From positions 1 through 64,000 of IMG/VR virus record IMGVR_UViG_3300034073_002131: DNA of 64,000 nucleotides, one strand, 5' to 3'. The translations under genes were made by a program, and so were the position numbers. The DNA comes from a virus. Numbering within the stretch: the stretch's first letter is position 1; every line of letters begins with the position of its first letter. Below are positions 1 through 64,000 of this stretch, in pieces. The notes under the pieces were generated by a model, which did no database searches, was not told the origin of the DNA, and was given only the letters and a program-made list of their open reading frames with translations.

Positions 1-83
1 GCCCAGGTGGTGAAATTGGTAGACACGCTGGTCTTAGAAGCCAGTGCTTCGGCGTGACGGTTCGAGTCCGTCCCAGGGCACCA
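1..83 (+). tRNA. tRNA-Leu(TAG)
   Basis: Cloverleaf, loop CT-TAG-AA, long variable arm, GGTTCGAGTCC, encoded ACCA. Confidence 0.95.
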
Positions 84-179
84 TACTAGAGCATATTGGC
101 ACAGTAATATTTTAGCTCGGTGAAAGCCTTGTGCGGAAACCCAGATGCTATAGCTTTACTCTAATATGTTCTAATATGG
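81..179 (+). ncRNA. Stem-closed structured RNA cassette A1 (unknown)
   Basis: ccatactagagcatattgg pairs with ctaatatgttctaatatgg (G-U compatible); internal gcaca/tgtgc stem and ggt-gaaa-gcc hairpin; no ORF. Confidence 0.6.
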
Positions 180-183
180 TAGA

Positions 184-280
184 TAGTCAATGTTAAAAAT
201 GGGTATTCAAAGTATCCGTTCCAAAAGGGTGCAAATCCTGATTAAGCATAGAGCTTGGTAAAAACAACATAGACTAGCCA
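184..280 (+). ncRNA. tRNA-like RNA with rearranged cloverleaf ending GCCA
   Basis: tagtcaatgtt/aacatagacta terminal stem with GCCA overhang; three internal hairpins, one T-loop-like (gg-tgcaaat-cc). Confidence 0.55.
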
Positions 281-465
281 TAGTTAAGTATTTTGTTCGT
301 CCTAGGTGAAATAAACAGGACATTGCAGCCCAGAGAAATAAGGGTACCCGGCCGGTATATCCCTAAAGCGGGCTGAAGTTAATCGTAGCCGATCCTTAGC
401 GGGATCATATGGTAGGAAGATTAACTCATGCGCGAGCAGGCAGTAAGCAAAATACTTTACTATGG
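278..465 (+). ncRNA. Stem-closed multibranched RNA cassette A2 (unknown)
   Basis: ccatagttaagtattttgtt / agcaaaatactttactatgg closing stem; internal helices gtcct/aggac, cagccc/gggctg, agttaatc/gattaact, gatcct/gggatc. Confidence 0.65.
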
Positions 466-550
466 ATGCGTAGCCAAACGGTTGACGGCAGCGGGCTGTA
501 AACTCGTGACATAAGAAACGCTGGTGGTTCGAATCCATCCGCATCCACCA
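464..550 (+). tRNA. tRNA-Tyr(GTA)
   Basis: Cloverleaf, CT-GTA-AA loop, long variable arm, ACCA. Confidence 0.93.
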
Positions 551-646
551 TATTGAAGCACATTAGAATCTGTAAAAAGATCAGGGCTGGTACACCACAT
601 ACCTCTCACAGAAAGTATGTATAGACCACAATGTGTTTCAATATGG
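548..646 (+). ncRNA. Stem-closed structured RNA cassette A3 (unknown)
   Basis: ccatattgaagcacatt / aatgtgtttcaatatgg 17-bp stem; internal acatac/gtatgt. Confidence 0.6.
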
Positions 647-968
647 CTGTTGACTGGCCCGATATATGGCACTCTAAAGCCTGAAGTGGGAAAACTTATT
701 TCTAGTCAACATCCGTAATTGCGCTGCTCACGCTGAACCTATAAACTCTAAACTGGTGACTAGGACGGGGTCGTACCCCATAACGATATTAGGCTGAATA
801 ACGATAACAGCTAAGTCTAGAGACCGCAGGGATGAGCACCTGCATATAATACATCCCGCAACGCTTAAATAGTCGTATCCCTAGACTATACTGCGCACTA
901 TGCGAAAAAAGTTACGAGTGATGGTGGACTACGTAATTGGACACTGGAGACCTGCGGGCCGTCGCCCA
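645..968 (+). ncRNA. Cluster of unassigned structured RNA modules
   Basis: ggctgttgactgg/ctagtcaacatcc stem (645-714); hairpins gggg-tcgta-cccc, gcagg-gatgagca-cctgc, tagtc..gacta; gtgatggt/gccgtcgc stem followed by CCA (918-968). Confidence 0.45.
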
Positions 969-1008
969 ATAGTAACAAGACACTATGAATCCACTTTAGG
1001 GAGTGGGG

Positions 1009-1096
1009 CCATAGTTCAACTCATACTGATTCGCTGGTGACTGCCAGAGATAGCTCTTTCAGGCTGAAGAATGGGTTTAAGTGAGTTGAACTATGG
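1009..1096 (+). ncRNA. Stem-closed multibranched RNA cassette A5 (unknown)
   Basis: ccatagttcaactcat / gtgagttgaactatgg stem; internal attc/gaat enclosing three small hairpins. Confidence 0.6.
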
Positions 1097-1112
1097 TTTT
1101 TTGGAGATAGCA

Positions 1113-1439
1113 ATGAGTCGTACTCTAAAAGATAAACCGCATACTATACAGTATCCAGAAGATCACTACTTGTATGATACTGTTCGTGTAGATACTGATC
1201 TAGGCTCAAGAATTGGATTTCGGTACATACAGGTTGCGGGCAAAAAGACTAAAAAACGTAGAAACTACTGTCACTTCCGGTGGTATAGCACAACTCCTAG
1301 TTGGTGGACTCGTATTACAATGACTCGTCCGCAACGACGTAAGAGTCGTATGTGGGAACAAGTCGTAACTAGAGCTGTAGACTTAGAGCTACAAGATCCT
1401 CCACTGCTGGGACGTAAACCACACATATATTATTATTAA
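1113..1439 (+). CDS. Basic hypothetical phage protein
   Basis: GGAG RBS then ATG at 1113; Arg/Lys-rich, PSWW..RP.RR motif. Confidence 0.7.
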   Translation: MSRTLKDKPHTIQYPEDHYLYDTVRVDTDLGSRIGFRYIQVAGKKTKKRRNYCHFRWYSTTPSWWTRITMTRPQRRKSRMWEQVVTRAVDLELQDPPLLGRKPHIYYY

Positions 1440-1511
1440 GGGCTGCGCGCAGGGACGCAAAGGTGATTTGCAATCATTTTCCGCTGGGATCGTTACCCAG
1501 GCGGTCCACCA
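1440..1511 (+). tRNA. tRNA-Ala(TGC), atypical
   Basis: Acceptor gggctgc/gcggtcc with G3-U70, A73, CCA; loop TT-TGC-AA; short D arm, T loop ATCGTTA. Confidence 0.75.
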
Positions 1512-1517
1512 TACAAT

Positions 1518-1594
1518 GCAGGGAATAGTGTTAGTGGCAAGCACGTCTGTCTGTGAAACAGAAAGTTAGGGATCGAAACCCGTTCACCTGCCCA
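1518..1594 (+). tRNA. tRNA-His(GTG)
   Basis: CT-GTG-AA loop, G-1:C73, CCA; bulged A in acceptor stem, T loop ATCGAAA. Confidence 0.8.
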
Positions 1595-1660
1595 GCCAAA
1601 TAAGATTTGGGAACCAACCCAAACAGCCCCGCAAGGGAACTTAAACACACGGAGATGTGT

Positions 1661-1858
1661 ATGATGGCATATAACGGATTAGACATTATTTCAGTCGATG
1701 TTCCGCTAATGCTTAGATTAATGGAATTTGCTAGAGAAGATGCTACTTCCGATAAGGATTTACACTTTGTAGCAGAGCACCTAATCAGGCTAATGCAAAC
1801 AAATACTCTCCTCACTATGAAACACTATGACGCAATAGTTGATAGAGGGGGTTTTTAA
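1661..1858 (+). CDS. Small hypothetical protein (VDVPL..RL.E..RED family)
   Basis: ORF with GGAG RBS; paralogous to the next ORF. Confidence 0.7.
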   Translation: MMAYNGLDIISVDVPLMLRLMEFAREDATSDKDLHFVAEHLIRLMQTNTLLTMKHYDAIVDRGGF

Positions 1859-2061
1859 TGGGCGATAAATACTATAAGTTCGTAGAGATTGAGGTTAGCC
1901 CTAAACTCATGAAAAAGCTCTTAGAGCACGTAAAAGACCCTAAGGTAACGCAAGATCATATAAACTATATGATGGAAAACTTGATGTGGTTAAGTAAACA
2001 CGACGAGTGCCTTACCCTAGATGAATATGAAGTAATCACAGAGAAACCCATAGTTAGCTAA
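1858..2061 (+). CDS. Small hypothetical protein, paralog of 1661-1858
   Basis: TAATG-coupled ORF; aligns by eye with the upstream protein. Confidence 0.7.
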   Translation: MGDKYYKFVEIEVSPKLMKKLLEHVKDPKVTQDHINYMMENLMWLSKHDECLTLDEYEVITEKPIVS

Positions 2062-2139
2062 CTGTGGTCAACAAGAAAGCTTGCCGGCTTTCTTTGTTGT
2101 TTTTAAACTCCAAAATAAAAATAAGAACAGGAGAACAAA

Positions 2140-2898
2140 ATGGCAGAATCAATCACACCTGCAGGCATGATGATGAGTGGTGGCGACGGTCTTTTCGGAG
2201 GCGGCGGTCTTATTGGCGGTCTTATCCTAGGCAGCTTGCTACGAAACAACGGCAATCTATTCGGAGGAGACGGCAACGTTGCTGGAGCGGTTCTTCGTAA
2301 CCCGCCCGAGCAGACTCAAGCTAATATGAGTTTAATGAGTGCTATCGGTCAAGTAGACAAAGCCGTAGCTGTTGGTACAGCAGCCATGGAAGCTTCACAG
2401 GCTGCACAAAGCGCAGCCCTAGTTGCAGAAATTGGTCGTACAACTGGCAACCTTGTTAGCCGCGTCGATGCTACTACTGCAGCAGTTAATGCTGGTACTA
2501 TGGTTCTTGCTCAACAACTAAATGGTGTTGAGAAGTCAATCATGGAAAACCGCTATGAGCTTAGCAAAGATATTCAAGCTGATGGCGACAAAACCCGTGC
2601 CCTAATTACTCAACAGTATGAGGCCACACTAAATCGTCAACTTACAGATGCTAACGCAGCAATTATTGCCCTACAAAGTAAACTAGATAATGGTGCGGTC
2701 GCTCGCGGTGTTGAAGTTACTACAACTAACAACATCAATCAGATGCAACAGCAACAGCAACAGCAAGCACAGTGGGGTCAGCTCTACAACGTGCTCTGGG
2801 GCTTAGCTCAAAACATTCGTAGTAACAACGAAGCAATTAATGTTGGCAGCGGCACACTTACTGCTAATCCAACAAACACAAATACAAATATTAGATAA
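2140..2898 (+). CDS. Gly-rich N-terminal, coiled-coil, Q/N-rich C-terminal protein
   Basis: AGGAG RBS; GGGGLIGGLILGSLL hydrophobic segment; poly-Q tract. Confidence 0.8.
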   Translation: MAESITPAGMMMSGGDGLFGGGGLIGGLILGSLLRNNGNLFGGDGNVAGAVLRNPPEQTQANMSLMSAIGQVDKAVAVGTAAMEASQAAQSAALVAEIGRTTGNLVSRVDATTAAVNAGTMVLAQQLNGVEKSIMENRYELSKDIQADGDKTRALITQQYEATLNRQLTDANAAIIALQSKLDNGAVARGVEVTTTNNINQMQQQQQQQAQWGQLYNVLWGLAQNIRSNNEAINVGSGTLTANPTNTNTNIR

Positions 2899-2915
2899 TC
2901 TCTAATTAACTGTTA

Positions 2916-2947
2916 GCCCCCCGTCCAAAAGATGCGGGGGCACTTTT
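2916..2947 (+). terminator. Intrinsic terminator-like hairpin
   Basis: gcccccc..ggggc stem followed by cttt tract. Confidence 0.6.
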
Positions 2948-2952
2948 ACTAG

Positions 2953-3540
<588 letters not shown>

Positions 3541-3541
3541 A

Positions 3542-3754
3542 ATGGAACAAGCAATAAGAATTTATCCACATAATTGCACACAACAACAACAAGACTTTAT
3601 TAGACTAGAAGAATCAGTAGATACTCTAGCAGCAGCAAGCCTAGCCCTAGCAAGCCAAGGTGCACACGCATATCAACAATTTATTGATGCGCGTCAAAAT
3701 TTTACACAACTAGTTCGTGCCATGGGCAAGAACTACAGATATGTAGAAATTTAA
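3542..3754 (+). CDS. Hypothetical protein
   Basis: ORF adjacent to collagen-like gene. Confidence 0.65.
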   Translation: MEQAIRIYPHNCTQQQQDFIRLEESVDTLAAASLALASQGAHAYQQFIDARQNFTQLVRAMGKNYRYVEI

Positions 3755-3756
3755 TA

Positions 3757-3785
3757 TTGATTTTACTAGTATAGCCGTGTATAAT
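3757..3785 (+). promoter_or_regulatory. Sigma70-type promoter
   Basis: TTGATT-17 nt-TATAAT. Confidence 0.7.
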
Positions 3786-3816
3786 AATTACTTCGGTGTT
3801 TGAAAAAAGAGAAAAA

Positions 3817-4002
3817 ATGACAAAACAAGAAGCACTACTAATACTTCAAGCTCTGCCGGACGACACCGAAGTAACCATTATTTTAGGTAAACACTCCCAA
3901 CCAAATCGCTGGCAGATGCCGTACACAATATCCTATCCACCAACACCTTATTGGCAAGACCCTTATAAGGTAACTTGTACTAGCTATGAAACCAAAACTT
4001 AA
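3817..4002 (+). CDS. Hypothetical protein
   Basis: ORF downstream of promoter. Confidence 0.55.
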   Translation: MTKQEALLILQALPDDTEVTIILGKHSQPNRWQMPYTISYPPTPYWQDPYKVTCTSYETKT

Positions 4003-4108
4003 ACCTCGTAATCCCTATGTGGCACTAGCACACAAACGACGTGCTGGCACACATACCAAAACCCACAAGCAGGTTCGTGGTCAACTCAATCGCAAACTGG
4101 ATGCATAA
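3986..4108 (+). CDS. Small basic protein (KPRNPYVA..RRAGTH), 40 aa
   Basis: Read directly, not in ORF track; stop is U8-A9-A10 of tRNA-Lys. Confidence 0.6.
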   Translation: MKPKLKPRNPYVALAHKRRAGTHTKTHKQVRGQLNRKLDA

Positions 4109-4170
4109 CTCAACGGTAGAGTAACCGGCTTTTAACCGGTAAGCTGTGGGTTCGATTCCCTCTGCATCCA
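4099..4170 (+). tRNA. tRNA-Lys(TTT)
   Basis: Cloverleaf, CT-TTT-AA loop; followed by CTA rather than CCA. Confidence 0.92.
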
Positions 4171-4233
4171 CTATATTAAAACACATTACTAAGAGTCCAG
4201 GTTCATAGCGTGGCATAGTGTGTTCCAATATGG
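4171..4233 (+). ncRNA. Stem-closed cassette A6 (unknown)
   Basis: ctatattaaaacacatt / agtgtgttccaatatgg stem, similar to A1 and A3. Confidence 0.55.
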
Positions 4234-4332
4234 AAGGGTTGCTAATATTGGCCTTAGGGCGAGCCTTATAAACTCGTAAGCACTGTCTAGATAAGGCAGT
4301 TAATGTGGGTTCGATTCCCACCCCTTCTACCA
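4232..4332 (+). tRNA. tRNA with TAT (Ile) anticodon and long variable arm
   Basis: ggaaggg/cccttct acceptor, CT-TAT-AA loop, ctgtct/aggcag variable helix, GGTTCGATTCC, ACCA. Confidence 0.8.
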
Positions 4333-4337
4333 TCAAT

Positions 4338-4431
4338 AGTGAGTTGGCTGAGCGGCTTAAGGCAGCGGTTTGCTAAACCGTCGATTCGGGTCACCCCGGG
4401 TCCGTGGGTTCGAATCCCACACTCACTGCCA
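4338..4431 (+). tRNA. tRNA-Ser(GCT)
   Basis: Cloverleaf, long variable arm, GCCA. Confidence 0.95.
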
Positions 4432-4442
4432 CGGAGAATACT

Positions 4443-4748
4443 ATGAATTACTCTACAGAAACGCTTATAGCAGCACTAGATGCTATAATTATTAAAGCAA
4501 AAAATGTTAAAAGGGGCGATAGCGTTAGCTGGAATTCAAGCGGCGGTACTGCTCGTGGCAAAGTCACCAAAGTAATTACAGATGGCGAAGAACAAGTTCC
4601 GGGCAGTAGTTTTAAGATTACCGGAACGCCTAATGATCCCGGTGCCTTAATTAGAGTCTATCGCGAAGAGGATGGCAAGTACAAGCCTACAGATACCATT
4701 GTAGGACATAAAGTAAAAACTCTAACAAAAATTCCTGCACTGGATTAA
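4443..4748 (+). CDS. Tudor/SH3-like protein (DUF2945/HVA1-like)
   Basis: GDSVSWNSSGGTARGKV and VGHKVKTL motifs. Confidence 0.65.
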   Translation: MNYSTETLIAALDAIIIKAKNVKRGDSVSWNSSGGTARGKVTKVITDGEEQVPGSSFKITGTPNDPGALIRVYREEDGKYKPTDTIVGHKVKTLTKIPALD

Positions 4749-4750
4749 CC

Positions 4751-4903
4751 ATGCCTTGCTATAAATGTTCAAATGGTAAGTATAAATATGGTCAACGTGG
4801 CAACTGCCAGTTTGACACCTTAGAGGCTTGTAAAGCTGCTGAAGCAGCTATTCATGCTCGTGAGTCCGAAAAACCTAAAAAAGAACAAAAACCTAAAAAA
4901 TAA
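4751..4903 (+). CDS. Small Cys-containing basic protein (MPCYKCSNGKYKYG), 50 aa
   Basis: Read directly, not in ORF track. Confidence 0.6.
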   Translation: MPCYKCSNGKYKYGQRGNCQFDTLEACKAAEAAIHARESEKPKKEQKPKK

Positions 4904-4905
4904 AT

Positions 4906-4982
4906 GCACCTATCGTCTAGTGGCCTAGGACAACTCCCTTTCACGGAGTAGATCGCGGGTTCGAATCCCGCTAGGTGTGCCA
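4906..4982 (+). tRNA. tRNA-Glu(TTC)
   Basis: Cloverleaf, CT-TTC-AC loop, GCCA. Confidence 0.94.
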
Positions 4983-4986
4983 TATA

Positions 4987-5065
4987 CTGAGTGTATTGTC
5001 AGCCCGGTTAGACGGCCGAGCTTGGAACTCGGAGGCCGCAGGTTCAAATCCTGCCACTCAGACCA
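4987..5065 (+). tRNA. tRNA-Pro(TGG)
   Basis: Cloverleaf, CT-TGG-AA loop, C1-G72, ACCA. Confidence 0.93.
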
Positions 5066-5070
5066 GATAC

Positions 5071-5146
5071 GCCGCTTTAGCTGATGTGGTCATAGCATGG
5101 GTCTGAAGAGCCCGGGAACCTGGTTCGATCCCAGGAGGCGGTACCA
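5071..5146 (+). tRNA. tRNA-Phe(GAA)
   Basis: Cloverleaf, CT-GAA-GA loop, ACCA. Confidence 0.93.
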
Positions 5147-5150
5147 CTAC

Positions 5151-5225
5151 ACCGGATTAGCTCAGTGGTAGAGCAATGTTTTGATAAAGCAGAGGTCACT
5201 GGTTCAATCCCAGTATCCGGTACCA
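5151..5225 (+). tRNA. tRNA-Ile(GAT)
   Basis: Cloverleaf, TT-GAT-AA loop, ACCA. Confidence 0.92.
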
Positions 5226-5226
5226 A

Positions 5227-5343
5227 TTTGAGTTAGCTATAGGACTCAAACCACTATAGCCGTTTACTATCACCGACAAAGATAGCGTCATCCATAACAG
5301 ACGATACGGGTTATGCCGGACAGGTAACCGGCTTTTTCTTTTT
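5227..5343 (+). ncRNA. Double-pseudoknot RNA ending in a terminator-like hairpin
   Basis: tttgagt/actcaaa with gctatag/ctatagc; cgtc/gacg with cataac/gttatg; gccgg/ccggc plus T-run. Confidence 0.5.
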
Positions 5344-5369
5344 ACACACACAACACACAAGGTCTTAAC

Positions 5370-5609
5370 ATGCCGACTAAAAATCCCTATGAAATCCGCA
5401 CTGAGTTGCTGCAACTTGCTCAGGGCTATCTTCAACAACAGTTTGAAGCTAACAAACAATTTGCAGAACAAACCTTTCACCAAATGGTAGAACTTGGTAA
5501 AGTTCAGCCTGAAGATTGGGCTAAGCATATGCCCAAGTTTTACGACTTTAAAGACATTTTAGAGAAAGCCAAAGAACTATACGGCTTTGTAAATAATGAA
5601 AGTCGCTGA
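5370..5609 (+). CDS. Conserved phage protein (KNPYEIR.ELL family)
   Basis: ORF with CA-rich leader and AAGG RBS. Confidence 0.75.
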   Translation: MPTKNPYEIRTELLQLAQGYLQQQFEANKQFAEQTFHQMVELGKVQPEDWAKHMPKFYDFKDILEKAKELYGFVNNESR

Positions 5610-5754
5610 TATGTGGCAGCGCGTCCTGGAATTTGTTCGTCCGTACACGTTCGAGGATTATGTCAAAGAATACGGTCCTAAAGATCATAAAGAACTAGAA
5701 GAACTAGAAAAACGTTGGCTAAGTACTAGTAACTGGTTCAATCGTTCACAATAA
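5596..5754 (+). CDS. Small protein, DUF3563-like (52 aa)
   Basis: Read directly: MKVADMWQRVLEFVRPYTFEDYV..D..ELEELEKRW. Confidence 0.5.
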   Translation: MKVADMWQRVLEFVRPYTFEDYVKEYGPKDHKELEELEKRWLSTSNWFNRSQ

Positions 5755-5761
5755 CAATTTT

Positions 5762-5835
5762 CGCGGGATAGAGTAAAGGCAATTCAGGAGTCTCATAAGC
5801 TCCAGATGGGGGTTCGATTCCCTCTCCCGCAACCA
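5762..5835 (+). tRNA. tRNA-fMet(CAT), initiator type
   Basis: C1-A72 mismatch, CT-CAT-AA loop, ACCA. Confidence 0.88.
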
Positions 5836-5845
5836 AGGACCACAT

Positions 5846-6304
5846 ATGAGTGCAACAATTAAAAACTTAGAAAGTGCCCTAGCTGGTGAATCTATGGCAC
5901 ATATTAAATACTTATACTTTGCAAAACTTGCTGAAGAACAAGGCTTTTGGGAAGTAGCAGACCACTTCTACTGGACTGCAGATCAGGAGATTAAACACGC
6001 TTGGGGTCATCTTGAGTTGCTGATCGGCAAGCCTAATGTAGTAGAGTCTCTTGAGATGGCAATTGCTGGCGAAACTTATGAGTATACACAAATGTATCCT
6101 GAGTTTAAGCAGATTGCCACGGCTGAGCAAAATCTAAAAGTTGCCGCAGAGTTCAAAGAGCAAGAAGCAGAATCGCAAGATCATGCTCAGCAATTTGCTG
6201 AAATTCTACAAAAAGCAGAAAAGCGATTTGCAGCCCTTGCTAAAGTCGAACAAAAGCACGCTGAAGCCTATAAACAAATTCTTAAGGGAGTAGACCATGA
6301 GTGA
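5846..6304 (+). CDS. Rubrerythrin (ferritin-like diiron domain)
   Basis: NLESALAGESMAH, EIKH, GETYEY..MYP, E..H diiron motifs. Confidence 0.9.
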   Translation: MSATIKNLESALAGESMAHIKYLYFAKLAEEQGFWEVADHFYWTADQEIKHAWGHLELLIGKPNVVESLEMAIAGETYEYTQMYPEFKQIATAEQNLKVAAEFKEQEAESQDHAQQFAEILQKAEKRFAALAKVEQKHAEAYKQILKGVDHE

Positions 6305-6440
6305 AGAACACGTTTGTGTAGTTTGCGGCTGGGTTTACGAAGGCAGCGAGCTTGACGAAGGCATTCACTGGAACGACCTTGAGCATGATTTTGAGTGTCC
6401 AGAGTGTGGCGTAGGTAAAAGCGATTTTGAAGTAGTTTAA
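6297..6440 (+). CDS. Rubredoxin (47 aa)
   Basis: Read directly: CVVCGWVY...W.DL..DF.CPECGVGKSDF. Confidence 0.9.
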   Translation: MSEEHVCVVCGWVYEGSELDEGIHWNDLEHDFECPECGVGKSDFEVV

Positions 6441-6451
6441 ACCTACTAATC

Positions 6452-6525
6452 CTCCCTATAGTGTAATGGCAGCATACCAGTCTCCAAAACTGTTGGTTGC
6501 GGTTCGAGTCCGTATGGGGAGGCCA
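6452..6525 (+). tRNA. tRNA-Trp(CCA)
   Basis: CT-CCA-AA loop, G73, CCA. Confidence 0.92.
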
Positions 6526-6539
6526 AGAAAATTTTTGTC

Positions 6540-6568
6540 TTGACCCTAAATCGCAGATTTGCTATAAT
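6540..6568 (+). promoter_or_regulatory. Sigma70-type promoter
   Basis: TTGACC-17 nt-TATAAT with extended TG. Confidence 0.8.
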
Positions 6569-6597
6569 ATTATTTCTGTGACAGTTTAGGAATCCAA

Positions 6598-6813
6598 ATG
6601 CAAGCATTAAATCAAGTTACTAGTCCTATGTTCTTGTTGCCTGCCTATGGCCGCCAGTATCGAACCCGTGAGCAAGTGCTCCGCGACTGGCAAGGGGGTA
6701 AAGACTTTCAAATTGAGGGTGGCCCCTACTGCTCGATTCGCGACCTTGACCTAATGCACAAGCAGTTTCAGAATATCTATATCCTGTACGACAGGGGAAC
6801 TGTACTAGTATAA
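6598..6813 (+). CDS. Hypothetical protein (PAYGR.Y...DW..GKDF family)
   Basis: ORF with AGGA RBS downstream of promoter. Confidence 0.7.
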   Translation: MQALNQVTSPMFLLPAYGRQYRTREQVLRDWQGGKDFQIEGGPYCSIRDLDLMHKQFQNIYILYDRGTVLV

Positions 6814-6818
6814 TTTAA

Positions 6819-6904
6819 GCCCCTGTGGTGGAATAGGTAGACACAAGGGACTTAAAATCCCTCGCTGAAAATGCGTGCCGGTTCGACTCCGGCCGGGGGC
6901 ACCA
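6819..6904 (+). tRNA. tRNA-Leu(TAA)
   Basis: CT-TAA-AA loop, long variable arm, ACCA. Confidence 0.95.
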
Positions 6905-6919
6905 CAGTTAGGAACTTAA

Positions 6920-7117
6920 ATGAAATACCCGTATGCTACGCTTAATATGTGTCTACGCAGTATGCTAGGCTCGCAAGAACTAGTAGACCGGTGGTACGAA
7001 TCGCCTAATCGTGCGTTTGATATGCAAACTCCGCTTCAAATGCTTGAAAGTGGTGACGAACCCCGTAGAACAGTATATAAATATATCCTAGCACAACTTA
7101 ACTATATTCCACAGTAG
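6920..7117 (+). CDS. Xre/MbcA/ParS antitoxin C-terminal-like domain protein
   Basis: LGSQELVDRWYESPNRAFDMQTPLQML pattern resembles DUF2384. Confidence 0.6.
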   Translation: MKYPYATLNMCLRSMLGSQELVDRWYESPNRAFDMQTPLQMLESGDEPRRTVYKYILAQLNYIPQ

Positions 7118-7182
7118 CTCAGCGGTAGAGCAGTTAACTGTTAATTAATTGGTCGTTGGTTCGATCCCAGCCTGTGGAGCCA
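7108..7182 (+). tRNA. tRNA-Asn(GTT)
   Basis: CT-GTT-AA loop, GCCA. Confidence 0.94.
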
Positions 7183-7184
7183 AG

Positions 7185-7258
7185 TGGGGTATAGTGAAAC
7201 GGTATCACACAGGATTTTGATTCCCATATTCTTGGTTCGACTCCAAGTACCCCTGCCA
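7185..7258 (+). tRNA. tRNA-Gln(TTG)
   Basis: TT-TTG-AT loop, GCCA. Confidence 0.92.
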
Positions 7259-7264
7259 CAAATC

Positions 7265-7735
7265 ATGAAACAATTCGACCTAGAAGAAATCAAAGAGTTT
7301 ATTAGTGCTCAAAGCCCAGACACCAAGATATACTTAGGCGCAGATAGTGAGCGTGTAAGTGGTGGTGATTGTTGGATGGCTGAATACTACTTAGCCGTCG
7401 TAGTACATCTAGAAGGCAAGCACGGCTGTAAAATATTTGGTCAGATTACTCGTGAGCGAGACTACGATCAGCGACAGGATAAACCTGCACTCCGACTTAT
7501 GGGTGAAGTTTATAAAGTAGCCGAACTATTTAATGAACTAAGCGACGTCTTACAAGACAGATATGTAGAAGTACACCTAGATATTAATCCAGATGATCGT
7601 TACGCAAGTTCACAAGTAGTATCGCAAGCTATTGGATATATTCGCGGTACGTGCAACATAGAAGCACAAGTTAAACCTCAAGCATTTGCAGCAAGTTACG
7701 CAGCAGACCGACTAAAATTTATTCTTTCAAACTAA
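7265..7735 (+). CDS. RNase H-like YkuK (DUF458) family protein
   Basis: IYLGADS, RL..EV, EVHLDINP, KP.AFAAS..AD motifs. Confidence 0.8.
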   Translation: MKQFDLEEIKEFISAQSPDTKIYLGADSERVSGGDCWMAEYYLAVVVHLEGKHGCKIFGQITRERDYDQRQDKPALRLMGEVYKVAELFNELSDVLQDRYVEVHLDINPDDRYASSQVVSQAIGYIRGTCNIEAQVKPQAFAASYAADRLKFILSN

Positions 7736-7736
7736 A

Positions 7737-7958
7737 ATGACTAAAGACCGCTTTGATCTTGAACAAGAAATCCTAGATTGCTGGCATATCACTGATGATC
7801 TACAGACTATTATGGAAACAGATAGTCTTAATCTTAGCGACGATGTGCATAATCTCCTACTTGGACTTAAGACTCTTTATCACCTTAAGTTTGAGCGTAC
7901 TTTTGCAACATTTGAGCAGTTAGTTGCCCAACGCAAGCTAGACCAACGAATTATGTGA
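7737..7958 (+). CDS. Conserved phage protein (DRFDLEQ.I..CW family)
   Basis: ORF; stop lies inside tRNA-Cys. Confidence 0.7.
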   Translation: MTKDRFDLEQEILDCWHITDDLQTIMETDSLNLSDDVHNLLLGLKTLYHLKFERTFATFEQLVAQRKLDQRIM

Positions 7959-8031
7959 CGGTGTTGCTGAACGGCTAGGCTGCAGTCTGCAAAACTGTGT
8001 TATGTGGGTTCAAGTCCCACCCGTCACTCCA
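7955..8031 (+). tRNA. tRNA-Cys(GCA)
   Basis: CT-GCA-AA loop, U73, CCA. Confidence 0.92.
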
Positions 8032-8035
8032 CACT

Positions 8036-8110
8036 GCCCCTTTAGCTCAGTGGTAGAGCAGCCGCCTTGTAAGCGGCAGGTCATCAGTTCGAATCCGATA
8101 GGGGGCACCA
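8036..8110 (+). tRNA. tRNA-Thr(TGT)
   Basis: CT-TGT-AA loop, ACCA. Confidence 0.94.
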
Positions 8111-8122
8111 CTAGGTATATGT

Positions 8123-8509
8123 ATGAACGAAGAACTTAAAGATTCCCTAAGTGAAATTGGCCGGGCATGGAACGAGGCTATGGATGCTATTGAACAAGCT
8201 AGCGAACGGTACTGGAATAGTTTAACTAAAGAACAACAGCTTGATGCGTTCTGTGCAGTATGCCGCCGCATCTACAAAGGTGACATTGAGGACAAAGGCA
8301 CTTACAGGTATGTCCTATACAACGTATTTGGTTTTGGTCCTGAAGCATACGCACAAGCACAAATGGCAGGATACCTGACTATTCATAACAGCATTTTTGA
8401 TGCTGATCACGATGACAACTTGCTAACTAAATTTGCTGAGTTTTGTGGGCTTGATGAGTCAAAAGTTAGTGAGTTTTGGAATCAGCATTCTTGGGCACAA
8501 AACCCATAA
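8123..8509 (+). CDS. Conserved hypothetical phage protein
   Basis: GTYRYVLY..FGFGP.AY motif. Confidence 0.75.
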   Translation: MNEELKDSLSEIGRAWNEAMDAIEQASERYWNSLTKEQQLDAFCAVCRRIYKGDIEDKGTYRYVLYNVFGFGPEAYAQAQMAGYLTIHNSIFDADHDDNLLTKFAEFCGLDESKVSEFWNQHSWAQNP

Positions 8510-8833
8510 TATGATCGTATGAAGTTGACCCAAAGGTGCTTTGGACGCGGGTTCGACTCCCGCCTGGTCCACCATAGATACATTACACCATTAACGCCAC
8601 GGGGTTATCTAGAGCTGCAGCTCGAAAAGCACACTGTGAGAAGTGCAGATAACAGTAGTGTATCTTTGATGGGCCAGTCATGGTTTCGACAGGGCAATGA
8701 GTAGCAATACAGACGATCCGACACAGATAGTCGTTAAAAGTAAACAAAAACAAACGCAAACGATGAAACGTTCGCATTAGCCGCCTAAACTCGGCTTAGG
8801 GTTCCAGGTTATCCTCGTAACAGAAAACCTGGA
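8510..8833 (+). ncRNA. ssrA: Circularly permuted (two-piece) tmRNA, tag ANDETFALAA
   Basis: Acceptor piece (GGAC-gcggg-TTCGACT-cccgc-ctggtcc-ACCA, ends 8574) precedes the coding piece (gggccag..GGTTTCGAC, starts 8671); G3-U70; tag frame 8756-8788. Confidence 0.9.
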
Positions 8834-8890
8834 CTTAAATGGCCATTTGGCATTTTTATTAACAATTCTTGCTCAATCGAGGAGAATAAG

Positions 8891-9331
8891 ATGACACTAA
8901 AAGATATTAATAAATACTTTCTAGGCTTTGATGAAGCTCAGGATCGCATTAACAAATTGCATACGCAAATGATTGCTAAGGCAAATGTTAACTATCCGCC
9001 TTATAATGTTCGTAAAACAGACGATCATAAATATCTCTTAGAACTAGCCGTTGCTGGGTTTAGGGAAAGTGAGATTAGTCTGGAAGTATCAAAAGGTGAA
9101 CTTGTAATTACTGCTCAAAAGTCTGAGCAGGAACAAGATAGTGAATATAAAGGCTGGATTCATCAAGGTATTGCCTACAGAGGCTTTACTCGTACCTTTT
9201 TCCTAGATAATCAGTATGAAGTCCTACATGCCGAGCTTAAAGACGGCTTGTTAAAAGTATACCTAGGCTTGCAAGAAACCATGAAGCCTAAGCGTATTCC
9301 TATTGGTGGACAACAGCATCTTGAACTTTAG
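8891..9331 (+). CDS. Small heat-shock protein Hsp20 (IbpA-like)
   Basis: NYPPYN, ELAVAGF, HQGIA.R.F.R.F, LKDGLL motifs. Confidence 0.92.
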   Translation: MTLKDINKYFLGFDEAQDRINKLHTQMIAKANVNYPPYNVRKTDDHKYLLELAVAGFRESEISLEVSKGELVITAQKSEQEQDSEYKGWIHQGIAYRGFTRTFFLDNQYEVLHAELKDGLLKVYLGLQETMKPKRIPIGGQQHLEL

Positions 9332-9419
9332 AAGCGTGGTCGAGTGGTTTAAGGCACCGGTCTTGAAAACCGACGATTCCGTAAGGGGTCCGTGAGTTCG
9401 AATCTCACCGCTTCTGCCA
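9330..9419 (+). tRNA. tRNA-Ser(TGA)
   Basis: CT-TGA-AA loop, long variable arm, GCCA. Confidence 0.95.
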
Positions 9420-9423
9420 ACAC

Positions 9424-9451
9424 AGAGGGTGCCCAGCACCCTCTATTTTTT
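9424..9451 (+). terminator. Intrinsic terminator
   Basis: agagggtgc-cca-gcaccctct plus T-run. Confidence 0.7.
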
Positions 9452-9587
9452 AAACTTGCGCCAATGAACCAAACAAAAATTCCGCCCAGTACTGGCTATA
9501 TCATCCCTATAGCAACTAAAATGTTCCTAAATTGGACTGTGGATGAGTGGGGTTTCTGGAATGTAGAAGTGCTAGTTTTAGACTAAT

Positions 9588-9770
9588 ATGATTTCACCCT
9601 GTATTAAAATATGTAAGCTAGACCCTAAACTGCAGATATGTATTGGCTGTTGGAGAACTAGGGAAGAAATTCAGGACTGGACAACCTACACAGATGAACA
9701 GCGACAGAAAATAGTAAATAGTCTTGCTCAACGATGGGCTAAACTAGCGGGTATAGTGTTTAACGGTTAG
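9588..9770 (+). CDS. DUF1289 Cys-rich (predicted Fe-S) protein
   Basis: SPCIKIC......C.GC.RT..EI..W. Confidence 0.85.
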   Translation: MISPCIKICKLDPKLQICIGCWRTREEIQDWTTYTDEQRQKIVNSLAQRWAKLAGIVFNG

Positions 9771-9824
9771 CACGCCAGTCTTCCAAACTCGAAGTGAGGA
9801 GTTCGAATCTCCCTACCCGCTCCA
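9747..9824 (+). tRNA. tRNA-Gly(TCC)
   Basis: CT-TCC-AA loop, U73, CCA. Confidence 0.93.
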
Positions 9825-10393
9825 TGAAAAAAATTATACTTTCCCTATTCGACTACAGCGGTAATTGGCCCAAGTACTACCGCGACAGCGGCCTATACGA
9901 TGTATATCAAGTAGACCTTAAACTTGGCCTAGATATACTTGATATAAATCCTGGTGAACTGCCACAGCCTATACACGGTATCTTAGCCGCTCCACCTTGC
10001 ACAGACTTTGCTAGTAGTGGAGCGCAATACTGGACGCAAAAAGATAGGGACGGTCGTACCCAACAAAGCCTACAACTAGTAGATAAAACCTTAGAGATTA
10101 TAAGTTATCACGAACCCAAATGGTGGGTAATTGAAAATCCTGTAGGCAGACTTGCAAAATTACGTCCTGAACTAGGTACCCCTTGGTATTTTCAGCCGTG
10201 GTGGTTTGGTGACGCCTACACCAAGAAAACAGGTTTGTGGGGCACATTTAATCGTGACCTACCACAGAGTCCAGTCGATCCCGACCCTAAATCGCCAATA
10301 ATGCGGTTAGGCGGTAAATCAGAACGAACCAAAGAATTGCGAAGCATGACTCCGCTTGGGTTTGCTCTTGCATTCTACTTAGCAAATCCCTAG
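9824..10393 (+). CDS. DNA cytosine-C5 methyltransferase (small phage type)
   Basis: LSLF..SG motif I, PPC catalytic motif, ENP motif; ATG overlaps the tRNA CCA. Confidence 0.8.
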   Translation: MKKIILSLFDYSGNWPKYYRDSGLYDVYQVDLKLGLDILDINPGELPQPIHGILAAPPCTDFASSGAQYWTQKDRDGRTQQSLQLVDKTLEIISYHEPKWWVIENPVGRLAKLRPELGTPWYFQPWWFGDAYTKKTGLWGTFNRDLPQSPVDPDPKSPIMRLGGKSERTKELRSMTPLGFALAFYLANP

Positions 10394-10466
10394 TACCTTA
10401 GCTCAGCGGTAGAGCGTCTCGTTTACACCGAGAGGGTCGGGGGTTCGAACCCCTCAGGTACTACCA
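10392..10466 (+). tRNA. tRNA-Val(TAC)
   Basis: TT-TAC-AC loop, ACCA. Confidence 0.94.
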
Positions 10467-10469
10467 AGC

Positions 10470-10757
10470 ATGCAACCCAAAGACACAGTACAAACTATCA
10501 ACTTTAAAGGTTATACGAATAACAAGTGCGAGTTCTTTCCTTGCCATACAGGAGTTAAAAAAGAATTTAACTGTTTATTTTGTTATTGCCCCCTAGTATT
10601 CCTAAAATGCCCCGGACCGTACAAAGTATTCCAAGACAAAAATGGCATTACCAGAAAAGATTGTAGTGCTTGTATCCTACCACATAACGGTATAGAACAA
10701 TCTTGGCGGTTTATTCAAGACTGGTTGGAGCGTCCCGAACCTTGGGATTATAAGTAA
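10470..10757 (+). CDS. Cysteine-rich small domain protein
   Basis: N..CEFFPCH....FNCLFCYCPL...KDCS.C..PH. Confidence 0.85.
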   Translation: MQPKDTVQTINFKGYTNNKCEFFPCHTGVKKEFNCLFCYCPLVFLKCPGPYKVFQDKNGITRKDCSACILPHNGIEQSWRFIQDWLERPEPWDYK

Positions 10758-10774
10758 AGTATAAAATTATTAAC

Positions 10775-10803
10775 TTGAACTGGCTTGGTATCTGTGATAT
10801 AAT
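10775..10803 (+). promoter_or_regulatory. Sigma70-type promoter
   Basis: TTGAAC-17 nt-TATAAT, extended TG. Confidence 0.75.
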
Positions 10804-10848
10804 ATTTATTATTACAGATACCAAGCCATTTATATTTAAGGCACAGAA

Positions 10849-11382
10849 ATGAACGTCTTTTTTTGTTCGGACCATCACTTTCATCACCAAAATATCTTAA
10901 AGTTTCTTCGTGATGACGGTACGCCATTACGTACATTTAGTGGCATCAATCATATGCACGAGCATATTATTGCTCAGCACAACAGTGTAGTAAAGCCTGA
11001 GGATAAAGTATATTTCTTGGGCGATGTTTGCATGACTAAGAATGCAGCCGGACTAGAAATTTTAGGTCGTCTTAATGGCACAAAAATATTAATTCGTGGT
11101 AATCATGACGAATGCAAGCTAGCACAGTACGCACAGTACTTTGATGATGTTCGTGGTGTGTGCCACAGGTACGGTGTAGTAATGACTCATGTGCCTATAC
11201 ATCCAGAAAGCCTAGATCGCTGGGGTACAAATCTACACGGACACCTACACTACCGGCGCGTTCTGTTACCAAACGGCCACCCAGATCCCAGATACATTAA
11301 TGTAAGCATGGAGTGCCTAGACAACTATACTCCACTTAGCCTAGACGAACTAAATAAACGGATTACAAAGAATGCAAAATAA
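10849..11382 (+). CDS. Calcineurin-like metallophosphoesterase
   Basis: DHH, LGD, GNHD, HGHLH motifs. Confidence 0.9.
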   Translation: MNVFFCSDHHFHHQNILKFLRDDGTPLRTFSGINHMHEHIIAQHNSVVKPEDKVYFLGDVCMTKNAAGLEILGRLNGTKILIRGNHDECKLAQYAQYFDDVRGVCHRYGVVMTHVPIHPESLDRWGTNLHGHLHYRRVLLPNGHPDPRYINVSMECLDNYTPLSLDELNKRITKNAK

Positions 11383-11566
11383 AAGCTGGCCGTGGCCAAA
11401 GAGCTCAGAAACCATAACTAATACTAATGCACAAAATACTGTCGTATACAGTCAAGTACCTGTAGGCAAACAAAACCTACTTACACTAAAAGATCCGGGT
11501 TGGATTGTTGGGGTATTCATTGGACTACTACTTTTCCTGCCACTCCTATACGCAGCATTTATGTAA
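11372..11566 (+). CDS. Small membrane protein
   Basis: C-terminal hydrophobic helix. Confidence 0.55.
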   Translation: MQNKSWPWPKSSETITNTNAQNTVVYSQVPVGKQNLLTLKDPGWIVGVFIGLLLFLPLLYAAFM

Positions 11567-11573
11567 CATATAC

Positions 11574-11651
11574 GGGCCTCTAGCTCACGGAGGTTAGAGC
11601 AACCGACTCATAATCGGTAGGTACTGGGTTCGACTCCCAGGGGGCCCACCA
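11574..11651 (+). tRNA. tRNA(CAT), probably Ile2 (lysidine type)
   Basis: gggcc acceptor and cga-ctcataa-tcg arm resemble bacterial tRNA-Ile2; elongator Met not excluded. Confidence 0.85.
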
Positions 11652-11656
11652 ATACT

Positions 11657-11902
11657 ATGAATAATATACCTTTACTATCACAAATTATTGAATTAGCTCA
11701 AGACGGGGAGATTAACGATCCTATTGACTGGGGCATGCTAAGTGTAGATGAAAACAGTGCCTACTTGCTAATTGCAAATGGGCTAGTAGACCTGTTTGGC
11801 TACCCAGAAACCGAACGTGAAATGTTGATTCTAGCAACATTGGTACGAACTACGGTAGAAAACTTTACCCTAAATCTGAAATTATTGGGAGATCCAAGTT
11901 GA
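11657..11902 (+). CDS. Hypothetical protein
   Basis: ORF track; co-oriented gene run. Confidence 0.7.
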   Translation: MNNIPLLSQIIELAQDGEINDPIDWGMLSVDENSAYLLIANGLVDLFGYPETEREMLILATLVRTTVENFTLNLKLLGDPS

Positions 11903-12093
11903 AAAAATATGTAGTAGCTTGTTATTTCGGCTACGCGAATGATGTAGAACAATGTATTGTACAAGCAGATAACGAATTTGACGCCGTAGTAGACTTTTTA
12001 CAAACTAAACCTCCAGGAATTAATGATCTTGATGAACTCTTAGAGTGGTGTTGGGATCAAGAAATGATTATTAACTTTATTGAAATTAACTAA
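11899..12093 (+). CDS. Hypothetical protein
   Basis: Overlapping TTG start with GGAG RBS. Confidence 0.6.
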   Translation: MKKYVVACYFGYANDVEQCIVQADNEFDAVVDFLQTKPPGINDLDELLEWCWDQEMIINFIEIN

Positions 12094-12103
12094 GGAAACA
12101 GAA

Positions 12104-12415
12104 ATGAAATTGTTTTTTGGCGCTGTAGACTACAATCCTGATGAACTTGATGCTGATGACCTGTTTACTACTGATGAAGCACCTACTAAATACTTTTACT
12201 ATCAACTAGAGTGGGGCACTAATAATGGCGGTATGGATGACGTAATGTTGCGCGATACCTGTGATCGAGAAGTTCCGGTTAGCATTGACCATATTAATGA
12301 ACTTATTGATGCACTGGTTCGTGTACGCAATATGAATGACGATATTAAGCGTGGCAAAGAGCTTGAAGAACAGGTACAGGGAGATAGTGAAGAAGTAATT
12401 GGCGATTGCTGGTAA
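12104..12415 (+). CDS. Acidic hypothetical protein
   Basis: AAGGA RBS, ATG at 12104. Confidence 0.7.
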   Translation: MKLFFGAVDYNPDELDADDLFTTDEAPTKYFYYQLEWGTNNGGMDDVMLRDTCDREVPVSIDHINELIDALVRVRNMNDDIKRGKELEEQVQGDSEEVIGDCW

Positions 12416-12418
12416 TCT

Positions 12419-12679
12419 ATGCATGAAATTATTATAGTATACTTTTCACTTGCACTAGCTACTAGCATTGTTAGTTGGTGGTTTATGTTCAGACCTTTAG
12501 TCAGGGAGGCTATTGAGGCTGGAGTTAATAATGATATTACTCGTAGTCCAAAGTTAAGCTCCCTAGTGTTTATTTTGCTAAATACACTAATGGCTCCTAT
12601 TATACTTCCAATAGTATTTATTCCATCAATGTTTGAATCGGCTAGAGCAGGAATGCGACGAGCAATCAACGAAGATTAA
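12419..12679 (+). CDS. Membrane protein (2 TM)
   Basis: Two hydrophobic helices. Confidence 0.7.
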   Translation: MHEIIIVYFSLALATSIVSWWFMFRPLVREAIEAGVNNDITRSPKLSSLVFILLNTLMAPIILPIVFIPSMFESARAGMRRAINED

Positions 12680-12689
12680 AAATTTAGTC

Positions 12690-12718
12690 TTGAACGATCT
12701 GCTATATATTGCTATAAT
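12690..12718 (+). promoter_or_regulatory. Sigma70-type promoter
   Basis: TTGAAC-17 nt-TATAAT, extended TG. Confidence 0.8.
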
Positions 12719-12747
12719 ATTATTTCTTCATTAGGAAAACACAGACT

Positions 12748-13020
12748 ATGAAACTTGTAGAATTCAATTACACAAAACAAGATGGTTCCCAATCACAGCG
12801 TGCCGTTATGGTTCTTCAAGAACCTCAGCGTAATTATGCTGGTATTGATATTACCCAACTTGATGAATCTAGCTTTGCGCTTTTCTTGGACGAGTATCGT
12901 GAAGTAAAAAATCGTCAACATGAAGAAATTATGCAGCTAATGGCTCGTCATGATCTTAAACACAACTACCGGCAATTTGTTCCTGATCGGATGCAAATTA
13001 CTGAAACTACCTTGGTATGA
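12748..13020 (+). CDS. Hypothetical protein (F.YTK.DGS.S.R)
   Basis: ORF after promoter. Confidence 0.75.
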   Translation: MKLVEFNYTKQDGSQSQRAVMVLQEPQRNYAGIDITQLDESSFALFLDEYREVKNRQHEEIMQLMARHDLKHNYRQFVPDRMQITETTLV

Positions 13021-13274
13021 CAGATAAACCATTCAGAATATGGGATGCCATAACACTTCAAGAAGCCGCTAAAATCGCTATTCAACTAACTGCAATTATT
13101 GACGAAACTTGTTTGCAAAATAAAACTATTCCAGCTCTGTTACCGCCTAGCTTAATGCCAACAGAAAAACTCTACATTTTAGCTGCAAGTTTTGATGCTG
13201 CATATAACAAATTAATTGAATACGAACTTACAAAAACCGGAAACTTACGCTCTGACAAAGACAATATACACTAA
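13017..13274 (+). CDS. Hypothetical protein
   Basis: ATGA-coupled ORF. Confidence 0.65.
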   Translation: MTDKPFRIWDAITLQEAAKIAIQLTAIIDETCLQNKTIPALLPPSLMPTEKLYILAASFDAAYNKLIEYELTKTGNLRSDKDNIH

Positions 13275-13283
13275 GGACTAAAA

Positions 13284-13649
13284 ATGACTCAATGGACTCC
13301 TGAACTTAAAGAACAAGTTGTTAAAATGTATCAAGATGCTGATCCTACCCCTGAGAGCAGCACCGAGATTATCAAAGACATTGCTGACGAGATCGAAGCC
13401 TCACCTAATGGTGTTCGCATGGTTCTTGTTCAAGCCGGTGTCTATGTTAAAAAAGAAGCCAGTGCTAGCCCAAGTAAGGGCAGCAGCACTAGCAAAACCG
13501 GCGAAGGCACTAAGCGTGTAAGCAAAGAAGCAGCTATTGCTGATCTTAAAGCAGCAATTGAAGCTAAAGGTGCTCCTATCGACGAGGATATTCTTGGCAA
13601 ACTGACTGGTAAAGCTGCTGTTTACCTGCTTAGTGTTATCAAGGCTTAA
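13284..13649 (+). CDS. D3: T5 D3-like DNA-binding protein
   Basis: W..ELK..V..MY...PTPE.S.EI...SPNGVRM.L..AG.YVKK and T5 synteny. Confidence 0.75.
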   Translation: MTQWTPELKEQVVKMYQDADPTPESSTEIIKDIADEIEASPNGVRMVLVQAGVYVKKEASASPSKGSSTSKTGEGTKRVSKEAAIADLKAAIEAKGAPIDEDILGKLTGKAAVYLLSVIKA

Positions 13650-13655
13650 TGTTTT

Positions 13656-13682
13656 GGGCAGCCTATGCTGCCCTTATTTTTC
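13656..13682 (+). terminator. Intrinsic terminator
   Basis: gggcagc-ctat-gctgccc plus T-rich tail. Confidence 0.75.
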
Positions 13683-13695
13683 AAGGTTATAGGCT

Positions 13696-14319
13696 ATGGC
13701 AAAGAAACGATCAGCTCTTGAACAAGAGCGCATGACAGATACTAATCTACAAAAGGTTATTGGTCTACTTGAGCCTAAAGATGCCAACACTAAACCTATA
13801 ACCAAAAAAGAAGCTTGCGCAATCCTAGGTATGAATTACAACACTTCACGCCTAGAAACCATTCTTGAACAATTTAAAGAGCGTCAAAAACGAGATGGTG
13901 AGCGTCGGGCAGCACTACGTGGAAAACCTGCTACTCAACAAGAAGTGGGATTTATTATTCGTGAATACCTTGAGGGTAATACTATTGAGGGTATTTCTAG
14001 ATCCACGTATCGTGGTACAGAATTCATTAAGCGAATTCTAGAAGAAAACCACATTCCAAAACGAAATAGTTCTCACGACTATTTTCACCCCCAACTTATT
14101 CCTGAAGGCGCAATGCAGGATAAGTTTGAAGTAGGAGAGACTGTATACAGTAGTAGATATGATTCTACTGCAAAGATTGTTACAGAGCAACCTGATCCTA
14201 CTTATGGCTGGGTTTACCGTGTATGGCTAACTAATGAAAAGTGGCTACAGTATGCCTACCAACCAGCCTGTGAATTAGCTTCTCTTAAGCACTTAAAAGA
14301 AGTTGGAGTTGAATTCTAA
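13696..14319 (+). CDS. T5-like HTH-containing protein
   Basis: ITKK.AC..L...YN..RL motif; syntenic position after D3. Confidence 0.7.
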   Translation: MAKKRSALEQERMTDTNLQKVIGLLEPKDANTKPITKKEACAILGMNYNTSRLETILEQFKERQKRDGERRAALRGKPATQQEVGFIIREYLEGNTIEGISRSTYRGTEFIKRILEENHIPKRNSSHDYFHPQLIPEGAMQDKFEVGETVYSSRYDSTAKIVTEQPDPTYGWVYRVWLTNEKWLQYAYQPACELASLKHLKEVGVEF

Positions 14320-14600
14320 TGGATAATAACATTATCTATGAAAAACTTATCGAAGAAAACCTGGAAAAAGGTTTTCAGGTCAAGCTGGTAGTCAATGACT
14401 TTAGGGAAACCATCTACATTCAACTTCGAAAATACTTCTTGAGCTATGAGGGCGAGTGGATTGCTAGCCGAGAAGGTGTAAGTTTTCCAGCGAGTATGGA
14501 GAATATTTACAACCTCCTTGACGGCATGATGGAAATCTGCGCTGAAGCAGAGGGTGTGGAGATTATTGAGCACTACCATAACCAGCTCAAGAAATCCTAA
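14319..14600 (+). CDS. PC4-like ssDNA-binding protein
   Basis: V..FR...Y..LRKY......W.....G.S motif; precedes ligase as in T5. Confidence 0.75.
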   Translation: MDNNIIYEKLIEENLEKGFQVKLVVNDFRETIYIQLRKYFLSYEGEWIASREGVSFPASMENIYNLLDGMMEICAEAEGVEIIEHYHNQLKKS

Positions 14601-14601
14601 C

Positions 14602-14630
14602 TTGACCACGTGATCCTAAACTGTTATAAT
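14602..14630 (+). promoter_or_regulatory. Sigma70-type promoter
   Basis: TTGACC-17 nt-TATAAT, extended TG. Confidence 0.8.
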
Positions 14631-14654
14631 ATTAAACTCTTGTGAAAGTTTAAC

Positions 14655-15611
14655 ATGACAAACAAACTCAAAGAATTTCTTGACGTTGCAAGCAAGCACT
14701 ACTACGATGGCTGGCCTATTATTAGTGATCGGCAGTTTGATGCACTCTCCGATCTTATCGGATACGGTGCGGTAGGTAGCGCTCCGCAGACTAACAAGGC
14801 TAAACACTTCAAGCAAATGTACAGCCTGCAGAAATTCTATGAGGACGAGGGTCAGCGTAATCCACTAGAGGGCGTTCGGGAAGTTAGCGTTACTCCCAAA
14901 CTTGATGGCGCAGCCATCTCGCTGCTTTACATCAACGGCGAGTTAGTTCAAGCACTTACTCGCGGTGATGGAGTTGAGGGTCAGCTGATTACTGATAAAC
15001 TACTATCAACTAATCTAGTACCGCATAAAATTCCGTACACGCCTATTCTCCAAATTACCGGAGAAATTGTTGCTCCAAGCCATGTAGAAAACAGCCGAAA
15101 CTATGCCGCTGGCTCACTTAATCTAAAGGATCTTGATGAATTTAGAACTCGGGCCGTTAGTTTCTTTGCCTATGGCGTATTCCCGCACTGGTCAGACTCA
15201 TATTCGCAGGATATGAAATGGCTCAAGAAGCAGGGTTTTCAAACTGTCTTGGAAGCAGACTTAGATAAAATTTATCCTTGTGATGGTGTAGTATTCAGAT
15301 GTGACTCAAATCAAGAATTTGAAGCCTTGGGCTATACTAGTAAACACCCCCGCGGTGCATATGCTAGAAAAGAACGGGCTGAGCACGTAGAAACTACCCT
15401 CTTGGGCGTAGAATGGCAAGTAGGTAAAACTGGCAAGGTTACCCCTGTAGCTATTCTAGAACCTGTTATGATTGGTGATGCACAAGTGAGCCGAGCTACC
15501 CTAAATAATCCAGGCTTTATCGAAGCCCTGGGCCTTGAAATTGGCGACAGGGTAGCTGTAATCAGGGCTGGAGAAATCATTCCCTGTGTGCTACACAAAG
15601 TAGATGCCTAA
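14655..15611 (+). CDS. ligA: NAD-dependent DNA ligase, subunit A (adenylation and OB domains)
   Basis: KLDG, LTRGDG, DGVV, QVG.TG..TPVA, RAGEIIP. Confidence 0.93.
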   Translation: MTNKLKEFLDVASKHYYDGWPIISDRQFDALSDLIGYGAVGSAPQTNKAKHFKQMYSLQKFYEDEGQRNPLEGVREVSVTPKLDGAAISLLYINGELVQALTRGDGVEGQLITDKLLSTNLVPHKIPYTPILQITGEIVAPSHVENSRNYAAGSLNLKDLDEFRTRAVSFFAYGVFPHWSDSYSQDMKWLKKQGFQTVLEADLDKIYPCDGVVFRCDSNQEFEALGYTSKHPRGAYARKERAEHVETTLLGVEWQVGKTGKVTPVAILEPVMIGDAQVSRATLNNPGFIEALGLEIGDRVAVIRAGEIIPCVLHKVDA

Positions 15612-15643
15612 ATTTATCAGGCTCGGGCAACTAAAATTTAGAC

Positions 15644-15672
15644 TTGCTAAGCCCATATAATTAGTGTATAAT
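15644..15672 (+). promoter_or_regulatory. Sigma70-type promoter
   Basis: TTGCTA-17 nt-TATAAT. Confidence 0.7.
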
Positions 15673-15698
15673 ATTTATATTCTATTGGATAAAGCCTT

Positions 15699-16460
15699 AT
15701 GAAAATCACGATTCCCACAAATTGTCCGTGTTGTGACTACTCACTTGAGTGGGTTAATGACCAACTGTTTTGCCGGAATCAAGCTTGCAGTGCCCAGCTT
15801 GGTAAAAAGTTGGAACACTTTTGCAAGACCCTTGGTATCAAGGGCATGGGCTCTAAGACTATAGAAAAACTAGAACTGGCAGATATTACTGAACTCTACT
15901 ACCTAGAGGAAAGTGAGATTGCTGAATGCTTGGGTAGTGAACGTATGGCTGAGAAACTGATTGATGAAATCAATCGCAGCCGTAGCGCTGATCTAACCGA
16001 AGTCCTAGCAAGTTTTAGTATTCCCCTAATTGGTAATACCGCTTCACAAAAAGTCTCCAAAGTGGTCAGTCATATCGACGAAATCACAGCAGAAAAATGT
16101 CGTGAAGCCGGTTTAGGGGAAAAAGCCACTGAAAATCTTATGAATTGGATTCAAACAGATTTTCAAGAAATGAGAGAATTTCTGCCGTTCTCATTTCAAT
16201 CTAACCATGTAGTAGATGCCCTAGAAAATAGAAAAACTATTTGTATTACTGGTAAACTAAAAAGTTTTAAAACTAAACAAGAAGCATACGATCAACTTGA
16301 ACAGCTTGGATTTAAAATTTCCGAAACTGTAACCAAATCCCTAGACTTTCTAGTTGACGAATCTGACAAATCTAGTTCTAAGCGTAAACGTGCCGAAGAA
16401 CTAAATATTAAAATTATCACAGACCTACAACAATTTTTGAAAGAAAATAAAGATGACTGA
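15699..16460 (+). CDS. ligB: NAD-dependent DNA ligase, subunit B (Zn finger, HhH, BRCT)
   Basis: P.NCP.C...C....C, GIKGMG HhH, ICITG BRCT. Confidence 0.9.
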   Translation: MKITIPTNCPCCDYSLEWVNDQLFCRNQACSAQLGKKLEHFCKTLGIKGMGSKTIEKLELADITELYYLEESEIAECLGSERMAEKLIDEINRSRSADLTEVLASFSIPLIGNTASQKVSKVVSHIDEITAEKCREAGLGEKATENLMNWIQTDFQEMREFLPFSFQSNHVVDALENRKTICITGKLKSFKTKQEAYDQLEQLGFKISETVTKSLDFLVDESDKSSSKRKRAEELNIKIITDLQQFLKENKDD

Positions 16461-17199
16461 AAAAGCTAAAAAATGGAATGACGAGGTTGTTGACCAACTG
16501 CTTCAAATCGTTGGTAGCCAAACTCCCGTTAGCGTAGCTAAAGTTGAAGAAGCCGCCGAAACCCTTGGATTCACTACCCGTAGCATTGCTGCTAAACTCC
16601 GCCAGCTGGACCGTGATGTTGCTAGCATGGCTAAAGAAAAGACCACTGCCTTTACTGATGACGAGACTGATGATCTTGCCAACTTTGTTGAGGATAATGT
16701 TGGTCGTTATACCTACAAAGAAATCGCAGATAAGTTTGCTGACGGCAAGTTTACTGCTAAACAGATTCAGGGTAAACTTCTTGCCCTAGAACTTACCGGC
16801 GCTGTAAAGCCTGCCGAAAAAGTTGAAGTTGCTCGTACCTACACAGAAGCTGAAGAAGCAAAGTTTATTCAAATGGCTGAGCGTGGTGCCTTTATCGAGG
16901 ATATCGCCACTGCCCTGAATAAGACTGTTGCAAGTGTACGTGGCAAGGCTCTTAGCCTTACTCGTAAAGGTCAAATTGCTAAGATTCCCGCACAGCGTGA
17001 GTCTCATGCTAAAGATCAAGTTGATCCTATCGTTGCCCTTGGCAGCCGTATCGCTACCATGACTGTAGCTGAGATTGCCAAAGAAGTTGATAAGACTGAG
17101 CGTGGTCTTCGTACCCTTCTTACCCGCCGCGGAATTAATGTTGCCGATTACAAAGGCGCAGACAAGAAAGCCAAGGCCGAGGCTAAAGCTGCTGCCTAA
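16453..17199 (+). CDS. D5: T5 D5-like DNA-binding transcription factor
   Basis: Repeated HTH-like units; syntenic after ligase B. Confidence 0.8.
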   Translation: MTEKAKKWNDEVVDQLLQIVGSQTPVSVAKVEEAAETLGFTTRSIAAKLRQLDRDVASMAKEKTTAFTDDETDDLANFVEDNVGRYTYKEIADKFADGKFTAKQIQGKLLALELTGAVKPAEKVEVARTYTEAEEAKFIQMAERGAFIEDIATALNKTVASVRGKALSLTRKGQIAKIPAQRESHAKDQVDPIVALGSRIATMTVAEIAKEVDKTERGLRTLLTRRGINVADYKGADKKAKAEAKAAA

Positions 17200-17220
17200 T
17201 CTAGATTAGGCATAACACTA

Positions 17221-17252
17221 GGCCGGGAGTCTAATCAACTCCCGGCCTTTTT
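17221..17252 (+). terminator. Intrinsic terminator
   Basis: ggccgggagt/actcccggcc plus T-run. Confidence 0.85.
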
Positions 17253-17268
17253 ACTTTGGATACTGTAA

Positions 17269-17568
17269 ATGAAAGTTACAATCACATATCACGATACAGA
17301 ATCGTTTACTGTAGAAGAAGTAGTAAAGCAGGCAGTACATAACTATGGTCGTCAAGCTCAGGTAGAGGTTATGCCAGAGTCTACAATGGCATATGACCAT
17401 ATATATTTTGGATTACAACAGCTCGTAACGCATGAACAGCTGAGCCTACTATTTGATAAAGGCAGTAGTTATCAGCAGGATATCAAAAAATTACGAGAAA
17501 ATATTGTTTATAAAGTTACAGAAATTATAGACCAAGTTATAGTAGACAATGAATCTAAGGTAGGTTAA
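17269..17568 (+). CDS. Hypothetical protein
   Basis: ORF upstream of helicase. Confidence 0.7.
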   Translation: MKVTITYHDTESFTVEEVVKQAVHNYGRQAQVEVMPESTMAYDHIYFGLQQLVTHEQLSLLFDKGSSYQQDIKKLRENIVYKVTEIIDQVIVDNESKVG

Positions 17569-17569
17569 T

Positions 17570-18946
17570 GTGGATGTATCCGCCGTAGTCTTAAATAAAT
17601 TGCTATCTGAGCAAAGCCTAGATATATGGGCAAAGCTTAAGCTGGTGTTTTTAGACCCGGCATACTCCTCTTTGTATAGTGTCATCAATAAACACTATGA
17701 ACGGTACAATAAGCTACCTAATTTTGATGACTTAGAACTTACTATTAGAGAAGGTCCGGCAGCTAAAACTCTAGCTACATTAAAATTAACTGAGATACCT
17801 GATGTTAGTGCTGAAGTAGCGCTTGATGCTCTTATAGATCAGTATACTCAGAATGAGACTGTAAAATTATTAGATAAATTTGTAGACAAACTGCCACTTT
17901 ACGACTCCAACGAAATAAAAGAAAACTTATCAACGATAGCCCTAACCATAGAAGAAAAAACGCATACATCTGAAAAGGTGTATACAATGAGCGATATTCT
18001 TCTGTTTCGCAATCCTCAAGAGTTAGAAAAAGAACGTGTTTATCTTGGACTTAACAACACTTTTGATGCTGTGCTTGGCGGTGTGGCTAGACAAGAACTC
18101 ATACTCATCGGCGGTAAACGAGGTAGCGGTAAAAGTATTACTAGTAGTAATATTTTTATTAATCAGTACGAGAGTGGTAATAGCTGCCTATACTTTAGCA
18201 TAGAGATGACGGCTATAGAGGTAATGGAGCGAAACCTTGCTATCCTAGCTAATGTAAATCATCAAAGCCTAAAACAAAATAAATTAACTGATGAAGAAGT
18301 GCTCAAAGTAGTAAAAGCCAGGGCCGAGATGTTTGAAGATGCAGACCAAACCGTTCTAGAATTTATGCGTCACAGAGACAGATTTAAATTTGAAGAAACA
18401 CTAGTCAGAAACTATCGTCTAAAACAAACCAATCAGATGGTTATTGTTGATGACAGAGATTTGAGTATTGGTGCCATTGACTTGCACATTGGTAAGATGA
18501 AAGCTAAATTTGGTGATAAACTAGCTGTTGTAGTAGTAGACTACTTAAATCAAATTGTTGCGGAAGGTATAGATCAGTACGACTGGAAACCTCAAATTGA
18601 GGTTTCCAAGAAATTAAAGAATCTAGCCAGAAAGTATGAAATTGTGCTAGTAAGTCCATATCAAATTGACGCTAATGGCGAAGCAAGGTTTTCAAAAGGT
18701 ATTCTTGATGCTGCTGATATTGCACTGGTAATGGAAGCGCATGATAAAGAAAAACAAGCAATTACCTTTGAAACCACTAAAATACGTGGTGGTAAAGAGA
18801 TGCAATTTACTTGTCCAATTGATTGGGATACACTACGTATTAGTCCTCAAACTATAGAAAAACCAGAGCACGAAGAAAAAGTAAAACGTGCAGGAAAAAC
18901 TAAGAAAACGCAAGAACCAGTAGACGATCTACCGTGGGACACATAA
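17570..18946 (+). CDS. DnaB-like replicative helicase (T5 D6-like)
   Basis: GKRGSGKS Walker A, FSIEM, VVVDY. Confidence 0.92.
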   Translation: MDVSAVVLNKLLSEQSLDIWAKLKLVFLDPAYSSLYSVINKHYERYNKLPNFDDLELTIREGPAAKTLATLKLTEIPDVSAEVALDALIDQYTQNETVKLLDKFVDKLPLYDSNEIKENLSTIALTIEEKTHTSEKVYTMSDILLFRNPQELEKERVYLGLNNTFDAVLGGVARQELILIGGKRGSGKSITSSNIFINQYESGNSCLYFSIEMTAIEVMERNLAILANVNHQSLKQNKLTDEEVLKVVKARAEMFEDADQTVLEFMRHRDRFKFEETLVRNYRLKQTNQMVIVDDRDLSIGAIDLHIGKMKAKFGDKLAVVVVDYLNQIVAEGIDQYDWKPQIEVSKKLKNLARKYEIVLVSPYQIDANGEARFSKGILDAADIALVMEAHDKEKQAITFETTKIRGGKEMQFTCPIDWDTLRISPQTIEKPEHEEKVKRAGKTKKTQEPVDDLPWDT

Positions 18947-19807
18947 ATGAGCGATCCAGTACTAGAACTATTGCAAAAACAAGGATTAAGCTATACCGTA
19001 AGTGGTAGGGATTATCTTGTAAAATGCATCAATCCAGAACATGACGATTCAAATCCTAGTTTTAGAATAGATCGAGTAACTGGAGTTGCTCATTGTTTTA
19101 GTTGTGGGTTTAAAACAAATGTATTTAAACATTTTAATGTTTTTACAAACCCAGTACCAATTAAAATAGCTAAATTAAAGAAAAAATTGCGTGATCTTAT
19201 GGTTACAAATGCTGGATTAGATATGCCTCCAGGAGCTACTCCGTACACAAAACAATTTAGAGGAATTAGTCCAAAAACTTTAAAGAAGTTTGAAGCGTTT
19301 TACACAAATCAAGTAGAAAAACTTCAGGATAGAATAATTTTTCCAATCTGGGATATTACCAATAAGATCCAAGTATTTGTTGCTAGGCATACAATGAGCA
19401 ATGGAAACCCTAGATACCTAAACTATCCTAGCGGTGTGCAAATTCCCCTATTTCCTCCACATATGCCTTACGATTCAACTAGCCTAGTTATGGTTGAAGG
19501 TATATTTGATTTACTTAATATATACGATAAAGGCCTACACCCAGTCGTATGTACTTTTGGTACAAATACGTTACAAAACGATACACAACTTAAGCTATTA
19601 CCCTACAAAGCTCAAGGTATAACAAAAATCTATTTGATGTTTGATGGAGATGAGGCAGGTCAAAGTGCTATGCAAACACTAAAACCACTCATTGAAGACT
19701 GCGGTTTTCTAGTAGAAATTATAAATCTACCAGAAGATACAGATCCCGGCGAACTAGATCAAGAAACAGTAGACAGCATAAAAAATTATATTGGATATAA
19801 CACATGA
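18947..19807 (+). CDS. DNA primase
   Basis: C..P.H.D..PS..C..C Zn finger, EGIFD, FDGDEAG Toprim. Confidence 0.92.
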   Translation: MSDPVLELLQKQGLSYTVSGRDYLVKCINPEHDDSNPSFRIDRVTGVAHCFSCGFKTNVFKHFNVFTNPVPIKIAKLKKKLRDLMVTNAGLDMPPGATPYTKQFRGISPKTLKKFEAFYTNQVEKLQDRIIFPIWDITNKIQVFVARHTMSNGNPRYLNYPSGVQIPLFPPHMPYDSTSLVMVEGIFDLLNIYDKGLHPVVCTFGTNTLQNDTQLKLLPYKAQGITKIYLMFDGDEAGQSAMQTLKPLIEDCGFLVEIINLPEDTDPGELDQETVDSIKNYIGYNT

Positions 19808-22086
19808 AGCGCGTAGCCTTAATTGACAAAGCCCCAAATAGAACTAGATATTCTGACTACTTTCCTTTTGAATTTGAACACTTTCATATGAGTAGTGTTC
19901 CTATCACTAAACTACTCAAAAAAGATGTTGATCTAGATTTCGATCACGAACTATACGACCTAGTTATCCTAGTGGGCGCAGAAGCTGCCAAAGAATATGC
20001 TAAAGTTACTAGTGTTACTAATATGGCGGGTCAACTAGTAGATGATAAGTTTGTGTGTATTACAAATCCCGCCATGCTTGCGTTTAAACCAGAAGGTAAA
20101 CCTGATTTTGAACGTGCACTAGACAAAATCATTAAGATTTATAATGGTGAAGTTAAGCCTATACAAGCTGGAGACTACAAAGGTATTGATGATACCGTAG
20201 AGGCTAAAGAGTTCTTTAGAGAAGTTCTAGCTAATGCGCAGGGTGTAGTCTGCATGGACACAGAAACTACCGCACTGTATCCTAGAGACGGTTATGTGCT
20301 TGGTCTTAGTGTAACCTACAAATTAAAACATGGTAGATACATTCTTACAGATTGCCTAGACGAAGAATGTATTCAACTAATTCAAGAAATTGCTGATACT
20401 TTTGATATTGTGTTTCATAATCTAAAGTTTGACTTTAAGATGATTCGATATCACCTTGGAATTAACTTTAGATCAGATCATGTACATGACACTATGGTTA
20501 TGCACTATGTGCTGGACGAAACTGATAGTCATGGCTTAAAAGAATTAGCCTTAAAGTACACAGATTTTGGTGATTACGATTCAGCACTTGATACTTTCAA
20601 AAAAGAATACTGCAGATCAAAAGGTATTCTAGAAGAACAGTTTACTTATGATCTAATTCCGTTTGATATTATCTCAGAATATGCAAGTATTGATACTGCT
20701 GTAACCTATGAGTTATATCAAAAGTTCTGGCCTATTATTCAAAAGAACGATAAGTTCTCTTGGGTATATAAAAATCTCCTAATTGATGGTACTGTGTTTC
20801 TCATGAATATGGAAGAAGTAGGTATTCCTATTAGTGTAGAAAGAATGCAAGCTGCAAAACTCTATCTAGATGATCAGATTGAAGAAGCAAAACAGGCTAT
20901 ATTTACCTACAAGGAGGTACAAGAATTTGAAAAAGATTCTGGTAAAATCTTTAATGCTAATTCTGTGTTTCATCTACGTGAGGTACTATTCGACTATGTT
21001 GGATTACAGCCTACAGGTAAGAAAACTAGTACAGGAGCAGTTTCTACAGACGCCGAAGTCCTAGAAAAGCTCAGCGAAGAACACCCTTTACCGGGCGCTA
21101 TTTTAAAAGTTAGACAGCTAGGTAAAATTCAAAATACCTATATTAATAAAATCCTACCGGAGCTAGACAAAGATGGTAGAATTAGGACTAATTTTAATCT
21201 TATTTTCACAACAAGTGGTCGACTTAGTTCTAGTGGGAAATTTAATGCACAACAAATACCACGAGATGACCCAATCATTAAAGGATGTATTAGAGCTCCC
21301 TTGGGTTATAAAATAGTTTCTCAAGACTTAACTACTGCAGAAATGTACTATGCGGCTGTACTAAGTGCAGATAAAAACCTACAACAAGTATTTAGCAGCG
21401 GCGGAGATTTTCACTCTACAATTGCTAAAATGGTATTTAATTTGCCTTGCGAAGTAGATCAGGTTAAAAAACTGTACCCAGAAATGCGTCAAAGTGCTAA
21501 AGCTATCAGTTTTGGTATTTTGTACGGATCAGGTGCTCAAAAAGTGTCTGTAACTGTTACAAAAGCTACTGGAAAGCCATATCCGGTTAGACAAGCACAA
21601 GACGATATTGATGCATATTTTAACAAGTTTAATAAACTAAAAAAGTGGCTGGACAGCCGCAAAAAGTTTATTGAAGAAAACGGCTTTACTTATAGCTTTT
21701 TTGGTAGAAAACGCAGGTTGCCTAATGTGTTCTCTAGCGATAAGGGTATTGCAGCACATGAAGTGCGAAGTGGAATTAACAGCGAAGTACAATCTCTAGC
21801 CAGTGATATGAATTTGCTAGCCGCAATGGAAACTCAGCAAGAAGTTAATAGTCTTGGCCTGGATGCTAAAATATTCATGCTAGTACACGACTCGATTGTT
21901 GCACTAGTTAATGAAAAAGATGTTGACGCCTACTGCAAAATTCTAAAAACTAGAACTCAGACTGATCGTGGATGCAGTATTTCTGGTTCACCTATTGGTG
22001 TAGATCAAGATATTGGCGATGATTACAGTTTTGGATCTTTTGAGGAAATTTATGAACTTAGGGGAGATCGTCTGGCCCGTATTTAG
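19804..22086 (+). CDS. polA: DNA polymerase family A (T5-like) with 3'-5' exonuclease
   Basis: DTET, HNLKFD, TTSGRLSS, RQSAKAISFGILYG, VHDS. Confidence 0.96.
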   Translation: MKRVALIDKAPNRTRYSDYFPFEFEHFHMSSVPITKLLKKDVDLDFDHELYDLVILVGAEAAKEYAKVTSVTNMAGQLVDDKFVCITNPAMLAFKPEGKPDFERALDKIIKIYNGEVKPIQAGDYKGIDDTVEAKEFFREVLANAQGVVCMDTETTALYPRDGYVLGLSVTYKLKHGRYILTDCLDEECIQLIQEIADTFDIVFHNLKFDFKMIRYHLGINFRSDHVHDTMVMHYVLDETDSHGLKELALKYTDFGDYDSALDTFKKEYCRSKGILEEQFTYDLIPFDIISEYASIDTAVTYELYQKFWPIIQKNDKFSWVYKNLLIDGTVFLMNMEEVGIPISVERMQAAKLYLDDQIEEAKQAIFTYKEVQEFEKDSGKIFNANSVFHLREVLFDYVGLQPTGKKTSTGAVSTDAEVLEKLSEEHPLPGAILKVRQLGKIQNTYINKILPELDKDGRIRTNFNLIFTTSGRLSSSGKFNAQQIPRDDPIIKGCIRAPLGYKIVSQDLTTAEMYYAAVLSADKNLQQVFSSGGDFHSTIAKMVFNLPCEVDQVKKLYPEMRQSAKAISFGILYGSGAQKVSVTVTKATGKPYPVRQAQDDIDAYFNKFNKLKKWLDSRKKFIEENGFTYSFFGRKRRLPNVFSSDKGIAAHEVRSGINSEVQSLASDMNLLAAMETQQEVNSLGLDAKIFMLVHDSIVALVNEKDVDAYCKILKTRTQTDRGCSISGSPIGVDQDIGDDYSFGSFEEIYELRGDRLARI

Positions 22087-22591
22087 ACTAGGGGAGCACA
22101 AGCCCATTATTGAAGATGGGGTTGTGTTCTACTCTAAAGAGTACATGGACAAAGACTCTACAAGTAGTTTTATAGGTTTTCGCCTTGTAGATGATAGGAA
22201 TCTAGATGCCCCGACCCTAGGGCTAAGGCGTCTACAGCTAAAGTATCAACTAGACCAATCAAAACTGTTTCCTATTACACGTGCAATATACTTTTTGGCA
22301 GATTTAATAAAATTAGCAAAGCCTACTACATGGTTTATAGACAACCATGGAAACCTATTCCAGTACAAAAAATCCACACGCGCCAAGCTGACTTGTAAGA
22401 AGATTAAAAGAGTGTTACCTGCGACCAACCTAGGGTGTATACTAGAAATTGAGGGTCTAGATCAGAGATTTAAGTCGCTTAGACATCCACAAAATGGCGA
22501 ACGATACGCTGGTATCCTGCAGTGGGGTTTGGGTTATATGTTGTATGGTTTATACTTGGATCCATTTAAAACTACTTATAGGTTAATCTAG
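22052..22591 (+). CDS. T5-like conserved hypothetical protein
   Basis: Syntenic between polymerase and D10; LGLRRLQ, FID..G..F.Y.KS. Confidence 0.7.
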   Translation: MNLGEIVWPVFRLGEHKPIIEDGVVFYSKEYMDKDSTSSFIGFRLVDDRNLDAPTLGLRRLQLKYQLDQSKLFPITRAIYFLADLIKLAKPTTWFIDNHGNLFQYKKSTRAKLTCKKIKRVLPATNLGCILEIEGLDQRFKSLRHPQNGERYAGILQWGLGYMLYGLYLDPFKTTYRLI

Positions 22592-22594
22592 CAA

Positions 22595-23887
22595 ATGAAA
22601 GCAGTAATAAGTAATAAAATCTACTTAAATGATCCGGGCGCAGAATACTCTAAAAAGATTATTGATACTCTTACCTATAAGTTTAAAAAAGATACTGGTA
22701 GTAAGCACTTTAGTAGTATAGAAACTATCAGAAACTATAAAATTATTGGCAATGGTATTATTAGTGTTCCACAAGGGCGTCAAGACCTAATTCCACCCGG
22801 TTGGGAAGTAGTAGATAAACGAGTATTTGTTCCTGCTCCATTTCCCGACCCTAAGTTTGAGCTACGCCCAGAACAGCAACAAGTATGTGATGAGATTAAG
22901 GATACCTGTTTTATTAATGCACTAGTAGGCTGGGGTAAAACATTTACTGCACTACATCTTGCTAGAAAACTGGGTCAAAAAACACTAGTAATTACTCATA
23001 CTACAGCGCTTAGGGATCAGTGGTGTGAAGAAGTAGAAAACCTATTTGGTATTAGGGCGGGAGTTATAGGTAGTGGTAAGCTAGACTGGGAAGATCATGC
23101 TATTACTGTGGCTAATGTACAAACTCTTGTAAAACATTGCGCAAGTCTAAGTAAAGAATTTGGAACAATTATCTTAGATGAAGCACACCACTGCCCAGCA
23201 ACAACATTTACACAAATTATTGATACTTTCCACAGTAGGTTTCGCATTGCCCTAAGTGGAACAATGCAGCGTAAAGATGGAAAACACGTTTTATTTCAAG
23301 ACTATTTTGGAAACCATGTTATCAAGCCAGCCCAAAGTAATACACTGGCCCCCACAGTCAGAACAGTTAACACCGGAATTACACTTAAACATGGAGCTAC
23401 TTGGGTTGAGAAAGTAAACACACTAGCAAATGATACGGGCTATCAAGAATTTATTGCAGAGATTGCTAAAGAAGAAATAGAAACGGGGCATCAAGTACTT
23501 ATAATTGCAGATAGAGTGGAGTTTTTACGAAATGTCAAAGAATACATCGGAGAAAATTGTGTGTTGGTTACTGGCGAAACATCCTTCGATGAGCGTCAGG
23601 CGATTAAACAGCAGCTACTCAACCGCGAAAAAATGTCGATTGCTGGTAGCAGACAAATCTTTTCAGAAGGAATCTCAATCAACTCACTCTCCTGTGTTAT
23701 CCTAGCAATACCCATGAACAATGATAGCTTGTTAGAGCAAGTTATTGGTAGAATACAACGTCAATATCCTGATAAATTAGACCCACTAGTAATAGACATA
23801 CAGTTTGCTGGTTGGGTAGATAAAAAGCAAAACCGAAATCGCCTAGGCTTATACCTTAGAAAAGGCTGGCACATTGAAACGGTTTAA
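22595..23887 (+). CDS. D10: SF2 DEAH helicase (T5 D10-like)
   Basis: GWGKT, DEAHH, SGT, Q..GR..R. Confidence 0.9.
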   Translation: MKAVISNKIYLNDPGAEYSKKIIDTLTYKFKKDTGSKHFSSIETIRNYKIIGNGIISVPQGRQDLIPPGWEVVDKRVFVPAPFPDPKFELRPEQQQVCDEIKDTCFINALVGWGKTFTALHLARKLGQKTLVITHTTALRDQWCEEVENLFGIRAGVIGSGKLDWEDHAITVANVQTLVKHCASLSKEFGTIILDEAHHCPATTFTQIIDTFHSRFRIALSGTMQRKDGKHVLFQDYFGNHVIKPAQSNTLAPTVRTVNTGITLKHGATWVEKVNTLANDTGYQEFIAEIAKEEIETGHQVLIIADRVEFLRNVKEYIGENCVLVTGETSFDERQAIKQQLLNREKMSIAGSRQIFSEGISINSLSCVILAIPMNNDSLLEQVIGRIQRQYPDKLDPLVIDIQFAGWVDKKQNRNRLGLYLRKGWHIETV

Positions 23888-23898
23888 AAAATTTTGAC

Positions 23899-23927
23899 TT
23901 GCAAAATATTCTACAAAGTGATATAAT
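23899..23927 (+). promoter_or_regulatory. Sigma70-type promoter
   Basis: TTGCAA-17 nt-TATAAT, extended TG. Confidence 0.75.
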
Positions 23928-23945
23928 ATTATTTTACTTCAAAGA

Positions 23946-24347
23946 ATGATCTTCTTTTTTAACCTAAACAAATTAGAGTCTAGTACACGTAATGATCCTG
24001 AATATTTAGTTGTGGCACTCTATAAGTGTTTTCTTGGTATTCGTATACCTAAAAATGCAAGGGAAAAGTACAAGCCAATTCTAGGTTTAGAAGCAGGCAG
24101 TAGCTACTTGTTAAACCCAAAACTACTATTTGAAGATAAAATAACAGACGCAGTATTTAAGGCACAATATATAAGGCTAGCCGGACGTAGAGATTACCTT
24201 TCCTATAAAACCATAAAGCAAAAACATCTTGACTTAACCTTATACCCAGACTTAAATATAGCTACACTTAAGCACAATCCGCTACTAATAATTGAAAACA
24301 CGCACTTAAAATTTATATACGAGGAAACAAATGGCACTCTCATTTAA
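23946..24347 (+). CDS. T5-like conserved hypothetical protein
   Basis: G.S.LLNP, Y..LA..R.Y motifs; syntenic before D11. Confidence 0.7.
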   Translation: MIFFFNLNKLESSTRNDPEYLVVALYKCFLGIRIPKNAREKYKPILGLEAGSSYLLNPKLLFEDKITDAVFKAQYIRLAGRRDYLSYKTIKQKHLDLTLYPDLNIATLKHNPLLIIENTHLKFIYEETNGTLI

Positions 24348-24975
24348 ACAAACCAAAGGCAAAGCACAAACATCTAAAGTTGAATCCTATGAGTATAAAG
24401 ACGGAGAAAACTCTGTAAGACTCATTGGTGGGGTTCTTCCGCGATATGTATACTGGGTAAAAGGCACTAATAATAAAGATATTCCTATTGAATGTCTAGC
24501 ATTTAGCCGTGAAAAAGAAAAGTTTGATAATCTAGAAAAAGATTGGGTACAAGAGGCATATCCTGACCTAAAGTGTAGTTGGAGTTATGCAGTTAACTGT
24601 ATCGACCCTAAGGACGGTAAAGTTAAAGTACTAAATCTTAAAAAGAAACTGTTTGAACAAATCTTGACTGCTGCAGAAGATTTGGGCGATCCTACTGATT
24701 ACGATACTGGTTGGGATGTTGTATTTAAACGAGTTAAAACTGGCCCACTAGCTTTTAATGTTGAATACACCCTACAAGTTCTTCGCTGTAAGCAACGCAG
24801 TCTTAGCGATGACGAGCGTAAGCTAGCTGATACTGCGCAATCGATTGATGAAAAATATCCGCGTCCTACCAGCGACGAGGTAAAAGCTCTAATCGAGAAA
24901 CTGCAAAAAGGTCAAGAAGAAGAACAAGAAAATCAAACAGATAGCGAACGTGAAGCTGTTAAAGATTTAGCTTAA
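24331..24975 (+). CDS. D11: T5 D11-like ssDNA-binding protein
   Basis: RL.G..LPRYVYW, LGDPTD...GWD..F, acidic tail. Confidence 0.8.
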   Translation: MALSFKQTKGKAQTSKVESYEYKDGENSVRLIGGVLPRYVYWVKGTNNKDIPIECLAFSREKEKFDNLEKDWVQEAYPDLKCSWSYAVNCIDPKDGKVKVLNLKKKLFEQILTAAEDLGDPTDYDTGWDVVFKRVKTGPLAFNVEYTLQVLRCKQRSLSDDERKLADTAQSIDEKYPRPTSDEVKALIEKLQKGQEEEQENQTDSEREAVKDLA

Positions 24976-24981
24976 TAATCC

Positions 24982-25015
24982 AGCCTGCTAAGCCAAAAGT
25001 TTAGCAGGCTATTTT
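24982..25015 (+). terminator. Intrinsic terminator
   Basis: agcctgctaa/ttagcaggct plus atttt. Confidence 0.75.
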
Positions 25016-25025
25016 ATCTTATATT

Positions 25026-25994
25026 ATGAAATTACTTTTTACAGCAGACATTCACATTAAATTAGGTCAAAAGAATGTGCCTATTGACTGGGCTAAAAAT
25101 AGATTTCAGCTATTTGTAGATCAATTTCATGAGATGCAAGATAAAGCTGATTTAATTATTATAGGCGGTGATGTATTCGACAGGCTACCTAATATGGACG
25201 AGGTTGAGCTATACTTTGACCTAGTAGCTAGCCTTCAAAAACCCAGTATTATTTATAGTGGTAATCATGAAATGCTTAAAAAGGATACTACCTTTTTAAC
25301 ATATCTTAAACGTGCAACTAATCGACTAAATAAACTAGTAACTGTATGCGACGATTATAGGAGTGATTTACTTGGTGGAGACATTGATATTATTCCTTAT
25401 AATAAACTACGGGATTTTCAAGATAATTACAGTACTTTAGACTTTCATGGTAGAGTACTAGTAACCCATGTTCGTGGAGATATTCCACCACACGTCAAAG
25501 CAGAGATCAATCTAGAACTACTAAATCGTTGGCAGGTAGTCCTAGCAGGAGATTTACATAGTTATGAAAATTCTCAGCGTAATATTCTTTATCCCGGTAG
25601 TCCTTATACTACTAGCTTTCATCGTAACCGAGTTGAAACTGGATGCATCTTACTTGACTTGGACAATTTGGAACATGAGTGGTTAAAGTTTGATCTTCCA
25701 CAACTTATTAAGCGAACAGTAAGTGTAGACGACCCTAAACCGCAGACACATCCCGATCACACAATCTATGAGATTGAGGGTAACCTACACGAATTAAGTC
25801 AACTAGAAGATAGTGACCTAATTGACAAAAAAGTAGTAAAACGAGCACAAGATACTCAACTTATGCTAGACCCTAACTTAACCATGGCTGAGGAAGTTCG
25901 TGAATATCTTACCTATATACTTGAACTAGACGAGCCTACAATTGATAAAGTACTAGAGGAATTTTATAATGCCCGAGATAAAATCACAGATTAA
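25026..25994 (+). CDS. D12: SbcD/Mre11-like nuclease (T5 D12-like)
   Basis: ADIH, GGDVFD, GNHE, GDLH, YPGSP. Confidence 0.9.
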   Translation: MKLLFTADIHIKLGQKNVPIDWAKNRFQLFVDQFHEMQDKADLIIIGGDVFDRLPNMDEVELYFDLVASLQKPSIIYSGNHEMLKKDTTFLTYLKRATNRLNKLVTVCDDYRSDLLGGDIDIIPYNKLRDFQDNYSTLDFHGRVLVTHVRGDIPPHVKAEINLELLNRWQVVLAGDLHSYENSQRNILYPGSPYTTSFHRNRVETGCILLDLDNLEHEWLKFDLPQLIKRTVSVDDPKPQTHPDHTIYEIEGNLHELSQLEDSDLIDKKVVKRAQDTQLMLDPNLTMAEEVREYLTYILELDEPTIDKVLEEFYNARDKITD

Positions 25995-26241
25995 AGAAGT
26001 AGTAGTGTGGTCGCAAGCAAATTGTTCTGCATGCAATACTACTAAGAAATTATTAGATCAATTAGGTATCCCATATCGGGTAATAGCAATAGATAGTGTA
26101 AAAAATAAACAATTATTTTTTACCACATTTCCTAGTGCTAGAAGTGTTCCGCAAATTGTTGTTGATGGCCAATGGGTTGGCGGATTACAAGACTTTAGAA
26201 AATTTATAAATGATAACAATAAAGCATTTAAAGTGGTCTAA
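25969..26241 (+). CDS. Glutaredoxin
   Basis: CSAC, SVPQI, VGG. Confidence 0.88.
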   Translation: MPEIKSQIKEVVVWSQANCSACNTTKKLLDQLGIPYRVIAIDSVKNKQLFFTTFPSARSVPQIVVDGQWVGGLQDFRKFINDNNKAFKVV

Positions 26242-28006
26242 CTGTTTTAGCTATGGACTAAACAACAGTATAGATTTTGTTCGTGCTCCGCTTACTCAAC
26301 TTATTGGTAAAAATGGACACGGTAAAAGTTCAATAGCACTTATCCTAGAAGAAGTACTATACAATAAAAATTCTAAGGGTATTAAAAAAGCAGATATTTT
26401 AAATCGTTATGTAAAAGATAACTGGTATTCAATTGAGCTAGTATTAGTTAAAGATAACGATGAGTATAGGATAGAAACAAAACGTTCTGGTTCGCAAATA
26501 GTTAAACTATTTAAAAATGGTAAAGATGTTAGTGGACACACAGCCACTACTACCTATAAAATTATTGAAGATATTATAGGTATAGACCATAAAACATTTA
26601 CACAAGTAGTTTATCAAAGCGGAGCAAATAGTTTAGAGTTTTTAACAAGCGCAGATACGGCTCGTAAAAAGTTTTTAATTGAACTGTTAAACTTAACTAA
26701 GTATACAGAAACAGGTGAGCAGTTTAAAAAACTACATCAAGAAATAGGAATTCTTGTTGCTAGTGCAGAAACTAAACTACGAACTATTCAAGATTGGATT
26801 GATAAGTACAATAAACAAAACTTAGATTTAAAATCTATTTTGCCAGTACCAAACCAACCAGAACAAGAACTAGAACAAGCCGCTAGTATTAGAGAAACTA
26901 TTAGTACTATAAGTGCAAAAAATAAAAAGATTTCTCAAAATAATACTTATAAAGAAATACAAAATAAATTACAAATATTACCAATTCCAGAAAAACCTGC
27001 AGAAAATGTAAGTGAATATATAGTTAAACGAGCAGAATATGATAAAGCTGCTCAGGATGCGCAACAATTTATTCGTAAACTTACTAACTTATCAGATTCT
27101 TGTCCTACTTGTTTACAAGCAATTAATAAAGAAAAAACTCAAGAATTACTTAATGAGTATGAGCAGATTGTTACTAGTAATAAAGAACTAAGTAAACAAG
27201 TTAGCGAAAAAATTCAAGATATTGAGCACAGAATAAAAGTATGGAAAAGTGCTTTAGATGCTCAAGTAGATTGGGAAAAATATTATCAATTAATTGATAA
27301 CGACTTACCTAGTGAACTATTTGATGAAAAAGTTCTACAAAAACAACTAGATGATTTACAAAAGTCTATACAACAAGCTAAATCTGCAATACAAGCTATA
27401 GAGCTAGAAAATCAAAGTCGGCAACAACACAACAGTAAAGTTGAATTGCTAAAGTCTCAGCTTGCTGATATGCAGCAAGATTTAACTACTTGGCAAAGTA
27501 ATTTAACAAGCTTACAAAATAGACTAAATATTTTAAGTATTCTAGTAAAAACATTTAGTACAACTGGTCTAGTAGCCTATAAAATCGAAAATTTAGTTAA
27601 AGACTTAGAAGTACTTACCAATCAATACTTGGGTGAACTAAGCGGTGGAAGATTTCAATTAACATTTGAGATCAGTGGTAATGATAAACTAAATGTTGTT
27701 ATAGTAGATAACGGAAATAACATTGATATACAGGCACTCAGTGGTGGAGAGCGTGCCAGAGTTAATGTTGCTACACTACTTGCTATTCGTAGATTAATGC
27801 AAGGATTATCACAAAATAGAGTAAACTTACTTATATTAGATGAAACTGTAGAAGCATTAGACTTAGATGGAAAAGAAAAGCTAGTAGAAATTCTCCTGCG
27901 CGAAGAAAACTTAAATACTCTACTAGTATCTCATGGATTTACCCATCCCCTGCTAGAAAAGATTACGGTTGTTAAAAAGCAAAATATATCTAGAATAGAG
28001 GACTAA
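26210..28006 (+). CDS. D13: SbcC/Rad50-like ATPase (T5 D13-like)
   Basis: GKNGHGKS, CPTC hook, LSGGE, LDE. Confidence 0.92.
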   Translation: MITIKHLKWSNCFSYGLNNSIDFVRAPLTQLIGKNGHGKSSIALILEEVLYNKNSKGIKKADILNRYVKDNWYSIELVLVKDNDEYRIETKRSGSQIVKLFKNGKDVSGHTATTTYKIIEDIIGIDHKTFTQVVYQSGANSLEFLTSADTARKKFLIELLNLTKYTETGEQFKKLHQEIGILVASAETKLRTIQDWIDKYNKQNLDLKSILPVPNQPEQELEQAASIRETISTISAKNKKISQNNTYKEIQNKLQILPIPEKPAENVSEYIVKRAEYDKAAQDAQQFIRKLTNLSDSCPTCLQAINKEKTQELLNEYEQIVTSNKELSKQVSEKIQDIEHRIKVWKSALDAQVDWEKYYQLIDNDLPSELFDEKVLQKQLDDLQKSIQQAKSAIQAIELENQSRQQHNSKVELLKSQLADMQQDLTTWQSNLTSLQNRLNILSILVKTFSTTGLVAYKIENLVKDLEVLTNQYLGELSGGRFQLTFEISGNDKLNVVIVDNGNNIDIQALSGGERARVNVATLLAIRRLMQGLSQNRVNLLILDETVEALDLDGKEKLVEILLREENLNTLLVSHGFTHPLLEKITVVKKQNISRIED

Positions 28007-28651
28007 ATGTTAGAAACTATATGTGACATATTTCAAGAAGCGTATAGACGCGGCTGGGTAACTACCCGTGATGGTAATGCCAGTATTAGGTATAAAGAAC
28101 AAAAATACTTCTATGTAACGCCTAGTGGTGTTCGTAAACAAACGCTTCAGCCAGATCAGTTTAAAAAGTTAAATATTATAACTGGAATACATAGTGGAAT
28201 AGTTGGACCAGATACTTTTTGGACCAACTATGAAGAAACAGATTATACTCCTATTAGTAAAAACTTAAAACCTAGTGGCGAAATTCCTATGCATTTTGGA
28301 CTACAAAAGGAAATTAATACAGATGTTAGAGTAGTATTACACCTACATCCAACATATACTGTAGCAGCTATGTATAAAGAAATTGATCTACAATGGCTTG
28401 TTGAAGAATTCCCTGAATTAAGCAGATATACTAGTATTGGCAAAACTGTTCCGCCATTTTTACCTCTTACACAAGAATTAGCTGATGCTTGTGTTCGAAA
28501 TCTTGGCCTTGAATCAGACGGTTCATTAGAGTATAATATAGTAGGAATGGACAGGCATGGCGTTGTAGCTGTAGACACCAGCCCTTGGCGTGCTTTTGAA
28601 CACATCGAGAGGTTAGAGCATATATGTAAAATAGTTTTACATGGGGGTTAG
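28007..28651 (+). CDS. Class II aldolase/adducin family protein
   Basis: DGNAS.R, TPSG..K, PS.E..MH, HLH, HG motifs. Confidence 0.88.
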   Translation: MLETICDIFQEAYRRGWVTTRDGNASIRYKEQKYFYVTPSGVRKQTLQPDQFKKLNIITGIHSGIVGPDTFWTNYEETDYTPISKNLKPSGEIPMHFGLQKEINTDVRVVLHLHPTYTVAAMYKEIDLQWLVEEFPELSRYTSIGKTVPPFLPLTQELADACVRNLGLESDGSLEYNIVGMDRHGVVAVDTSPWRAFEHIERLEHICKIVLHGG

Positions 28652-28831
28652 ATGACTAAACGTACGCGTTCAAAAATTACCAAAGGTAAGCATACCACAT
28701 TTGTACATCATAGTAATGGTGTTGTAGAAATGATAACTGATTGGGATGCCTTAGCACTAGAAATTAATAAAGCAATAGAATCGTGGAAAAAGTCAAATAA
28801 GCCCGTAAAGACTAAACCACTCCGAGTATAA
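28652..28831 (+). CDS. Small basic hypothetical protein (59 aa)
   Basis: Read directly; fills the gap, TAATG-coupled to D14. Confidence 0.55.
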   Translation: MTKRTRSKITKGKHTTFVHHSNGVVEMITDWDALALEINKAIESWKKSNKPVKTKPLRV

Positions 28832-29286
28832 TGGTAGACAGTAGACAAAAGGGCGCTAGAACCGAAACCAAAGTCAAAGAATTCTTACGAGAATATACTG
28901 TACTAAAATGGGAGCGTGTTCCAGGTTCTGGTGCCTTAAATGAAAAACATGGCTTAAAAGGTGATTTATATATTCCGGGCGAAAAGAATATATATTGTAT
29001 AGAGGTAAAAGGCTACGCGGACGACCATCTTACAAGCCATATATTAACTAGTAAAAGTCCTACTCTTTTAGACTGGTGGCAACAAACCCTGCGAGAAAGT
29101 AAACAAGTTAGTAAACAGCCACTACTATTTTTTAAGTTTGATCGTAGTAAAATATTTGTAGCCTTTGAAGATATACCTAACGATTCATATCCTTATGTGT
29201 ATATAAATAGAGATGACTATAAATTTTTTGTTGCACTAGCTGAAGATTGGATAACAAATGAAGATATTGAGTTTATAAAGGTCTAA
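28831..29286 (+). CDS. D14: Holliday-junction-resolvase-like nuclease (T5 D14-like)
   Basis: SR.KG...E, RVPGSGA, KGD, IEVK, WW.Q. Confidence 0.85.
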   Translation: MVDSRQKGARTETKVKEFLREYTVLKWERVPGSGALNEKHGLKGDLYIPGEKNIYCIEVKGYADDHLTSHILTSKSPTLLDWWQQTLRESKQVSKQPLLFFKFDRSKIFVAFEDIPNDSYPYVYINRDDYKFFVALAEDWITNEDIEFIKV

Positions 29287-29294
29287 TATTGCCT

Positions 29295-30305
29295 ATGATT
29301 AATAAATTAGTTGGAATTATTATTGCTACTGCTTCTATTTCAGTTGCAGCTCAAACACTTACAGGCGCTGGCGCTACATTTCCTTATCCTGTATACGCTA
29401 AATGGGCAGAAGCATACCAAAAAGAAACTAAAGTTGGATTAAATTATCAAAGCATAGGAAGTTCTGGCGGTATTCGTCAGATTAATAATCGAACAGTAAC
29501 TTTTGGAGCTACTGATGCTCCAGTTAAGGGTGAAGATTTAGATAAACTAGGGCAAGTTCAATTTCCTGCAATTATAGGTGGAACAGTTCCTATTATTAAT
29601 CTTGACGGAGTTCAAGCTGGTGAGCTTCGAATTACTGGACCCGTACTAGCAGAAGTTTTTATGGGTTCAATACTAAAATGGAATGACCCTAAACTACAGC
29701 AACTTAATCCAAACAAAAAACTTCCTGACTTAGCTATTACTGTAGTACACAGAGCAGATGGGTCTGGAACTACATTTAATTTTACTGATTACCTAAGCGC
29801 AGTAAGTCAGGACTGGCTAAACAAGGTGGGTCGAGGTGCCGCAGTAAAGTGGCCTGCTAATAGTAGTGTGGGCGGTAAAGGCAATGAAGGCGTGGCTGCT
29901 AATGTGCGTAGAGTACGGGGTTCTATTGGATATGTAGAGTATGCCTATGTTAAGAAAAATAACATGACATACATGAAGCTACAAAATAAGGATGGCGAAT
30001 TTGTTGATCCAGATGATGCTACCTTTGCAAGTGCTGCGGCTGGTGCAGATTGGTTTAGTGTACCAGGCATGGGTTTAAGTATTGTTAATCAGCCTGGCAA
30101 AAATACTTGGCCAATTAGTACCGCTAGTTTTATCATCATGTACAAAGATCCACAGGACAAAAAATCTAGCCAAGAAGCTATTAAGTTCTTTGACTGGGCA
30201 TTTAAACACGGTGCTAAAATGAGTGAAGAACTTGACTATGTACACCTACCAGAGTCACTACAAGCCCAAATTAAAGCCCGTGTTTGGAGTCAGATTAAGC
30301 ACTAA
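29295..30305 (+). CDS. pstS: Phosphate ABC transporter substrate-binding protein
   Basis: Signal peptide, TGAGATFP, NYQSIGS.GG, HR.DGSGTT, GKGNEGVA. Confidence 0.95.
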   Translation: MINKLVGIIIATASISVAAQTLTGAGATFPYPVYAKWAEAYQKETKVGLNYQSIGSSGGIRQINNRTVTFGATDAPVKGEDLDKLGQVQFPAIIGGTVPIINLDGVQAGELRITGPVLAEVFMGSILKWNDPKLQQLNPNKKLPDLAITVVHRADGSGTTFNFTDYLSAVSQDWLNKVGRGAAVKWPANSSVGGKGNEGVAANVRRVRGSIGYVEYAYVKKNNMTYMKLQNKDGEFVDPDDATFASAAAGADWFSVPGMGLSIVNQPGKNTWPISTASFIIMYKDPQDKKSSQEAIKFFDWAFKHGAKMSEELDYVHLPESLQAQIKARVWSQIKH

Positions 30306-30307
30306 AT

Positions 30308-31150
30308 ATGAGTAAATCATTTCAACAAGTAAGCGAACTAGAAAATACCTTAATGGTAGTAGATGCCCTAAACCTAGCATTTCGCTGGAAACATAATGGC
30401 GCAACAGACTTTTATGAAGATTACTTGCGTACGGTAGATAGTCTTAAAAAGAGTTATAAAGCTCGCTGGGTTATTATAGCTGCAGATCAAGGTTCAAGTA
30501 GTTATCGTAAACAAATTTATCCTGAGTATAAACAGAACAGAAAAGATAAATTTGCTGAGCAAACTGAAGCTGAGCGTGCAGCTTTTGAGCGATTCTTTGA
30601 AGACTATCAGCACACACTAGACTGGATTCGCACACAAACTCAGTACCCAATTATTCAGTTTCCACAAACTGAGGCTGATGATATAGCTGCCTACATCACT
30701 CAGCAGAATAAAAATTATCCCGTTACTCATACTTGGTTAATAAGTAGTGATAAAGATTGGGATTTGTTAGTGGGTGAAAATACTAGCCGTTTTAGCTATG
30801 TGACTCGCAAAGAAGTCACAGCCAATAACTGGCATACTCATTATGACTTTACACAAGATCAATACATTAGTATTAAATGCCTAATGGGTGACGCTGGAGA
30901 TAATGTGCGTGGAGTAGAAGGCATTGGTCCTAAACGTGCTCATCAGCTAGTAGAGGAGTGGGGCACTGCTCTAGATATAGTTGCAAATCTACCTATTCCC
31001 AGCAAACTAAAGTATGTTAAAACGCTAAATGATAGTGCGGATACTATCATGCTAAACTATCAGCTTATGGACTTAGTTACATACTGTGCAGATGCACTAG
31101 GTTCTAATACACAACAAATAGACACTATTCTACAAGAGTATATTAAATGA
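30308..31150 (+). CDS. D15: 5'-3' flap endo/exonuclease (T5 D15-like)
   Basis: VD..NLAFR, YK.NR, EADD, S.D.DW, GD.GDN..GV.GIG.KRA. Confidence 0.92.
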   Translation: MSKSFQQVSELENTLMVVDALNLAFRWKHNGATDFYEDYLRTVDSLKKSYKARWVIIAADQGSSSYRKQIYPEYKQNRKDKFAEQTEAERAAFERFFEDYQHTLDWIRTQTQYPIIQFPQTEADDIAAYITQQNKNYPVTHTWLISSDKDWDLLVGENTSRFSYVTRKEVTANNWHTHYDFTQDQYISIKCLMGDAGDNVRGVEGIGPKRAHQLVEEWGTALDIVANLPIPSKLKYVKTLNDSADTIMLNYQLMDLVTYCADALGSNTQQIDTILQEYIK

Positions 31151-31629
31151 TAAATGGCGCAACAACACTAACAGGAACAACCAATATACAAGGACTTTAT
31201 ACTAGTACACTTAATATTCAGTGTTTGCTACTAAAAGAAAACGCAGAACTACCTAAGCGTCAGCACCCCACAGATGCAGGAGCTGACTTATGTAGTGTTG
31301 ATAGCCTAGATCTGTACCCTGAGGAAACCAAAGCTGTTGGTACAGGTATAGCAGTCAAAATTCCAGTAGGCTTTGTTGGGTTAATCTTTAACAGAAGCAG
31401 TCAAGGAAAAAGGGGAATCATACTGCCTAATAGCGTAGGCGTTATAGACAGTGATTACCGTGGCGAACTAAAAGTTCTATTAAAAAATATTTCGGGCGAC
31501 CTATATAAAATTTCACAGGGCGATAGAATTGCCCAACTAGTGTTAGTACCAATTCAATTAGCTACATTTACAGACTGCTGGAATGATACCCAACGAGGTA
31601 CAGGCGGATTTGGCAGTACAGGAAAATAA
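31147..31629 (+). CDS. dut: dUTPase
   Basis: AGADL, RSS, GVIDSDYRG, GDRIAQ, RG.GGFGSTG. Confidence 0.95.
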   Translation: MINGATTLTGTTNIQGLYTSTLNIQCLLLKENAELPKRQHPTDAGADLCSVDSLDLYPEETKAVGTGIAVKIPVGFVGLIFNRSSQGKRGIILPNSVGVIDSDYRGELKVLLKNISGDLYKISQGDRIAQLVLVPIQLATFTDCWNDTQRGTGGFGSTGK

Positions 31630-31638
31630 AGGAGTAAC

Positions 31639-33600
31639 ATGACAAGCACACGAGCACAAGTTATAACTCGCAGGACCTATAACAGACCCATCAGCGATGA
31701 TGGCAAACAATTTGAAACTTGGCAGGATACAGTTAGCCGAGTAATCTCACATCAGGCATGGCTGTGGGAGCGTGCTGCTGGCAGACAGCTTCTACCCAAT
31801 GAGTATGCAGAACTAAATCGCCTAGAACAACTTATGATTGAGCGTAAGGTTTCTATGAGTGGTCGTACACTCTGGCTAGGCGGCACACAAATAGCTAAAA
31901 ATCGCGAAGCCTCGCAGTTTAATTGTAGTTTTACAGAAGTAGAAACCGTGTACGATGTAGTAGATGTTCTATGGCTACTCTTACAAGGCTGCGGCGTAGG
32001 ATTTAAGCCTATTGTAGGCACACTAAATGGGTTTTCAAAACCTATTCAAAATATTGAAGTAGTCCGATCACAACGTACTGAAAAGGGTGGCTGTGAGCAC
32101 AACGTAGAAACTTGGGACGCACAAACAAAAACTTGGCGTATTCAGGTAGGTGACAGTGCAGAAGCATGGGCTAAAAGTATTGGTAAACTAATGGCAGGAA
32201 AATATCCTGCTGATACTCTTGTTCTAGACTTTAGTCAACTACGTCCTGCTGGTGAAAGGTTAAAAGGTTATGGATGGATTAGTTCAGGTGACTCGGCTAT
32301 CAGTACTGCTTATGTTGCTATCGCCCGTATCCTTAATGGACGGGCAGATTCATTACTCACCAGAATGGATATCATGGATATTGTTAATTGGCTTGGTACC
32401 ATTCTGTCTAGTCGCCGAAGTGCTGAGATTGCGCTTTTTGACTACGGCCAACCAGAATGGCAAGAATTTGCAGTAGCTAAAAAAGACTGGTGGTTGCATA
32501 ACAACGCACACCGTCAGCAATCAAATAATAGCCTAGTGTTTAATGAAAAGCCTACCTACGAGCAGCTAAGCGAAATCTTTGCAATTATGCAAGAAGCTGG
32601 TGGAAGTGAACCCGGTTTTATTAATGCACAAGAGGCACGTCGTCGTGCACCTTGGTATAAGGGAGCAAATCCTTGTGTTGAAATCCTGTTGGGAAACAAA
32701 TCATTCTGTAATCTTACAGAAACAGATATTGGAAAGTTTAAGGGCAATACCGCAGGACTTCACGAAGCTATACGGCTTGCCGCCCGAGCTAACTATCGTC
32801 AAACCTGTGTTAACCTCAAAGACGGTATCCTCCAAGAAGCATGGCATCTCAACAATTACTTCTTGCGACTATGTGGTGTAGGCCTAACAGGTATTGCTAA
32901 GCGTCCAGATATGACTGGATACGACTACGAATACCTAAAGCGTACAGCTACCAGTGCTGCAATTGGTATGGCTGATGAGCTAGGCCTACCACGTCCTAAG
33001 AATATTACTTGTGTTAAGCCGTCAGGCACACTAAGTAAGATTATGGATACTACTGAAGGCGTACACAAGCCACTAGGCAAGTACATTTTCAACAATGTAC
33101 AGTTCAGCAAGTACGATCCAGTCGTAGAAAAACTGCGCGAAGCAAACTATAAAGTATTTAATCATCCTACAGATGATACCGGTGTCCTAGTAACCTTTCC
33201 AGTAGAGTGGTCGGATGTTCCGTTCCACAAACAAGACGGCAAAGAAGTTAACCTAGAAACTGCTATTGATCAACTAGAGCGTTACAAGTTAATTCAGACT
33301 AGTTGGACTCAGCAAAATACATCAGTAACTATTAGCTACGAGCCACATGAAGTTCCAGAAATTGTGGATTGGCTAATGAATAATTGGGATTGCTATGTTG
33401 GCGTTTCATTTATTTATAGGTCAGATCCTACAAAAACAGCCAAAGACCTTGGCTACCTGTACCTACCACAAGAAGTTGTGGATGAGTATACTTTCCGTAA
33501 TTACGTTCAAGACCTAAAGCCAGTCAATATTGATAGTGCCAATAGTTTTGACGCAATCCTAGATGATGAATGTTTAACCGGCGCATGCCCCGTAAAATAA
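31639..33600 (+). CDS. nrdJ: Class II (adenosylcobalamin-dependent) ribonucleotide reductase, monomeric type
   Basis: RRTY.R, FNCSF, RRSAEI, SNNS, NPC.EI, TCVKPSGT, C-terminal C..GACP. Confidence 0.9.
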   Translation: MTSTRAQVITRRTYNRPISDDGKQFETWQDTVSRVISHQAWLWERAAGRQLLPNEYAELNRLEQLMIERKVSMSGRTLWLGGTQIAKNREASQFNCSFTEVETVYDVVDVLWLLLQGCGVGFKPIVGTLNGFSKPIQNIEVVRSQRTEKGGCEHNVETWDAQTKTWRIQVGDSAEAWAKSIGKLMAGKYPADTLVLDFSQLRPAGERLKGYGWISSGDSAISTAYVAIARILNGRADSLLTRMDIMDIVNWLGTILSSRRSAEIALFDYGQPEWQEFAVAKKDWWLHNNAHRQQSNNSLVFNEKPTYEQLSEIFAIMQEAGGSEPGFINAQEARRRAPWYKGANPCVEILLGNKSFCNLTETDIGKFKGNTAGLHEAIRLAARANYRQTCVNLKDGILQEAWHLNNYFLRLCGVGLTGIAKRPDMTGYDYEYLKRTATSAAIGMADELGLPRPKNITCVKPSGTLSKIMDTTEGVHKPLGKYIFNNVQFSKYDPVVEKLREANYKVFNHPTDDTGVLVTFPVEWSDVPFHKQDGKEVNLETAIDQLERYKLIQTSWTQQNTSVTISYEPHEVPEIVDWLMNNWDCYVGVSFIYRSDPTKTAKDLGYLYLPQEVVDEYTFRNYVQDLKPVNIDSANSFDAILDDECLTGACPVK

Positions 33601-33602
33601 CT

Positions 33603-33785
33603 ATGAATGAACCTACTCTAACTTTTAAAGATCTTACTATTCAAGAAGCTAACGCAATCCTTGCAGGCCTACAAGAATTACCTGCTAAAGTTTGCAATCC
33701 TTTAACTCAAAAGTTGCAACAACAAGCACAACAGCAACTACAACCACCAGAACAAGCAGGTATGGAAGTAGTAAAAGAAAGTTAA
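33603..33785 (+). CDS. Small protein (E.N.IL..LQELP family)
   Basis: ORF before the convergent terminator. Confidence 0.65.
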   Translation: MNEPTLTFKDLTIQEANAILAGLQELPAKVCNPLTQKLQQQAQQQLQPPEQAGMEVVKES

Positions 33786-33787
33786 AT

Positions 33788-33823
33788 AAAAAGCCCGGTA
33801 TACTAAGTATACCGGGCTTTTTT
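33788..33823. terminator. Bidirectional terminator between early and late blocks
   Basis: A-run, gcccggtatac/gtataccgggc, T-run. Confidence 0.85.
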
Positions 33824-34460
33824 AATTTGGCGTATCCATATCACTATCTTCATCATCTACACTACTATCTTCATTGTTATAGTCGTGTAATGTACTTACT
33901 ATTTCTACTAGTATATCTCGATAAGGCTGCTCTACATCTGGTAAATCTGTTAGATAAATATCTATGTGACCATTGCGTAATAATTCAGCATGGTACATGA
34001 ATTGTCCAAAAGCCTCTACTTCTTCTGGGATATTTTGATTAGCATAGTCCTCAATAGCTTGAGCTACCATATCTAACATATCTTGTTCAATATAACCCTT
34101 TTGTGTAAGTAGTATTAAATCTAATGCTTTTTTAGTACGTTCACGTACTATTTGATCGCGTTTAGCTCTAGCCCAAGTCTGAGCACCATCGCCGCCCCAT
34201 AAATCCCAAGCTACTCTACCCTTACTAGGAAATCCTTCTTGGCCGCTATAAAAACCTTGAGCTTTTTTATCCACTTCGTGACGGGAGAAGAAACTATGCA
34301 TACGCATTACTGTACTTGCACTTAATGGTTCTCGATCTTTTAATTGATTTGCCCTGGCTAAACCTACAAGGGTGCCGCCTGGTTTTCCTTCGTCTTTCCA
34401 CTTTAGGGCACGTTTAGCTGCGCTAGCCATACCTGTAGTGGGTTTATATGTTTTTGCCAT
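33822..34460 (-). CDS. Conserved phage protein (AW.LWGGD..W domain) with acidic C-terminus
   Basis: ARANQL, RM.SFFSRH, AWDLWGGDG motifs seen in phage virion-associated proteins. Confidence 0.7.
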   Translation of the reverse strand: MAKTYKPTTGMASAAKRALKWKDEGKPGGTLVGLARANQLKDREPLSASTVMRMHSFFSRHEVDKKAQGFYSGQEGFPSKGRVAWDLWGGDGAQTWARAKRDQIVRERTKKALDLILLTQKGYIEQDMLDMVAQAIEDYANQNIPEEVEAFGQFMYHAELLRNGHIDIYLTDLPDVEQPYRDILVEIVSTLHDYNNEDSSVDDEDSDMDTPN

Positions 34461-34461
34461 G

Positions 34462-35151
34462 TTAATCCTTATAGGCTATAATTATTTGTTTGCACATACG
34501 ACTACGCACAATATCTTGTTCTAGGAATCTAACAACTTCTACGCCTTCTATCTGCTCTAGTCGTTTTATAGCATCTTCTAATCCAGAGTTTGAAATGTCT
34601 CGTTGATCAGGATCTCCGCTTAAAATTACTTTGCAATTTTTACCTACTCTAGATAGTAACATTTTAAGCTCTGTTTTAGTAAGATTTTGTGCTTCATCTA
34701 CTAAAACTATAGCATTATCAAATGTTGCTCCTCGCATAAAACCAATTGGTCGAGGCTCTATGTCTTTGTTTTTAAGAGCATATTCATAGAATCCCTTACC
34801 TAGGCTACGTTGAAATACATTATCAAATGGTTCTAGGTAGGGTGCGTACTTTTCATCAAGTTCGCCGGGTAAAAATCCAAGTCCTCGCCCTGTTTCTATA
34901 TTCGGTCGAGTTAGTATAATTTTATTAACGCGTCTGTGAAAAAGCTCCCCTGCGGCATAACTGGCGGCTATATAGGTCTTACCTGTACCTGCGCTACCTA
35001 CGCCAAACACAACATCATTTTGTTTAATTGCATCTAAATATTGCTCTTGAATATAATTAAGCGGCTTTACATCTTTAAAGCCGTATTCAATCGGATTTTG
35101 TGGAGCATTAGACTGTTGTCTACGAGCTTTCTTACCTGATCTTGTTGCCAT
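34462..35151 (-). CDS. phoH: PhoH-like ATPase
   Basis: GSAGTGKT, LGFLPG, FMRG.TF, DEAQN, GD..Q.D, DIVRS. Confidence 0.95.
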   Translation of the reverse strand: MATRSGKKARRQQSNAPQNPIEYGFKDVKPLNYIQEQYLDAIKQNDVVFGVGSAGTGKTYIAASYAAGELFHRRVNKIILTRPNIETGRGLGFLPGELDEKYAPYLEPFDNVFQRSLGKGFYEYALKNKDIEPRPIGFMRGATFDNAIVLVDEAQNLTKTELKMLLSRVGKNCKVILSGDPDQRDISNSGLEDAIKRLEQIEGVEVVRFLEQDIVRSRMCKQIIIAYKD

Positions 35152-35191
35152 GTATAAAACCTTGTTAGTAAGTTAAAATTAAACACCTAAA

Positions 35192-35392
35192 TTACTTTTT
35201 TGTGTCTGGTTTCACCTCACTGGGTTTTTGTGCACTTTCTAATTTCTTATGCACTTTTATAGTCTTGCAAACTTCCTTTTCTACACCTTTGCTGTCTTTT
35301 TGTTTTTCACACACTCGCTTAGTTTCAGGTTCAGCATACACAAAACCAACTTGTGCAAGGGTTAACATTGCTGCAAATAGTAGTTTTATCAT
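35192..35392 (-). CDS. Small secreted protein
   Basis: Signal peptide, two Cys, Lys-rich. Confidence 0.65.
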   Translation of the reverse strand: MIKLLFAAMLTLAQVGFVYAEPETKRVCEKQKDSKGVEKEVCKTIKVHKKLESAQKPSEVKPDTKK

Positions 35393-35833
35393 TTAAATCT
35401 CCGGCTGTGGTGCTTGCGGTGGTTTAGCTCTACCACCAAATCCAGTTTCTATACCACCAGGTTGAAATCCTAGTATAGGCTCTTGTCGTTGAACTGGCTG
35501 TTCTCGTGGTTTAATTGCCTCTATAGTAGCCTTAAAACCATCTTGTTGTTGTTTTTGAGCCTGAAGCATTGCTTGTTGATCTTCTGGTTTTGTACCAGCA
35601 AGCATAATGCCACTTAGTGTACCAGTTAAAAATGTAGCTATAGGTACGATAAGCTCAAAAAACTTTTGATCTATAGGACTCATAGCATTTAGCGGTTGCG
35701 TTACAAATATTATGCTGTAAAGCACAACAAATACAATACCAGTTAGGGTAAGTGCTAGGCAGACTCCAATAAAAAATTTAAGTCTAGCCATTAGCTGTTC
35801 TTCAGTATAAATACGTATCTCCTTATTTTGCAC
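35393..35833 (-). CDS. Membrane protein, possible holin
   Basis: Two TM helices, downstream of endolysin. Confidence 0.6.
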   Translation of the reverse strand: MQNKEIRIYTEEQLMARLKFFIGVCLALTLTGIVFVVLYSIIFVTQPLNAMSPIDQKFFELIVPIATFLTGTLSGIMLAGTKPEDQQAMLQAQKQQQDGFKATIEAIKPREQPVQRQEPILGFQPGGIETGFGGRAKPPQAPQPEI

Positions 35834-36113
35834 CTTTTGCTCCCCCTTTATCTGGTTGACATTGCTGACAAGTTTGACCAATGGGTTCAGTTCTGGTTTC
35901 TGGTGGGCCTAGCCTAGGATCTCGCTGTCCTTTAAATATATGCTCTGGACAAGTGCGAGTAACATCGCATAGTGGTTTTTGACACTGTTTGGTTTCCCAG
36001 TTTTGAGGGTCTTGGCAAGGGTATCTAAATCTATCGCTACCAAATGCTGCTAGTGCAACTGGTAAGCCTATTAGTACTAGTAAAAATAAAAATAGTTTTT
36101 TATCACTAATCAC
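35823..36113 (-). CDS. Membrane-anchored Cys-rich protein (FRYPCQDP.NW family)
   Basis: N-terminal TM helix and Cys motif. Confidence 0.7.
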   Translation of the reverse strand: MISDKKLFLFLLVLIGLPVALAAFGSDRFRYPCQDPQNWETKQCQKPLCDVTRTCPEHIFKGQRDPRLGPPETRTEPIGQTCQQCQPDKGGAKGAK

Positions 36114-36115
36114 GA

Positions 36116-36271
36116 CTACCCCTTTACTAAATAAACAATACTAGCTAGTATCATTCCTAGTACAACTATTGTTTTCCAGCTAATATCATCTATTTTAAGT
36201 TTAAACCAAGGGCTACTAACTTCGACTTTTTCAACAATGCCATCGTCACCCTTAATAGGTTTAGGTTCCAT
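36116..36271 (-). CDS. Small membrane protein (51 aa)
   Basis: Read directly; C-terminal TM; coupled to endolysin stop. Confidence 0.55.
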   Translation of the reverse strand: MEPKPIKGDDGIVEKVEVSSPWFKLKIDDISWKTIVVLGMILASIVYLVKG

Positions 36272-36900
36272 TAGTGACCTCCTAGTACGTGTAGTGCGTG
36301 TTGGTAGTGTTTTTTGCGATCTTCTATGCCTATTGTACCACCATTAATTCGTTTTGTCAAGGTTAAAATATCACCTTGGTCTGCCCAACGATTTAGGCTG
36401 TTGGTTTCCCAAAACCAGCAAGCACTTTGAGCTGCTCCCTCAAAAGTCTCTAGATAGTCTGCTGCTTCTTCTGGTTTAATTTCTATGCTGTGAGCAAACC
36501 AAGTATAGTTATCTCGACCAGTTAGTTGAATAAGTCCGCGACCCCTATACCGCCAACCGTCACCCGAAGCCTCATCGCCATTACCCATACGACTAGCATA
36601 TACACGGTTAGCTATAGCTTCTTGTTTATTGGGCTTGTTAGCATATTGCTGGGCAAGTTCGTCTGTAGGAAAATATTTAGGAAATACCTTGCGTAAGCTC
36701 TGCCAGCGATAGTTAAGGTTTTCTTGTAGCACAGTAAATTCAGCCGACTCATGAGCACACTGTGCAATCCATGCTGCTTGACGTAGAGGTGTATTTATTT
36801 CATAGTCTGGAAATAGTTTGTTAATAACATCTAGCCAATAACTAGTGTACTTATTCCTGGGTATTAATTCACGTAATTGTTCTAGTGTTATAGGTGTCAT
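36271..36900 (-). CDS. Endolysin, glycoside hydrolase family 19
   Basis: AQ.AHES, ENLNY, YRGRGLIQLTGR.NY, SA.WFW, INGG..G..DR. Confidence 0.92.
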   Translation of the reverse strand: MTPITLEQLRELIPRNKYTSYWLDVINKLFPDYEINTPLRQAAWIAQCAHESAEFTVLQENLNYRWQSLRKVFPKYFPTDELAQQYANKPNKQEAIANRVYASRMGNGDEASGDGWRYRGRGLIQLTGRDNYTWFAHSIEIKPEEAADYLETFEGAAQSACWFWETNSLNRWADQGDILTLTKRINGGTIGIEDRKKHYQHALHVLGGH

Positions 36901-37160
36901 TTTATACCTTCAAATAATTTGCGTTGAGTACGATACCACTCCTGCCACATACTAGACTTTAAGCTACAATCATGATATAGATGATAATTTTCTGTAACGG
37001 TTTTAGCCACATCGCTAAGTTTAGCATTTTGTTCTAGTGCTTTTAGTGTTGGGCATGGCTCTAGTAGTATATTAGGTGCTTCTGGAAATTTTGGTGTAAG
37101 TGGCACTGTGGTAGTACATCCTACAAGTACTAAACTTACTAGTAATATTAAATATTTCAT
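36897..37160 (-). CDS. o-spanin-like lipoprotein
   Basis: Lipobox LVGC, Pro-rich, adjacent to endolysin. Confidence 0.75.
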   Translation of the reverse strand: MKYLILLVSLVLVGCTTTVPLTPKFPEAPNILLEPCPTLKALEQNAKLSDVAKTVTENYHLYHDCSLKSSMWQEWYRTQRKLFEGIK

Positions 37161-37591
37161 TGTATTTTTTCCACAGCACGATTATGGGCATCTACAAATG
37201 GTTGGGGAATTTCACATTTTGTATCATACTTAACTACTTCTCTGTCAACATACTGCACTATATCTCGACCTCGTTCACGTACTACCTTCTGTTGCACTAC
37301 CACTTTTTCCACAATCTTAATATTTTCTTTTGCAGCCTCAGCCTCAGCCTGTGCTAGTTTAACTTCTAGTTCCTTTATCTTAGCCTGCCAAGTTTGTTCA
37401 TTAGCTATAGAACCTAACATATAAATACCAATTACAACTAGTAGTATAGATGCTAGTTGTATGGGAAGTTTATAGTAGTGTACGATGGGTACAGGAATAA
37501 ACTTAAGTAAGTAGGTTACTAATAATCCTATTAGTCCTGCAGCTAATATTAGGTAAAATAGCCACCAAGGTAGCCATTGAAGAATCCACAT
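37157..37591 (-). CDS. i-spanin-like protein
   Basis: N-terminal TM helices, coiled coil, C-terminal Cys. Confidence 0.7.
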   Translation of the reverse strand: MWILQWLPWWLFYLILAAGLIGLLVTYLLKFIPVPIVHYYKLPIQLASILLVVIGIYMLGSIANEQTWQAKIKELEVKLAQAEAEAAKENIKIVEKVVVQQKVVRERGRDIVQYVDREVVKYDTKCEIPQPFVDAHNRAVEKIQ

Positions 37592-37599
37592 TGTATCTC

Positions 37600-38223
37600 C
37601 TAGTTAGCTAATGGATTATCTAATGCTTTTTTAATTTTATCGTCTACTTCACGACGAATAGCTCTTATCTCACCATTAGTATCGCGTTCTATTCTGTTTA
37701 CACGTTCATTTACAGCTTGTACTGTACTGTCTACTTGACGCTGCATTTCCCGTACACTAGTATCAGTACTTTTTCTAATTTCTTTAATCTCCATATCAAT
37801 TTGTCGGCGAATCTCTGCAACCTCTTTTTCTACTTCTCGTTGAGCAACTTTACTACCACGTTCTACACCCTCTAGTACACCTTCAGTTCTACGTATATCG
37901 CCCTTTAGATTCTGATTAATATCTCGTGTATACCCAACCACCTTTTCACTGTTTTCTTCTAATCGAACAATACGTGCTTCATATTCACTAAAATCTGGTG
38001 CAACATACTCAGCAATTTTCTTTTTCATGCCCATGTAGTCTTTGTAGGTTTCAAACACGCCATAAAGTCCACCCACTACACTACTTAAAATACCAGCAGC
38101 AATCATTAGTTTAGCAGGAGTAAAACTATAACCACCAATACTAATTACAGTATCCTTACTCATATACTGTTTCTGGGCTTGCTCTAGTTTTTCTACTTGT
38201 TTATTTAAGTCTGTATTGCTCAT
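37600..38223 (-). CDS. Membrane-anchored coiled-coil protein
   Basis: One TM helix, long heptad repeats, ends KALDNPLA. Confidence 0.75.
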   Translation of the reverse strand: MSNTDLNKQVEKLEQAQKQYMSKDTVISIGGYSFTPAKLMIAAGILSSVVGGLYGVFETYKDYMGMKKKIAEYVAPDFSEYEARIVRLEENSEKVVGYTRDINQNLKGDIRRTEGVLEGVERGSKVAQREVEKEVAEIRRQIDMEIKEIRKSTDTSVREMQRQVDSTVQAVNERVNRIERDTNGEIRAIRREVDDKIKKALDNPLAN

Positions 38224-39205
38224 CTACCAATCTCCCATGTGTTAGATTAGAACTACCAGTTAAACCACGAAGTAGTCGTTGATTATCAACAGGCTGAACT
38301 GTTTTATAAATATCCTTGACCACATAAAAAGCGGCATCTAAGATAATAGTTTGCTGATACTGCTCCAAGCTAGGGGCCTGGCTAGTTATACCCGTAATAG
38401 TTACTAGTTGCCCCGTGTCTTGTTTGTTTTCCGCCTGCCTAGTAGCCTGAGTACTAACTCTAATAGCTTGGGTAGTTTTAGGCTTTTCTTCGCTAGCAGT
38501 ATTACTAGATATGCCGCGGTTTAAGGTTGGTGGTTGATACTCGCGAATAATTGGTGGATTTTCTAGTACTTGATTTACTACTGGGTCTTGTACTAGTTTT
38601 GGTAGAGCATCCTTAACTGGATCTATATAAGTTTCTAGTATTTGTGCAGGTAGATCTTTGGGTATTACCAGTTGCTGAGGTTTTTCTGGAATTGAGATAG
38701 CTGTATAGGTTAACTTATAGTATGGATTTGTTATACTAGGGCCTTGCCATTGTTTTTCCGACCACAGCTGTTGGCCTGTAAATTGCAAACCAAATGTTGT
38801 AGGTTTTGTAAGGTTTATTTCACCAAGCGGAGCCTTAGTTGCTACGCTACCAGTACCTATTAGTGAGTATGTTCTAGTGTAGACGCTACCAAAAGTACTA
38901 GTAGCTGTTAAATAATTTTTGCATGCGGTACAGCCTAGTGAGTAGTCCCAGCCATACTCTATGCCAGTAACTCGTAAGGGTATACTTAGTGAATCCAATA
39001 CAGGCTGTGTAAGAATACCTGAGTATAGCACACTACCACCCGCCTTACCAAACACTACACCATCGCCAGGAGAAAACTTTATGTTGCCCTGTAGGTTTAT
39101 ACTAGAGTATGGCAGAAGGTCTGGGCTAGTTTCTTGGCTATAGGAGTAAGACCAATAGCAGAATAGTACCAATGCCAAAACTAAATTTTTTCCAGAATGA
39201 TTCAT
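38201..39205 (-). CDS. Secreted/exported hypothetical protein
   Basis: Signal-peptide-like N-terminus, CxxC, low-complexity linker. Confidence 0.7.
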   Translation of the reverse strand: MNHSGKNLVLALVLFCYWSYSYSQETSPDLLPYSSINLQGNIKFSPGDGVVFGKAGGSVLYSGILTQPVLDSLSIPLRVTGIEYGWDYSLGCTACKNYLTATSTFGSVYTRTYSLIGTGSVATKAPLGEINLTKPTTFGLQFTGQQLWSEKQWQGPSITNPYYKLTYTAISIPEKPQQLVIPKDLPAQILETYIDPVKDALPKLVQDPVVNQVLENPPIIREYQPPTLNRGISSNTASEEKPKTTQAIRVSTQATRQAENKQDTGQLVTITGITSQAPSLEQYQQTIILDAAFYVVKDIYKTVQPVDNQRLLRGLTGSSNLTHGRLVDEQYRLK

Positions 39206-39683
39206 TTGTTGTAGCCTCTAGCGGTTTAGGTACACGATCCAAATTTTCTTGCCACAGCTGGCGGGCTTGGTCACCGATTTTGCCCTGTATAGGGCACGGT
39301 GTGCCTGCATCCTGCATAGCCTCAAATACTCGTGGATCTTGACACAGGGTACTTACCGCAGCTACTTTCATGCCCATATCGTACAAGTTTTTAGCTAGCT
39401 TTAATCGTTCGCAGTTTAGATCACGCACTGTGCTACCACCACTAATACCTAAGATCTGAGTTTGTACTGCTCCTGACACACCTACAACACATAAATCATT
39501 GCTTATAATAGTTATAGGTGGGCTAGTAGCACTAGGTGGAGGCGATTTAACAGTAGTCTCATTAATACTAGTACTAGTCGAATTAGATTGACTATTACTT
39601 GTTGATTCTGAGATAATCCTGTCTGTTGTTTGTGCAGTGGAAAGGGTTGAAATCAAAAATAATAGCCAAACTAATTTTTGCAT
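39138..39683 (-). CDS. Exported Cys-rich membrane protein (D.NCERLK family)
   Basis: Signal peptide, several Cys, C-terminal TM. Confidence 0.75.
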   Translation of the reverse strand: MQKLVWLLFLISTLSTAQTTDRIISESTSNSQSNSTSTSINETTVKSPPPSATSPPITIISNDLCVVGVSGAVQTQILGISGGSTVRDLNCERLKLAKNLYDMGMKVAAVSTLCQDPRVFEAMQDAGTPCPIQGKIGDQARQLWQENLDRVPKPLEATTNESFWKKFSFGIGTILLLVLLL

Positions 39684-39698
39684 AATAACCTCTAAGTA

Positions 39699-40106
39699 TT
39701 AGGGATTAGTAGGTGGAGGCGGTGCTGGTACTGGTTCTGTAGGCGTTGTTATTTCAGACTGTGGTGCAGGCATTGGTTCGGGTACTGGTGCCCAAGGCAT
39801 TTGTGTATCCGTTAGGCTCTGTTTTTCTAGCTCACGTTCAACTACTAATGCAATATGATCTTTAATACTAGGCAGTCTGAGTTCTTGTGCCTCAATCCAC
39901 TCTATAACCATTTGCTCTGTAATCTGTTCTAGTGGTACAAAAGTTTGTTGTTCAGGATCAGCTAGTGTAGTAGTGTTTGGTAGTGCAAACTCTACTGTGC
40001 CGTCTTTGCCAGTAATAGTCCACTCAACTCGTTTAATTACATTAGTTAGTCCATCTAGAGTATGAGTGTAAATTTTATTAGGTTTAATTGTATAGGTAAT
40101 TGCCAT
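39699..40106 (-). CDS. Tail-fibre-associated small protein
   Basis: F.P...ITE..V..W motif, Pro-rich tail; position after chaperone. Confidence 0.6.
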   Translation of the reverse strand: MAITYTIKPNKIYTHTLDGLTNVIKRVEWTITGKDGTVEFALPNTTTLADPEQQTFVPLEQITEQMVIEWIEAQELRLPSIKDHIALVVERELEKQSLTDTQMPWAPVPEPMPAPQSEITTPTEPVPAPPPPTNP

Positions 40107-40115
40107 GTTTAATCC

Positions 40116-40619
40116 TTATTGTGGCGCTTGTGGCCAAATTATATTAGTTGGAAATTCTTGTTGATCAGTTAAATCACGGAGTTGTTGTCTATAAGTAGCC
40201 CACTGTTCTTTTTGTTCCGTGGTTAAACTAACATCTGGTAACTGCGTCCAATCACTTTGTGTTAGTAAACGATTTCTTTCATATTTTGCATTATTAATTC
40301 TGTTTTGTTTTTCTATACTAGCTCTAATAGTAGTTTGTGCTATTTCTTCGGGAGTTAAATTAACTATATCATAACCTAAAAGCATATATTCTTCGGTTAT
40401 CTCAGCTACTTGTCTAGTTAATTTTTCTGGAGTATATTTTGGTACGAGTTTTTGAGTAGCCAAATTATACGCTGGTTCTGGGGCATACTCAAGTGGGTAT
40501 ATACCAAATGCTTTTAAAACACTAGTAGCTATAGGAGATTTAAAACTAGTATTAGGAAATAGCTTTCTAATTTCTATTTGGTTTTGTAAAATTTTACCAG
40601 TTGATTCTTGTATATACAT
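40116..40619 (-). CDS. Tail fibre assembly chaperone
   Basis: RN.LL..SDWTQL.D...W..YRQ.LRD......FP..I.WP..P. Confidence 0.85.
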   Translation of the reverse strand: MYIQESTGKILQNQIEIRKLFPNTSFKSPIATSVLKAFGIYPLEYAPEPAYNLATQKLVPKYTPEKLTRQVAEITEEYMLLGYDIVNLTPEEIAQTTIRASIEKQNRINNAKYERNRLLTQSDWTQLPDVSLTTEQKEQWATYRQQLRDLTDQQEFPTNIIWPQAPQ

Positions 40620-40637
40620 GTTTTATATCTCTAAAAT

Positions 40638-42131
40638 TTAAGTGTATAAGTAAGTTGCCCAAGTGCCCGCACCAAAACCATTTGCTCCAGTACCCCCATT
40701 AATTGGGCTAGGTGGATTAATACTATTATCATATGTAAATGATACTCCATATAAACTTCCCCCTTGGCCGTCTGCATTTGGAATAGTACCATACATAGCG
40801 GGCTCTTGTAGATGAAATCTAAAATTTACTTGAGCTCCTTCTCCTGTAATACATTCTAAGTCTATATAATACCAAGGCGTAGAAGTATGGCCTGCATAAG
40901 GAGTTTCAAAATCATTTACTATATGATTGTAAAAAGCAGTAGCAAGTGTTGAGCCATTAGGAACACCGCCGGGGAATGTGCCATCATACCAATAAATAGT
41001 TAACTGAAAACTACTACTATCTATACTTATACCATAGATATTATTACCAGATTGTTGAAGTGTAGTACTGCCACCTCCACCACCTCCACCACCTCCACCA
41101 CCTCCACCACTTGGAGTATATTTAAACTGATATAAATAATATTTTGTAGAATCAGGAGCTGAGGAAAATATGCCTCCGTCTACTATTGTTGTTAATATAG
41201 TGCCGTCTGGACTAAGGCAACTATTATTAGGATAAATACTAGAATCTCCTACAAATTCATTAAGTTGATATATAGTGGCAGCTTCGGCGTTAGTTCTAGA
41301 AGTGGGCTGTGTATTACTTATTACTCCTCCATAATCCCATGAATTATTTCCAGAAGGTTTAGGGTAGTATACAAATGGTGTAGGATAGTTTAACGTATCC
41401 CATGTAATTAAATAATTTGCCGTAGCACCTACAACAAATTCAGGATATGCCCAATATGGACTAGTTGCATTATAACCAGGATATGCTCCTTGCCAAAAAG
41501 GAATTGGAGTACTACCATAGTATGTATTAACAATAGTAGTTAAATTATAGGCCGTGTTTAGCTTGTATAGGGTAGCCGGATGATTACTACTTCCACTGGT
41601 TAAAAATGTAGTTCCGTTTCCTAAAAATCTAAATCCATCTACTCCATTAGCAACGGGAACATACCCAGTATTTAGTCTGTACAAACTTTGACTAAAACCA
41701 GAATCTATTATTAAATTTGATACTTGAAAACCAATTTGTCCCGATGGTATATAATACCTATTAATAGTATTAGAATCAATATTACTAAAATATGCATAAA
41801 ATCCTGTATTATCCCACTCTATAGATGAAGTTCTATTTCCCACTGTCCAATTAGGTAATTGATTTACTGAATAGTATTGAGGCTGGTTAGTACTTAGATC
41901 ATATGGAGTAGATAGAACAAATCTTTGAACCCAACCATCTCCTCCTGTAATATAAAACGCATCTCCAGCACTAGGCCCCGGTTTCCATGAAATATTTATA
42001 TTAGAAGTAGTAATACTAACGCCGGTAGGTTTAGATAGTACAATAGGATTTGTAGTTAGTGGAGCCCACTCAGCCCAAAATCCTGTTAGAGATGTAGGTA
42101 TAGGTTTTTTAAGTAGTAATGGATTTAACAT
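40638..42131 (-). CDS. Putative receptor-binding/virion protein (beta-propeller-like, poly-Gly linker, C-terminal domain)
   Basis: LSTPYDLST and LNTAYNLTT blade repeats; 13-Gly hinge. Confidence 0.6.
   Translation of the reverse strand: MLNPLLLKKPIPTSLTGFWAEWAPLTTNPIVLSKPTGVSITTSNINISWKPGPSAGDAFYITGGDGWVQRFVLSTPYDLSTNQPQYYSVNQLPNWTVGNRTSSIEWDNTGFYAYFSNIDSNTINRYYIPSGQIGFQVSNLIIDSGFSQSLYRLNTGYVPVANGVDGFRFLGNGTTFLTSGSSNHPATLYKLNTAYNLTTIVNTYYGSTPIPFWQGAYPGYNATSPYWAYPEFVVGATANYLITWDTLNYPTPFVYYPKPSGNNSWDYGGVISNTQPTSRTNAEAATIYQLNEFVGDSSIYPNNSCLSPDGTILTTIVDGGIFSSAPDSTKYYLYQFKYTPSGGGGGGGGGGGGGSTTLQQSGNNIYGISIDSSSFQLTIYWYDGTFPGGVPNGSTLATAFYNHIVNDFETPYAGHTSTPWYYIDLECITGEGAQVNFRFHLQEPAMYGTIPNADGQGGSLYGVSFTYDNSINPPSPINGGTGANGFGAGTWATYLYT
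41071..41106. repeat. (CCACCTCCA)x4 tandem repeat encoding poly-Gly
   Basis: Read directly. Confidence 0.9.
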
Positions 42132-42140
42132 TTATGATTC

Positions 42141-43337
42141 TCAAGTTGTTGTAGCTTTACCAACATGTAGGCCTGCTAGTCTAGACCCCCCGACACCAGG
42201 TACATAAACAGTCCAGAAAACAAAAATATCTGGATAATCGGCATCATTAGTTAGAGTAGGCGCACTACTAGACCCTACCCATAACATAGGACTAGGATAA
42301 GTAATTGCTGTTGTGTTATACACATAAACTACTGCAAATTCAGTTTCGTACGCACCACCAGATAAACCATTTGTAAGAGTTATACTACCACCACTACCAT
42401 TTATTCTAAGATGTGCTCCGCTGTTTCCATTGATTTGATGTGTGGAAGCACCGGAATAAGCATTCATTTGATTATATATGTTACCGTAAAAACTAACTGC
42501 ATTTAGGTAAGGTGGTATAACTGGATAGTTACTGTAGTTGCCTTCATGAACTACAATATTGCCACCTACTTTAAGTACAGCACCTCCACTTTCTCCTGGA
42601 TTATATACGTTTAAAGCACCATCACTATCTAAGGCAATATGTCTAGTAGCAATGTTTTCATAATGCCAAGTTAGTGTAGGCTTGGCTCCACTGGCCCTAA
42701 TTTCAGCAGGAAATGAGTGTCCTGACATTCCACTAGTATTTCCACCATAGCTTGATGCATTAACTCTTACACCTAAAGTAACGTTAGTAGCAGTACCACC
42801 GCTTAGTGGAAGTGTATAGCTTGAATAGTTGCCGGCGTGAAGTACAGTATTACCACCAATAGTAATATTAAAGCCACTAGATACGCTTAAGTTATCGTCT
42901 ATAGTAACTGCACCATTAAAATAACTAATACCATTATTATAAAAGTCAAAGTTAGTATTATTAGCAGTGCCAATACCTAGCTGATTAACATGTGTAGTTC
43001 CCGCGACACGTAATTTATTGCCATTATCCGTACCAGTACCAACCAGTACATTACCACTATACTGTGCAAATTTAACTAGGCCGGTATCTAGGACTTCTAT
43101 GCTGGGAATTCCACTTACGTCATTTACACTATAAATAGTTCCGGTTAAACTATTAGTTACACTAAATAGCTGGCCAGCACTACCCTCTAGGCTAATAGTA
43201 CCATTAGTAGTAGGATATACGCGTAGGGTAATTGTTTGTGGGCCTAGTGTGCTGCTTGCTCCAACAAACTCAATTTTAGGGTCGGCACTTTGCCCTATAT
43301 TAGGAGTAATTAAAATATTTTTATCAGACAAGGCCAT
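42141..43337 (-). CDS. Tail fibre-like protein
   Basis: EGSAGQLFSV, VNDVSGIPSIEV; shares VLHAGNYSSY.LPLSGG motif with the long fibre. Confidence 0.7.
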   Translation of the reverse strand: MALSDKNILITPNIGQSADPKIEFVGASSTLGPQTITLRVYPTTNGTISLEGSAGQLFSVTNSLTGTIYSVNDVSGIPSIEVLDTGLVKFAQYSGNVLVGTGTDNGNKLRVAGTTHVNQLGIGTANNTNFDFYNNGISYFNGAVTIDDNLSVSSGFNITIGGNTVLHAGNYSSYTLPLSGGTATNVTLGVRVNASSYGGNTSGMSGHSFPAEIRASGAKPTLTWHYENIATRHIALDSDGALNVYNPGESGGAVLKVGGNIVVHEGNYSNYPVIPPYLNAVSFYGNIYNQMNAYSGASTHQINGNSGAHLRINGSGGSITLTNGLSGGAYETEFAVVYVYNTTAITYPSPMLWVGSSSAPTLTNDADYPDIFVFWTVYVPGVGGSRLAGLHVGKATTT

Positions 43338-43356
43338 AGTTAATTCCTATTTGATG

Positions 43357-44610
43357 TTATATGCCGTAACGGCCTCTTAATGCGTAATAATTTTGAGCAG
43401 ACTCATCCGCTGTTAGTTGACGATTATACACTAATATTCTTGATAGTGTGCCGTTCATATTCCATGAGGTGCCATACCCAAACCAATCAAAAACTGTCCA
43501 GTTACTAAAATCTACACCTTTTGCTTCCCACATGTGATACACATTATTTCTATAATTTACTGGAGTAGCTGGATTTACTACAGTATTAAGATCTACGTAA
43601 TTAACGGGACTACCACAGCCTTCATGATAATAATTATTTCCATAACTTGCAGATAAATATACAGATCCACTGTTATTTCCTCTAACCCATAGCTCTTGTG
43701 TATCTGAAGTTTTATACCATAAAACTACTGTGCAATTATTACTATTTCCTGTTAAAGAACTGCTTCTATTAAAACTATGAGATTCTGTAATATTAAAACT
43801 AGTTTTATCAGTAGTTAGAGTAGGCTGACCATAAATTGTGTGATCGTTTCCTATACCACTAAGATCATATAATTTATTACCAGCATTAGTTAGTAGTTCA
43901 GATATTTTAGGTTCTGTACCGTCAACTATATCAACTCTTGGTTGATACCATTGTTGATTAGTAGTAGTATCACTAGAGTAATATAGGAAACTGCGATGGT
44001 AAGAGTACGTATTTGTTGACTTCCATAGATAATCTGTACAATTTAGTACTTTAGTTCCATTAGTATGATATACACCTGAATCTGGGTGTGTAGCACCTGT
44101 ACCAGAATTAGCTGGCCAAATATGTCCAACTACTAAATACCATTGATTAGCTGTAGCCCAACCCCAACCTTCTGCTGAAAAATATGGGTTTTGATTTGAG
44201 GCACCATTACTTCTATTTCTTACTTGTTGAGCATCTCCATCCCAAGCATGCGGCCCCATGTAAAAGTTACCATTACCTATAGTTTTTCTACGTACCCAAG
44301 TTGTATATCTATACATTTTATTAGGGTCAATAGTAAATGCAGAACCCCACCAACCACCATCTTCATCGCTTGCAGCATCTTGATTACTTACATCCCACAC
44401 TACATCGGTAATACCAAACGGATTAGTATCATTTATTCTTGAATTTCCATCACCATTTGTAGCATATCCAGTAGCTGCACCACTTGTACCAGCAATCCAA
44501 GAGTCCCAAGTAATAATAGAACGCCTACCTTTACTAGATTTAGGATTTCCAATATCTAAATCTAATATTTTTCCTGCAGTAACAATATTTGGGCCTAAAT
44601 ATGTGCTCAT
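43357..44610 (-). CDS. LamG/concanavalin-A-like virion protein
   Basis: GP.IVT.G..L.LD N-terminus and YNR.L...E..QNY.A..GRYG C-terminus. Confidence 0.75.
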   Translation of the reverse strand: MSTYLGPNIVTAGKILDLDIGNPKSSKGRRSIITWDSWIAGTSGAATGYATNGDGNSRINDTNPFGITDVVWDVSNQDAASDEDGGWWGSAFTIDPNKMYRYTTWVRRKTIGNGNFYMGPHAWDGDAQQVRNRSNGASNQNPYFSAEGWGWATANQWYLVVGHIWPANSGTGATHPDSGVYHTNGTKVLNCTDYLWKSTNTYSYHRSFLYYSSDTTTNQQWYQPRVDIVDGTEPKISELLTNAGNKLYDLSGIGNDHTIYGQPTLTTDKTSFNITESHSFNRSSSLTGNSNNCTVVLWYKTSDTQELWVRGNNSGSVYLSASYGNNYYHEGCGSPVNYVDLNTVVNPATPVNYRNNVYHMWEAKGVDFSNWTVFDWFGYGTSWNMNGTLSRILVYNRQLTADESAQNYYALRGRYGI

Positions 44611-45815
44611 AATCCGTATAGCCCCCTTTGTGCAGCAAAATTTTGTGCTACTTCATTAGCAGATAGTGCTCTATTATAAATTTTTACATTACTAATAGAT
44701 TTTGAAGTATATTCCCCATTCCAGCCATTACCTATATTTAATACTTGTTGTAAAAAATTATTATTAAAACCTGTCTTTGACCCTTTTAAAGTACCATTAA
44801 GATACGCATATGCTACTGAAGCATTTCTTACTAGAGTTACATGATTCCACGTACCTGTTGTTAAAGTCCATCCAGTAGTTGGATAATTATTAAATTCAGA
44901 ACTATAAAAATATATTGCACCATCTCCAGTATTAGCCTTTAAACCAAAAGTATACTGATCTGGTAATGCTACCATATGCGTATATCCGTTAAAATTTGTA
45001 GGATTAATCCAGCAATCAATAGTAAAATCGCCTGTTCCAAATGCAAAACTGGAAGAGGCAGGGCATTGTAGTCGTGCATCTACATCAACACTCCAACTAA
45101 AAGTACCATTACTATTATAAGTCAAATTTTGTGCAGTAATTGTACTTTGTCCAGTTAAATCTAATACGGCTTGTGTGTTTGATCTAGTAGTGTCTGTATA
45201 TGGTGTAGGAAATGTACCAAATTCTACTTGAGCACCACCAACTAGTATAAAACCTGTAAAAGAACCATCAGTGACACCAACTCTGTATGGATAAGCAATA
45301 ATAAAATTTACATTTCCTGAACCAGTTCCTTGCAGTCCTTGACGTTGCCACGTGCCTTTACGCAATGTATCATATCCAGTCACATATCCTCCAGCTAGTG
45401 CAGATACGCTGGCCCCTTCAATTGACGAATTCATTCCATCAATATTACAATTACTGCTTAAAAATGTATATGCAGACATTGCATAACTTTGTCCCGCTGT
45501 CATAGGTGCAGTTTTTAATACATAAGCATAAGAATTGCCAGACCATGATGCTGATAAAGCACCAGACGTATATTTGCGAACTTTTCCCAAGTATATTCCT
45601 AAAGGTCCATCTACTCCTGGATGAGTATATGTGCTATCAACTACCCAGTTATTGCCATTCCAAAAATGCAGAGTTTGTGCTGGCCAAGTATAATATCCAT
45701 CTAACGGATGCAAATTTGTAGTTGGTGCGCCTTGCCATGACTTCTTGGTATTCTGCATGTCATAGTAAAATACCAACCCATCTGTAACTACTCTAGGGGA
45801 ATGAACTAATGCCAT
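44607..45815 (-). CDS. LamG/concanavalin-A-like virion protein
   Basis: SPRVVTDGLV..YD, FGTGDFTI.CW, W.HV..VR, IYNRALS..EV.QNF. Confidence 0.8.
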   Translation of the reverse strand: MALVHSPRVVTDGLVFYYDMQNTKKSWQGAPTTNLHPLDGYYTWPAQTLHFWNGNNWVVDSTYTHPGVDGPLGIYLGKVRKYTSGALSASWSGNSYAYVLKTAPMTAGQSYAMSAYTFLSSNCNIDGMNSSIEGASVSALAGGYVTGYDTLRKGTWQRQGLQGTGSGNVNFIIAYPYRVGVTDGSFTGFILVGGAQVEFGTFPTPYTDTTRSNTQAVLDLTGQSTITAQNLTYNSNGTFSWSVDVDARLQCPASSSFAFGTGDFTIDCWINPTNFNGYTHMVALPDQYTFGLKANTGDGAIYFYSSEFNNYPTTGWTLTTGTWNHVTLVRNASVAYAYLNGTLKGSKTGFNNNFLQQVLNIGNGWNGEYTSKSISNVKIYNRALSANEVAQNFAAQRGLYGL

Positions 45816-46519
45816 TATCTTCCGTACCTTTTTGCGTGTGCTGTTTGATATTGCTGATTAACTTCAGCAGCCGAGTGTGCAGTATTGTAAACCTGCATGG
45901 CACCAAAATCACCTAACCAGTATCCCCATCCCCAAAAAACTCCAATACTGCCCATATTGCCACCACCTAGATAACGCGGCGAAGACACATTCAATACATA
46001 ATCTTGCACGCCATTTACGTACATAATCATGTTTGTGGAACTTGTTCTTATAAAAGCAAGATGTACCCAATTGCCTGTGTTGACTGATACTCCAGTACTG
46101 GTATAATAATTCCATTGACCATCATATTGAAGATAGTATAGTTTTCCGTCATTTAGTCCGTAGCCTACGTTAACAGGGCCCCCACTCCAATGCGAAAATA
46201 ATCCTCTCTGGCCGGTGGCAGTTGTTCGTACAGAAAAATATACTGTGCAGGCAGTTGGCAGTGTAAAATCGCTATGAGCAATATAATCATTTGATCCGTC
46301 AAATGATAGATATTTGATATTGTTAATATTATTGAACGTAGGACCGTTAAAAAGCGTTCCTACTCTAGTGCCTTGTAAATCGTTTAGCGTAGTTCCTGAG
46401 TATGACAATGTTCTATTAAGATCTACTGCAAAATCTAAATTTGCAGATATAAGGCCTGCCCTAGAATTTTCTTTTGACAAATCAATCCATGTATTTGAGA
46501 CTCCGTAGTTAATTGACAT
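45815..46519 (-). CDS. LamG/concanavalin-A-like virion protein
   Basis: FDGSNDY, W.HL, YVNG, YN.A.SA.EV. Confidence 0.8.
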   Translation of the reverse strand: MSINYGVSNTWIDLSKENSRAGLISANLDFAVDLNRTLSYSGTTLNDLQGTRVGTLFNGPTFNNINNIKYLSFDGSNDYIAHSDFTLPTACTVYFSVRTTATGQRGLFSHWSGGPVNVGYGLNDGKLYYLQYDGQWNYYTSTGVSVNTGNWVHLAFIRTSSTNMIMYVNGVQDYVLNVSSPRYLGGGNMGSIGVFWGWGYWLGDFGAMQVYNTAHSAAEVNQQYQTAHAKRYGR

Positions 46520-49500
46520 TTAATCAATCTCCACTTCCAGTTTGTCAACGTCTTTACGTTCACCATATACTGTATAAAAGCAGCTAACAGGTTTACCGGT
46601 TTCGTTCACAATATATACACAATTGTTTTCAACACGTTCAACGTATAATTGTTGTCCAGCACTAGCAGCAGTTAAGTTAACTGTAATACTATCAGCATGT
46701 ACTAAACCAGTCCAGTAATCTGGTAGTTGGATAGAGCCTGTACCCTGCAACCTACCACGAACATATACACCATTTTCTGGACCTTCCAAGCTGCCGTAAC
46801 GTAATTTTTTACCCGGTTTAGTTGGGTGATCAATAAGGAACGACTTGGTAGTTGCACTAAGTGTACCATTAATAGTTACATTACCATTAATTGTTCCACC
46901 ACTTAGAGGTAATGCATAATTTGTGTAGTTTCCGTCGTGTATTATAGTTCGCCAACTTTGATTAGTTCCTCCAGTTTTTCTACGAAATTGAAATGTATCA
47001 CTAAAAAAACTTAAGGCTAAAGTTGCTGAGTAGTAGGTAGCTGCATCTCCATGAGACATACGAATAGCATAGTGCCACTCAGTACTAGGATTAAGAGTAT
47101 TATCTCCAACTAATTGCCAATATTGAAGTGCATTAGATTTGGAACCAGTATCACTACCTAACTGCCACGAATTACTAGCATTTGAAGCAGTAGCAGCATT
47201 ACCAGTTATACTTATACCCCAAGTACCCGACGCTCCGCCGCCTGTTAGGGTTGGTGAATAGCTGTTGTAATTTTGATCTGTTAAAGTTCTATTCCAAGTT
47301 TGCCAGCTGTCATTTCCATTCCAACCACCACGAAAACATAAGTCATTACCAGCATGACTTATGTACATTTGAGCTCTGCCGGCTGTTCCAACACCTGGGT
47401 CAAATGTTAGTATAGTTCCATATGCATAACCATAACTAGGTGGTTTATTTGCACTATTTTGTATATAGGCATAATACATTGAATTATATTCTAATGTATT
47501 AAAATCCATAGCATCATTACCGCCAAGAGCGCGCAAGTGTGCATTAAAACTAGTGTAGTTTCCTGCGGCAAGTAACTTGCCAGTTTGACTTCTAGTAGTC
47601 CATGGATTTACATATAGTTCACCATCGTTTTCATACAGTAGTGTTGCACTGTATCCTCCTCGATGAAAGGATATACCTGGAGCAGTATTATCCTCAGTAT
47701 AAACTTCAAGATTTGAGCCTGTATATGCTGTGGTCCGGCCATTACGTCTAAATTGTGTGCGTGAGTAAAAAGTACTGTCTGCATTATTACCATAGGCTAC
47801 TACAACAGCACCCCAAGTAGATAGTCCACGGCTAGGAGTATTTGGTAATCCTCCACCCCAACCTGACGGATAGCCAATATCAACATTTGAAAATAGATGA
47901 ATGCCTTGATTATCGGAACCACCAGTTAGTTGTCCTCGAACACCTTTAACTTGTATAGACTCATCAGCAGTAAAATAAGTTAAACCTGTTACGGTTCCGC
48001 CTGTTAGTGGTAGAGCATAGCTTGAATAATTAGCGCTATGTAAAATAGTTCCTGGTAGACCAAACAGGTTATCCCAGTGAGTATAATCATTGGTACTAAA
48101 ATTTTGATCTTCTTCAGCAGTCCAGCCCAAGCCCATTAGGTGTATACGACCTTTTCGTTGGTGAAATCTAAGGTGAGTATATAGTTCAAGACTGCTTACT
48201 TTATCTACGCGAACACCATCATGAGTGTTGCCAGTAGACTGATTACTAGCATTTTGGAAGCAGTTAATACGAGCTAAAAACTTGTATTCACCCGTACTGC
48301 GCTTACCGTATACATCAAAATATCCGCCACTATCCCATGCTAGGTGATTTATATAACAGGTTTTTGCTCCATGCGGTACTAGGTAATCAATATACTCTGC
48401 ACCACCAGAACTACCTGTACTACCACTAGTACTACTGTATACATATCCCACGTCGCCAATATGAAATCCAGCACCGCTCCACTCTGTGCTAGCACTGGCT
48501 AATGTAAATCCATTTTGAGCTGTGTACTCACTAGCAACATTTGTAGTAGCTAACCAAGGGCGAAAGAATCTGGTGCGCTCAGCCTCAAAATTTCTAGTTA
48601 TTTCACTAACATTTAGTGCCTTGTTGTAAACTCGGGCAATGGCAATATAACCATTCCAAGTTTCGCCACCACCATCACCACCAATCCATAACTTATTTAA
48701 ATTAGTAAACTGAGCTGCAGCATAAGATCCCTGACCCTCTAATTGACCATTAATATAGTGATAGGTACTTCCAGCACTAAATACCCAGACCAAATGATAC
48801 CAACGACCAGTAGCTAAAACAGGTCCTGATCCGTAGTCTGGATAGGAAACCATTGTTCCGCCATTAGTACCTAAAAGAGGTCTTTCACTACCATTATCAA
48901 ATATAGTATCGTAGTTACTAAACCCATCTGCCCATGCCCAAGCTTCATAGGTCATGGTAGTGCCTAGTACAATTCCATCAACTATTAGGTAACCGCCGGT
49001 TCCATTATTGTAGGTAGCACCAATACCTTCTTTAGTAGTAATACTAATATTTGAATTTGTTATGGTATAGTCTGTACCACTCAGGTTTTTAAGTGGTATG
49101 CTGCAATTTTTATTATTAAAGTCTAGGTATAGGATTAGGCTTTCGGTTGTTATACCTGCACCACTTGTGGTGGTTCTGCCTATTTGCAGATATTTAGGGT
49201 CGGTATAGGTAGTGTAATTTCCAGCGTGTAAGATTGGATTAGTTCTGTATTTAAAATCTGCATCTGCACTACTGTTAAATACAATACCGTTTAGAGCCTG
49301 AGTAGAACCAATACTAATTTCGTTACCGTTTTTACCAAGGATCCAGACACCACCAGTATCTCTAATAGTATTTACTTGCAGATCGCCGGTTAAAGTTCCG
49401 CCAGTTAGTGGTAATGCATAACTACTATAGTTACTACTATTAAGTACGGCATTGCCTTCCCAAGTTAACCCACTTGCACCACCATCTAGATCTACTGCAA

Positions 49501-50644
49501 GACGTACGGTACCACCACCAATAAATCTAACTTGATTGCTATCACCATCCCAACGAATACCCCAAGCATTAGCTACTGTTGCATGTGAAGGATAGTAGTC
49601 ACGAGAAATGCCCCAGATATCAAAATTTCCATCGCCAGTATCTAGTCCCAGTATTCCGCCTGGAAACTGTGGACGAGTGTCTATACTATTCTGAAAAGTT
49701 GCTCGTCCATAAAAAGTAGTACTACCACCACCATACCCAATACCTATAGAACCAGCATGAGCATATTGTAACCATAGAGTATCACTGCTTGTTTTTGTTT
49801 GTAGAGTATTGTAATACCCATTATACCCTACTTCAAGATTACCAAATACTCCCCCTACAGTATTATTTGCAGCAACTATAGCACCAGTAATGGTACCGCC
49901 AGTTAGTGGTAAGGCATAACTATTATAATTATTGGAATGTAGTATGTCATAAGTACCTACATTATTTATCCACTTTAGGGCTCTACCACGAAAATAATAG
50001 TTTCCAGTATCAGTAGGCTCGCCCCAAAATACGTCTTTGGCAGTTTGATAGTTATAAACACCGGAAATACTAGCGTGTTGTGATTTATGTACAATACGCC
50101 AAAATCCAGATGTAGGATCTATAGTATAAGTCGGTGTGGTAATATTAGTCCAGTCACCACTACCGCCAGCATAAGCTGAAGAAAATACTGCAGTACCTGT
50201 TAGAGTTCCACCAGCCAGCGGCAAGTAATTAGCTAGAGCAGCTGAGCTTACATAGGTATTAGTATCTACCTCATAGGTATCGGCCCCAGTTTTCTTAATA
50301 AAACCACTACCTGCACCTGTCATTACACCAGCCAGTGCTGTCAGTGCAGGGCCTACATTAACCTGATAAGTAGTATCAGTTGCAGTATTAGCACTAAATC
50401 CTGTGCCTGTACCAATGGAAACACTAGTATTGGTTAGACCTGCTTGGGCTTGCAGGGTTAAGGTGCCGTTGCTAGGTGCGGCACCAGCACCTATAGATGC
50501 AATTGTATTATCAGATTTTTTGTAGTAGAGTGTACCAACTGCATAGTTAATAGCAAGTTCGCCATATTCAAGATCGCCCACCGCAGGTTGCTTTGGTACA
50601 CCATCTTCTACAACTGATGATTTTTTAAGTATTAATCTAGCCAT
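46520..50644 (-). CDS. Long modular tail fibre
   Basis: Mtd/hyaluronidase-like N-terminal anchor (L..GELAIN...G.LYYK), repeated NY.SYALPL.GGT joints, LamG insert, C-terminal KSF.IDHP...L....EGPE..VY.RG chaperone-like domain. Confidence 0.85.
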   Translation of the reverse strand: MARLILKKSSVVEDGVPKQPAVGDLEYGELAINYAVGTLYYKKSDNTIASIGAGAAPSNGTLTLQAQAGLTNTSVSIGTGTGFSANTATDTTYQVNVGPALTALAGVMTGAGSGFIKKTGADTYEVDTNTYVSSAALANYLPLAGGTLTGTAVFSSAYAGGSGDWTNITTPTYTIDPTSGFWRIVHKSQHASISGVYNYQTAKDVFWGEPTDTGNYYFRGRALKWINNVGTYDILHSNNYNSYALPLTGGTITGAIVAANNTVGGVFGNLEVGYNGYYNTLQTKTSSDTLWLQYAHAGSIGIGYGGGSTTFYGRATFQNSIDTRPQFPGGILGLDTGDGNFDIWGISRDYYPSHATVANAWGIRWDGDSNQVRFIGGGTVRLAVDLDGGASGLTWEGNAVLNSSNYSSYALPLTGGTLTGDLQVNTIRDTGGVWILGKNGNEISIGSTQALNGIVFNSSADADFKYRTNPILHAGNYTTYTDPKYLQIGRTTTSGAGITTESLILYLDFNNKNCSIPLKNLSGTDYTITNSNISITTKEGIGATYNNGTGGYLIVDGIVLGTTMTYEAWAWADGFSNYDTIFDNGSERPLLGTNGGTMVSYPDYGSGPVLATGRWYHLVWVFSAGSTYHYINGQLEGQGSYAAAQFTNLNKLWIGGDGGGETWNGYIAIARVYNKALNVSEITRNFEAERTRFFRPWLATTNVASEYTAQNGFTLASASTEWSGAGFHIGDVGYVYSSTSGSTGSSGGAEYIDYLVPHGAKTCYINHLAWDSGGYFDVYGKRSTGEYKFLARINCFQNASNQSTGNTHDGVRVDKVSSLELYTHLRFHQRKGRIHLMGLGWTAEEDQNFSTNDYTHWDNLFGLPGTILHSANYSSYALPLTGGTVTGLTYFTADESIQVKGVRGQLTGGSDNQGIHLFSNVDIGYPSGWGGGLPNTPSRGLSTWGAVVVAYGNNADSTFYSRTQFRRNGRTTAYTGSNLEVYTEDNTAPGISFHRGGYSATLLYENDGELYVNPWTTRSQTGKLLAAGNYTSFNAHLRALGGNDAMDFNTLEYNSMYYAYIQNSANKPPSYGYAYGTILTFDPGVGTAGRAQMYISHAGNDLCFRGGWNGNDSWQTWNRTLTDQNYNSYSPTLTGGGASGTWGISITGNAATASNASNSWQLGSDTGSKSNALQYWQLVGDNTLNPSTEWHYAIRMSHGDAATYYSATLALSFFSDTFQFRRKTGGTNQSWRTIIHDGNYTNYALPLSGGTINGNVTINGTLSATTKSFLIDHPTKPGKKLRYGSLEGPENGVYVRGRLQGTGSIQLPDYWTGLVHADSITVNLTAASAGQQLYVERVENNCVYIVNETGKPVSCFYTVYGERKDVDKLEVEID

Positions 50645-50691
50645 AGTGTTTCCTAACAAGGATTTGTACTAGTAGTTAAAAAACTACTGTT

Positions 50692-52113
50692 TTAATAACT
50701 TCCGCCTTCAATAACTGCTATACTTACGAATCCACTTGTAACTGTAAACTCTGCACTATTAAATTTTGCTAATCCAAGTGTAGCTGCACCACTAGTAGCG
50801 GCCGCAGTTGCAGTAGGAATTGCTGTTGTAGTTACTGCAGTTACTAAGCCCTTGGCATTAACAGTTACTGTGGGTACATTGTAGCCATCACCAAATCCAC
50901 CAACATTTGAATTAACAGTGGCTAGGGTAATTGCAGCACTTACTGCAGCACTACCATCTACACCCACTAGAGTAGCTGTAGCATCACCAGTTAAGCTTAG
51001 GTCGCGAGCTGTTTGCCATTTAGTAGTTGTAGCACTGTTACCAATAACTTCTGTAACTACTAAGTTCTTATTTAAGTTCCAGCGATCATCAGCACTAGTA
51101 TAGGTAAAGGTTGCACCAGCACCTGTTACACTTAATCCAGCTCCATTAGCTTGAGCAGCAGTTGTAGCATCTTTGGCTAGTTCAATGTTAATATCACTAA
51201 TTGCAACTGCTGTGCTATTTACAGTGGTAGTTGTACCCTGAACAGTAAGGTTGCCAGTAATAGTTGCATTACCAGCTACACTAATATTAGCAGCTGTAAT
51301 ATCATCACTGCTTAGTGTACCATTTACTGTAACATTATTAAATGTTACATTATCTGTAGTACCAACAGCTTGACCAATACTAATAGTTACTGTATTATTA
51401 GTAACTGCTGTGGTGACTCCTGTACCGCCTGTAAATGTTAGGGTATCAGTTAGTAAGGCAACTGCATCAGTACCGGTGCCACCAGCAATATTTAGGTTAG
51501 TAGCAATATTTTGTGTACTAGCACTGGTAATTTGACCTTGTGCATTAACGGTAAGTACTGGTATTGCTGTAGTTGAACCATAGCTTCCAGCTGTTACACC
51601 AGTATCCGTAATACTAATTGTACTAGTATTACCCGGATCACTATTAGTTACAGTAATGCCAGTACCAGCAGTAATTGCTCCACCTACTGTATCATAAATA
51701 TATTCAGCAAGGCTGGTGCTAGCATCAGTATAAATATTTTTAATTATAGTAATGCCACTACCGTCAGGGGTAATATTTATATTACCATTACTATCAGTAC
51801 TAGTAATACTATTACCATCAATAGTAATATTATCTACTAAGAGCTCATTGATCTTTTTATTTGCATCAACAATAATGGCTGAACTAGCAGTTAGTGTGCC
51901 GCGTGTATGGTCTAGTAGATCGGTAAAGTATTTACCACCGATTACTACGTGATTAGCAGCGTTACCGTTAGTTTCGGTACCCATACCAATGTATAGACGA
52001 TCACCACCATTTGAATCATTGTTAATTAGGCCAGAGTAGGCCATTTCGCCTGCAGCTAGAACACTTGGATTTCCAGCTACCTCTGAACGTTTAATTCTAA
52101 TAATAGAAGCCAT
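50692..52113 (-). CDS. Tail fibre / fibre-anchor protein
   Basis: IRIKRS...P..L..GE.AY N-terminus, GVTAGSYG and GNLTV.GTTTTVNS fibre repeats. Confidence 0.8.
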   Translation of the reverse strand: MASIIRIKRSEVAGNPSVLAAGEMAYSGLINNDSNGGDRLYIGMGTETNGNAANHVVIGGKYFTDLLDHTRGTLTASSAIIVDANKKINELLVDNITIDGNSITSTDSNGNINITPDGSGITIIKNIYTDASTSLAEYIYDTVGGAITAGTGITVTNSDPGNTSTISITDTGVTAGSYGSTTAIPVLTVNAQGQITSASTQNIATNLNIAGGTGTDAVALLTDTLTFTGGTGVTTAVTNNTVTISIGQAVGTTDNVTFNNVTVNGTLSSDDITAANISVAGNATITGNLTVQGTTTTVNSTAVAISDINIELAKDATTAAQANGAGLSVTGAGATFTYTSADDRWNLNKNLVVTEVIGNSATTTKWQTARDLSLTGDATATLVGVDGSAAVSAAITLATVNSNVGGFGDGYNVPTVTVNAKGLVTAVTTTAIPTATAAATSGAATLGLAKFNSAEFTVTSGFVSIAVIEGGSY

Positions 52114-52124
52114 ATTTATTCCCT

Positions 52125-52361
52125 TTAATATTGTCCGGAATCAACTGTTTGTTGATTCAGTAAGGTAGTTGAAATCCATGTTTGTGTTTGGGTATTGTAT
52201 ACCAATATACTTCCTGGATTTAAATTAGTAGTATTTACATCTGATAGTCCTGATAAACTACTAGGCCCTGGTGGTCCCATAATTCCAGTGTATATTACTT
52301 GAGGCTGATTAGTTTGTACTACAACCGTATTATTTTTATCAATAACTACAGCATTAGTCAT
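52125..52361 (-). CDS. Small virion protein
   Basis: GPPG, L..LSDV, G..LVYN....W motifs. Confidence 0.65.
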   Translation of the reverse strand: MTNAVVIDKNNTVVVQTNQPQVIYTGIMGPPGPSSLSGLSDVNTTNLNPGSILVYNTQTQTWISTTLLNQQTVDSGQY

Positions 52362-52957
52362 CTTGTTACCTCCTTAACTAGTACTAAGTTACCTGTTAAG
52401 AAAGGTACTACTTTACCCTGTGCATCAAATAATTCTATAGAGTAAACTGCTGTTTCAAAACTAAAATTTTGAGTAACAATTGCAGGAATTGTAAGAGTTA
52501 TAATTTTTAGTGTATTATCGAACGTAAACTGTCCTGCTACACTAGTAGCTTCATATATTACTGTAGAACTCTCAACAGTTTCACGAATCTGCATTCTAGC
52601 ATTATAGCCAGTAAACTCAACAGGTTGATTATACTCTACCACACCACCACTAGTATACTGAGTGTAGTTTAAACTATTTACCTGATTTAGGGTAATTTCA
52701 TTACCAGCAGTACCAGTAGCTATATAATAGGCATCTTCGTTAGTAGTATTAATCTCTTTCATTCCTGCAGCCCCTACCACACGAAATCTCCAGCCTAGGG
52801 GGAGGCCGGAAGCTGTAGTTGTAGTTATTACACAAGGAGCTGCTCGAGAAATCTGTGAAATGGGTGTATAAACTTTTGTTTGTGATTCCCATCTATAAGT
52901 TTCTTGAAAAGTTGCTCCCTGATATACTTTATAATTAATTTTAGCTGGTTGTTGCAT
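52358..52957 (-). CDS. Tail/baseplate adaptor-like protein
   Basis: QGATF...Y.ARMQIR...Y..E.......L.G......EVTR pattern with inserted domain. Confidence 0.65.
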   Translation of the reverse strand: MQQPAKINYKVYQGATFQETYRWESQTKVYTPISQISRAAPCVITTTTASGLPLGWRFRVVGAAGMKEINTTNEDAYYIATGTAGNEITLNQVNSLNYTQYTSGGVVEYNQPVEFTGYNARMQIRETVESSTVIYEATSVAGQFTFDNTLKIITLTIPAIVTQNFSFETAVYSIELFDAQGKVVPFLTGNLVLVKEVTR

Positions 52958-53294
52958 CTACATATGCTCCTTGTTTTGCTAGTCGTTTAAATATACCGAC
53001 TTCATTAGTTAGTGCAACTACCTCAACCTGTAAGCGTTGGTTTTCTAAGGTAAGCTTTTCTAACTCCTTGTTCAGGGCTATAATTTGCTCGTGTAGTCTA
53101 CCAAGCTCTAGACTTAGTTTAGTATTCTGCTCACCCATTCGCTCCAGTTCTCGGTGCATAATTTGTATAATCCCCGACTCTGCTTGGGTTGCTTTCCAAT
53201 TTTTTATTAGCTGCTGGATGCCAAAAAATGCGGCTACAACGGCTATAGCAATAAGGCCCAAGACTTGAATGACTTGTTCTGATATTTCTAACAT
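52941..53294 (-). CDS. TM plus coiled-coil protein, possible holin
   Basis: N-terminal TM helix, heptad repeats. Confidence 0.6.
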   Translation of the reverse strand: MLEISEQVIQVLGLIAIAVVAAFFGIQQLIKNWKATQAESGIIQIMHRELERMGEQNTKLSLELGRLHEQIIALNKELEKLTLENQRLQVEVVALTNEVGIFKRLAKQGAYVDATTS

Positions 53295-53375
53295 TCTTTA
53301 CCCTTTCTTTCCGTATAGTAGCCCAAAAGGTTTGGCTCCTTGAAAATTTTAGTTTTGAAACGGACATTTTCAACT

Positions 53376-53404
53376 ATTGTAACACAAGAGCATAAAGTTG
53401 TCAA
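53376..53404 (-). promoter_or_regulatory. Sigma70-type promoter for the fibre/lysis operon
   Basis: TTGACA-17 nt-TACAAT on the minus strand. Confidence 0.75.
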
Positions 53405-53407
53405 TGT

Positions 53408-53444
53408 AAAAAAATACCCGACCAGTTTAAGGTCGGGTATTTTT
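53408..53444 (-). terminator. Intrinsic terminator
   Basis: tacccgacc/ggtcgggta stem flanked by A- and T-runs. Confidence 0.8.
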
Positions 53445-53455
53445 ATTAGATTTAA

Positions 53456-56400
53456 TTACAGTAAACTTTCAAGCTCTATACTTACGGTTGCAAAAGCAGG
53501 ATTATCTATACTTATACTATATGTTTTATAAAATCCATATATAGTTAAATTTTGATATTTGCTTTCATCACTCCCTTGCCAAATAGCAGGCTTAGCTCTT
53601 AGTGAGTTTAAAATAGTTTTTACTCTATTTACCTCAGTTATAGGAACTAATAATTGTAAAGTTACTTTATCAGTATAAGGTCGCGTAACAATACTTATAT
53701 TTCCAAATTCATCTATTGTTTTAACACTATAATCTACTATAGATAAATTTACTCCTTTTTGAACATCTCCTATACTAGCTTCTGGATATCCAAAAAAAGT
53801 ATTTGGAATTTTTACAATATCTTTACCAATAAGTCTTATGTGATATATTAGTTTTGAATATTTTGTATAACCTGTAGGTATATCTGTTAAATACGCCAAT
53901 GATGAAGATAGTTTATTTGAATCTTCTATATTTAAAGATACTTTTTTGTAATATATAGGATTTTTTATTACTAAAATATTTCTTATTGGAGCTATTACCT
54001 TATGGTTAATATCTACAATAATATCTTTAAAATAAGCATCTGCTCCAGCAAATTTATTATCTAATACTTCTACAGTTGCATAGGTTGAATAAATACTTTC
54101 TAATCTATAAATAAACGGTGTACTTGTAAAAGATCCTGATCTGTATCCAAAACCACAAATTAACCAATTATTTAAAAATGAATCATATGTAATACCTAAT
54201 GGATAGCCACTATCTAATCCATTATATTGAGTATTAAATAATGTACTAGAAATATTTTCTATATATAAATCACTAGCTCCAGGAAATATACGGTATAGTC
54301 CATTTATTCCTGAAACTAACCATTGTGGATTTTTAGTTGAATTATTAAATTTTACATCATATAAAGCATTATTTTCTGTTAAATTAGCTACAATAGTTAT
54401 CCACCAAGTATCTAAATCATCCGTCCAAATCATAGTTGGACCAGACTCTCCTCCTTGACCAACACAAACTAATACGCCTGTGCTTAAAACACCCTCACCC
54501 CAACTAAGTTGGGTAGCATAATAAGGATTAGTTGTGCTTGGAAGAGTTCGTGAATTTTCCCAAGTATAAGTTATACCATCTATACTTGTTAAAATTTTTC
54601 CAGTATAGTCTATAGCTACAAATTTATTTATATTTCCTGAACAGTACTCTACACAATAAATTCCATTTATTCCACTGGGTAAATTAGCTGCCTGAAAACT
54701 AATACCATCGTCTAAACTATATAAAATTTTTCCGCTTACTGTGACTCCTTGGCCTTGAAAATTATTTGGTCCACAAATTACAAACATATTTTTTAAATAT
54801 TTTGCGGAATATGCAAGAAAAGGAATATTAGGAATAATAGAAGGCTTCCATTCTGTTATACTTAAAGTATTATTTCTATTGTAATATACTAGTGGTGGAT
54901 TAAGTGTTGGCGACGGTATACTATTTAAATTATAGCTTACAGGAGTAGCGATTATAGTTGTACCAGTATTAGGGTTTTGAGCAATTAAATTAAAATCATT
55001 ATTTACTGGATAATTATTTCCGCGAACTTGTTCTCCGTATGGATCTTCTTGGCTGTACAATAATTTAATCTCTTGTATTTGAAAAGATAAATTACCATAA
55101 TAATTTCTAGGATCTTTTGCTTTATAAAATATTACTCGATAGTAATAATAAGAATATATATTATTTAAATCATATATTTCAGTACTTTGTAGTCTAGTAT
55201 CAGGTAAGTTAATTCCTCTATGATCTATTAAGGTCCATTCTTGTCCATTGTCACTACCATATAGTACATAAACTGTAGGGTCTCGCCCAGGCTCATCATT
55301 TCCTGTTACAAATTGTATTTTTTGTACACAACGACGAGTAAACAACTGTATTTGAGCCCACATATAATTAGGACCTTCTGGGGGCATTGCATCCCACCAT
55401 TTAGAAGCTAAATCATTGTCAAATGCTTTTGTTGCACCTTCATCACTATATGGAGTAGTAGGACTATTAGTAGTTACATTACTAATATCTCCATAAGGTA
55501 TTTGAACGTATGTTTGATTTGGTAAATATTGAATATCACTAGCAGGTTTAAATGGGTCAAAATAAGTCCAAAAATTTCTTAAATTTCTATAGGCATCTAC
55601 GCTATCATAATAAAGCTTTATTTCATTAACATCTATTTGACTATTATTTGATAATTTTGTACCAATAAATAGTAGCTTATAATATAAATAAGCATTATCA
55701 TCTAATATAAATTCGTATAGATCGCTTTTTGTTAATCTACTATCTGTAAGTTGTAGGTTTGTAGTTTCATAAACCGCTGTCCAACTATTGTTAGCGCCGG
55801 TATTGCTGCCAAAAATTAATAATTGTACTGGATCATAATTTATATTATCTCCAGTAGTTATTTCTAATCCTTGTATAGCTATAGGTCTATAGAGTTTAAT
55901 AGTTACTTCTGTACTATCATTTAGTTTAGTCCCTCTCCATCCTCTATTTATATCCCCACTAAAGGCATTCCATAGCTCTTCGCCAGACCCGTAATAATTA
56001 GGAGTAGTAAAACTTTCTATATCTAAATAAGGCACTATAGGTACTAAATTTCTTTTATAATCAATAGCTGTAGGATCTGCTGTTATTTCTAATTCAGCTG
56101 AAACTACGTTTTGTAAATCTGTCATAGCTAATGCTGGTATAGTGTCCTTTTCATTTAAAGGAACGGAAGCTTTCCAAGTATATTCATTAGCAAAAGAAAA
56201 ACTAGTACTAGACTGGGAGTCGAACTGTCTGAAAAAATTAGAGTATCCTAAAAATTCCCATTTTGTTGAATTTTGAAGGTCTGCTATATTTAAGGTTTGC
56301 GAAATTAAACTTTTATATAATCTATTATTATACTCAATAACTTCTCCTACATCATATGGACTTGAAACGCTTATTTCATGATCAAATCCACTTATTCCTA

Positions 56401-56638
56401 ATAGCTTCCAGTAAGTTGGAAATTGGTCTGGAATTTTTCCAGTATTAGATGTATTTAAAGGACTTATTGATTGATACCATTTTCCTTGATAACTAACTAT
56501 AGTACCAGGTGCAATACCATAATTAACTTGAGAACTCCATTCAGGATATTGACTTAATGTATAATCATTTATTATATTAGGAATATTTGAGTCTACTATA
56601 TCCAATATAATAGAATTATCTGGGACAAATACTTTCAT
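53456..56638 (-). CDS. Distal-tail-like protein with carbohydrate-binding inserts (paralog 2)
   Basis: C-terminal SI.DYS.K..DEFGN core; CBM5/12-like W....Y..G..V.Y.G..Y repeats; two F5/8-like (AF...W) domains; S.DG..W repeats. Confidence 0.7.
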   Translation of the reverse strand: MKVFVPDNSIILDIVDSNIPNIINDYTLSQYPEWSSQVNYGIAPGTIVSYQGKWYQSISPLNTSNTGKIPDQFPTYWKLLGISGFDHEISVSSPYDVGEVIEYNNRLYKSLISQTLNIADLQNSTKWEFLGYSNFFRQFDSQSSTSFSFANEYTWKASVPLNEKDTIPALAMTDLQNVVSAELEITADPTAIDYKRNLVPIVPYLDIESFTTPNYYGSGEELWNAFSGDINRGWRGTKLNDSTEVTIKLYRPIAIQGLEITTGDNINYDPVQLLIFGSNTGANNSWTAVYETTNLQLTDSRLTKSDLYEFILDDNAYLYYKLLFIGTKLSNNSQIDVNEIKLYYDSVDAYRNLRNFWTYFDPFKPASDIQYLPNQTYVQIPYGDISNVTTNSPTTPYSDEGATKAFDNDLASKWWDAMPPEGPNYMWAQIQLFTRRCVQKIQFVTGNDEPGRDPTVYVLYGSDNGQEWTLIDHRGINLPDTRLQSTEIYDLNNIYSYYYYRVIFYKAKDPRNYYGNLSFQIQEIKLLYSQEDPYGEQVRGNNYPVNNDFNLIAQNPNTGTTIIATPVSYNLNSIPSPTLNPPLVYYNRNNTLSITEWKPSIIPNIPFLAYSAKYLKNMFVICGPNNFQGQGVTVSGKILYSLDDGISFQAANLPSGINGIYCVEYCSGNINKFVAIDYTGKILTSIDGITYTWENSRTLPSTTNPYYATQLSWGEGVLSTGVLVCVGQGGESGPTMIWTDDLDTWWITIVANLTENNALYDVKFNNSTKNPQWLVSGINGLYRIFPGASDLYIENISSTLFNTQYNGLDSGYPLGITYDSFLNNWLICGFGYRSGSFTSTPFIYRLESIYSTYATVEVLDNKFAGADAYFKDIIVDINHKVIAPIRNILVIKNPIYYKKVSLNIEDSNKLSSSLAYLTDIPTGYTKYSKLIYHIRLIGKDIVKIPNTFFGYPEASIGDVQKGVNLSIVDYSVKTIDEFGNISIVTRPYTDKVTLQLLVPITEVNRVKTILNSLRAKPAIWQGSDESKYQNLTIYGFYKTYSISIDNPAFATVSIELESLL

Positions 56639-56656
56639 AGTATAGTTACGCCTGGG

Positions 56657-59125
56657 TTAAAATTGTAATAGTCCTTCTACTGAAAAGGTACAAAATGCAT
56701 ATTCGGGATATTGTATATTAATATTAAAATCTTTATAGTAACCTAGTGCAGTTAAAAATGTATAATTAAAATCAGTGGGTTTAGGTGCACCTATCCATAA
56801 ACATGCAGTATTTCTAATACCTGTTAATTTTTTATAAATATCAGGTATTTTTGTTTCTGGTATAATAATACTTACATCATACCTTTCACTAAATCCTCTT
56901 TCTATAAATGTAGTATTTCCAAATTCATCAGTAGATTTTTTACTATAATCAATAATACTTAAAGTACTATTTAACTGAGTAACTCCAAGAGTTTCTTGCG
57001 TTCCTGCTATTAAATTTTTTATAACTGCTACATCTTCTGTATTTTCTAATACAAAATATAAATGTACTTTAGTTGTAGTAGTACCATCGGTTGAAAGCGC
57101 ACTAGACGAAGCGGATTGAAGGTTTGTATAGTCTACTGGTATTGATTGTAAATTATGCGGGTATTCAGCTTCTAAATATCCTATTTCTTTACTTAGAACA
57201 CAAATTGTACCTGTAGTTTTAATTTGTGCCATTGAAACATCATAAGTACCAAAAAGACTTTCTTTAATAAGTGTATAAACTGGTGGACTAAATCCTATAG
57301 CGCTACCATTAAGTGTATCTCTATTAAAATCCCATCCAAAGGAAAATGTTCCTGCTGTATTTTTAGTTTTTACAATACGCATATTTTGAACATTGAATTG
57401 CTGTGAAGATACAGAACTTAAAGGAGTTATAAGTTTTAAAATAAGCCCCTCACCTTGACTATATTTTATATCTGCTATAGAATACTGCTCTGGAGGAGCT
57501 CCTGGTCCCACCTCTTGAAGATAAAAATCTAGTGCAAGCTCTTGACTACTTAGGGGCGCTAATGCTTGAATTTCAGCTATAGTTTTATTTTTTGCACTAA
57601 GGAGATAATATAATTTATTCTGCGAACCAACTAATAGTTCGTTTGATTGTTTATTATAAAAGGTTGATAGTTTTATATCAGCATATCTAGGTATACTAAA
57701 TTCTTTATCTGGTAAAAATACGTCACCTACATAGTTATTAGACTTTGTAAATATCCAAGCATATCCTTCTGTACTTACGCCTTTATCTCCTACTATACAT
57801 ATATAATTATATATTGTAGAACCTATAGTAGTTTCATCTCCTACATAAGCAATTTGATGAAACTTATATCCAGCAGAAGACGAAAATGTTTCAAATATAC
57901 ATTGCCAACTAGCACCATCTACACTACTCCATATTTGATCTTCAGTTATAGCTATTATTCTATCATCTGTATCTATAATATCTATAAAACCTGTTTGCCT
58001 ATAAACTCCGCCAGTATAAGCAATAGGGGTATAATCCACTGTTTGCGAATATATCCAATTAATTCCATCAAAGCTCTTTAATATAATAATTCTATCATTA
58101 GTAATATCTGATCCTAGTGCAAAGAAACAATCAAATAAATTAGACCAATATATTTTATTTATTTTTATAGTATTATATTGAGAAACTTGAGCTATAGGCA
58201 ACGAATTATCTAGTGTTCCTATTTGCCAAGGATATGTTACACTATTACTAGGAAGTTGTGGACCTACAAAATCTACTGGATATTGAATAGCAGATTTTGT
58301 AAATTCTTTATTAAGAGCTACATCTTTTATATACTTTATAGTTAGCTGATTATTTGCAACTATATAACCCATAGCTACTAATATATCTAACTTTTCGCTA
58401 TAAGCAAGTGCGGTCCATTTAGTATTTAAAGTTATAGGTCCCGGTATAGGGCCAAGGGGGGCCCCAACTGTAGCATCTACTAATTGGTCATTAAAAATAA
58501 AAAAGGCACCAGTTAATGGTTTTTCAGTAGAAAAAATATGACTAATATTTTCTAAACCTAAAAATCCTAGTTTTGAACAGTTTTTGGGCTTTATAAAAGT
58601 TATTTCAGCATTTTTAAAAAATCTTGTATAGCCTAATTTTTGATTTTGTAAAAAACTATATTTGTTATTGTAATCTGCAAACTCCCAGTAGTTTTCCCAA
58701 GTACCTGCTCCTGGCTGTTTTCCAATACTTGAAACTATAGCTCTAAATATTCTGCCTTCAAATGTTCTTAAATCATTAGTTTGAATTGATTCTGTATATT
58801 TAAAGTCTGTTGCAAAATTATTATTATTTGTTAAATTATCTATGAGCTTCCAATAAGTGTTTAAAGGTAGCTCAGTAGATTCGGAAGGAAACGTAGCACC
58901 AACCTGATTATTAGATCTTACACTTTTATAAATTTTTAACTCATTAGATTCAGTAGTTCCCCACCCCTTTGTAATAATAGGAGCAAGGGAACTACTTTTA
59001 GGCCAGACAGTGCCATTAAAAATCTCAGAAATATCACTAGGAATATTACTTCTATAGGTATCCCAAATTTCACTGGTACTACCAGGACTTTGATAAGCTA
59101 TTTGAATTGGTACAATTAAATCCAT
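56657..59125 (-). CDS. Distal-tail-like protein with propeller-like insert (paralog 1)
   Basis: Directly after tape measure; same C-terminal SIIDYSKK..DEFGN...VEGL core. Confidence 0.7.
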   Translation of the reverse strand: MDLIVPIQIAYQSPGSTSEIWDTYRSNIPSDISEIFNGTVWPKSSSLAPIITKGWGTTESNELKIYKSVRSNNQVGATFPSESTELPLNTYWKLIDNLTNNNNFATDFKYTESIQTNDLRTFEGRIFRAIVSSIGKQPGAGTWENYWEFADYNNKYSFLQNQKLGYTRFFKNAEITFIKPKNCSKLGFLGLENISHIFSTEKPLTGAFFIFNDQLVDATVGAPLGPIPGPITLNTKWTALAYSEKLDILVAMGYIVANNQLTIKYIKDVALNKEFTKSAIQYPVDFVGPQLPSNSVTYPWQIGTLDNSLPIAQVSQYNTIKINKIYWSNLFDCFFALGSDITNDRIIILKSFDGINWIYSQTVDYTPIAYTGGVYRQTGFIDIIDTDDRIIAITEDQIWSSVDGASWQCIFETFSSSAGYKFHQIAYVGDETTIGSTIYNYICIVGDKGVSTEGYAWIFTKSNNYVGDVFLPDKEFSIPRYADIKLSTFYNKQSNELLVGSQNKLYYLLSAKNKTIAEIQALAPLSSQELALDFYLQEVGPGAPPEQYSIADIKYSQGEGLILKLITPLSSVSSQQFNVQNMRIVKTKNTAGTFSFGWDFNRDTLNGSAIGFSPPVYTLIKESLFGTYDVSMAQIKTTGTICVLSKEIGYLEAEYPHNLQSIPVDYTNLQSASSSALSTDGTTTTKVHLYFVLENTEDVAVIKNLIAGTQETLGVTQLNSTLSIIDYSKKSTDEFGNTTFIERGFSERYDVSIIIPETKIPDIYKKLTGIRNTACLWIGAPKPTDFNYTFLTALGYYKDFNINIQYPEYAFCTFSVEGLLQF

Positions 59126-59142
59126 AATAATTATTGCCTATA

Positions 59143-62100
59143 TTAAGTAACTACTGTAACATCTACTGGTAAACTATCTTCAGATACTGAAATAGTAATA
59201 CTATCTCCAGCTTGAGTTACTCGTTCTAAAATTCTGGTAGTTTTTCCAGTATTTGTAACTGTAGCACGTGTTTCTGCTCTTAGATATTCTACTTCTTTTC
59301 TGAGATTTTTTAACTCTAATATTAGCTCTCTATTAGATTGTAGTGCAAAATCATTCATTGGTGTAATATCTGCTGTAACACCAAGCCTGCCTGTACTAGT
59401 TCTAGATAGTGGCATTATGGCCTCTGGCCCAGCTTCGCCCATTATACCCATGTTAAATGCTGTAGCGCCATCAAAAACTCCGCCATTAGCAAATTTAAAC
59501 ACATTCATAGGTACACCTAATTTGGTATAATCAACACTCATTATACCAGCACGATTTTTACTAACAGCATTAGGATATTTTTCAATAACTTCTTGAGCAA
59601 GTACACCACGCTTTGTACCAGCTCCATACAGAGCATTATAAGGTGCTTTGTATTCAAAGTCATAAAGATTTAAGCCATTGGATAGTGTATCTACATAGCT
59701 AATATTTTGCTTGACTCTAGCATCGGAAAGTAATTTTTTTGCCCATCTAACCGGAGCAAAGACAATGTCTACTACAGTACTAATAACTTTACCGGCACCT
59801 TTAAATAAATTACTTAGGAAGTTTCCGCTGCCAGATACAGCAGCACCTGGACTAGCTTGAGCAGCTGTAGCTAAGTTACTCATACTAGTAGCTATAGAAG
59901 CTAAATAATTAATTTGAGTTACCTGATTATTAGATACAGTTTCTAGTGCACTAACGGTTCCGCTTGTATTACCTGCTACCGCTAATAGAGTAGAATTATT
60001 TTGTTCGGAAATAATTTTTGCTAAACCTTCTGTTCCTGCTATAGTTGCTTCAGCTACAGTATTTCCTGCATCTGCTATTACTTGACCTACCGCATCAGTA
60101 ATTGTATTTGTAGTTTCAATATTACTACTTGTATTTTCAGTATTAGTACCTACAGTACCTGTTGCTTCGGAAAGTTTAAGTAACCAATCTCCAGCAGTCG
60201 TATTATCACTACTAGTTAATTTACTTGCTATAGCCCCGGTACCACTTAAACTATCTTTTGTAGTTGTATCTAGGGTAGCTAGTGCTTTATTAATTATGCC
60301 TTCTACACCTAGACCAGCTGCAGTAGTTGCGTCCAGAACTCCTAGTGCTTTATCAATTACACTGCCGGATCCTAGGCCTAGCTCTGTAGTTGTATTTAAG
60401 GTATTTAGGGTTGTATTTATAGGACTGTCTACACTTAAACTAGATTCAGTAGCTGTTGTTAGTTTATTGATGCCTTCTCTAACTGCACCACTTAGTCCAG
60501 TATTTGTAGATATTTCGCGTAGTATTGATTTAATATCTTCAACTTGTACTTGTAGTTTATCTGCATCTGCTTTAGCTATTTTATACTCGCTTACTAGATC
60601 TCGCGTAGCTTGCTCTAGTGGCGCTGAAATTTGAAGTGCAACACTAACTGCATCTTCAAACTCTTTCTTAGCAGTAGCCATACTTTCTACAGCTATAGTT
60701 AGTGGATCTTTTGTAGTTTCAGGAAACGCCTGATCAACTTTGCTAGCTTGTTGTTCAGTATAGTCTGCAACCTTAGTTAGAGAAGCTAAGACTTGACGAC
60801 GTGAACTTTCAAATTGTTGATAGGTACTGCTTGAGTCTTTTAAGGACTCTAGTAGGCCGCTTGCAAGATTTTGTAGTCCGGCAATATCCTCTTCACTACC
60901 ACCAAGAGCACGAGTTACACTTGCCTCAAACTCTCTACGTAGTAGACTAACGGAGCGAGTTCCTGTAGTGCCAACGCCACTTTGCTCAGCTACAAACTCG
61001 CGTAAGGAGCCACCTAGGTCACGCATACGTTTTGCAGCTTCAATTGCAAAATTAGCAACTTCTTTTTGTGCTTGCAAGTACTTTTGCTGTGCACTAACTA
61101 CTCTGTTTGTTGCTTCTGCTTGTATACCTTGTACACGTTGCTGTGCTTGTTGTAAGTTTGCTTCTGCTTTGGCTAAGTCTTCTACTGCATATAGTAAAAC
61201 TTTTAGTACTCTATTAGTTTGATCTAATGCTTCAATTTCTTGTAAGCGTAGTAGGTAGGTTTGTCCAAAAGCTTGATATAGCTGAGTGTTTAGTTGTTTA
61301 GTTTCATCCGCTATTTTCTTAGCCACTTCAGCAGCATCTTCAGCAGCTTGTTTAGCAGCTTCAGCTGCTTTTTCTGCTGCTGCTGTAGCCTCTTCTGCAG
61401 CCTTATCTGCTGCATCACTGATTTCCTTCATGCCATCGGCTAAGGATAACAAGCTAATAAAGGTCTCTCTACCCCGTTCACTAGTTAAATCTTGTGCACG
61501 AACTAGGCCAATATACTGGTCTTTAGTTATATTAGCAGTATAACCTAGGCGCTCCAATTCTTGATTTACATTTCTGGTAATATTAGCTAAGCGTTGTTCG
61601 TCCGTTAGGAAGCTGCTAGCAAAGCTACCAGTAATATCTAAGAAATTGTCTAAGCCACCAGCAAGTTCTGCTAAGCTATCAGTTATATCATATGTAGTAT
61701 TTTTAATTAGTGTAGGATCAAAGCTCATAAAAGGTTTAGTAGTATCTTCCCATAATACTCCTATTCTTACACCAAATTCTTTAAGAGTATTTTCTATGCC
61801 TTTAAAACCTAGATTTTGTAATTGTGCTTCTACTTTTTTATTAGTATCTATAACTCTGGTTACAGTCTCCAATAACCCTTCACCAAAGTTTTGTAGTCGT
61901 CTAAAACTACCAAATATAACTTCGGCAGCATCATCCATTACAGCACTAAATACTGCACTAAGCTCTTTGGTAAAGTCTTCGCCGGTTAAGCCGCGAAGGC
62001 TAGCCATTTCATCTACACGTATTTTTCCTAGTACTTGATCTACTACTGAGGCTGTTTGGCCTGCTTGCTCAGCAGTTGCTATAAGCACATCTCTGCCGTA

Positions 62101-64000
62101 ATCAAATACACGACTAAATGTTTGTAGCTCTTTGCCTACAAGATCGGCATAGTTTGTTGCAGTAGTTGTACTAGTTCCGCCACCAATACCAAAAAACCCG
62201 CCTTTAGTAACAGTAGTACTAACAATCTCAAATTGTCTAACAGTTCCCTGTACAGCATTAGCTAGGTCTAAGAATGTTCCGCGTAGCTGAATACCGCTAT
62301 CCTGAATTTCACGACTAGTTTTGCTGCCAAATAACCAGCTTGCTATTCCACTTGTAGTTGTACCAGTTTGAGTACCAAAAGCACTTCCACCCTGTAGACC
62401 TTGTATTCTAAAGGCACCTTTTGCAACATTTTCAATACTGGCACTTAGCTTTCTAAATGCTAAAAGTAACTTGTTATCATAGCCAAGGCTAGCATCACTG
62501 TTTTTACTAATAATCTCTAGTGAATTTGCAATTGATTCAGATTTTGCTCCGGTATCGCCAAAAACTCCTGAGCGTACTTGTACCTGATTACCTTGGGTAT
62601 CCCAACCCATTGCTGTGCCTTGGGTCTGCTGACGTTGCTCAGCTGAGGGTACAAATATACCACTAGTACCGCGCTTGCCAAATGCGGCTAAGCCTATTGC
62701 GGCTACTAGGGCTGCTGCAACTGGGGGTCCAAATACACCTAATTGTCCAATAGTTTTTGCATAAATTTCTGATACATAAATACCTGCGCGAGCAAAAAAT
62801 CCTGCACTTGTAGCTGCTGTTTGTGCTGCTTCAGCCCCTACTTTTGCCGTTGTACCAGCAATTGCAGAACCTATTTTTACAGCTAACTCTTTAGCATCCA
62901 TTGCTAGTCGAACTAGGTGCATAGCTTTTTCTGTTTTATCTAGTACTTTATATGCAAGTGTTTTTTCTTTAAACAATTTCTTAGTAGAATTAAGTGTTGC
63001 TGCATCTGCTGTTAATTCATCTTTAGCAGCTCTTTGGCGAAGTTTATTTAGCTTTTGTTCCTCTTTGCCAGCATCTTGGCCAGTCATGTATAGGGTGTCT
63101 ACTAGCTCTTGTTGTTGTTTTATTGCTTTATTATTTCGTTCTTCTAGTAGTGCACGCTTATCGATATTGGTTACAAGGTCGGCTAATTTTGTGCCAATAC
63201 CTTCATATACAAAATCTAAATTTTTAACTGCTTCTAGTTGTTTGCTAAAATCTTCCCGTTGTTCTCTGTAAGCCTGTACTGCATTAATGGAACTAATTCT
63301 AGCTGCTTTTTCAGCTTCTATTTGACTAATTCTTTGGCTATGTGCTTCAACATCTAACTGCATTTGTGATTGTAGTCGATCAGCTTGAATATTAAAACCA
63401 ATATCCCTTAATCTATTAACTTCTATTTGATTATTTATTTGTTGTTGAGCAAAACTTAAACTAGCGTCTTGTATTTGTTTAGTAGCATTTTGCTCTTCTC
63501 TTATTAGGTCCAGCTGTGTTCTGCGAGCCTGTAAAACTTCTGGAGGTAGACTTTCAGTTTGTTCTGCTCTTTGTAGAGCTATATCTTGTAGGGTTAGTGC
63601 ACTTTCGGCACGAGCAGCAGCAATAGCAAGTTCTGCCCTACCTAAACTAATAACATAGTCTAATTCTTTTTTTCTGTAGTCAGCTAATTTATTAGCTTCA
63701 GCATTTGCTGCAGTTGCGGTTGCTAATCCTTTTCTATAAAAAGCTACTATTTGTTCTGAATTATATACTTGGCGAGCTTGTTTTAGTATTAATTCTGAAT
63801 CCGCTTTTCCTTGATCTTCTTTGCCTTGTTTAATACTTTCATTAAGTACATTTTGTGCACGTAACTCTTCTTGAGCATACTTTCTATTAGCTTGATTTAT
63901 AGCCTCGTCATAATCAAGTGCTGCTTTTTTATCAATTAAACTAAGCTTTTGTTGGTAATATTGCTCATAAGAAATTGTACCCAGCTCTTGTCTTTGATCA
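59143..64000 (-). CDS. Tail tape measure protein (5' truncated by window edge)
   Basis: Frame checked open from 63363 to 64000; Ala/Gln-rich helical; FANGG..MGEAGPEAIMPL.R...G.LGV motif. Confidence 0.9.
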   Translation of the reverse strand, partial: DQRQELGTISYEQYYQQKLSLIDKKAALDYDEAINQANRKYAQEELRAQNVLNESIKQGKEDQGKADSELILKQARQVYNSEQIVAFYRKGLATATAANAEANKLADYRKKELDYVISLGRAELAIAAARAESALTLQDIALQRAEQTESLPPEVLQARRTQLDLIREEQNATKQIQDASLSFAQQQINNQIEVNRLRDIGFNIQADRLQSQMQLDVEAHSQRISQIEAEKAARISSINAVQAYREQREDFSKQLEAVKNLDFVYEGIGTKLADLVTNIDKRALLEERNNKAIKQQQELVDTLYMTGQDAGKEEQKLNKLRQRAAKDELTADAATLNSTKKLFKEKTLAYKVLDKTEKAMHLVRLAMDAKELAVKIGSAIAGTTAKVGAEAAQTAATSAGFFARAGIYVSEIYAKTIGQLGVFGPPVAAALVAAIGLAAFGKRGTSGIFVPSAEQRQQTQGTAMGWDTQGNQVQVRSGVFGDTGAKSESIANSLEIISKNSDASLGYDNKLLLAFRKLSASIENVAKGAFRIQGLQGGSAFGTQTGTTTSGIASWLFGSKTSREIQDSGIQLRGTFLDLANAVQGTVRQFEIVSTTVTKGGFFGIGGGTSTTTATNYADLVGKELQTFSRVFDYGRDVLIATAEQAGQTASVVDQVLGKIRVDEMASLRGLTGEDFTKELSAVFSAVMDDAAEVIFGSFRRLQNFGEGLLETVTRVIDTNKKVEAQLQNLGFKGIENTLKEFGVRIGVLWEDTTKPFMSFDPTLIKNTTYDITDSLAELAGGLDNFLDITGSFASSFLTDEQRLANITRNVNQELERLGYTANITKDQYIGLVRAQDLTSERGRETFISLLSLADGMKEISDAADKAAEEATAAAEKAAEAAKQAAEDAAEVAKKIADETKQLNTQLYQAFGQTYLLRLQEIEALDQTNRVLKVLLYAVEDLAKAEANLQQAQQRVQGIQAEATNRVVSAQQKYLQAQKEVANFAIEAAKRMRDLGGSLREFVAEQSGVGTTGTRSVSLLRREFEASVTRALGGSEEDIAGLQNLASGLLESLKDSSSTYQQFESSRRQVLASLTKVADYTEQQASKVDQAFPETTKDPLTIAVESMATAKKEFEDAVSVALQISAPLEQATRDLVSEYKIAKADADKLQVQVEDIKSILREISTNTGLSGAVREGINKLTTATESSLSVDSPINTTLNTLNTTTELGLGSGSVIDKALGVLDATTAAGLGVEGIINKALATLDTTTKDSLSGTGAIASKLTSSDNTTAGDWLLKLSEATGTVGTNTENTSSNIETTNTITDAVGQVIADAGNTVAEATIAGTEGLAKIISEQNNSTLLAVAGNTSGTVSALETVSNNQVTQINYLASIATSMSNLATAAQASPGAAVSGSGNFLSNLFKGAGKVISTVVDIVFAPVRWAKKLLSDARVKQNISYVDTLSNGLNLYDFEYKAPYNALYGAGTKRGVLAQEVIEKYPNAVSKNRAGIMSVDYTKLGVPMNVFKFANGGVFDGATAFNMGIMGEAGPEAIMPLSRTSTGRLGVTADITPMNDFALQSNRELILELKNLRKEVEYLRAETRATVTNTGKTTRILERVTQAGDSITISVSEDSLPVDVTVVT

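Follow-up and report, generated by a model that had tools for sequence, protein, structure and literature searches.

What are the spacers that lie between the tRNA genes of this phage, and why do they so regularly begin on the CCA of one RNA and end on the first bases of the next? The window analysed here is a stretch of 64,000 nucleotides (positions 1 to 64,000 of IMG/VR record IMGVR_UViG_3300034073_002131). The source phage is uncultured and T5-like, and six RNA hairpins, here termed cassettes A to F, sit among its tRNA genes (Table 1). A sequence-only reading had described them as a reusable hairpin family with a standard closing duplex and unrelated interiors. This description is borne out, with the addition that the interiors are separately conserved.

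Table 1. Positions and properties of the cassettes and neighbouring RNA features in the window.
Feature	Positions	Strand	Properties
tRNA-Leu(UAG)	1..83	+	ARAGORN; Rfam tRNA 54.6 bits; CCA 81-83 forms the first three bases of cassette A
Cassette A	81..179	+	99-nt hairpin, stem ~19 bp, arms a variant of the canonical sequence; -32.2 kcal/mol, z -3.85
Module X1	178..280	+	Structured RNA of ~103 nt, GG to GCCA; fold z -4.31
Cassette B	278..465	+	188 nt, 18-bp stem, 152-nt interior; z -4.74; last GG opens tRNA-Tyr
tRNA-Tyr(GUA)	464..550	+	ARAGORN, Rfam; between cassettes B and C
Cassette C	548..646	+	99 nt, canonical 17-bp stem; z -4.18; R1 59.3 bits
Module X2	645..1011	+	367-nt conserved RNA without ORF, GG to GGCCA
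Cassette D	1009..1096	+	88 nt, stem 15-20 bp; z -5.57
tRNA-Lys(UUU)	4099..4171	+	ARAGORN; encoded 3' end CUA (CCA in relative L043)
Cassette E	4169..4233	+	~63 nt, 29-nt interior; z -2.68; R1 47.8 bits; last GG opens the next tRNA
Long tRNA, ~98-101 nt	4232..4332	+	Rfam tRNA 39.4 bits; directly 3' of cassette E
Permuted (two-piece) tmRNA, acceptor piece	8513..8574	+	Ends ACCA; Rfam RF04321 126 bits, RF01850 143 bits
Cassette F	8572..8672	+	Intervening segment of the permuted tmRNA gene; stem prolongs the acceptor stem
tmRNA coding piece	8671..8858	+	Begins GGGCCAG; ARAGORN, Rfam

All six spacers form long hairpins that open on CCA (CUA after tRNA-Lys) and close in UAUGG or GAUGG. Complementarity and folding recovered every one of the six stems at the positions described. 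The arms are 94% complementary over 18 nt in cassette B (278-295/448-465), 94% over 17 nt in C (548-564/630-646) and 83% over 23 nt in F (8564-8586/8655-8677); those of D (1009-1023/1082-1096) are 100% complementary over 15 nt, and G-U pairs lengthen this stem to 20 bp. Cassettes A (81-179) and E (4171-4233) fold into stems of 17-19 bp when G-U pairs are permitted. Folding energies lie below those of dinucleotide shuffles, with z between -2.4 and -5.6. The stems are nearly perfect duplexes of about two helical turns (15-20 bp; canonical 17, partly 19), as in RNase III stalks.

The borders are equally regular. The stems start in the CCA of tRNA-Leu (1-83), module X1 (end 280), tRNA-Tyr (464-550), module X2 (end 1011) and the tmRNA acceptor piece (end 8574), and at tRNA-Lys, which ends in CUA. 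The terminal GG provides the first two bases of tRNA-Tyr (464), the long tRNA (4232) and the tmRNA coding piece (8671), and also opens the non-tRNA modules X1 (178) and X2 (645). The claim that the closing arms are related across copies stands for A, C and E, whose arms are versions of a single sequence; in B, D and F the common part is limited to CCAUAG...UAUGG/GAUGG. A model built from the stems (R1) gives A, C, D and E scores of 41-59 bits, with the tRNA strand outscoring its complement (for A, 40.9 bits on + and 34.2 on -). The same arms are also present in over 100 further phage contigs, and the arrangement is far beyond chance.

Among the neighbours, module X1 was classed as a tRNA by neither ARAGORN nor Rfam, and has no Rfam match at E<=1. 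An assembled contig from an RNA library spans 188-425 with 3 differences, which is weak evidence. Module X2, likewise without an Rfam match at E<=1, is 89-93% identical across 8 relatives, with a consensus fold of 98 pairs, 4 of them compensatory. The long tRNA is 99% identical across all relatives, and ARAGORN calls the permuted tmRNA with the tag ANDETFALAA. Six U come directly after cassette D, and next to them lies the ribosome-binding site of ORF 1113-1439; a second role as terminator is possible.

The canonical stem comprises 17 bp, with CCAUAUUGAAACACAUU pairing with AGUGUGUUUCAAUAUGG. A set of 71 unique cassettes with a tRNA CCA as their anchor gives, across the 17 positions, 1083 Watson-Crick pairs, 92 G-U, 24 A-C and 8 others, and pairing falls off at positions 18-20. 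An alignment of 62 cassettes has 97.5% of its stem positions paired, compared with 91.3% in shuffles (0 of 500 shuffles reach 97.5%), while controls with a slid register pair at 30-55%. Compensatory, two-sided changes occur in 9 of the 17 pairs of this alignment. The excess of G-U (92) over A-C (24) indicates selection on the RNA strand; together with the covariation, it substantiates the earlier suggestion of selection at the RNA level. The stem sequence is strongly conserved, including a U-G at position 16, with arm position 8 being G in only 56% of copies.

The family is large and confined to phages. The canonical arm is present in at least 118 IMG/VR loci, 81 of which carry at least three tRNAs, and the canonical stem has a single match among 185,579 bacterial and archaeal species genomes. 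A CCAUA...UAUGG hairpin lies directly 3' of about 90 of 1084 tRNAs with encoded CCA. As the majority of junctions between tRNAs in these arrays lack a cassette, tRNA maturation does not require one.

Among close relatives, entire cassettes are gained, lost or exchanged, with the breakpoints precisely at CCA and GG. Cassette A and module X1 are missing from all close relatives, where cassette B (97-99% identity) is placed directly after tRNA-Leu. In L124 and L125, the unit of tRNA-Tyr and cassette C is missing, with cassette B abutting X2, and cassette F is represented by a 64-nt segment with different arms; L123 has another cassette, also with different arms, at the position of C. The site of cassette D holds three interiors (88, 84 and 36 nt) within the same outer arm. 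The tmRNA intervening segment of L006 carries the canonical inner arm.

Such modular exchange raises the question of whether the cassettes are mobile at the DNA level, as MITEs or integron attC sites are, with a recombinase or transposase reading the inverted repeats and inserting at palindromic CCA-UAU-GG junctions between tRNA genes. The arms are indeed near-perfect 17-bp inverted repeats, presence and absence in close relatives break exactly at CCA/GG, and a palindromic cassette-free junction, CCATATGG, occurs in L008, L051 and L032. In addition, the interior of cassette E is found in six loci that are not closely related, after tRNA-Glu, Pro, Thr, Lys or non-tRNA sequence; as L003 and L021 are identical there, these amount to five distinct contexts, and hence to one interior behind five different upstream RNAs. 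This explanation is nevertheless very unlikely, given the G-U excess and the higher R1 scores on the tRNA strand. Copies within one genome have unrelated interiors, some even with arms that are unrelated yet still pair; clear target-site duplications are absent; and searches of the complete genome gave neither a tyrosine recombinase (PF00589) nor an HUH transposase domain. A MITE or transposon is also a poor match in detail, as inverted repeats are present but the interiors are unrelated, with neither an HUH transposase nor a clear duplication. An integron attC system was rejected on the lack of a PF00589 match in the complete genome and because, by inspection, the arm GTTTCAA misfits GTTRRRY. 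The inverted-repeat element that the sequence-only reading had offered as its alternative thus survives insofar as whole units come and go at CCA/GG borders; the G-U asymmetry and the missing transposase or integrase speak against a purely DNA-level element.

The interiors are many mutually unrelated families: 97 unique cassettes gave 69 interior clusters. Among the best 150 of 186 Rfam matches in the window and 11 related loci, no interior reached the gathering score of a family; apart from tRNA and tmRNA, these matches comprised a single group I intron. A T-arm-like hairpin is present in about a tenth of interiors. Bacterial Y RNA (YrlA), which works with Ro (Rsr), was considered as a candidate and rejected, as there was no TROVE domain and no Rfam match at E<=1.

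Diverse interiors could be neutral filler. The cassettes would then be passive spacers or folding insulators that prevent misfolding of the neighbouring tRNA-like domains and are afterwards degraded, with removal by RNase E or exonucleases after the CCA and by RNase P before the GG. RNase E prefers AU-rich sites, which the UAUU after CCA would suit, and the U preceding GG fits RNase P. The interiors turn over fast, and in close relatives cassette D has shrunk to a 13-nt loop, so that at least some interiors are dispensable; the majority of junctions do without any cassette. Even so, this explanation appears rather unlikely. Interiors are conserved between distant contigs and show compensatory changes there (in the family tested, found after tRNA-Glu, in 11 of 43 pairs), and an insulator would require far less conservation than is seen in the stem sequence, the U-G at position 16 included. 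Moreover, GenBank AY543070 lists RNAIII, RNAIV and RNA2H of phage T5 as 'stable RNA with unknown functions'.

T5 RNAIII is built in the same way as the window cassettes: a hairpin in the tRNA region that starts on an upstream CCA, here that of RNAI, and runs into the 5' end of the next RNA, closing in GUGG of tRNA-His. Its stem has at least 17 bp. At the RNAIII site, cultured T5-like phages carry three different, unrelated interiors within one constant outer arm. On the 14-kb T5 tRNA region, RNAIII is the best match to R1, albeit a marginal one (13.6 bits, E 0.025). Its arm has AUUGAAA in common with the canonical arm but in an unlike register (CCACAAUUGA versus CCAUAUUGA). To judge from these sequences, RNAIII probably belongs to the cassette family. 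The statement that no named family exists thus holds for Rfam and requires amendment for T5.

The annotated ends of RNAIII and RNA2H fall inside their stems with 2-nt 3' overhangs (1 nt for RNAIV), and by analogy with RNAIII and RNA2H, an RNase III-like site, as originally suggested, is the best-fitting mechanism; RNase P cleavage would explain the 3' end of RNAIII just as well. It is on balance probable that the cassette stems are cut sites for a nuclease acting on double-stranded RNA, host RNase III being the probable one, and that cleavage would release the tRNAs on either side as well as a stable hairpin RNA. The array would be transcribed into long RNAs made up of hairpin cassettes in alternation with tRNAs, the two tmRNA pieces and further GG...CCA RNAs. 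Each cassette is closed by a stem of 15-20 bp (canonical 17) that runs from the CCA of the upstream RNA to the U and GG of the downstream one. A staggered cut within the stem, most likely by host RNase III, would part the neighbouring RNAs. 3' exonucleases would then trim the short trailers, the CCA being repaired if necessary, and RNase P would remove the short leaders, while the inner ~10 bp of the stem would be set free together with the interior, forming a stable hairpin RNA. Since the arms vary so little, cassettes could be moved between positions and phages, with or without an adjoining tRNA, by recombination inside the arms or at the CCA and GG that border them.

Conservation of the stem exceeds the known need of RNase III, and there may be another partner. 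One candidate explanation is that the conserved inner 10-bp stem (GAAACACAUU with AGUGUGUUUC) is a putative handle for a dedicated protein, with the interiors as effector or decoy modules. The partner might be the array-encoded YkuK-like RNase H-fold protein (PF04308; 7265-7735), or a host protein sponged by the RNAs; in one version, the stem mimics the crRNA 5' handle AUUGAAAC, which is contained in the 5' arm and which we take to be a common crRNA tag. The inner arm is retained where the outer part differs, as in the L006 tmRNA segment and in copies that lack a CCA anchor. Of ~115 cassette loci, 23 contain homologues of this PF04308 ORF, and PF04308 is found in 4 of 4 complete cassette-bearing genomes compared with 79 of 50,697 phage records. 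However, KVP40 has a PF04308 gene and no canonical cassettes, T5 has RNAIII-type cassettes and no PF04308, and the link may merely reflect large tRNA arrays. Taken with the variability of arm position 8, this makes a dedicated handle highly improbable as the principal explanation.

A broader and speculative interpretation, which we regard as doubtful, combines these elements: a phage-specific, horizontally exchanged toolkit of many different small structured RNAs would share one processing stem, of which the retained 10-bp handle recruits a common protein, and the interiors would serve as decoys or effectors directed at the defences or RNA machinery of the host. If true, the toolkit would be a modular RNA counterpart of the protein anti-defence gene islands.

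Among known systems, one close counterpart besides T5 RNAIII lies in the window itself. Cassette F is the intervening segment of a permuted tmRNA (Rfam RF04321, RF01850), a hairpin from the acceptor ACCA to the GGG of the coding piece; in circularly permuted tmRNA, this segment is taken out during maturation (PMC11915505). Cassettes A to E differ in that they join two independent RNAs rather than the halves of one. T5 has neither a permuted tmRNA nor the PF04308 gene, unlike the window phage, and its RNAs are reported to be stable, whereas those of the window are predicted from sequence. The species 1 and 2 RNAs of T4 (rnaC and rnaD) are also small, stable and located beside a phage tRNA cluster, but they have no CCA-anchored long closing stem. 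Of the two, rnaC resembles a tRNA and has a T arm, and rnaD carries CACCA at its end; both are closer to the GG...CCA modules X1 and X2 than to the cassettes.

RNase III stalks include the stems flanking 16S and 23S rRNA, the 23S intervening sequences and T7 early sites such as R1.1. Like the cassette stems, they are long, nearly perfect RNA duplexes in polycistronic precursors of stable RNAs. The rRNA stalk surrounds the useful RNA, whereas the cassette stem lies between useful RNAs and surrounds a variable insert, and its sequence is conserved across very different phages. The promoter stem-loops (PeSL) of T4-type phages, which are mobile regulatory cassettes, are promoter-bearing DNA elements flanking small protein genes. 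They share with the present cassettes short conserved module borders that permit shuffling between related phages; in the cassettes, these borders are RNA stems inside tRNA arrays.

All six stem-closed hairpins (cassettes A to F) that the sequence-only reading placed between the tRNA genes are present, and each folds better than shuffled sequence (z from −2.4 to −5.6). Ungapped arm pairs are detected for cassettes B, C and D and at 8564-8677 (cassette F); A and E form stems of 17-19 bp once G-U pairs are counted. Every stem starts at a CCA, or at a CUA after tRNA-Lys, and the closing GG opens the next RNA in the case of tRNA-Tyr, the long tRNA at 4232, the tmRNA coding piece, and X1 and X2, two non-tRNA RNA modules that take their 5′ GG from the preceding cassette and have a CCA 3′ end of their own. 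Cassette D is followed immediately by six U and then by an ORF start. The permuted tmRNA gene has cassette F as its intervening segment, with a stem that prolongs the acceptor stem.

The source of the window is a complete IMG/VR phage genome (98,028 bp, direct terminal repeats, 39.6% G+C) with T5-like replication genes: family A DNA polymerase, DnaB-type helicase, NAD-dependent ligase and ribonucleotide reductase. By DNA polymerase (49% identity), its nearest cultured relative is Vibrio phage Thalassa (Demerecviridae), the first 45 kb of which contain no annotated tRNA. Positions 1-11651 carry about 22 tRNA genes and the circularly permuted tmRNA on the + strand. The long-armed tRNA was missed by ARAGORN in the window; it is 99% identical across all close relatives, and its counterparts in loci L016 and L071 are called as tRNA-Ile(tat) of 94-99 nt. 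The marginal tRNA match at 1519-1591 scores 29.8 bits, with a GUG (His) anticodon read by eye. Across eight relatives X2 is 89-93% conserved and shows a few compensatory changes; Rfam has no match for it. Three further loci (L045, L103, L115) share a stretch of 31 nt close to its 3′ end. Homologues of the ORF at 10849-11382 occur in 17 cassette-bearing loci, and its product is the second most frequent protein near cassette arrays. Another cassette-rich phage tRNA array (L023) has a match to a group I intron at 13185-13378 on the − strand (53.4 bits).

Features of the tRNA array (window positions)
Feature	Position	Strand	Remarks
Cassette A	81-179
Module X1	178-280		structured RNA
Cassette B	278-465
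Cassette C	548-646
Module X2	645-1011	+	ORF-free RNA, 367 nt; GG start, GGCCA end
Cassette D	1009-1096
CCACCA-ended segment	1441-1594	+	~70 nt, T-arm-like hairpin, then marginal tRNA match
Collagen-repeat protein	2962-3540	+	ORF interleaved with tRNAs
Cassette E	~4171-4233
tRNA with long extra arm	4232-4332	+	~98-101 nt; anticodon loop CUUAUAA by eye, giving anticodon UAU
Hva1_TUDOR-domain protein	4443-4748	+	ORF interleaved with tRNAs
RNase H-fold ORF	7265-7735	+	within tRNA array; Pfam RNaseH_like PF04308 (YkuK/DUF458), 64.6 bits
Cassette F	8572-8672
HSP20-family protein	8891-9331	+	ORF interleaved with tRNAs
Inverted repeat	10770-10839		longest of region; 30-nt arms, 83% complementary, 10-nt loop
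ORF, calcineurin-like phosphoesterase	10849-11382	+	weak match (17.2 bits, under cut-off)

The stem is under selection at the RNA level. The arm pattern is found in at least 118 IMG/VR loci, 81 of which have three or more tRNAs; on the sense strand its consensus pairs CCAUAUUGAAACACAUU with AGUGUGUUUCAAUAUGG. About 90 of the 1084 tRNAs with encoded CCA in the listed loci are followed by a hairpin that runs from that CCA to UAUGG; behind a handful of other tRNAs lie equally long stems of very different sequence, still with the CCA start and a UGG end. In a set of 71 unique cassettes anchored on a tRNA, the stem extends over 17 bp, with pairing dropping at positions 18-20. Many substitutions are G-U compatible, as had been claimed (92 G-U pairs vs 24 A-C mismatches, 17 of the latter at position 8). 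Several pair types occur at positions 7, 8, 11, 14 and 16; the last has U-G in 45, U-A in 13 and C-G in 10 cases. In an alignment of 62 cassettes, 9 of the 17 pairs have changed on both sides, and 97.5% of stem positions are paired vs 91.3% in shuffles, none of 500 reaching the observed value; slid controls give 30-55%. R1, a covariance model built on the stems, scores the tRNA strand above the opposite strand, and selection therefore acts on RNA. The tRNA-Lys(UUU) 3′ end (4169-4171) is encoded as CUA in the window vs CCA in a relative (L043), and the variant leaves the cassette stem paired, as U-G. A CUA at this place could be tolerated only with trimming and rebuilding of the 3′ end, or with pairing itself as the selected trait, which fits the processing reading given below. 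Pairing of leader and trailer around each tRNA, in the style of rRNA stalks, fails in the window because neighbouring cassettes differ in their arms.

The element is essentially confined to phages. A gapped pattern gave one match in 185,579 species genomes (GTDB, one genome per species), in a freshwater MAG whose matching contig is 1.5 kb long; an origin in host tRNA operons was rejected on this count. The papers searched on phage tRNA-array hairpins and T5 stable RNAs yielded no description of the family.

The interiors are far more varied than the stems: clustering splits those of 97 unique cassettes into 69 groups. Some are kept between contigs, such as a 113-nt type after tRNA-Glu, for which a comparison of five sequences shows compensatory changes at 11 of 43 predicted pairs. 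Cassette E has a 29-nt interior that occurs in six loci that are not close, in five distinct contexts (L003 and L021 being identical there), downstream of non-tRNA sequence or of a tRNA for Glu, Pro, Thr or Lys. No interior, X1 or X2 matches Rfam (window 1-12000 at E≤1; 11 related loci at gathering score, best 150 of 186 matches), in line with the claim that no named family applies. About one-tenth of interiors have a T-arm-like hairpin right beside the 3′ arm. Readings as Y RNAs with Ro, or as circular RNAs made by the ligase RtcB, were rejected, as neither a TROVE domain nor RtcB was found. In Synechococcus phage BUCT-ZZ01, positions 6088-6236, downstream of tRNA-Tyr, encode a tRNA-like RNA closed by ACACAAG/CUUGUGU plus ACCA, with two T-arm-like hairpins inside.

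Close relatives differ by whole units. Eight contigs match this part of the array at 89-99% nucleotide identity; all eight lack A and X1, so that tRNA-Leu abuts cassette B. Two (L124, L125) lack tRNA-Tyr and C, with B abutting X2, and L123 has a cassette with other arms in place of C. Site D has one outer arm throughout, around an interior that measures 88 or 84 nt or is as short as 36 nt. Between the tmRNA pieces, the window and L123 have a segment of 101 nt, L124 and L125 a different-armed one of 64 nt, and L006 one that bears the canonical inner arm. Breakpoints coincide with CCA/GG borders or lie within arms. The genome encodes neither an integrase nor an HUH transposase, so an element driven by either was rejected, and homologous recombination within shared arms would be the simplest route of exchange.

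The cassette is best read as a processing and expression unit. Host RNase III is the likeliest enzyme for a double-strand-specific cut in the stem, which would part the neighbouring RNAs and release a hairpin that keeps the inner ~10 bp of the stem; exonucleases and RNase P would complete the tRNA ends. A phage-encoded RNase III was searched for and none was found. The inner arm is the portion retained in the L006 tmRNA segment and in copies that lack the CCA anchor, which fits, since an RNAIII-like cut would leave the same portion on the product. A purely tRNA-processing role is disfavoured, since most tRNA junctions in the listed loci have no cassette. The earlier proposal is partly supported: the reusable cassette is borne out by RNA-level stem selection, varied interiors and modular exchange, its use for RNA expression is the best reading, and between the duplex functions suggested, an RNase III-like site would be the best fit. 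The arm may also resemble a crRNA handle, AUUGAAAC. In public RNA runs, where assembled contigs cover small shares and uncovered parts are uninformative, a riverine contig that differs at 3 positions spans 188-425, taking in X1 and the beginning of cassette B, and a second, adapter-tailed contig stops at 8572, within the CCA that ends the tmRNA acceptor piece; these are weak hints at best of transcripts or ends.

The product of the PF04308 ORF is a candidate RNA-processing nuclease. YkuK/DUF458 is an uncharacterised RNase H-fold family (PMC3985635), and no description of DUF458 function was found in the literature. Homologues occur in 23 of ~115 cassette loci, and in all four complete cassette-bearing genomes vs 79 of 50,697 phage records. 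KVP40 has the gene and no canonical cassettes; T5 has RNAIII-type cassettes and no such gene. Given these mismatches, the link may be with large tRNA arrays.

The usual view of phage tRNA arrays is one of codon-supply or anti-defence tRNA sets. The cassettes, widespread among environmental phages of very different types and absent from Rfam, add a second, far more variable small-RNA layer on a common chassis, a natural design for freeing arbitrary small RNAs from tRNA-punctuated transcripts. The family probably has a foothold in cultured T5-like coliphages, Salmonella phages and a cyanophage, where processing and function are open to standard host RNase mutants. The cyanophage, BUCT-ZZ01, has divergent members (~24 bits).

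The closest known counterpart lies in the T5 tRNA region, where RNAI, RNAIII, RNAIV, RNA2H and others are annotated as stable RNAs of unknown function (GenBank AY543070), for which the family may account. RNAIII, the top R1 match there at only 13.6 bits, sits between RNAI (3′ end GCCA) and tRNA-His. The RNAIII stem, CCACAAUUGAAAAUUCG with CGAGUUUUCAAUUGUGG, runs from the RNAI CCA to the first four bases of tRNA-His. The block of these three genes is present in hundreds of T5-like records. At the RNAIII site, interiors (118 nt in T5 and CitS1, 133 nt in polluks, 75 nt in S113 and atrejo) and inner arms are unrelated, and all five phages share the outer arm CCACAAUUGA with UCAAUUGUGG. T4 rnaC and rnaD are not stem-closed and were ruled out as members. 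The annotated ends of RNAIII lie within the stem, with a 3′ overhang of 2 nt; those of RNA2H, which adjoins no tRNA, also leave 2 nt, and those of RNAIV 1 nt. RNAIII and RNA2H match the geometry of RNase III products, though the RNAIII 3′ end could instead be a product of RNase P. The cassettes are a widespread variant of what T5 RNAIII looks to be, one in which the stem stays constant and the interiors can be exchanged; they form an uncharacterised kind of phage RNA, which is probably not wholly unprecedented.

Follow-up and report, generated by a model that had tools for sequence, protein, structure and literature searches.

In phages T4 (segB/tRNA-Arg) and T5 (F-TflI/F-TflII; hegC, hegD), maturation of the downstream tRNA was proposed to cut the mRNA at its stop codon and thereby lower expression (Brok-Volchanskaya et al. 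2008, PMC2330249). A survey of 2031 bacterial genome projects covered overlaps between coding sequences (CDS) and t(m)RNA genes, among them smpB/ssrA of Carsonella (Hudson, Lau and Williams 2014, PMC4131195), and found those with the CDS upstream to be very rare, with 250 among 115,660 t(m)RNA genes (PMC4131195). In Escherichia coli, the secG-leuU co-transcript comprises an mRNA, a tRNA and a terminator, separated by RNase P (PMC2241853). Non-stop mRNAs are the templates for the arfA and brfA products, with an RNase III hairpin involved in arfA and a terminator in brfA (PMC3989581, PMC8012679).

We have analyzed 64 kb of DNA (the window) from an uncultured T5-like lake phage. The six stop codons that an initial annotation had located inside, or straddling the start of, the next tRNA gene were all confirmed, with ARAGORN and direct sequence reading agreeing on stop and tRNA coordinates (Table 1), and the methyltransferase ATG does use the A of the tRNA-Gly CCA. 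As in T4 segB and T5 F-TflI/II, same-strand ORFs run up to or into the following tRNA. The T4 and T5 cases, however, are homing-nuclease genes, whereas this phage has Hsp20, a methylase, DUF1289, an Xre-like protein and two small proteins in their place, and it carries a tmRNA that T5 lacks. The overlaps belong to the CDS-upstream class, being on the same strand, with the stop at or beyond tRNA position +1 and with real genes involved. In contrast to their rarity in bacteria, 6 of the 19 window tRNAs are overlapped, as are about 37% of the CDS>tRNA junctions in related phages. We put at roughly 60% the reading that five overlaps are by-products of compaction and that the sixth, between a basic peptide gene and tRNA-Lys, is a programmed non-stop module.

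Gene ends inside tRNA genes

In gene order (5' to 3', same strand), the overlaps measure 10, 10, 4, 2, 24 and 2 nt, with all six stop codons complete in the DNA. The first 21 positions of tRNA-Gly encode the C-terminal 7 residues of DUF1289, and the methyltransferase gene has its start and its stop codon each embedded in a flanking tRNA. The predicted promoters and terminators bracket multi-gene tRNA-mRNA units.

All six ORFs qualify as genuine genes, either through a family match or through a preponderance of synonymous changes. Known families were matched by four of them (Xre_MbcA_ParS_C, 9.6e-8; HSP20, 1.4e-13; DUF1289, 1.7e-18; phrog_757, 1.6e-39), and the family search gave no match for ORFs 3986-4108 and 7737-7958. 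Compared with relatives, codon changes were 9-13 synonymous and 3-4 non-synonymous in ORF 7737-7958, 18-28 and 3-4 in ORF 6920-7117, and 6-14 and 2-5 in ORF 3986-4108, the last indicating purifying selection.

The tmRNA gene matched covariance models RF04321 (126 bits) and RF01850 (143 bits). Its acceptor strands pair as GGGCCAG/CTGGTCC, with the G3-U70 pair present, the acceptor piece has its terminal CCA at 8574, the coding piece runs from about 8671, and ARAGORN reads the tag as ANDETFALAA. ORF 8123-8509, a candidate seventh overlap with the tmRNA, was rejected as a boundary artefact: the Rfam beta_tmRNA model opens with 51 unpaired upstream positions, and the structured tmRNA begins at 8513, 3 nt past the stop of an ORF that merely abuts it.

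Table 1. Features of the tRNA-mRNA region of the window
Feature	Coordinates	Strand	Remarks
Sigma-70-like promoter, TTGATT-17-TATAAT	3757..3785	+	Consensus match only; heads first tRNA-mRNA unit
40-aa very basic peptide gene	3986..4108	+	Sole stop TAA 4106-4108 = U8-A9-A10 of tRNA-Lys
tRNA-Lys(UUU)	4099..4171	+	ARAGORN; Rfam, 71.3 bits
Predicted terminator	5315-5332
Sigma-70-like promoter, strong, 11/12, extended -10	6540..6568	+	Heads unit ending at 9424 terminator
65-aa Xre/MbcA/ParS C-terminal-domain gene	6920..7117	+	TAG 7115-7117 = tRNA-Asn positions 8-10
tRNA-Asn(GUU)	7108..7182	+	ARAGORN
73-aa conserved gene, without family match	7737..7958	+	TGA 7956-7958 = tRNA-Cys positions 2-4
tRNA-Cys(GCA)	7955..8031	+	ARAGORN; perfect 7-bp acceptor stem, U73, CCA
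Two-piece (permuted) tmRNA gene	8513..8858	+	ARAGORN, covariance models
Hsp20 gene	8891..9331	+	TAG 9329-9331 = T(-1) plus A1G2 of tRNA-Ser
tRNA-Ser(UGA)	9330..9419	+	ARAGORN; final gene ahead of terminator
Intrinsic terminator	9424..9444	+	9-bp stem, then T run
DUF1289 gene	9588..9770	+	TAG = tRNA-Gly positions 22-24
tRNA-Gly(UCC)	9747..9824	+	ARAGORN; A of CCA (9824) doubles as A of methyltransferase ATG
DNA methyltransferase gene, phrog_757	9824..10393	+	TAG 10391-10393 = T(-1) plus A1G2 of tRNA-Val
tRNA-Val(UAC)	10392..10466	+	ARAGORN; A1-U72 pair

A basic peptide gene fused to tRNA-Lys

The product of ORF 3986-4108 has 40 residues, a pI of 11.9 and the core KPRNPYVALA..RRAGTH.K..K..R. A profile search gathered 197 cluster representatives of its family. 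None of 49 members had a Pfam match, no PDB match was obtained for the family, and hhalign against three ArfA sequences returned a probability of 0.14%. The peptide was thus rejected as an ArfA (PF03889) by sequence, its motif being RKAGSH and not KGKGSY. By these searches, the family is large, widespread and uncatalogued.

Most viral members, and the bacterial ones, reach an RNA-processing site (tRNA-Lys and a hairpin, respectively) without a usable stop codon, as is typical of ArfA. Of 54 unique viral cores, 43 continue into a tRNA-Lys(UUU) whose start lies 84-98 nt past the RN motif. These 43 cores use all three registers (17/14/12), and 20 different acceptor strands occur among the fused cores. 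Their first stop comes between 10 and 188 nt past the tRNA-Lys start and falls beyond the tRNA in 12 cases. The +10 register of the window is retained despite differing acceptor stems. The remaining 11 of the 54 cores lack the tRNA and end at a stop of their own; in the closest relatives of the window, tRNA-Lys was lost by a 117-nt deletion that kept the peptide gene and its TAA. Bacterial members run into a conserved hairpin of ~25 bp with 7 compensatory pairs.

Since the conserved part of the peptide ends at tRNA-Lys +1 with no stop of its own, tRNA maturation should generate a programmed non-stop mRNA, and from the sequences this is the one junction that looks selected for stop-lessness. 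RNase P cleavage at 4098|4099 would leave a stop-less message ending in ...AAA CU. The window stop is merely 10 nt into tRNA-Lys, so that unprocessed transcripts would terminate normally. By analogy with arfA and brfA, whose products accumulate only once trans-translation is saturated, the peptide probably has a ribosome-associated, rescue-type role. The junction links gene-tRNA overlap to ribosome rescue, though the link is not to the tmRNA of this phage in particular. A further possibility, which we advance tentatively, is that phages carry in this peptide an alternative ribosome-rescue or ribosome-plugging factor, gated by tRNA-Lys maturation, that forms a two-tier kit with the tmRNA. With its mRNA made stop-less by RNase P, such a factor would accumulate only when trans-translation is saturated, in an arfA/brfA-like design, and defences that cut tRNA-Lys (PrrC, PARIS), by stalling ribosomes, would explain why it is carried alongside a replacement tRNA-Lys.

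The peptide ORF might instead act as a leader that senses tRNA-Lys supply, as in leader-peptide attenuation: ribosomes reading through into the tRNA would disrupt its fold and keep RNase P from cutting, making tRNA-Lys output self-regulating. Lysine accounts for 7 of the 40 codons, six of them AAA, the tRNA is tRNA-Lys(UUU) at 74 of 77 tRNA-fused loci, and phage tRNA-Lys is reportedly a counter to tRNA-Lys-cutting defences. However, the invariant residues are R, N, G, H and A rather than Lys, a hairpin replaces tRNA-Lys in the bacterial members and certain phage members have no tRNA at all, which makes this explanation unlikely.

The five other overlaps and genome compaction

We picture the region as densely packed, co-transcribed tRNA-mRNA operons, like those of T5 and its tRNA-rich aquatic relatives, with the Xre-like>Asn, ORF7737>Cys, Hsp20>Ser, DUF1289>Gly and methylase>Val overlaps arising from compaction. 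An ORF without its own stop before a tRNA would run on to the first in-frame stop, supplied early by the tRNA 5' end and typically as U8-A9-G/A10 or U(-1)+A1G2. Positions 8-10 read TAG or TAA in 12 of 20 tRNAs, and T precedes all three A1G2 tRNAs. The gaps at 12 CDS>t(m)RNA junctions ranged from -24 to +11 nt. In the 98-kb genome, 35 of 102 same-strand CDS>CDS junctions overlap (35 of the 62 with a gap of <=15 nt) against 6 of 14 CDS>t(m)RNA junctions (Fisher p=0.56); these counts rest on a crude gene call and crude ORF filters, and the 6/14 leaves out ORF 3986-4108, missed by the caller, and takes in the later-rejected tmRNA-boundary case.

The initial annotation had taken the overlaps as an off-switch or timer for the six genes, with the resulting non-stop load explaining the clustered tmRNA. 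The mechanism is logically sound: a stop inside the tRNA implies that ORF and tRNA are necessarily co-transcribed and that the RNase P cut at tRNA +1 takes the stop away. It is not new, having been proposed earlier for the T4 and T5 nuclease genes. In addition, the overlaps are kept in close relatives, the tmRNA tag terminates in LAA, a proteolysis tag, and the tRNA-Cys has two divergent alleles that each supply the stop at positions 2-4; the retention of this stop across allele replacement could hint at selection on that junction. Against a selected switch, CDS>CDS junctions overlap as commonly. Among close relatives, the DUF1289 tail reads on into tRNA-Gly in either of two frames (ending at +24 TAG or +17 TAA), and the methylase overlaps the following tRNA at 10 of 80 homologous loci, all in its own clade. 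As for a tie to ssrA, the overlap rate across 14 related phage tRNA regions was 37% both with tmRNA (20/54) and without it (10/27), the T5 sequence has four overlaps (+24, +14, +23 and +6 nt) and no tmRNA, and two-piece tmRNAs occur commonly across these phage groups irrespective of overlaps or the basic peptide. On its own terms of an excess over compaction and a tie to ssrA, the switch is close to refuted, and we regard it as improbable.

Under compaction, the five overlapping genes would most likely be translated from the unprocessed precursor. A later RNase P cut would end the message, with a stop-less fragment as a side effect for whichever tmRNA is present. The cut may damp expression of the five genes, and on the comparisons above their stop-less fragments are not a selected feature and not tied to the phage ssrA. 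Assembled metatranscriptome contigs of relatives span ORF>tRNA junctions, although they show no RNA ends and DNA carry-over is possible.

Completion of stop codons as in mitochondria is very improbable. Under this scheme, RNase P would leave a terminal U at the T|AG junctions of Hsp20 and the methylase, and UAA would be rebuilt by poly(A) polymerase I (PAP I), which is present in beta- and gammaproteobacteria, so that these two mRNAs would not be stop-less. The T(-1)|A1G2 geometry fits this idea, but T is simply the commonest -1 base (11 of 20 tRNAs), occurring even before tRNA-Ser(GCU), which has no upstream ORF, and such tailing, itself only a candidate, would cover just 2 of the 6 overlaps. 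Finally, that the overlaps stem from spurious ORFs or misplaced tRNA boundaries, as the two ORFs without family match and a tRNA-Cys start 2 nt later in Rfam than in ARAGORN might suggest, is already refuted by the family match or purifying selection of every ORF and by the intact acceptor end that the ARAGORN tRNA-Cys boundary yields.

Relation to known systems

As a set, the six overlaps are a useful negative, pointing to packing and not to a tmRNA-linked switch. Roughly one in three gene>tRNA junctions overlaps in T5-like and related aquatic phages, some 100 times the bacterial rate per tRNA gene, and annotators should leave such gene ends untrimmed.

The Hsp20>tRNA-Ser>terminator layout matches that of E. 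coli secG-leuU, with the Hsp20 stop reaching 2 nt into tRNA-Ser. In animal mitochondria, flanking tRNAs are excised, defining the mRNA ends, with stops completed by polyadenylation, as reported by Ojala, Montoya and Attardi (1981). The T|AG junctions resemble the incomplete stop codons of that system but differ in that the phage stops, complete in the DNA, lie inside the tRNA; incomplete stops of the mitochondrial type were hence rejected. We know of no polyadenylation-based stop completion in a phage tRNA-overlap setting.

The peptide family shares with arfA and brfA a tiny basic product and an ORF that enters an RNA-processing signal without a usable stop, and a long hairpin is common to arfA and the bacterial relatives. 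The peptide nevertheless has no detectable sequence similarity to ArfA, and its processing signal in phages is a tRNA-Lys gene with a predicted RNase P cut. Such a conserved micro-gene, stop-less and joined to tRNA-Lys, would add a third, independent case to the arfA/brfA principle, and the first in which RNase P and a tRNA provide the trigger; it would open the handling of stalled ribosomes by phages to testing.

Stop codons at the tRNA boundaries

The window covers the initial 64 kb of one 98,028-bp viral contig, whose ends overlap, as tRNA-Leu(UAG) is present at both. Its nearest relatives, IMG/VR contigs of ~97 kb, share its tRNA array, and the tRNA region of T5 is of the same kind. The description of an uncultured T5-like freshwater phage fits these findings. 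In the window, ARAGORN called 19 tRNAs together with a permuted tmRNA; Rfam confirmed the tmRNA and added a tRNA at 4232-4329. The added tRNA is 98 nt long and class-II-shaped, with anticodon UAU (39 bits as tRNA). ARAGORN missed it in the window and called tRNA-Ile(tat) there in three related loci (L022, L030 and L031), and it was identical across all close relatives aligned, save for one variable column. A weak Rfam tRNA match at 1519-1591 (29.8 bits, barely above the cutoff) had no ARAGORN call. Rubrerythrin and rubredoxin genes lie at 5846-6440, between tRNA-Met and tRNA-Trp; several relatives (loci L002 and L004 and the RNA-run contigs X3 and X7) are without this 612-nt insert, with 5839 joined to 6452.

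Direct reading of the sequence agreed with every coordinate in the initial annotation, including the A at 9824 that is common to the methyltransferase ATG and the CCA end of tRNA-Gly.

ORFs with stop codons in the next tRNA or split across its 5' boundary, from sequence reading
ORF	Coordinates	Stop codon	Next tRNA (start)	Place of stop
Basic peptide	3986-4108	TAA 4106-4108	Lys (4099)	tRNA positions 8-10
Xre-like	6920-7117	TAG 7115-7117	Asn (7108)	tRNA positions 8-10
	7737-7958	TGA 7956-7958	Cys (7955)	tRNA positions 2-4
Hsp20	8891-9331	T/AG at 9329/9330	Ser (9330)	tRNA boundary
DUF1289	9588-9770	TAG 9768-9770	Gly (9747)	tRNA positions 22-24
Methyltransferase	9824-10393	T/AG at 10391/10392	Val (10392)	tRNA boundary

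For tRNA-Cys, the ARAGORN boundary was chosen over a shifted Rfam match because it gives a fully paired acceptor stem followed by U73 and CCA. Each of the six ORFs is a real gene. Known families were matched by four of them (Xre_MbcA_ParS_C, HSP20, DUF1289 and DNA methyltransferase phrog_757). Codon changes in relatives were mostly synonymous for ORF 7737-7958 (9-13 vs 3-4 non-synonymous), ORF 6920-7117 (18-28 vs 3-4) and ORF 3986-4108 (6-14 vs 2-5).

In four relatives (L002 and L004-L006, at 6691-6766), a strongly divergent allele replaces the tRNA-Cys of window 7955-8031 (acceptor GTAGATG vs GTGACGG). Despite the exchange, the ORF ahead of it keeps its stop at tRNA positions 2-4, as TAG and not TGA. 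An apparent seventh overlap, of ORF 8123-8509 into the tmRNA, was rejected as a boundary artefact, the ARAGORN and Rfam-beta limits taking in unpaired upstream sequence and the structure beginning at 8513. In the Rfam beta_tmRNA model, positions 1-51 (window 8462-8512) are unpaired and promoter-like (consensus TTGAC...TATAAT), and therefore inflate tmRNA gene boundaries and create false CDS overlaps. The methyltransferase ATG has no Shine-Dalgarno sequence (window 9794-9830), and another ATG, at 10470, sits 3 nt past tRNA-Val. Given these two start codons, several array genes must therefore initiate translation within tRNA 3' ends.

Overlap frequency, compaction and ssrA

Gaps at the array's 12 CDS-to-t(m)RNA junctions spanned -24 to +11 nt. 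When genes were called crudely across the whole genome, 6/14 CDS-to-t(m)RNA junctions overlapped, compared with 35/102 same-strand CDS-to-CDS junctions (p=0.56), which is no excess over compaction. The tRNA 5' ends are themselves stop-rich, with TAG or TAA at positions 8-10 in 12/20 tRNAs, and a T precedes all three tRNAs beginning with AG, among them tRNA-Ser(GCU), which lacks an upstream ORF. All six ORFs end at their first in-frame stop. In close relatives, the frame of the DUF1289 tail within tRNA-Gly varies between two (+24 TAG or +17 TAA), with unrelated tail sequences. Among 80 loci with methyltransferase homologues, an overlapping tRNA comes next only in the window's own clade (≥87% identity) and one other, and 66 have no tRNA adjoining the gene. 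Base A1 of tRNA-Ser and tRNA-Val was also considered as a stop-supplying adaptation and discarded, as tRNA-Ser(GCU) has the same split TAG without an upstream ORF and a tRNA-Val with A1 elsewhere lies behind a tRNA.

The initial annotation had read the overlaps as an off-switch or timer and as a reason to carry ssrA. We have compared 20-kb tRNA regions from another 12 records of related phages (regions and not whole genomes, some records incomplete, ORFs of at least 45 aa taken as called), where CDS-to-tRNA overlaps numbered 20/54 in records with tmRNA vs 10/27 in those without (odds ratio 1.0). T5 has no tmRNA, and still four of its genes end within a tRNA: T5.069 (24 nt into tRNA-Asn), hegC (14 nt into tRNA-Ser(GGA)), hegD (23 nt into tRNA-Gln(CUG)) and T5.057 (6 nt into tRNA-Met). 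As the overlaps neither exceed what compaction gives nor follow ssrA, the proposal failed on its own terms for the set of six. Five overlaps, all but that of ORF 3986-4108, are ordinary for this phage group. The interpretation is partly supported, and the idea behind it had been published before; the remaining overlap belongs with the peptide family described below.

A two-piece tmRNA (RF04321, above cutoff) was present in 27/42 aquatic phage records (those behind loci L035-L111 and L162-L187); among genomes of isolate phages, the reported share with a tmRNA is 2.3% (PMC9004378).

The peptide family upstream of tRNA-Lys

ORF 3986-4108 encodes a 40-aa peptide (pI 11.9, 7 Lys and 5 Arg) without a match in Pfam, NCBIfam, PHROG or PDB. 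In the closest relatives (L001-L006, alignment A1), a 117-nt deletion (window 4109-4225) took tRNA-Lys from position 11 on. The peptide gene survives there, its last codons and TAA being bases 1-10 of the missing tRNA, a relic of the former overlap. In more distant relatives (56-73% identity), the +10 register is retained exactly with different acceptor stems (GGATGCA, GGAACTA, AGACGCG, GGACGTA), and their last two peptide residues vary with the stem.

Among 1.8 billion cluster representatives searched with a profile, 197 matched (E ≤0.001), sharing the core KPRNP[FY]V.LA..RKAGSH.K..K..R. Many have heterogeneous tails resembling read-through of tRNA sequence, and none of 49 scanned matched Pfam. 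The 93 viral loci fetched for DNA context represent 54 unique cores, 43 of which enter tRNA-Lys(UUU), with the tRNA beginning 84-98 nt past the RN motif. All three registers occurred (17/14/12), the distance between the start of the tRNA and the first in-frame stop was 10-188 nt (beyond the tRNA in 12 cases), and 20 different acceptor strands were seen. Thus, the conserved feature is the junction of peptide core and tRNA +1, and not the stop codon. The overlap of ORF 3986-4108 belongs to this stop-less peptide family, which is uncatalogued and arfA-like in its logic.

The family was not found in T5, whose T5.065, upstream of tRNA-Lys, is unrelated. A specific link between peptide and phage tmRNA was not retained either: a permuted tmRNA occurred in 16/22 peptide-bearing records vs 11/20 controls picked via the methylase, only 3 of which carry the peptide. 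Two related phages (L244 of G338 and L249 of G001) have both the tmRNA and the peptide/tRNA-Lys module; the G001 tmRNA was missed by ARAGORN and scored 77.9 bits with the Rfam beta model, just below cutoff.

Proposed mechanism and comparison with known systems

Beside gene anatomy, conservation patterns and frequencies, which are observed, we infer a sequence of steps. Sigma-70-like predicted promoters would transcribe the operons as tRNA-mRNA precursors, on which the ORFs would be translated. The messages would then be destroyed by RNase P at tRNA +1 and by RNase E, which acts just 3' of CCA (PMC2190699); the methyltransferase mRNA would lose AUG and stop alike. Host or phage tmRNA would take the stop-less fragments, and for the peptide this non-stop route may be the designed one. 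Several ORF-to-tRNA junctions are spanned by metatranscriptome contigs (Logan) from relatives ~90% identical to the phage, which show no ends, strands or levels. They are compatible with such precursors but may also reflect DNA carry-over. The depth in the tmRNA bin of the RNA data is probably host tmRNA.

That tRNA maturation could give stop-less mRNA is not a new idea. In the proposal of Brok-Volchanskaya et al. (2008), segB mRNA is cut during tRNA-Arg maturation, after the last codon and before the stop codon; the authors cite the same idea for T5 F-TflI/II (PMC2330249). A bacterial survey counted 250 overlaps with upstream CDSs per 115,660 t(m)RNA genes and discussed the Carsonella smpB/ssrA overlap (PMC4131195). 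These phages differ from the published cases by density, with about one-third of junctions overlapping.

The peptide family also has bacterial members. At betaproteobacterial genome loci (15 aligned of 25 fetched; Rhodocyclaceae, Burkholderiaceae, Oxalobacteraceae and others), the ORF has no stop before a conserved hairpin of ~25 bp, in which seven pairs show compensatory change. In metagenome-assembled contigs (L112-L133), hairpin read-through yields a recurring pseudo-tail in database proteins (...AKT.KQSPESWHK.IS.EC.SAM...), and some of these loci have tRNA-Pro or tRNA-Phe ~175 nt past the core. No homology to ArfA was detectable (Pfam, NCBIfam and PDB negative; hhalign probability 0.14%), and the peptide is therefore filed as working like ArfA rather than being ArfA. 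The ESM Atlas gave unnamed clusters only, plus a weak DUF7230 lead (0.89). ArfA was found in 0/5 bacterial peptide carriers, which says little, since PF03889 occurred in just 3/300 genomes sampled from the class. An arfA-like function is suggested by analogy, and the stop-less family is the part worth following. The layout of its bacterial members, a stop-less ORF entering a hairpin, is like that of arfA, and also like that of brfA, except that brfA has a terminator where the hairpin would be (PMC3989581, PMC8012679).

Follow-up and report, generated by a model that had tools for sequence, protein, structure and literature searches.

A circularly permuted tmRNA of betaproteobacterial type in the tRNA array of an uncultured T5-like phage, with a spacer hairpin that appears inherited and exchangeable

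tmRNA is an RNA that frees stalled ribosomes. The betaproteobacterial two-piece tmRNA was reportedly described by Sharkady and Williams in 2004. Two-piece tmRNAs have also been published from phages, including the OM43 phage Melnitz, pelagimyophages, phiCbK-like Caulobacter phages and others (Buchholz et al. 2022, PMC9004378). According to that source, two-piece genes make up 53 of 133 unique phage tmRNA structures predicted by ARAGORN, mostly from aquatic phages. A tmRNA database of 2025 is stated to hold 79 phage sequences (PMC11915505). One-piece tmRNAs are on record from mycobacteriophages of the Bxz1 group and from Bacillus phage G, along with an RNA in DS6A that has the tRNA-like domain only (PMC4131195). 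The gene discussed here is a further member of a kind already known in phages.

This gene was found in a stretch of 64,000 nucleotides, called the window below, which is the first 64 kb of the 98,028-bp IMG/VR record IMGVR_UViG_3300034073_002131. The record has direct terminal repeats and a completeness rating of 100%. The phage DNA polymerase has its top identity, 48.9%, to Vibrio phage Thalassa and relatives, which we take to be T5-like (Demerecviridae); the carrier is an uncultured T5-like phage, and the tmRNA gene lies inside an array of tRNA genes and small ORFs. ARAGORN finds 19 tRNA genes within the first 12 kb, with the small ORFs interleaved. Three further stretches of the array resemble tRNA genes but were missed by ARAGORN: 1441-1510, to the eye a tRNA-Ala(UGC)-like sequence that has G3-U70 and an unusual D-arm, is not matched by Rfam, and relatives carry something else at that place; 1519-1591 has an Rfam tRNA match of 29.8 bits and is absent from the related record G002; and 4232-4329 has an Rfam tRNA match of 39.4 bits and a long extra arm. 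The array also holds genes for rubrerythrin and rubredoxin (5846-6440) and, directly behind the tmRNA, for Hsp20 (8891-9331). The locus is composed of the following parts.

8123..8509, + strand: upstream ORF of 128 aa (ORF list), stopping 3 nt short of the Pa helix
8513..8574, + strand: acceptor (3') piece, placed by the RF04321 start, the RF01850 span, anchored extraction and pairing; its 5' end is putative
8513-8518, + strand: Pa 5' strand GATCGT, paired with ACGATC at 8713-8718
8537-8543, + strand: Pb 5' strand TGCTTTG, paired with CAGGGCA at 8690-8696
8547-8563, + strand: T-arm (anchored extraction)
8564-8570, + strand: acceptor 3' strand CTGGTCC, paired with GGGCCAG at 8671-8677
8571 and 8572-8574, + strand: discriminator A, then the encoded CCA (anchored extraction)
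8575..8670, + strand: intervening segment (IVS, the spacer) of 96 nt, seen in folds and presumably removed on maturation
8671..8858, + strand: coding (5') piece, from the Rfam alignment, pairing and the precursor fold; its 3' end is the Rfam model end
8671-8677, + strand: acceptor 5' strand GGGCCAG, with G3 opposite T (G3-U70)
8678-8689, + strand: linker holding GGTTTCGA at 8682-8689 (Rfam alignment, pairing)
8690-8696, + strand: Pb 3' strand CAGGGCA (pairing)
8713-8718, + strand: Pa 3' strand ACGATC (pairing)
8719-8735, + strand: small hairpin of the coding piece (Rfam alignment, precursor fold)
8756..8788, + strand: tag frame GCA..TAA, encoding ANDETFALAA and a stop (ARAGORN)
8803..8858, + strand: 3' hairpins, TCCAGGTT..AACCTGGA and then a weak terminal hairpin with a T-run (Rfam model positions 270-331)
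8891..9331, + strand: Hsp20 small heat-shock gene, outside the tmRNA and given as context (Pfam HSP20 at 51 bits, ORF list)

The 128-aa upstream ORF had no match in a Pfam search. A promoter and terminator scan of 8000-9400, in which the counts were at chance level, called no sigma-70-like site on the + strand upstream of the tmRNA and did not call the terminal hairpin of 8803..8858. No riboswitch was found at the locus by an Rfam search over 1-12000 with E up to 1.

The identity of the gene is clear. ARAGORN calls a permuted tmRNA at 8482-8879 with the tag ANDETFALAA. The Rfam model RF01850 (beta_tmRNA) matches 8462-8858 at 143 bits against a cut-off of 84 (E 1e-43), over model positions 1-331 of 331, and RF04321 (tmRNA_permuted) matches from 8513 at 126.3 bits (cut-off 47), covering its positions 1-213 of 213. 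With ARAGORN and two Rfam models far over threshold, the call is not a chance match. The 3' half, with T-arm, acceptor strand and CCA (8572-8574), is encoded upstream of the 5' half, which starts with the 5' G at 8671, both on one strand. The alanine identity set is complete, with a 7-bp acceptor stem carrying G3-U70, a discriminator A and CCA, and so is the tag frame, with an Ala resume codon, a hydrophobic end of the ALAA type and a stop. For the precursor 8511-8860 the fold energy is -102.6 kcal/mol (z -3.29), a value reached by 0 of 100 shuffles, and in this fold the acceptor stem and the spacer stem are coaxial. An initial annotation, made from the letters of the window, had proposed a two-piece tmRNA with a tag of betaproteobacterial style here. 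The permuted ARAGORN call and the scores of 143 bits (RF01850, over the full model) and 126 bits (RF04321) bear out both the two-piece form and the type. The positions it had assigned to the T-arm, acceptor, CCA, GGTTTCGA, helices, tag and spacer are all correct; the G3-U70 determinant and the agggca/tgcttt and acgatc/gatcgt helices are present in the pairing, and its tag frame at 8756-8788 agrees with ARAGORN. The gene is thus a phage-borne circularly permuted tmRNA of betaproteobacterial type, with alanine identity set and tag frame intact.

The likeness to the betaproteobacterial two-piece tmRNA, as modelled by RF01850, covers the gene order, the break point, the acceptor and T arm, Pa and Pb, a tag of the ANDExFAxAA type, the 3' hairpins and a spacer hairpin directly after (C)CA. 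There are also differences from the chromosomal genes of the beta type. The window gene resides on a phage and scores 143 bits with RF01850, compared with 169-296 bits for three chromosomal genes, and its spacer is 96 nt long and branched whereas the chromosomal spacers measure 25-43 nt. Moreover, the exact tag of the window was seen in bacteria only in one-piece genes (at least 118, among the 120 matches listed). With the phage genes of Buchholz et al. it shares a permuted ssrA carried without SmpB and presumably served by host factors (PMC9004378). The tmRNA of Melnitz, however, is described there as being of alphaproteobacterial type and located behind a glutamine riboswitch, while the window gene is of the beta type and has no riboswitch (PMC9004378). 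The RNAs of the Bxz1 group, phage G and DS6A are likewise ribosome-rescue RNAs encoded by phages, but according to PMC4131195 they are one-piece or tagless, whereas the window tmRNA is permuted and has a full tag. No T5-like phage occurs within 32 of the 53 'Permuted' rows of Table S1 in PMC9004378; the titles and abstracts returned by a literature search contain no description of a two-piece tmRNA in T5-like phages or in DLP6, and neither 'ANDETFALAA' nor 'Phage' appears in the supplement text of PMC11915505.

The same tag followed by a stop is encoded at 34 IMG/VR loci, and 29 of these 34 have a permuted tmRNA with this tag according to ARAGORN. Among the remaining five, contig ends truncate L027 and L028, the twins L008 and L019 score 75.5 bits with RF04321, and Rfam finds no match in L033. 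RF01850 scores 110-143 bits in four related records. Two of these four, G002 and G004, are 84-85% identical to the window across its first 1,700 bases and have the tmRNA at the same position, between tRNA-Cys/Thr and tRNA-Ser/Gly.

Covariation could be studied in a comparison set of 14 phage and 3 bacterial sequences, all 17 of them distinct. In helix Pb, 116 of 119 cells are paired. Sliding the partner by 1-3 bases lowers this to 41-69 of 119, and single positions show as many as four pair types. Pb played no role in locating the genes. The acceptor and T-stem did, and their pairing counts are high by construction because both were used in this way. Helix Pa appears at equal offsets in the versions GATCGT/ACGATC, AGTTGT/ACAACT, GACTGT/ACAGTC and GGTTGT/GCAACC, and the alanine identity, including G3-U70, is retained in 17 of the 17 sequences. 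This covariation supports the helices that are predicted to join the two pieces. The tag itself is written in nine synonymous nucleotide versions among the 34 viral loci and the window, and the full frame of Ala resume codon, ALAA end and stop is kept in 29 of 29 permuted relatives; the synonymous variants alone are no proof of selection, since the sample was gathered by a pattern demanding this peptide.

It is worth asking whether such an RNA has to be a working rescuer at all. A search for SmpB gave 0 matches in the whole 98-kb phage genome, while the control search was positive in 10 of 14 genomes; the absence that the initial annotation had noted for the window therefore holds for the genome. 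A phage without its own SmpB could in principle use the RNA as a decoy that soaks up the host SmpB or blocks host trans-translation, as with DS6A, where inhibition of this type has been described (PMC4131195, PMC11915505, each for the part of the text consulted). We give this idea very little chance, for a decoy would need neither the tag frame, which persists in every permuted relative and in all nine synonymous spellings, nor the helices of the coding piece, which covary. Passive carriage of a decaying bacterial gene copy with no role in infection is extremely improbable in our view. The missing promoter call in the scan of 8000-9400 would agree with decay, but the identity elements are all intact, changes across the two pieces are compensatory, the gene occupies the same place between tRNA-Thr and tRNA-Ser in G002 and G004 at 84-85% identity, and the search of bacterial genomes gave no near-identical gene and no copy of the spacer. 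The gene is better read as a genuine and probably functional phage-borne two-piece tmRNA of the beta type.

Alignment of the window with its close relatives further shows that the gene is a mosaic. The window equals G004 in two parts, the first being the tRNA-like domain and the spacer, where one IVS base differs, and the second the 3' part of the gene starting at the tag. Both Pa strands and the body of the coding piece differ between the two, yet the Pa strands are still complementary within each gene, and the roughly 160 nt between the Pa strands are the same in both. G002 in turn is almost identical to G004 except for the spacer. Contigs of RNA libraries from three studies (X5, X6, X7) cover the tag and the 3' part, 8752-8983, of a relative of the G002/G004 type, and display no RNA ends; most other matches among RNA-library contigs are the conserved T-arm of other organisms.

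The spacer deserves a closer look, as it was the most unusual part of the gene in the initial annotation. In the folds it begins with CCAT paired to ATGG, followed by a 3-nt bulge, an 11-bp stem (AGATACATTAC/GTAGTGTATCT) and, further in, the branch ggttatct/agataac; the 11-bp stem stacks coaxially with the acceptor stem. The mfe is -25.4 (z -2.6). The branched fold of its own (gttatct/agataac) that had been ascribed to the 96-nt spacer is therefore seen, and its cargo is non-coding, a branched hairpin with no protein gene. It ends with TTGAT directly before the mature 5' G. This end is typical of the tmRNA family: YTGAT followed by GGGG is present in seven relatives (L006, L007, L012, L013, L015, L035, L011), and the window has TTGAT followed by GGG.

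Between relatives the spacer changes readily. One relative (L017/G004) has the IVS of the window with one base changed, and G002 has an unrelated 59-nt hairpin at the same place, with almost identical flanks. Phage spacers range from 29 to 161 nt in length, and other closings among the phage relatives are CCA-GAAACATT and CCA-AAAGCAA. A closing stem is not obligatory, because the spacers of L003, L004, L010 and L031 are without one. The longest spacer, the 161-nt one of L012, is open in one frame and is part of a 101-codon ORF running through the tmRNA (567-872, minus strand).

The initial annotation had gone further and read the spacer as one of the hairpin cassettes found between the tRNA genes of this array. 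Five such hairpins, closed by CCATA..TATGG, were considered.

81-179, + strand: hairpin closed by CCATA..TATGG, for comparison (stem scan, folds)
278-465, + strand: the same
548-646, + strand: the same
1009-1096, + strand: the same
4169-4233, + strand: a fifth, looser hairpin (fold)

The inter-tRNA hairpins are certainly real. The first four are the only ungapped CCA..TGG-closed stems of at least 16 bp on the + strand in the whole genome; they have 16-20 bp including G-U pairs and separate RNA genes at the left end. Both G002 and G004 lack precisely the unit 84-280, with the gap lying between two CCATA. In hairpins 548-646 and 1009-1096 their interiors have been exchanged or lost, with the closing stems kept. 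Hairpin 1009-1096 is followed by TTTTTT. These hairpins are possible candidates for processing stalks or released small RNAs. Between them are ORF-free stretches ending in CCA, at 647-1011 (365 nt, GGGGCCA) and 180-281 (about 100 nt, TAGCCA). G002 and G004 keep the 365-nt stretch at about 90% conservation; Rfam gave no match for it, and its fold is not more stable than those of shuffled sequences (z -1.36).

Was the tmRNA then permuted by a cassette, or was its spacer design copied across the array? The case for either starts from the shared ends: the spacer begins with CCATA and ends with ATGG, much as the four tight hairpins do, and both spacer and cassettes retain closing stems while the interiors change in relatives. 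In addition, CCA is followed by TA at 7-8 of the 25 RNA 3' ends of the array, where about 2 are expected from base composition (0.079 per end). This enrichment is real, and a shared processing preference may be behind it. The claim that the spacer is closed by the stem of the cassettes thus stands for the CCATA start and the ATGG end, but not for the rest of the closing, where the spacer has the 3-nt bulge and the TGAT-GGG end of the tmRNA family instead of TATGG. Accordingly, it is absent from the results of the + strand scan for ungapped CCATA-TATGG stems of at least 16 bp. The letters shared by spacer and cassettes come down to TA after an obligatory CCA and AT before an obligatory GG. A start at the encoded CCA of the upstream RNA and an end at the GG of the next is seen in the spacer (8572, 8672) and also in the hairpins before tRNA-Tyr (464) and before the tRNA at 4232.

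The sequences themselves part the two. By local alignment, the spacer compared with cassettes c1-c5 gives z of -1.1 to 0.3, a level that 72-191 of 200 shuffles also reach, whereas c3 against c5 gives 4.7 and c1 against c5 gives 3.1; the spacer is not one of the array's cassettes by sequence likeness. The same design is shared by bacterial beta-type genes and by phage relatives outside this array, and some of them (L161, L002, L007 and L012) likewise have TA after (C)CA. An origin of the spacer from the cassettes, or of the cassettes from the spacer, is on this evidence highly improbable, and the link between the two appears superficial.

The design of the spacer can be followed back to bacteria. 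Three chromosomal genes of the beta type (L161, L162, L163) were found in 151 genomes of one bacterial order, a tally that includes G031, which was left out of use. All three are permuted at the same break point and have a spacer hairpin directly after (C)CA, with spacers of 25, about 43 and 30 nt that are each closed by a stem. Two of the three end with (T)GAT before GGGG, as in TAAGCGCA..TGCGTTTA-GAT followed by GGGG and AAAGT..GCTTT-TGAT followed by GGGG. None of the three carriers (0 of 3) has a standard tmRNA over the cut-off in its genome, and one of the genes is located among housekeeping ORFs. As both the permutation and the spacer design are already present in the chromosomal beta-type genes, they came with the gene, and the proposal that the phage permuted its tmRNA by means of a cassette does not hold: permutation, break point and spacer hairpin are all found in L161, L162 and L163. 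The spacer hairpin would then be an inherited feature of this tmRNA type that in phages has become a longer, freely exchangeable slot, and the window's spacer appears to be the tmRNA family's own variable hairpin and not a copy of the phage's tRNA spacers.

Two other sources were considered. The idea of the spacer as a dispersed mobile element was rejected: its 26-base core occurs at a single IMG/VR locus, the tmRNA of G004, which also speaks against the cassette origin, and at 0 loci in a collection of genomes from 185,579 species. Rfam (E up to 1, over 1-12000) found no known RNA or ribozyme in the spacer or the cassettes. Simple capture of a near-identical host gene including the spacer, the outcome that would have undone the idea of a phage innovation, was not found either, with the core at none of the loci of the 185,579-species collection. 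Recent capture from a sequenced bacterium was also rejected, because a 32-base string of the T-arm and acceptor matches just 2 loci, one a standard tmRNA and the other a permuted gene with another tag (L201). The latter, at 166-593, has the tag VAVNDSKFALAA; its 7.6-kb contig, probably from a phage, had been binned with a Bifidobacterium MAG.

The tag ANDETFALAA is common in bacteria, with at least 118 genes among the 120 matches listed, all of them one-piece, and with carriers that include Paraburkholderia, Burkholderia, Eikenella and Colwellia among those matches. Such a common tag would fit common host proteolysis systems but names no host. As the exact tag is found only in one-piece genes among the bacterial matches listed, the phage RNA may differ in form from that of its host.

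From these features a way of working can be proposed. The gene would be transcribed into one precursor, probably shared with the neighbouring array, in which 8564-8570 and 8671-8677 form the acceptor stem and the 96-nt spacer hairpin is stacked on top. Enzymes of the host that mature tRNAs would cut it twice, RNase P before the 5' G at 8671 and a second cut behind the CCA at 8574, and the spacer would be discarded. This would leave an acceptor piece of about 62 nt and a coding piece of about 188 nt, held together by the acceptor stem, Pb and Pa. The host AlaRS would charge the RNA by way of G3-U70, and the host SmpB would bring it to stalled ribosomes, where translation would resume at GCA and append ANDETFALAA. 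Dependence on the host protein, as the initial annotation expected, is supported by the absence of SmpB from the phage, and its actual use is presumed. A search for an RNase III of the phage, sought as a hint of dsRNA cutting, gave 0 matches each for PF14622 and PF00636. Taken as a whole, we consider it likely that this is a working two-piece tmRNA of betaproteobacterial type in a T5-like phage array, with a spacer that is inherited and exchangeable and not derived from a cassette.

Why a phage would carry such a gene is a more speculative matter, and one arrangement in the array is suggestive. The Hsp20 stop codon (9329-9331) overlaps the first base of tRNA-Ser (9330). It belongs to a set of six array ORFs whose stop falls within the start of the tRNA gene that follows, or spans it: 3986-4108, 6920-7117, 7737-7958, 8891-9331, 9588-9770 and 9794-10393. 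The set comprises Hsp20, DUF1289, an antitoxin domain protein of the Xre/MbcA/ParS type, a DNA methylase and two more ORFs. Pfam supports four of the six, and the arrangement is kept in 3 of the 3 that were checked in G004. Since the stops overlap the tRNA starts, excision of these tRNAs by RNase P would yield non-stop mRNAs, and rescue on ORFs that lose their stop codons in this way is a possible reason for carrying the tmRNA. A bolder version, in which the tmRNA is half of a circuit, freeing the ribosomes on these non-stop mRNAs and tagging those early proteins for destruction, we regard as unlikely; if true, it would link tRNA maturation to a timed shut-off of early proteins.

The beta type of permuted tmRNA is also found in two cultured phages with GenBank entries.

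L198, ON615601.1, 115440-118577: tmRNA site of Synechococcus phage BUCT-ZZ01, annotated there as hypothetical proteins or nothing
L199, KU682439.2, 101332-104399: tmRNA site of Stenotrophomonas phage DLP_6, annotated there as hypothetical proteins or nothing

BUCT-ZZ01 scores 94.5 bits and has the tag ANDETFSMALAA, and DLP_6 scores 103.7 bits and has the tag ANDDSFAPMAIAA; a tRNA with the anticodon CTA lies near the tmRNA of BUCT-ZZ01. The tmRNA annotation is missing at these sites in GenBank ON615601 and KU682439.

With this gene, a T5-like phage group of freshwater type joins the known carriers of two-piece tmRNA. It means that the beta type circulates in unrelated phages: one is T5-like, one is a cyanophage of the Kyanoviridae, and one infects Stenotrophomonas. 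As the bacterial genes with this tag among the matches listed are all one-piece, the permuted form appears to travel with phages. The points of interest are modest ones: a spacer that can be exchanged, the Pa mosaic with its compensating changes, and a link between the tmRNA and ORFs whose stops would be lost on tRNA excision. The window, G004 and G002 together represent a natural experiment, with near-identical genes in which spacers and helix strands have been swapped, and they could reveal what the spacer hairpin is needed for.
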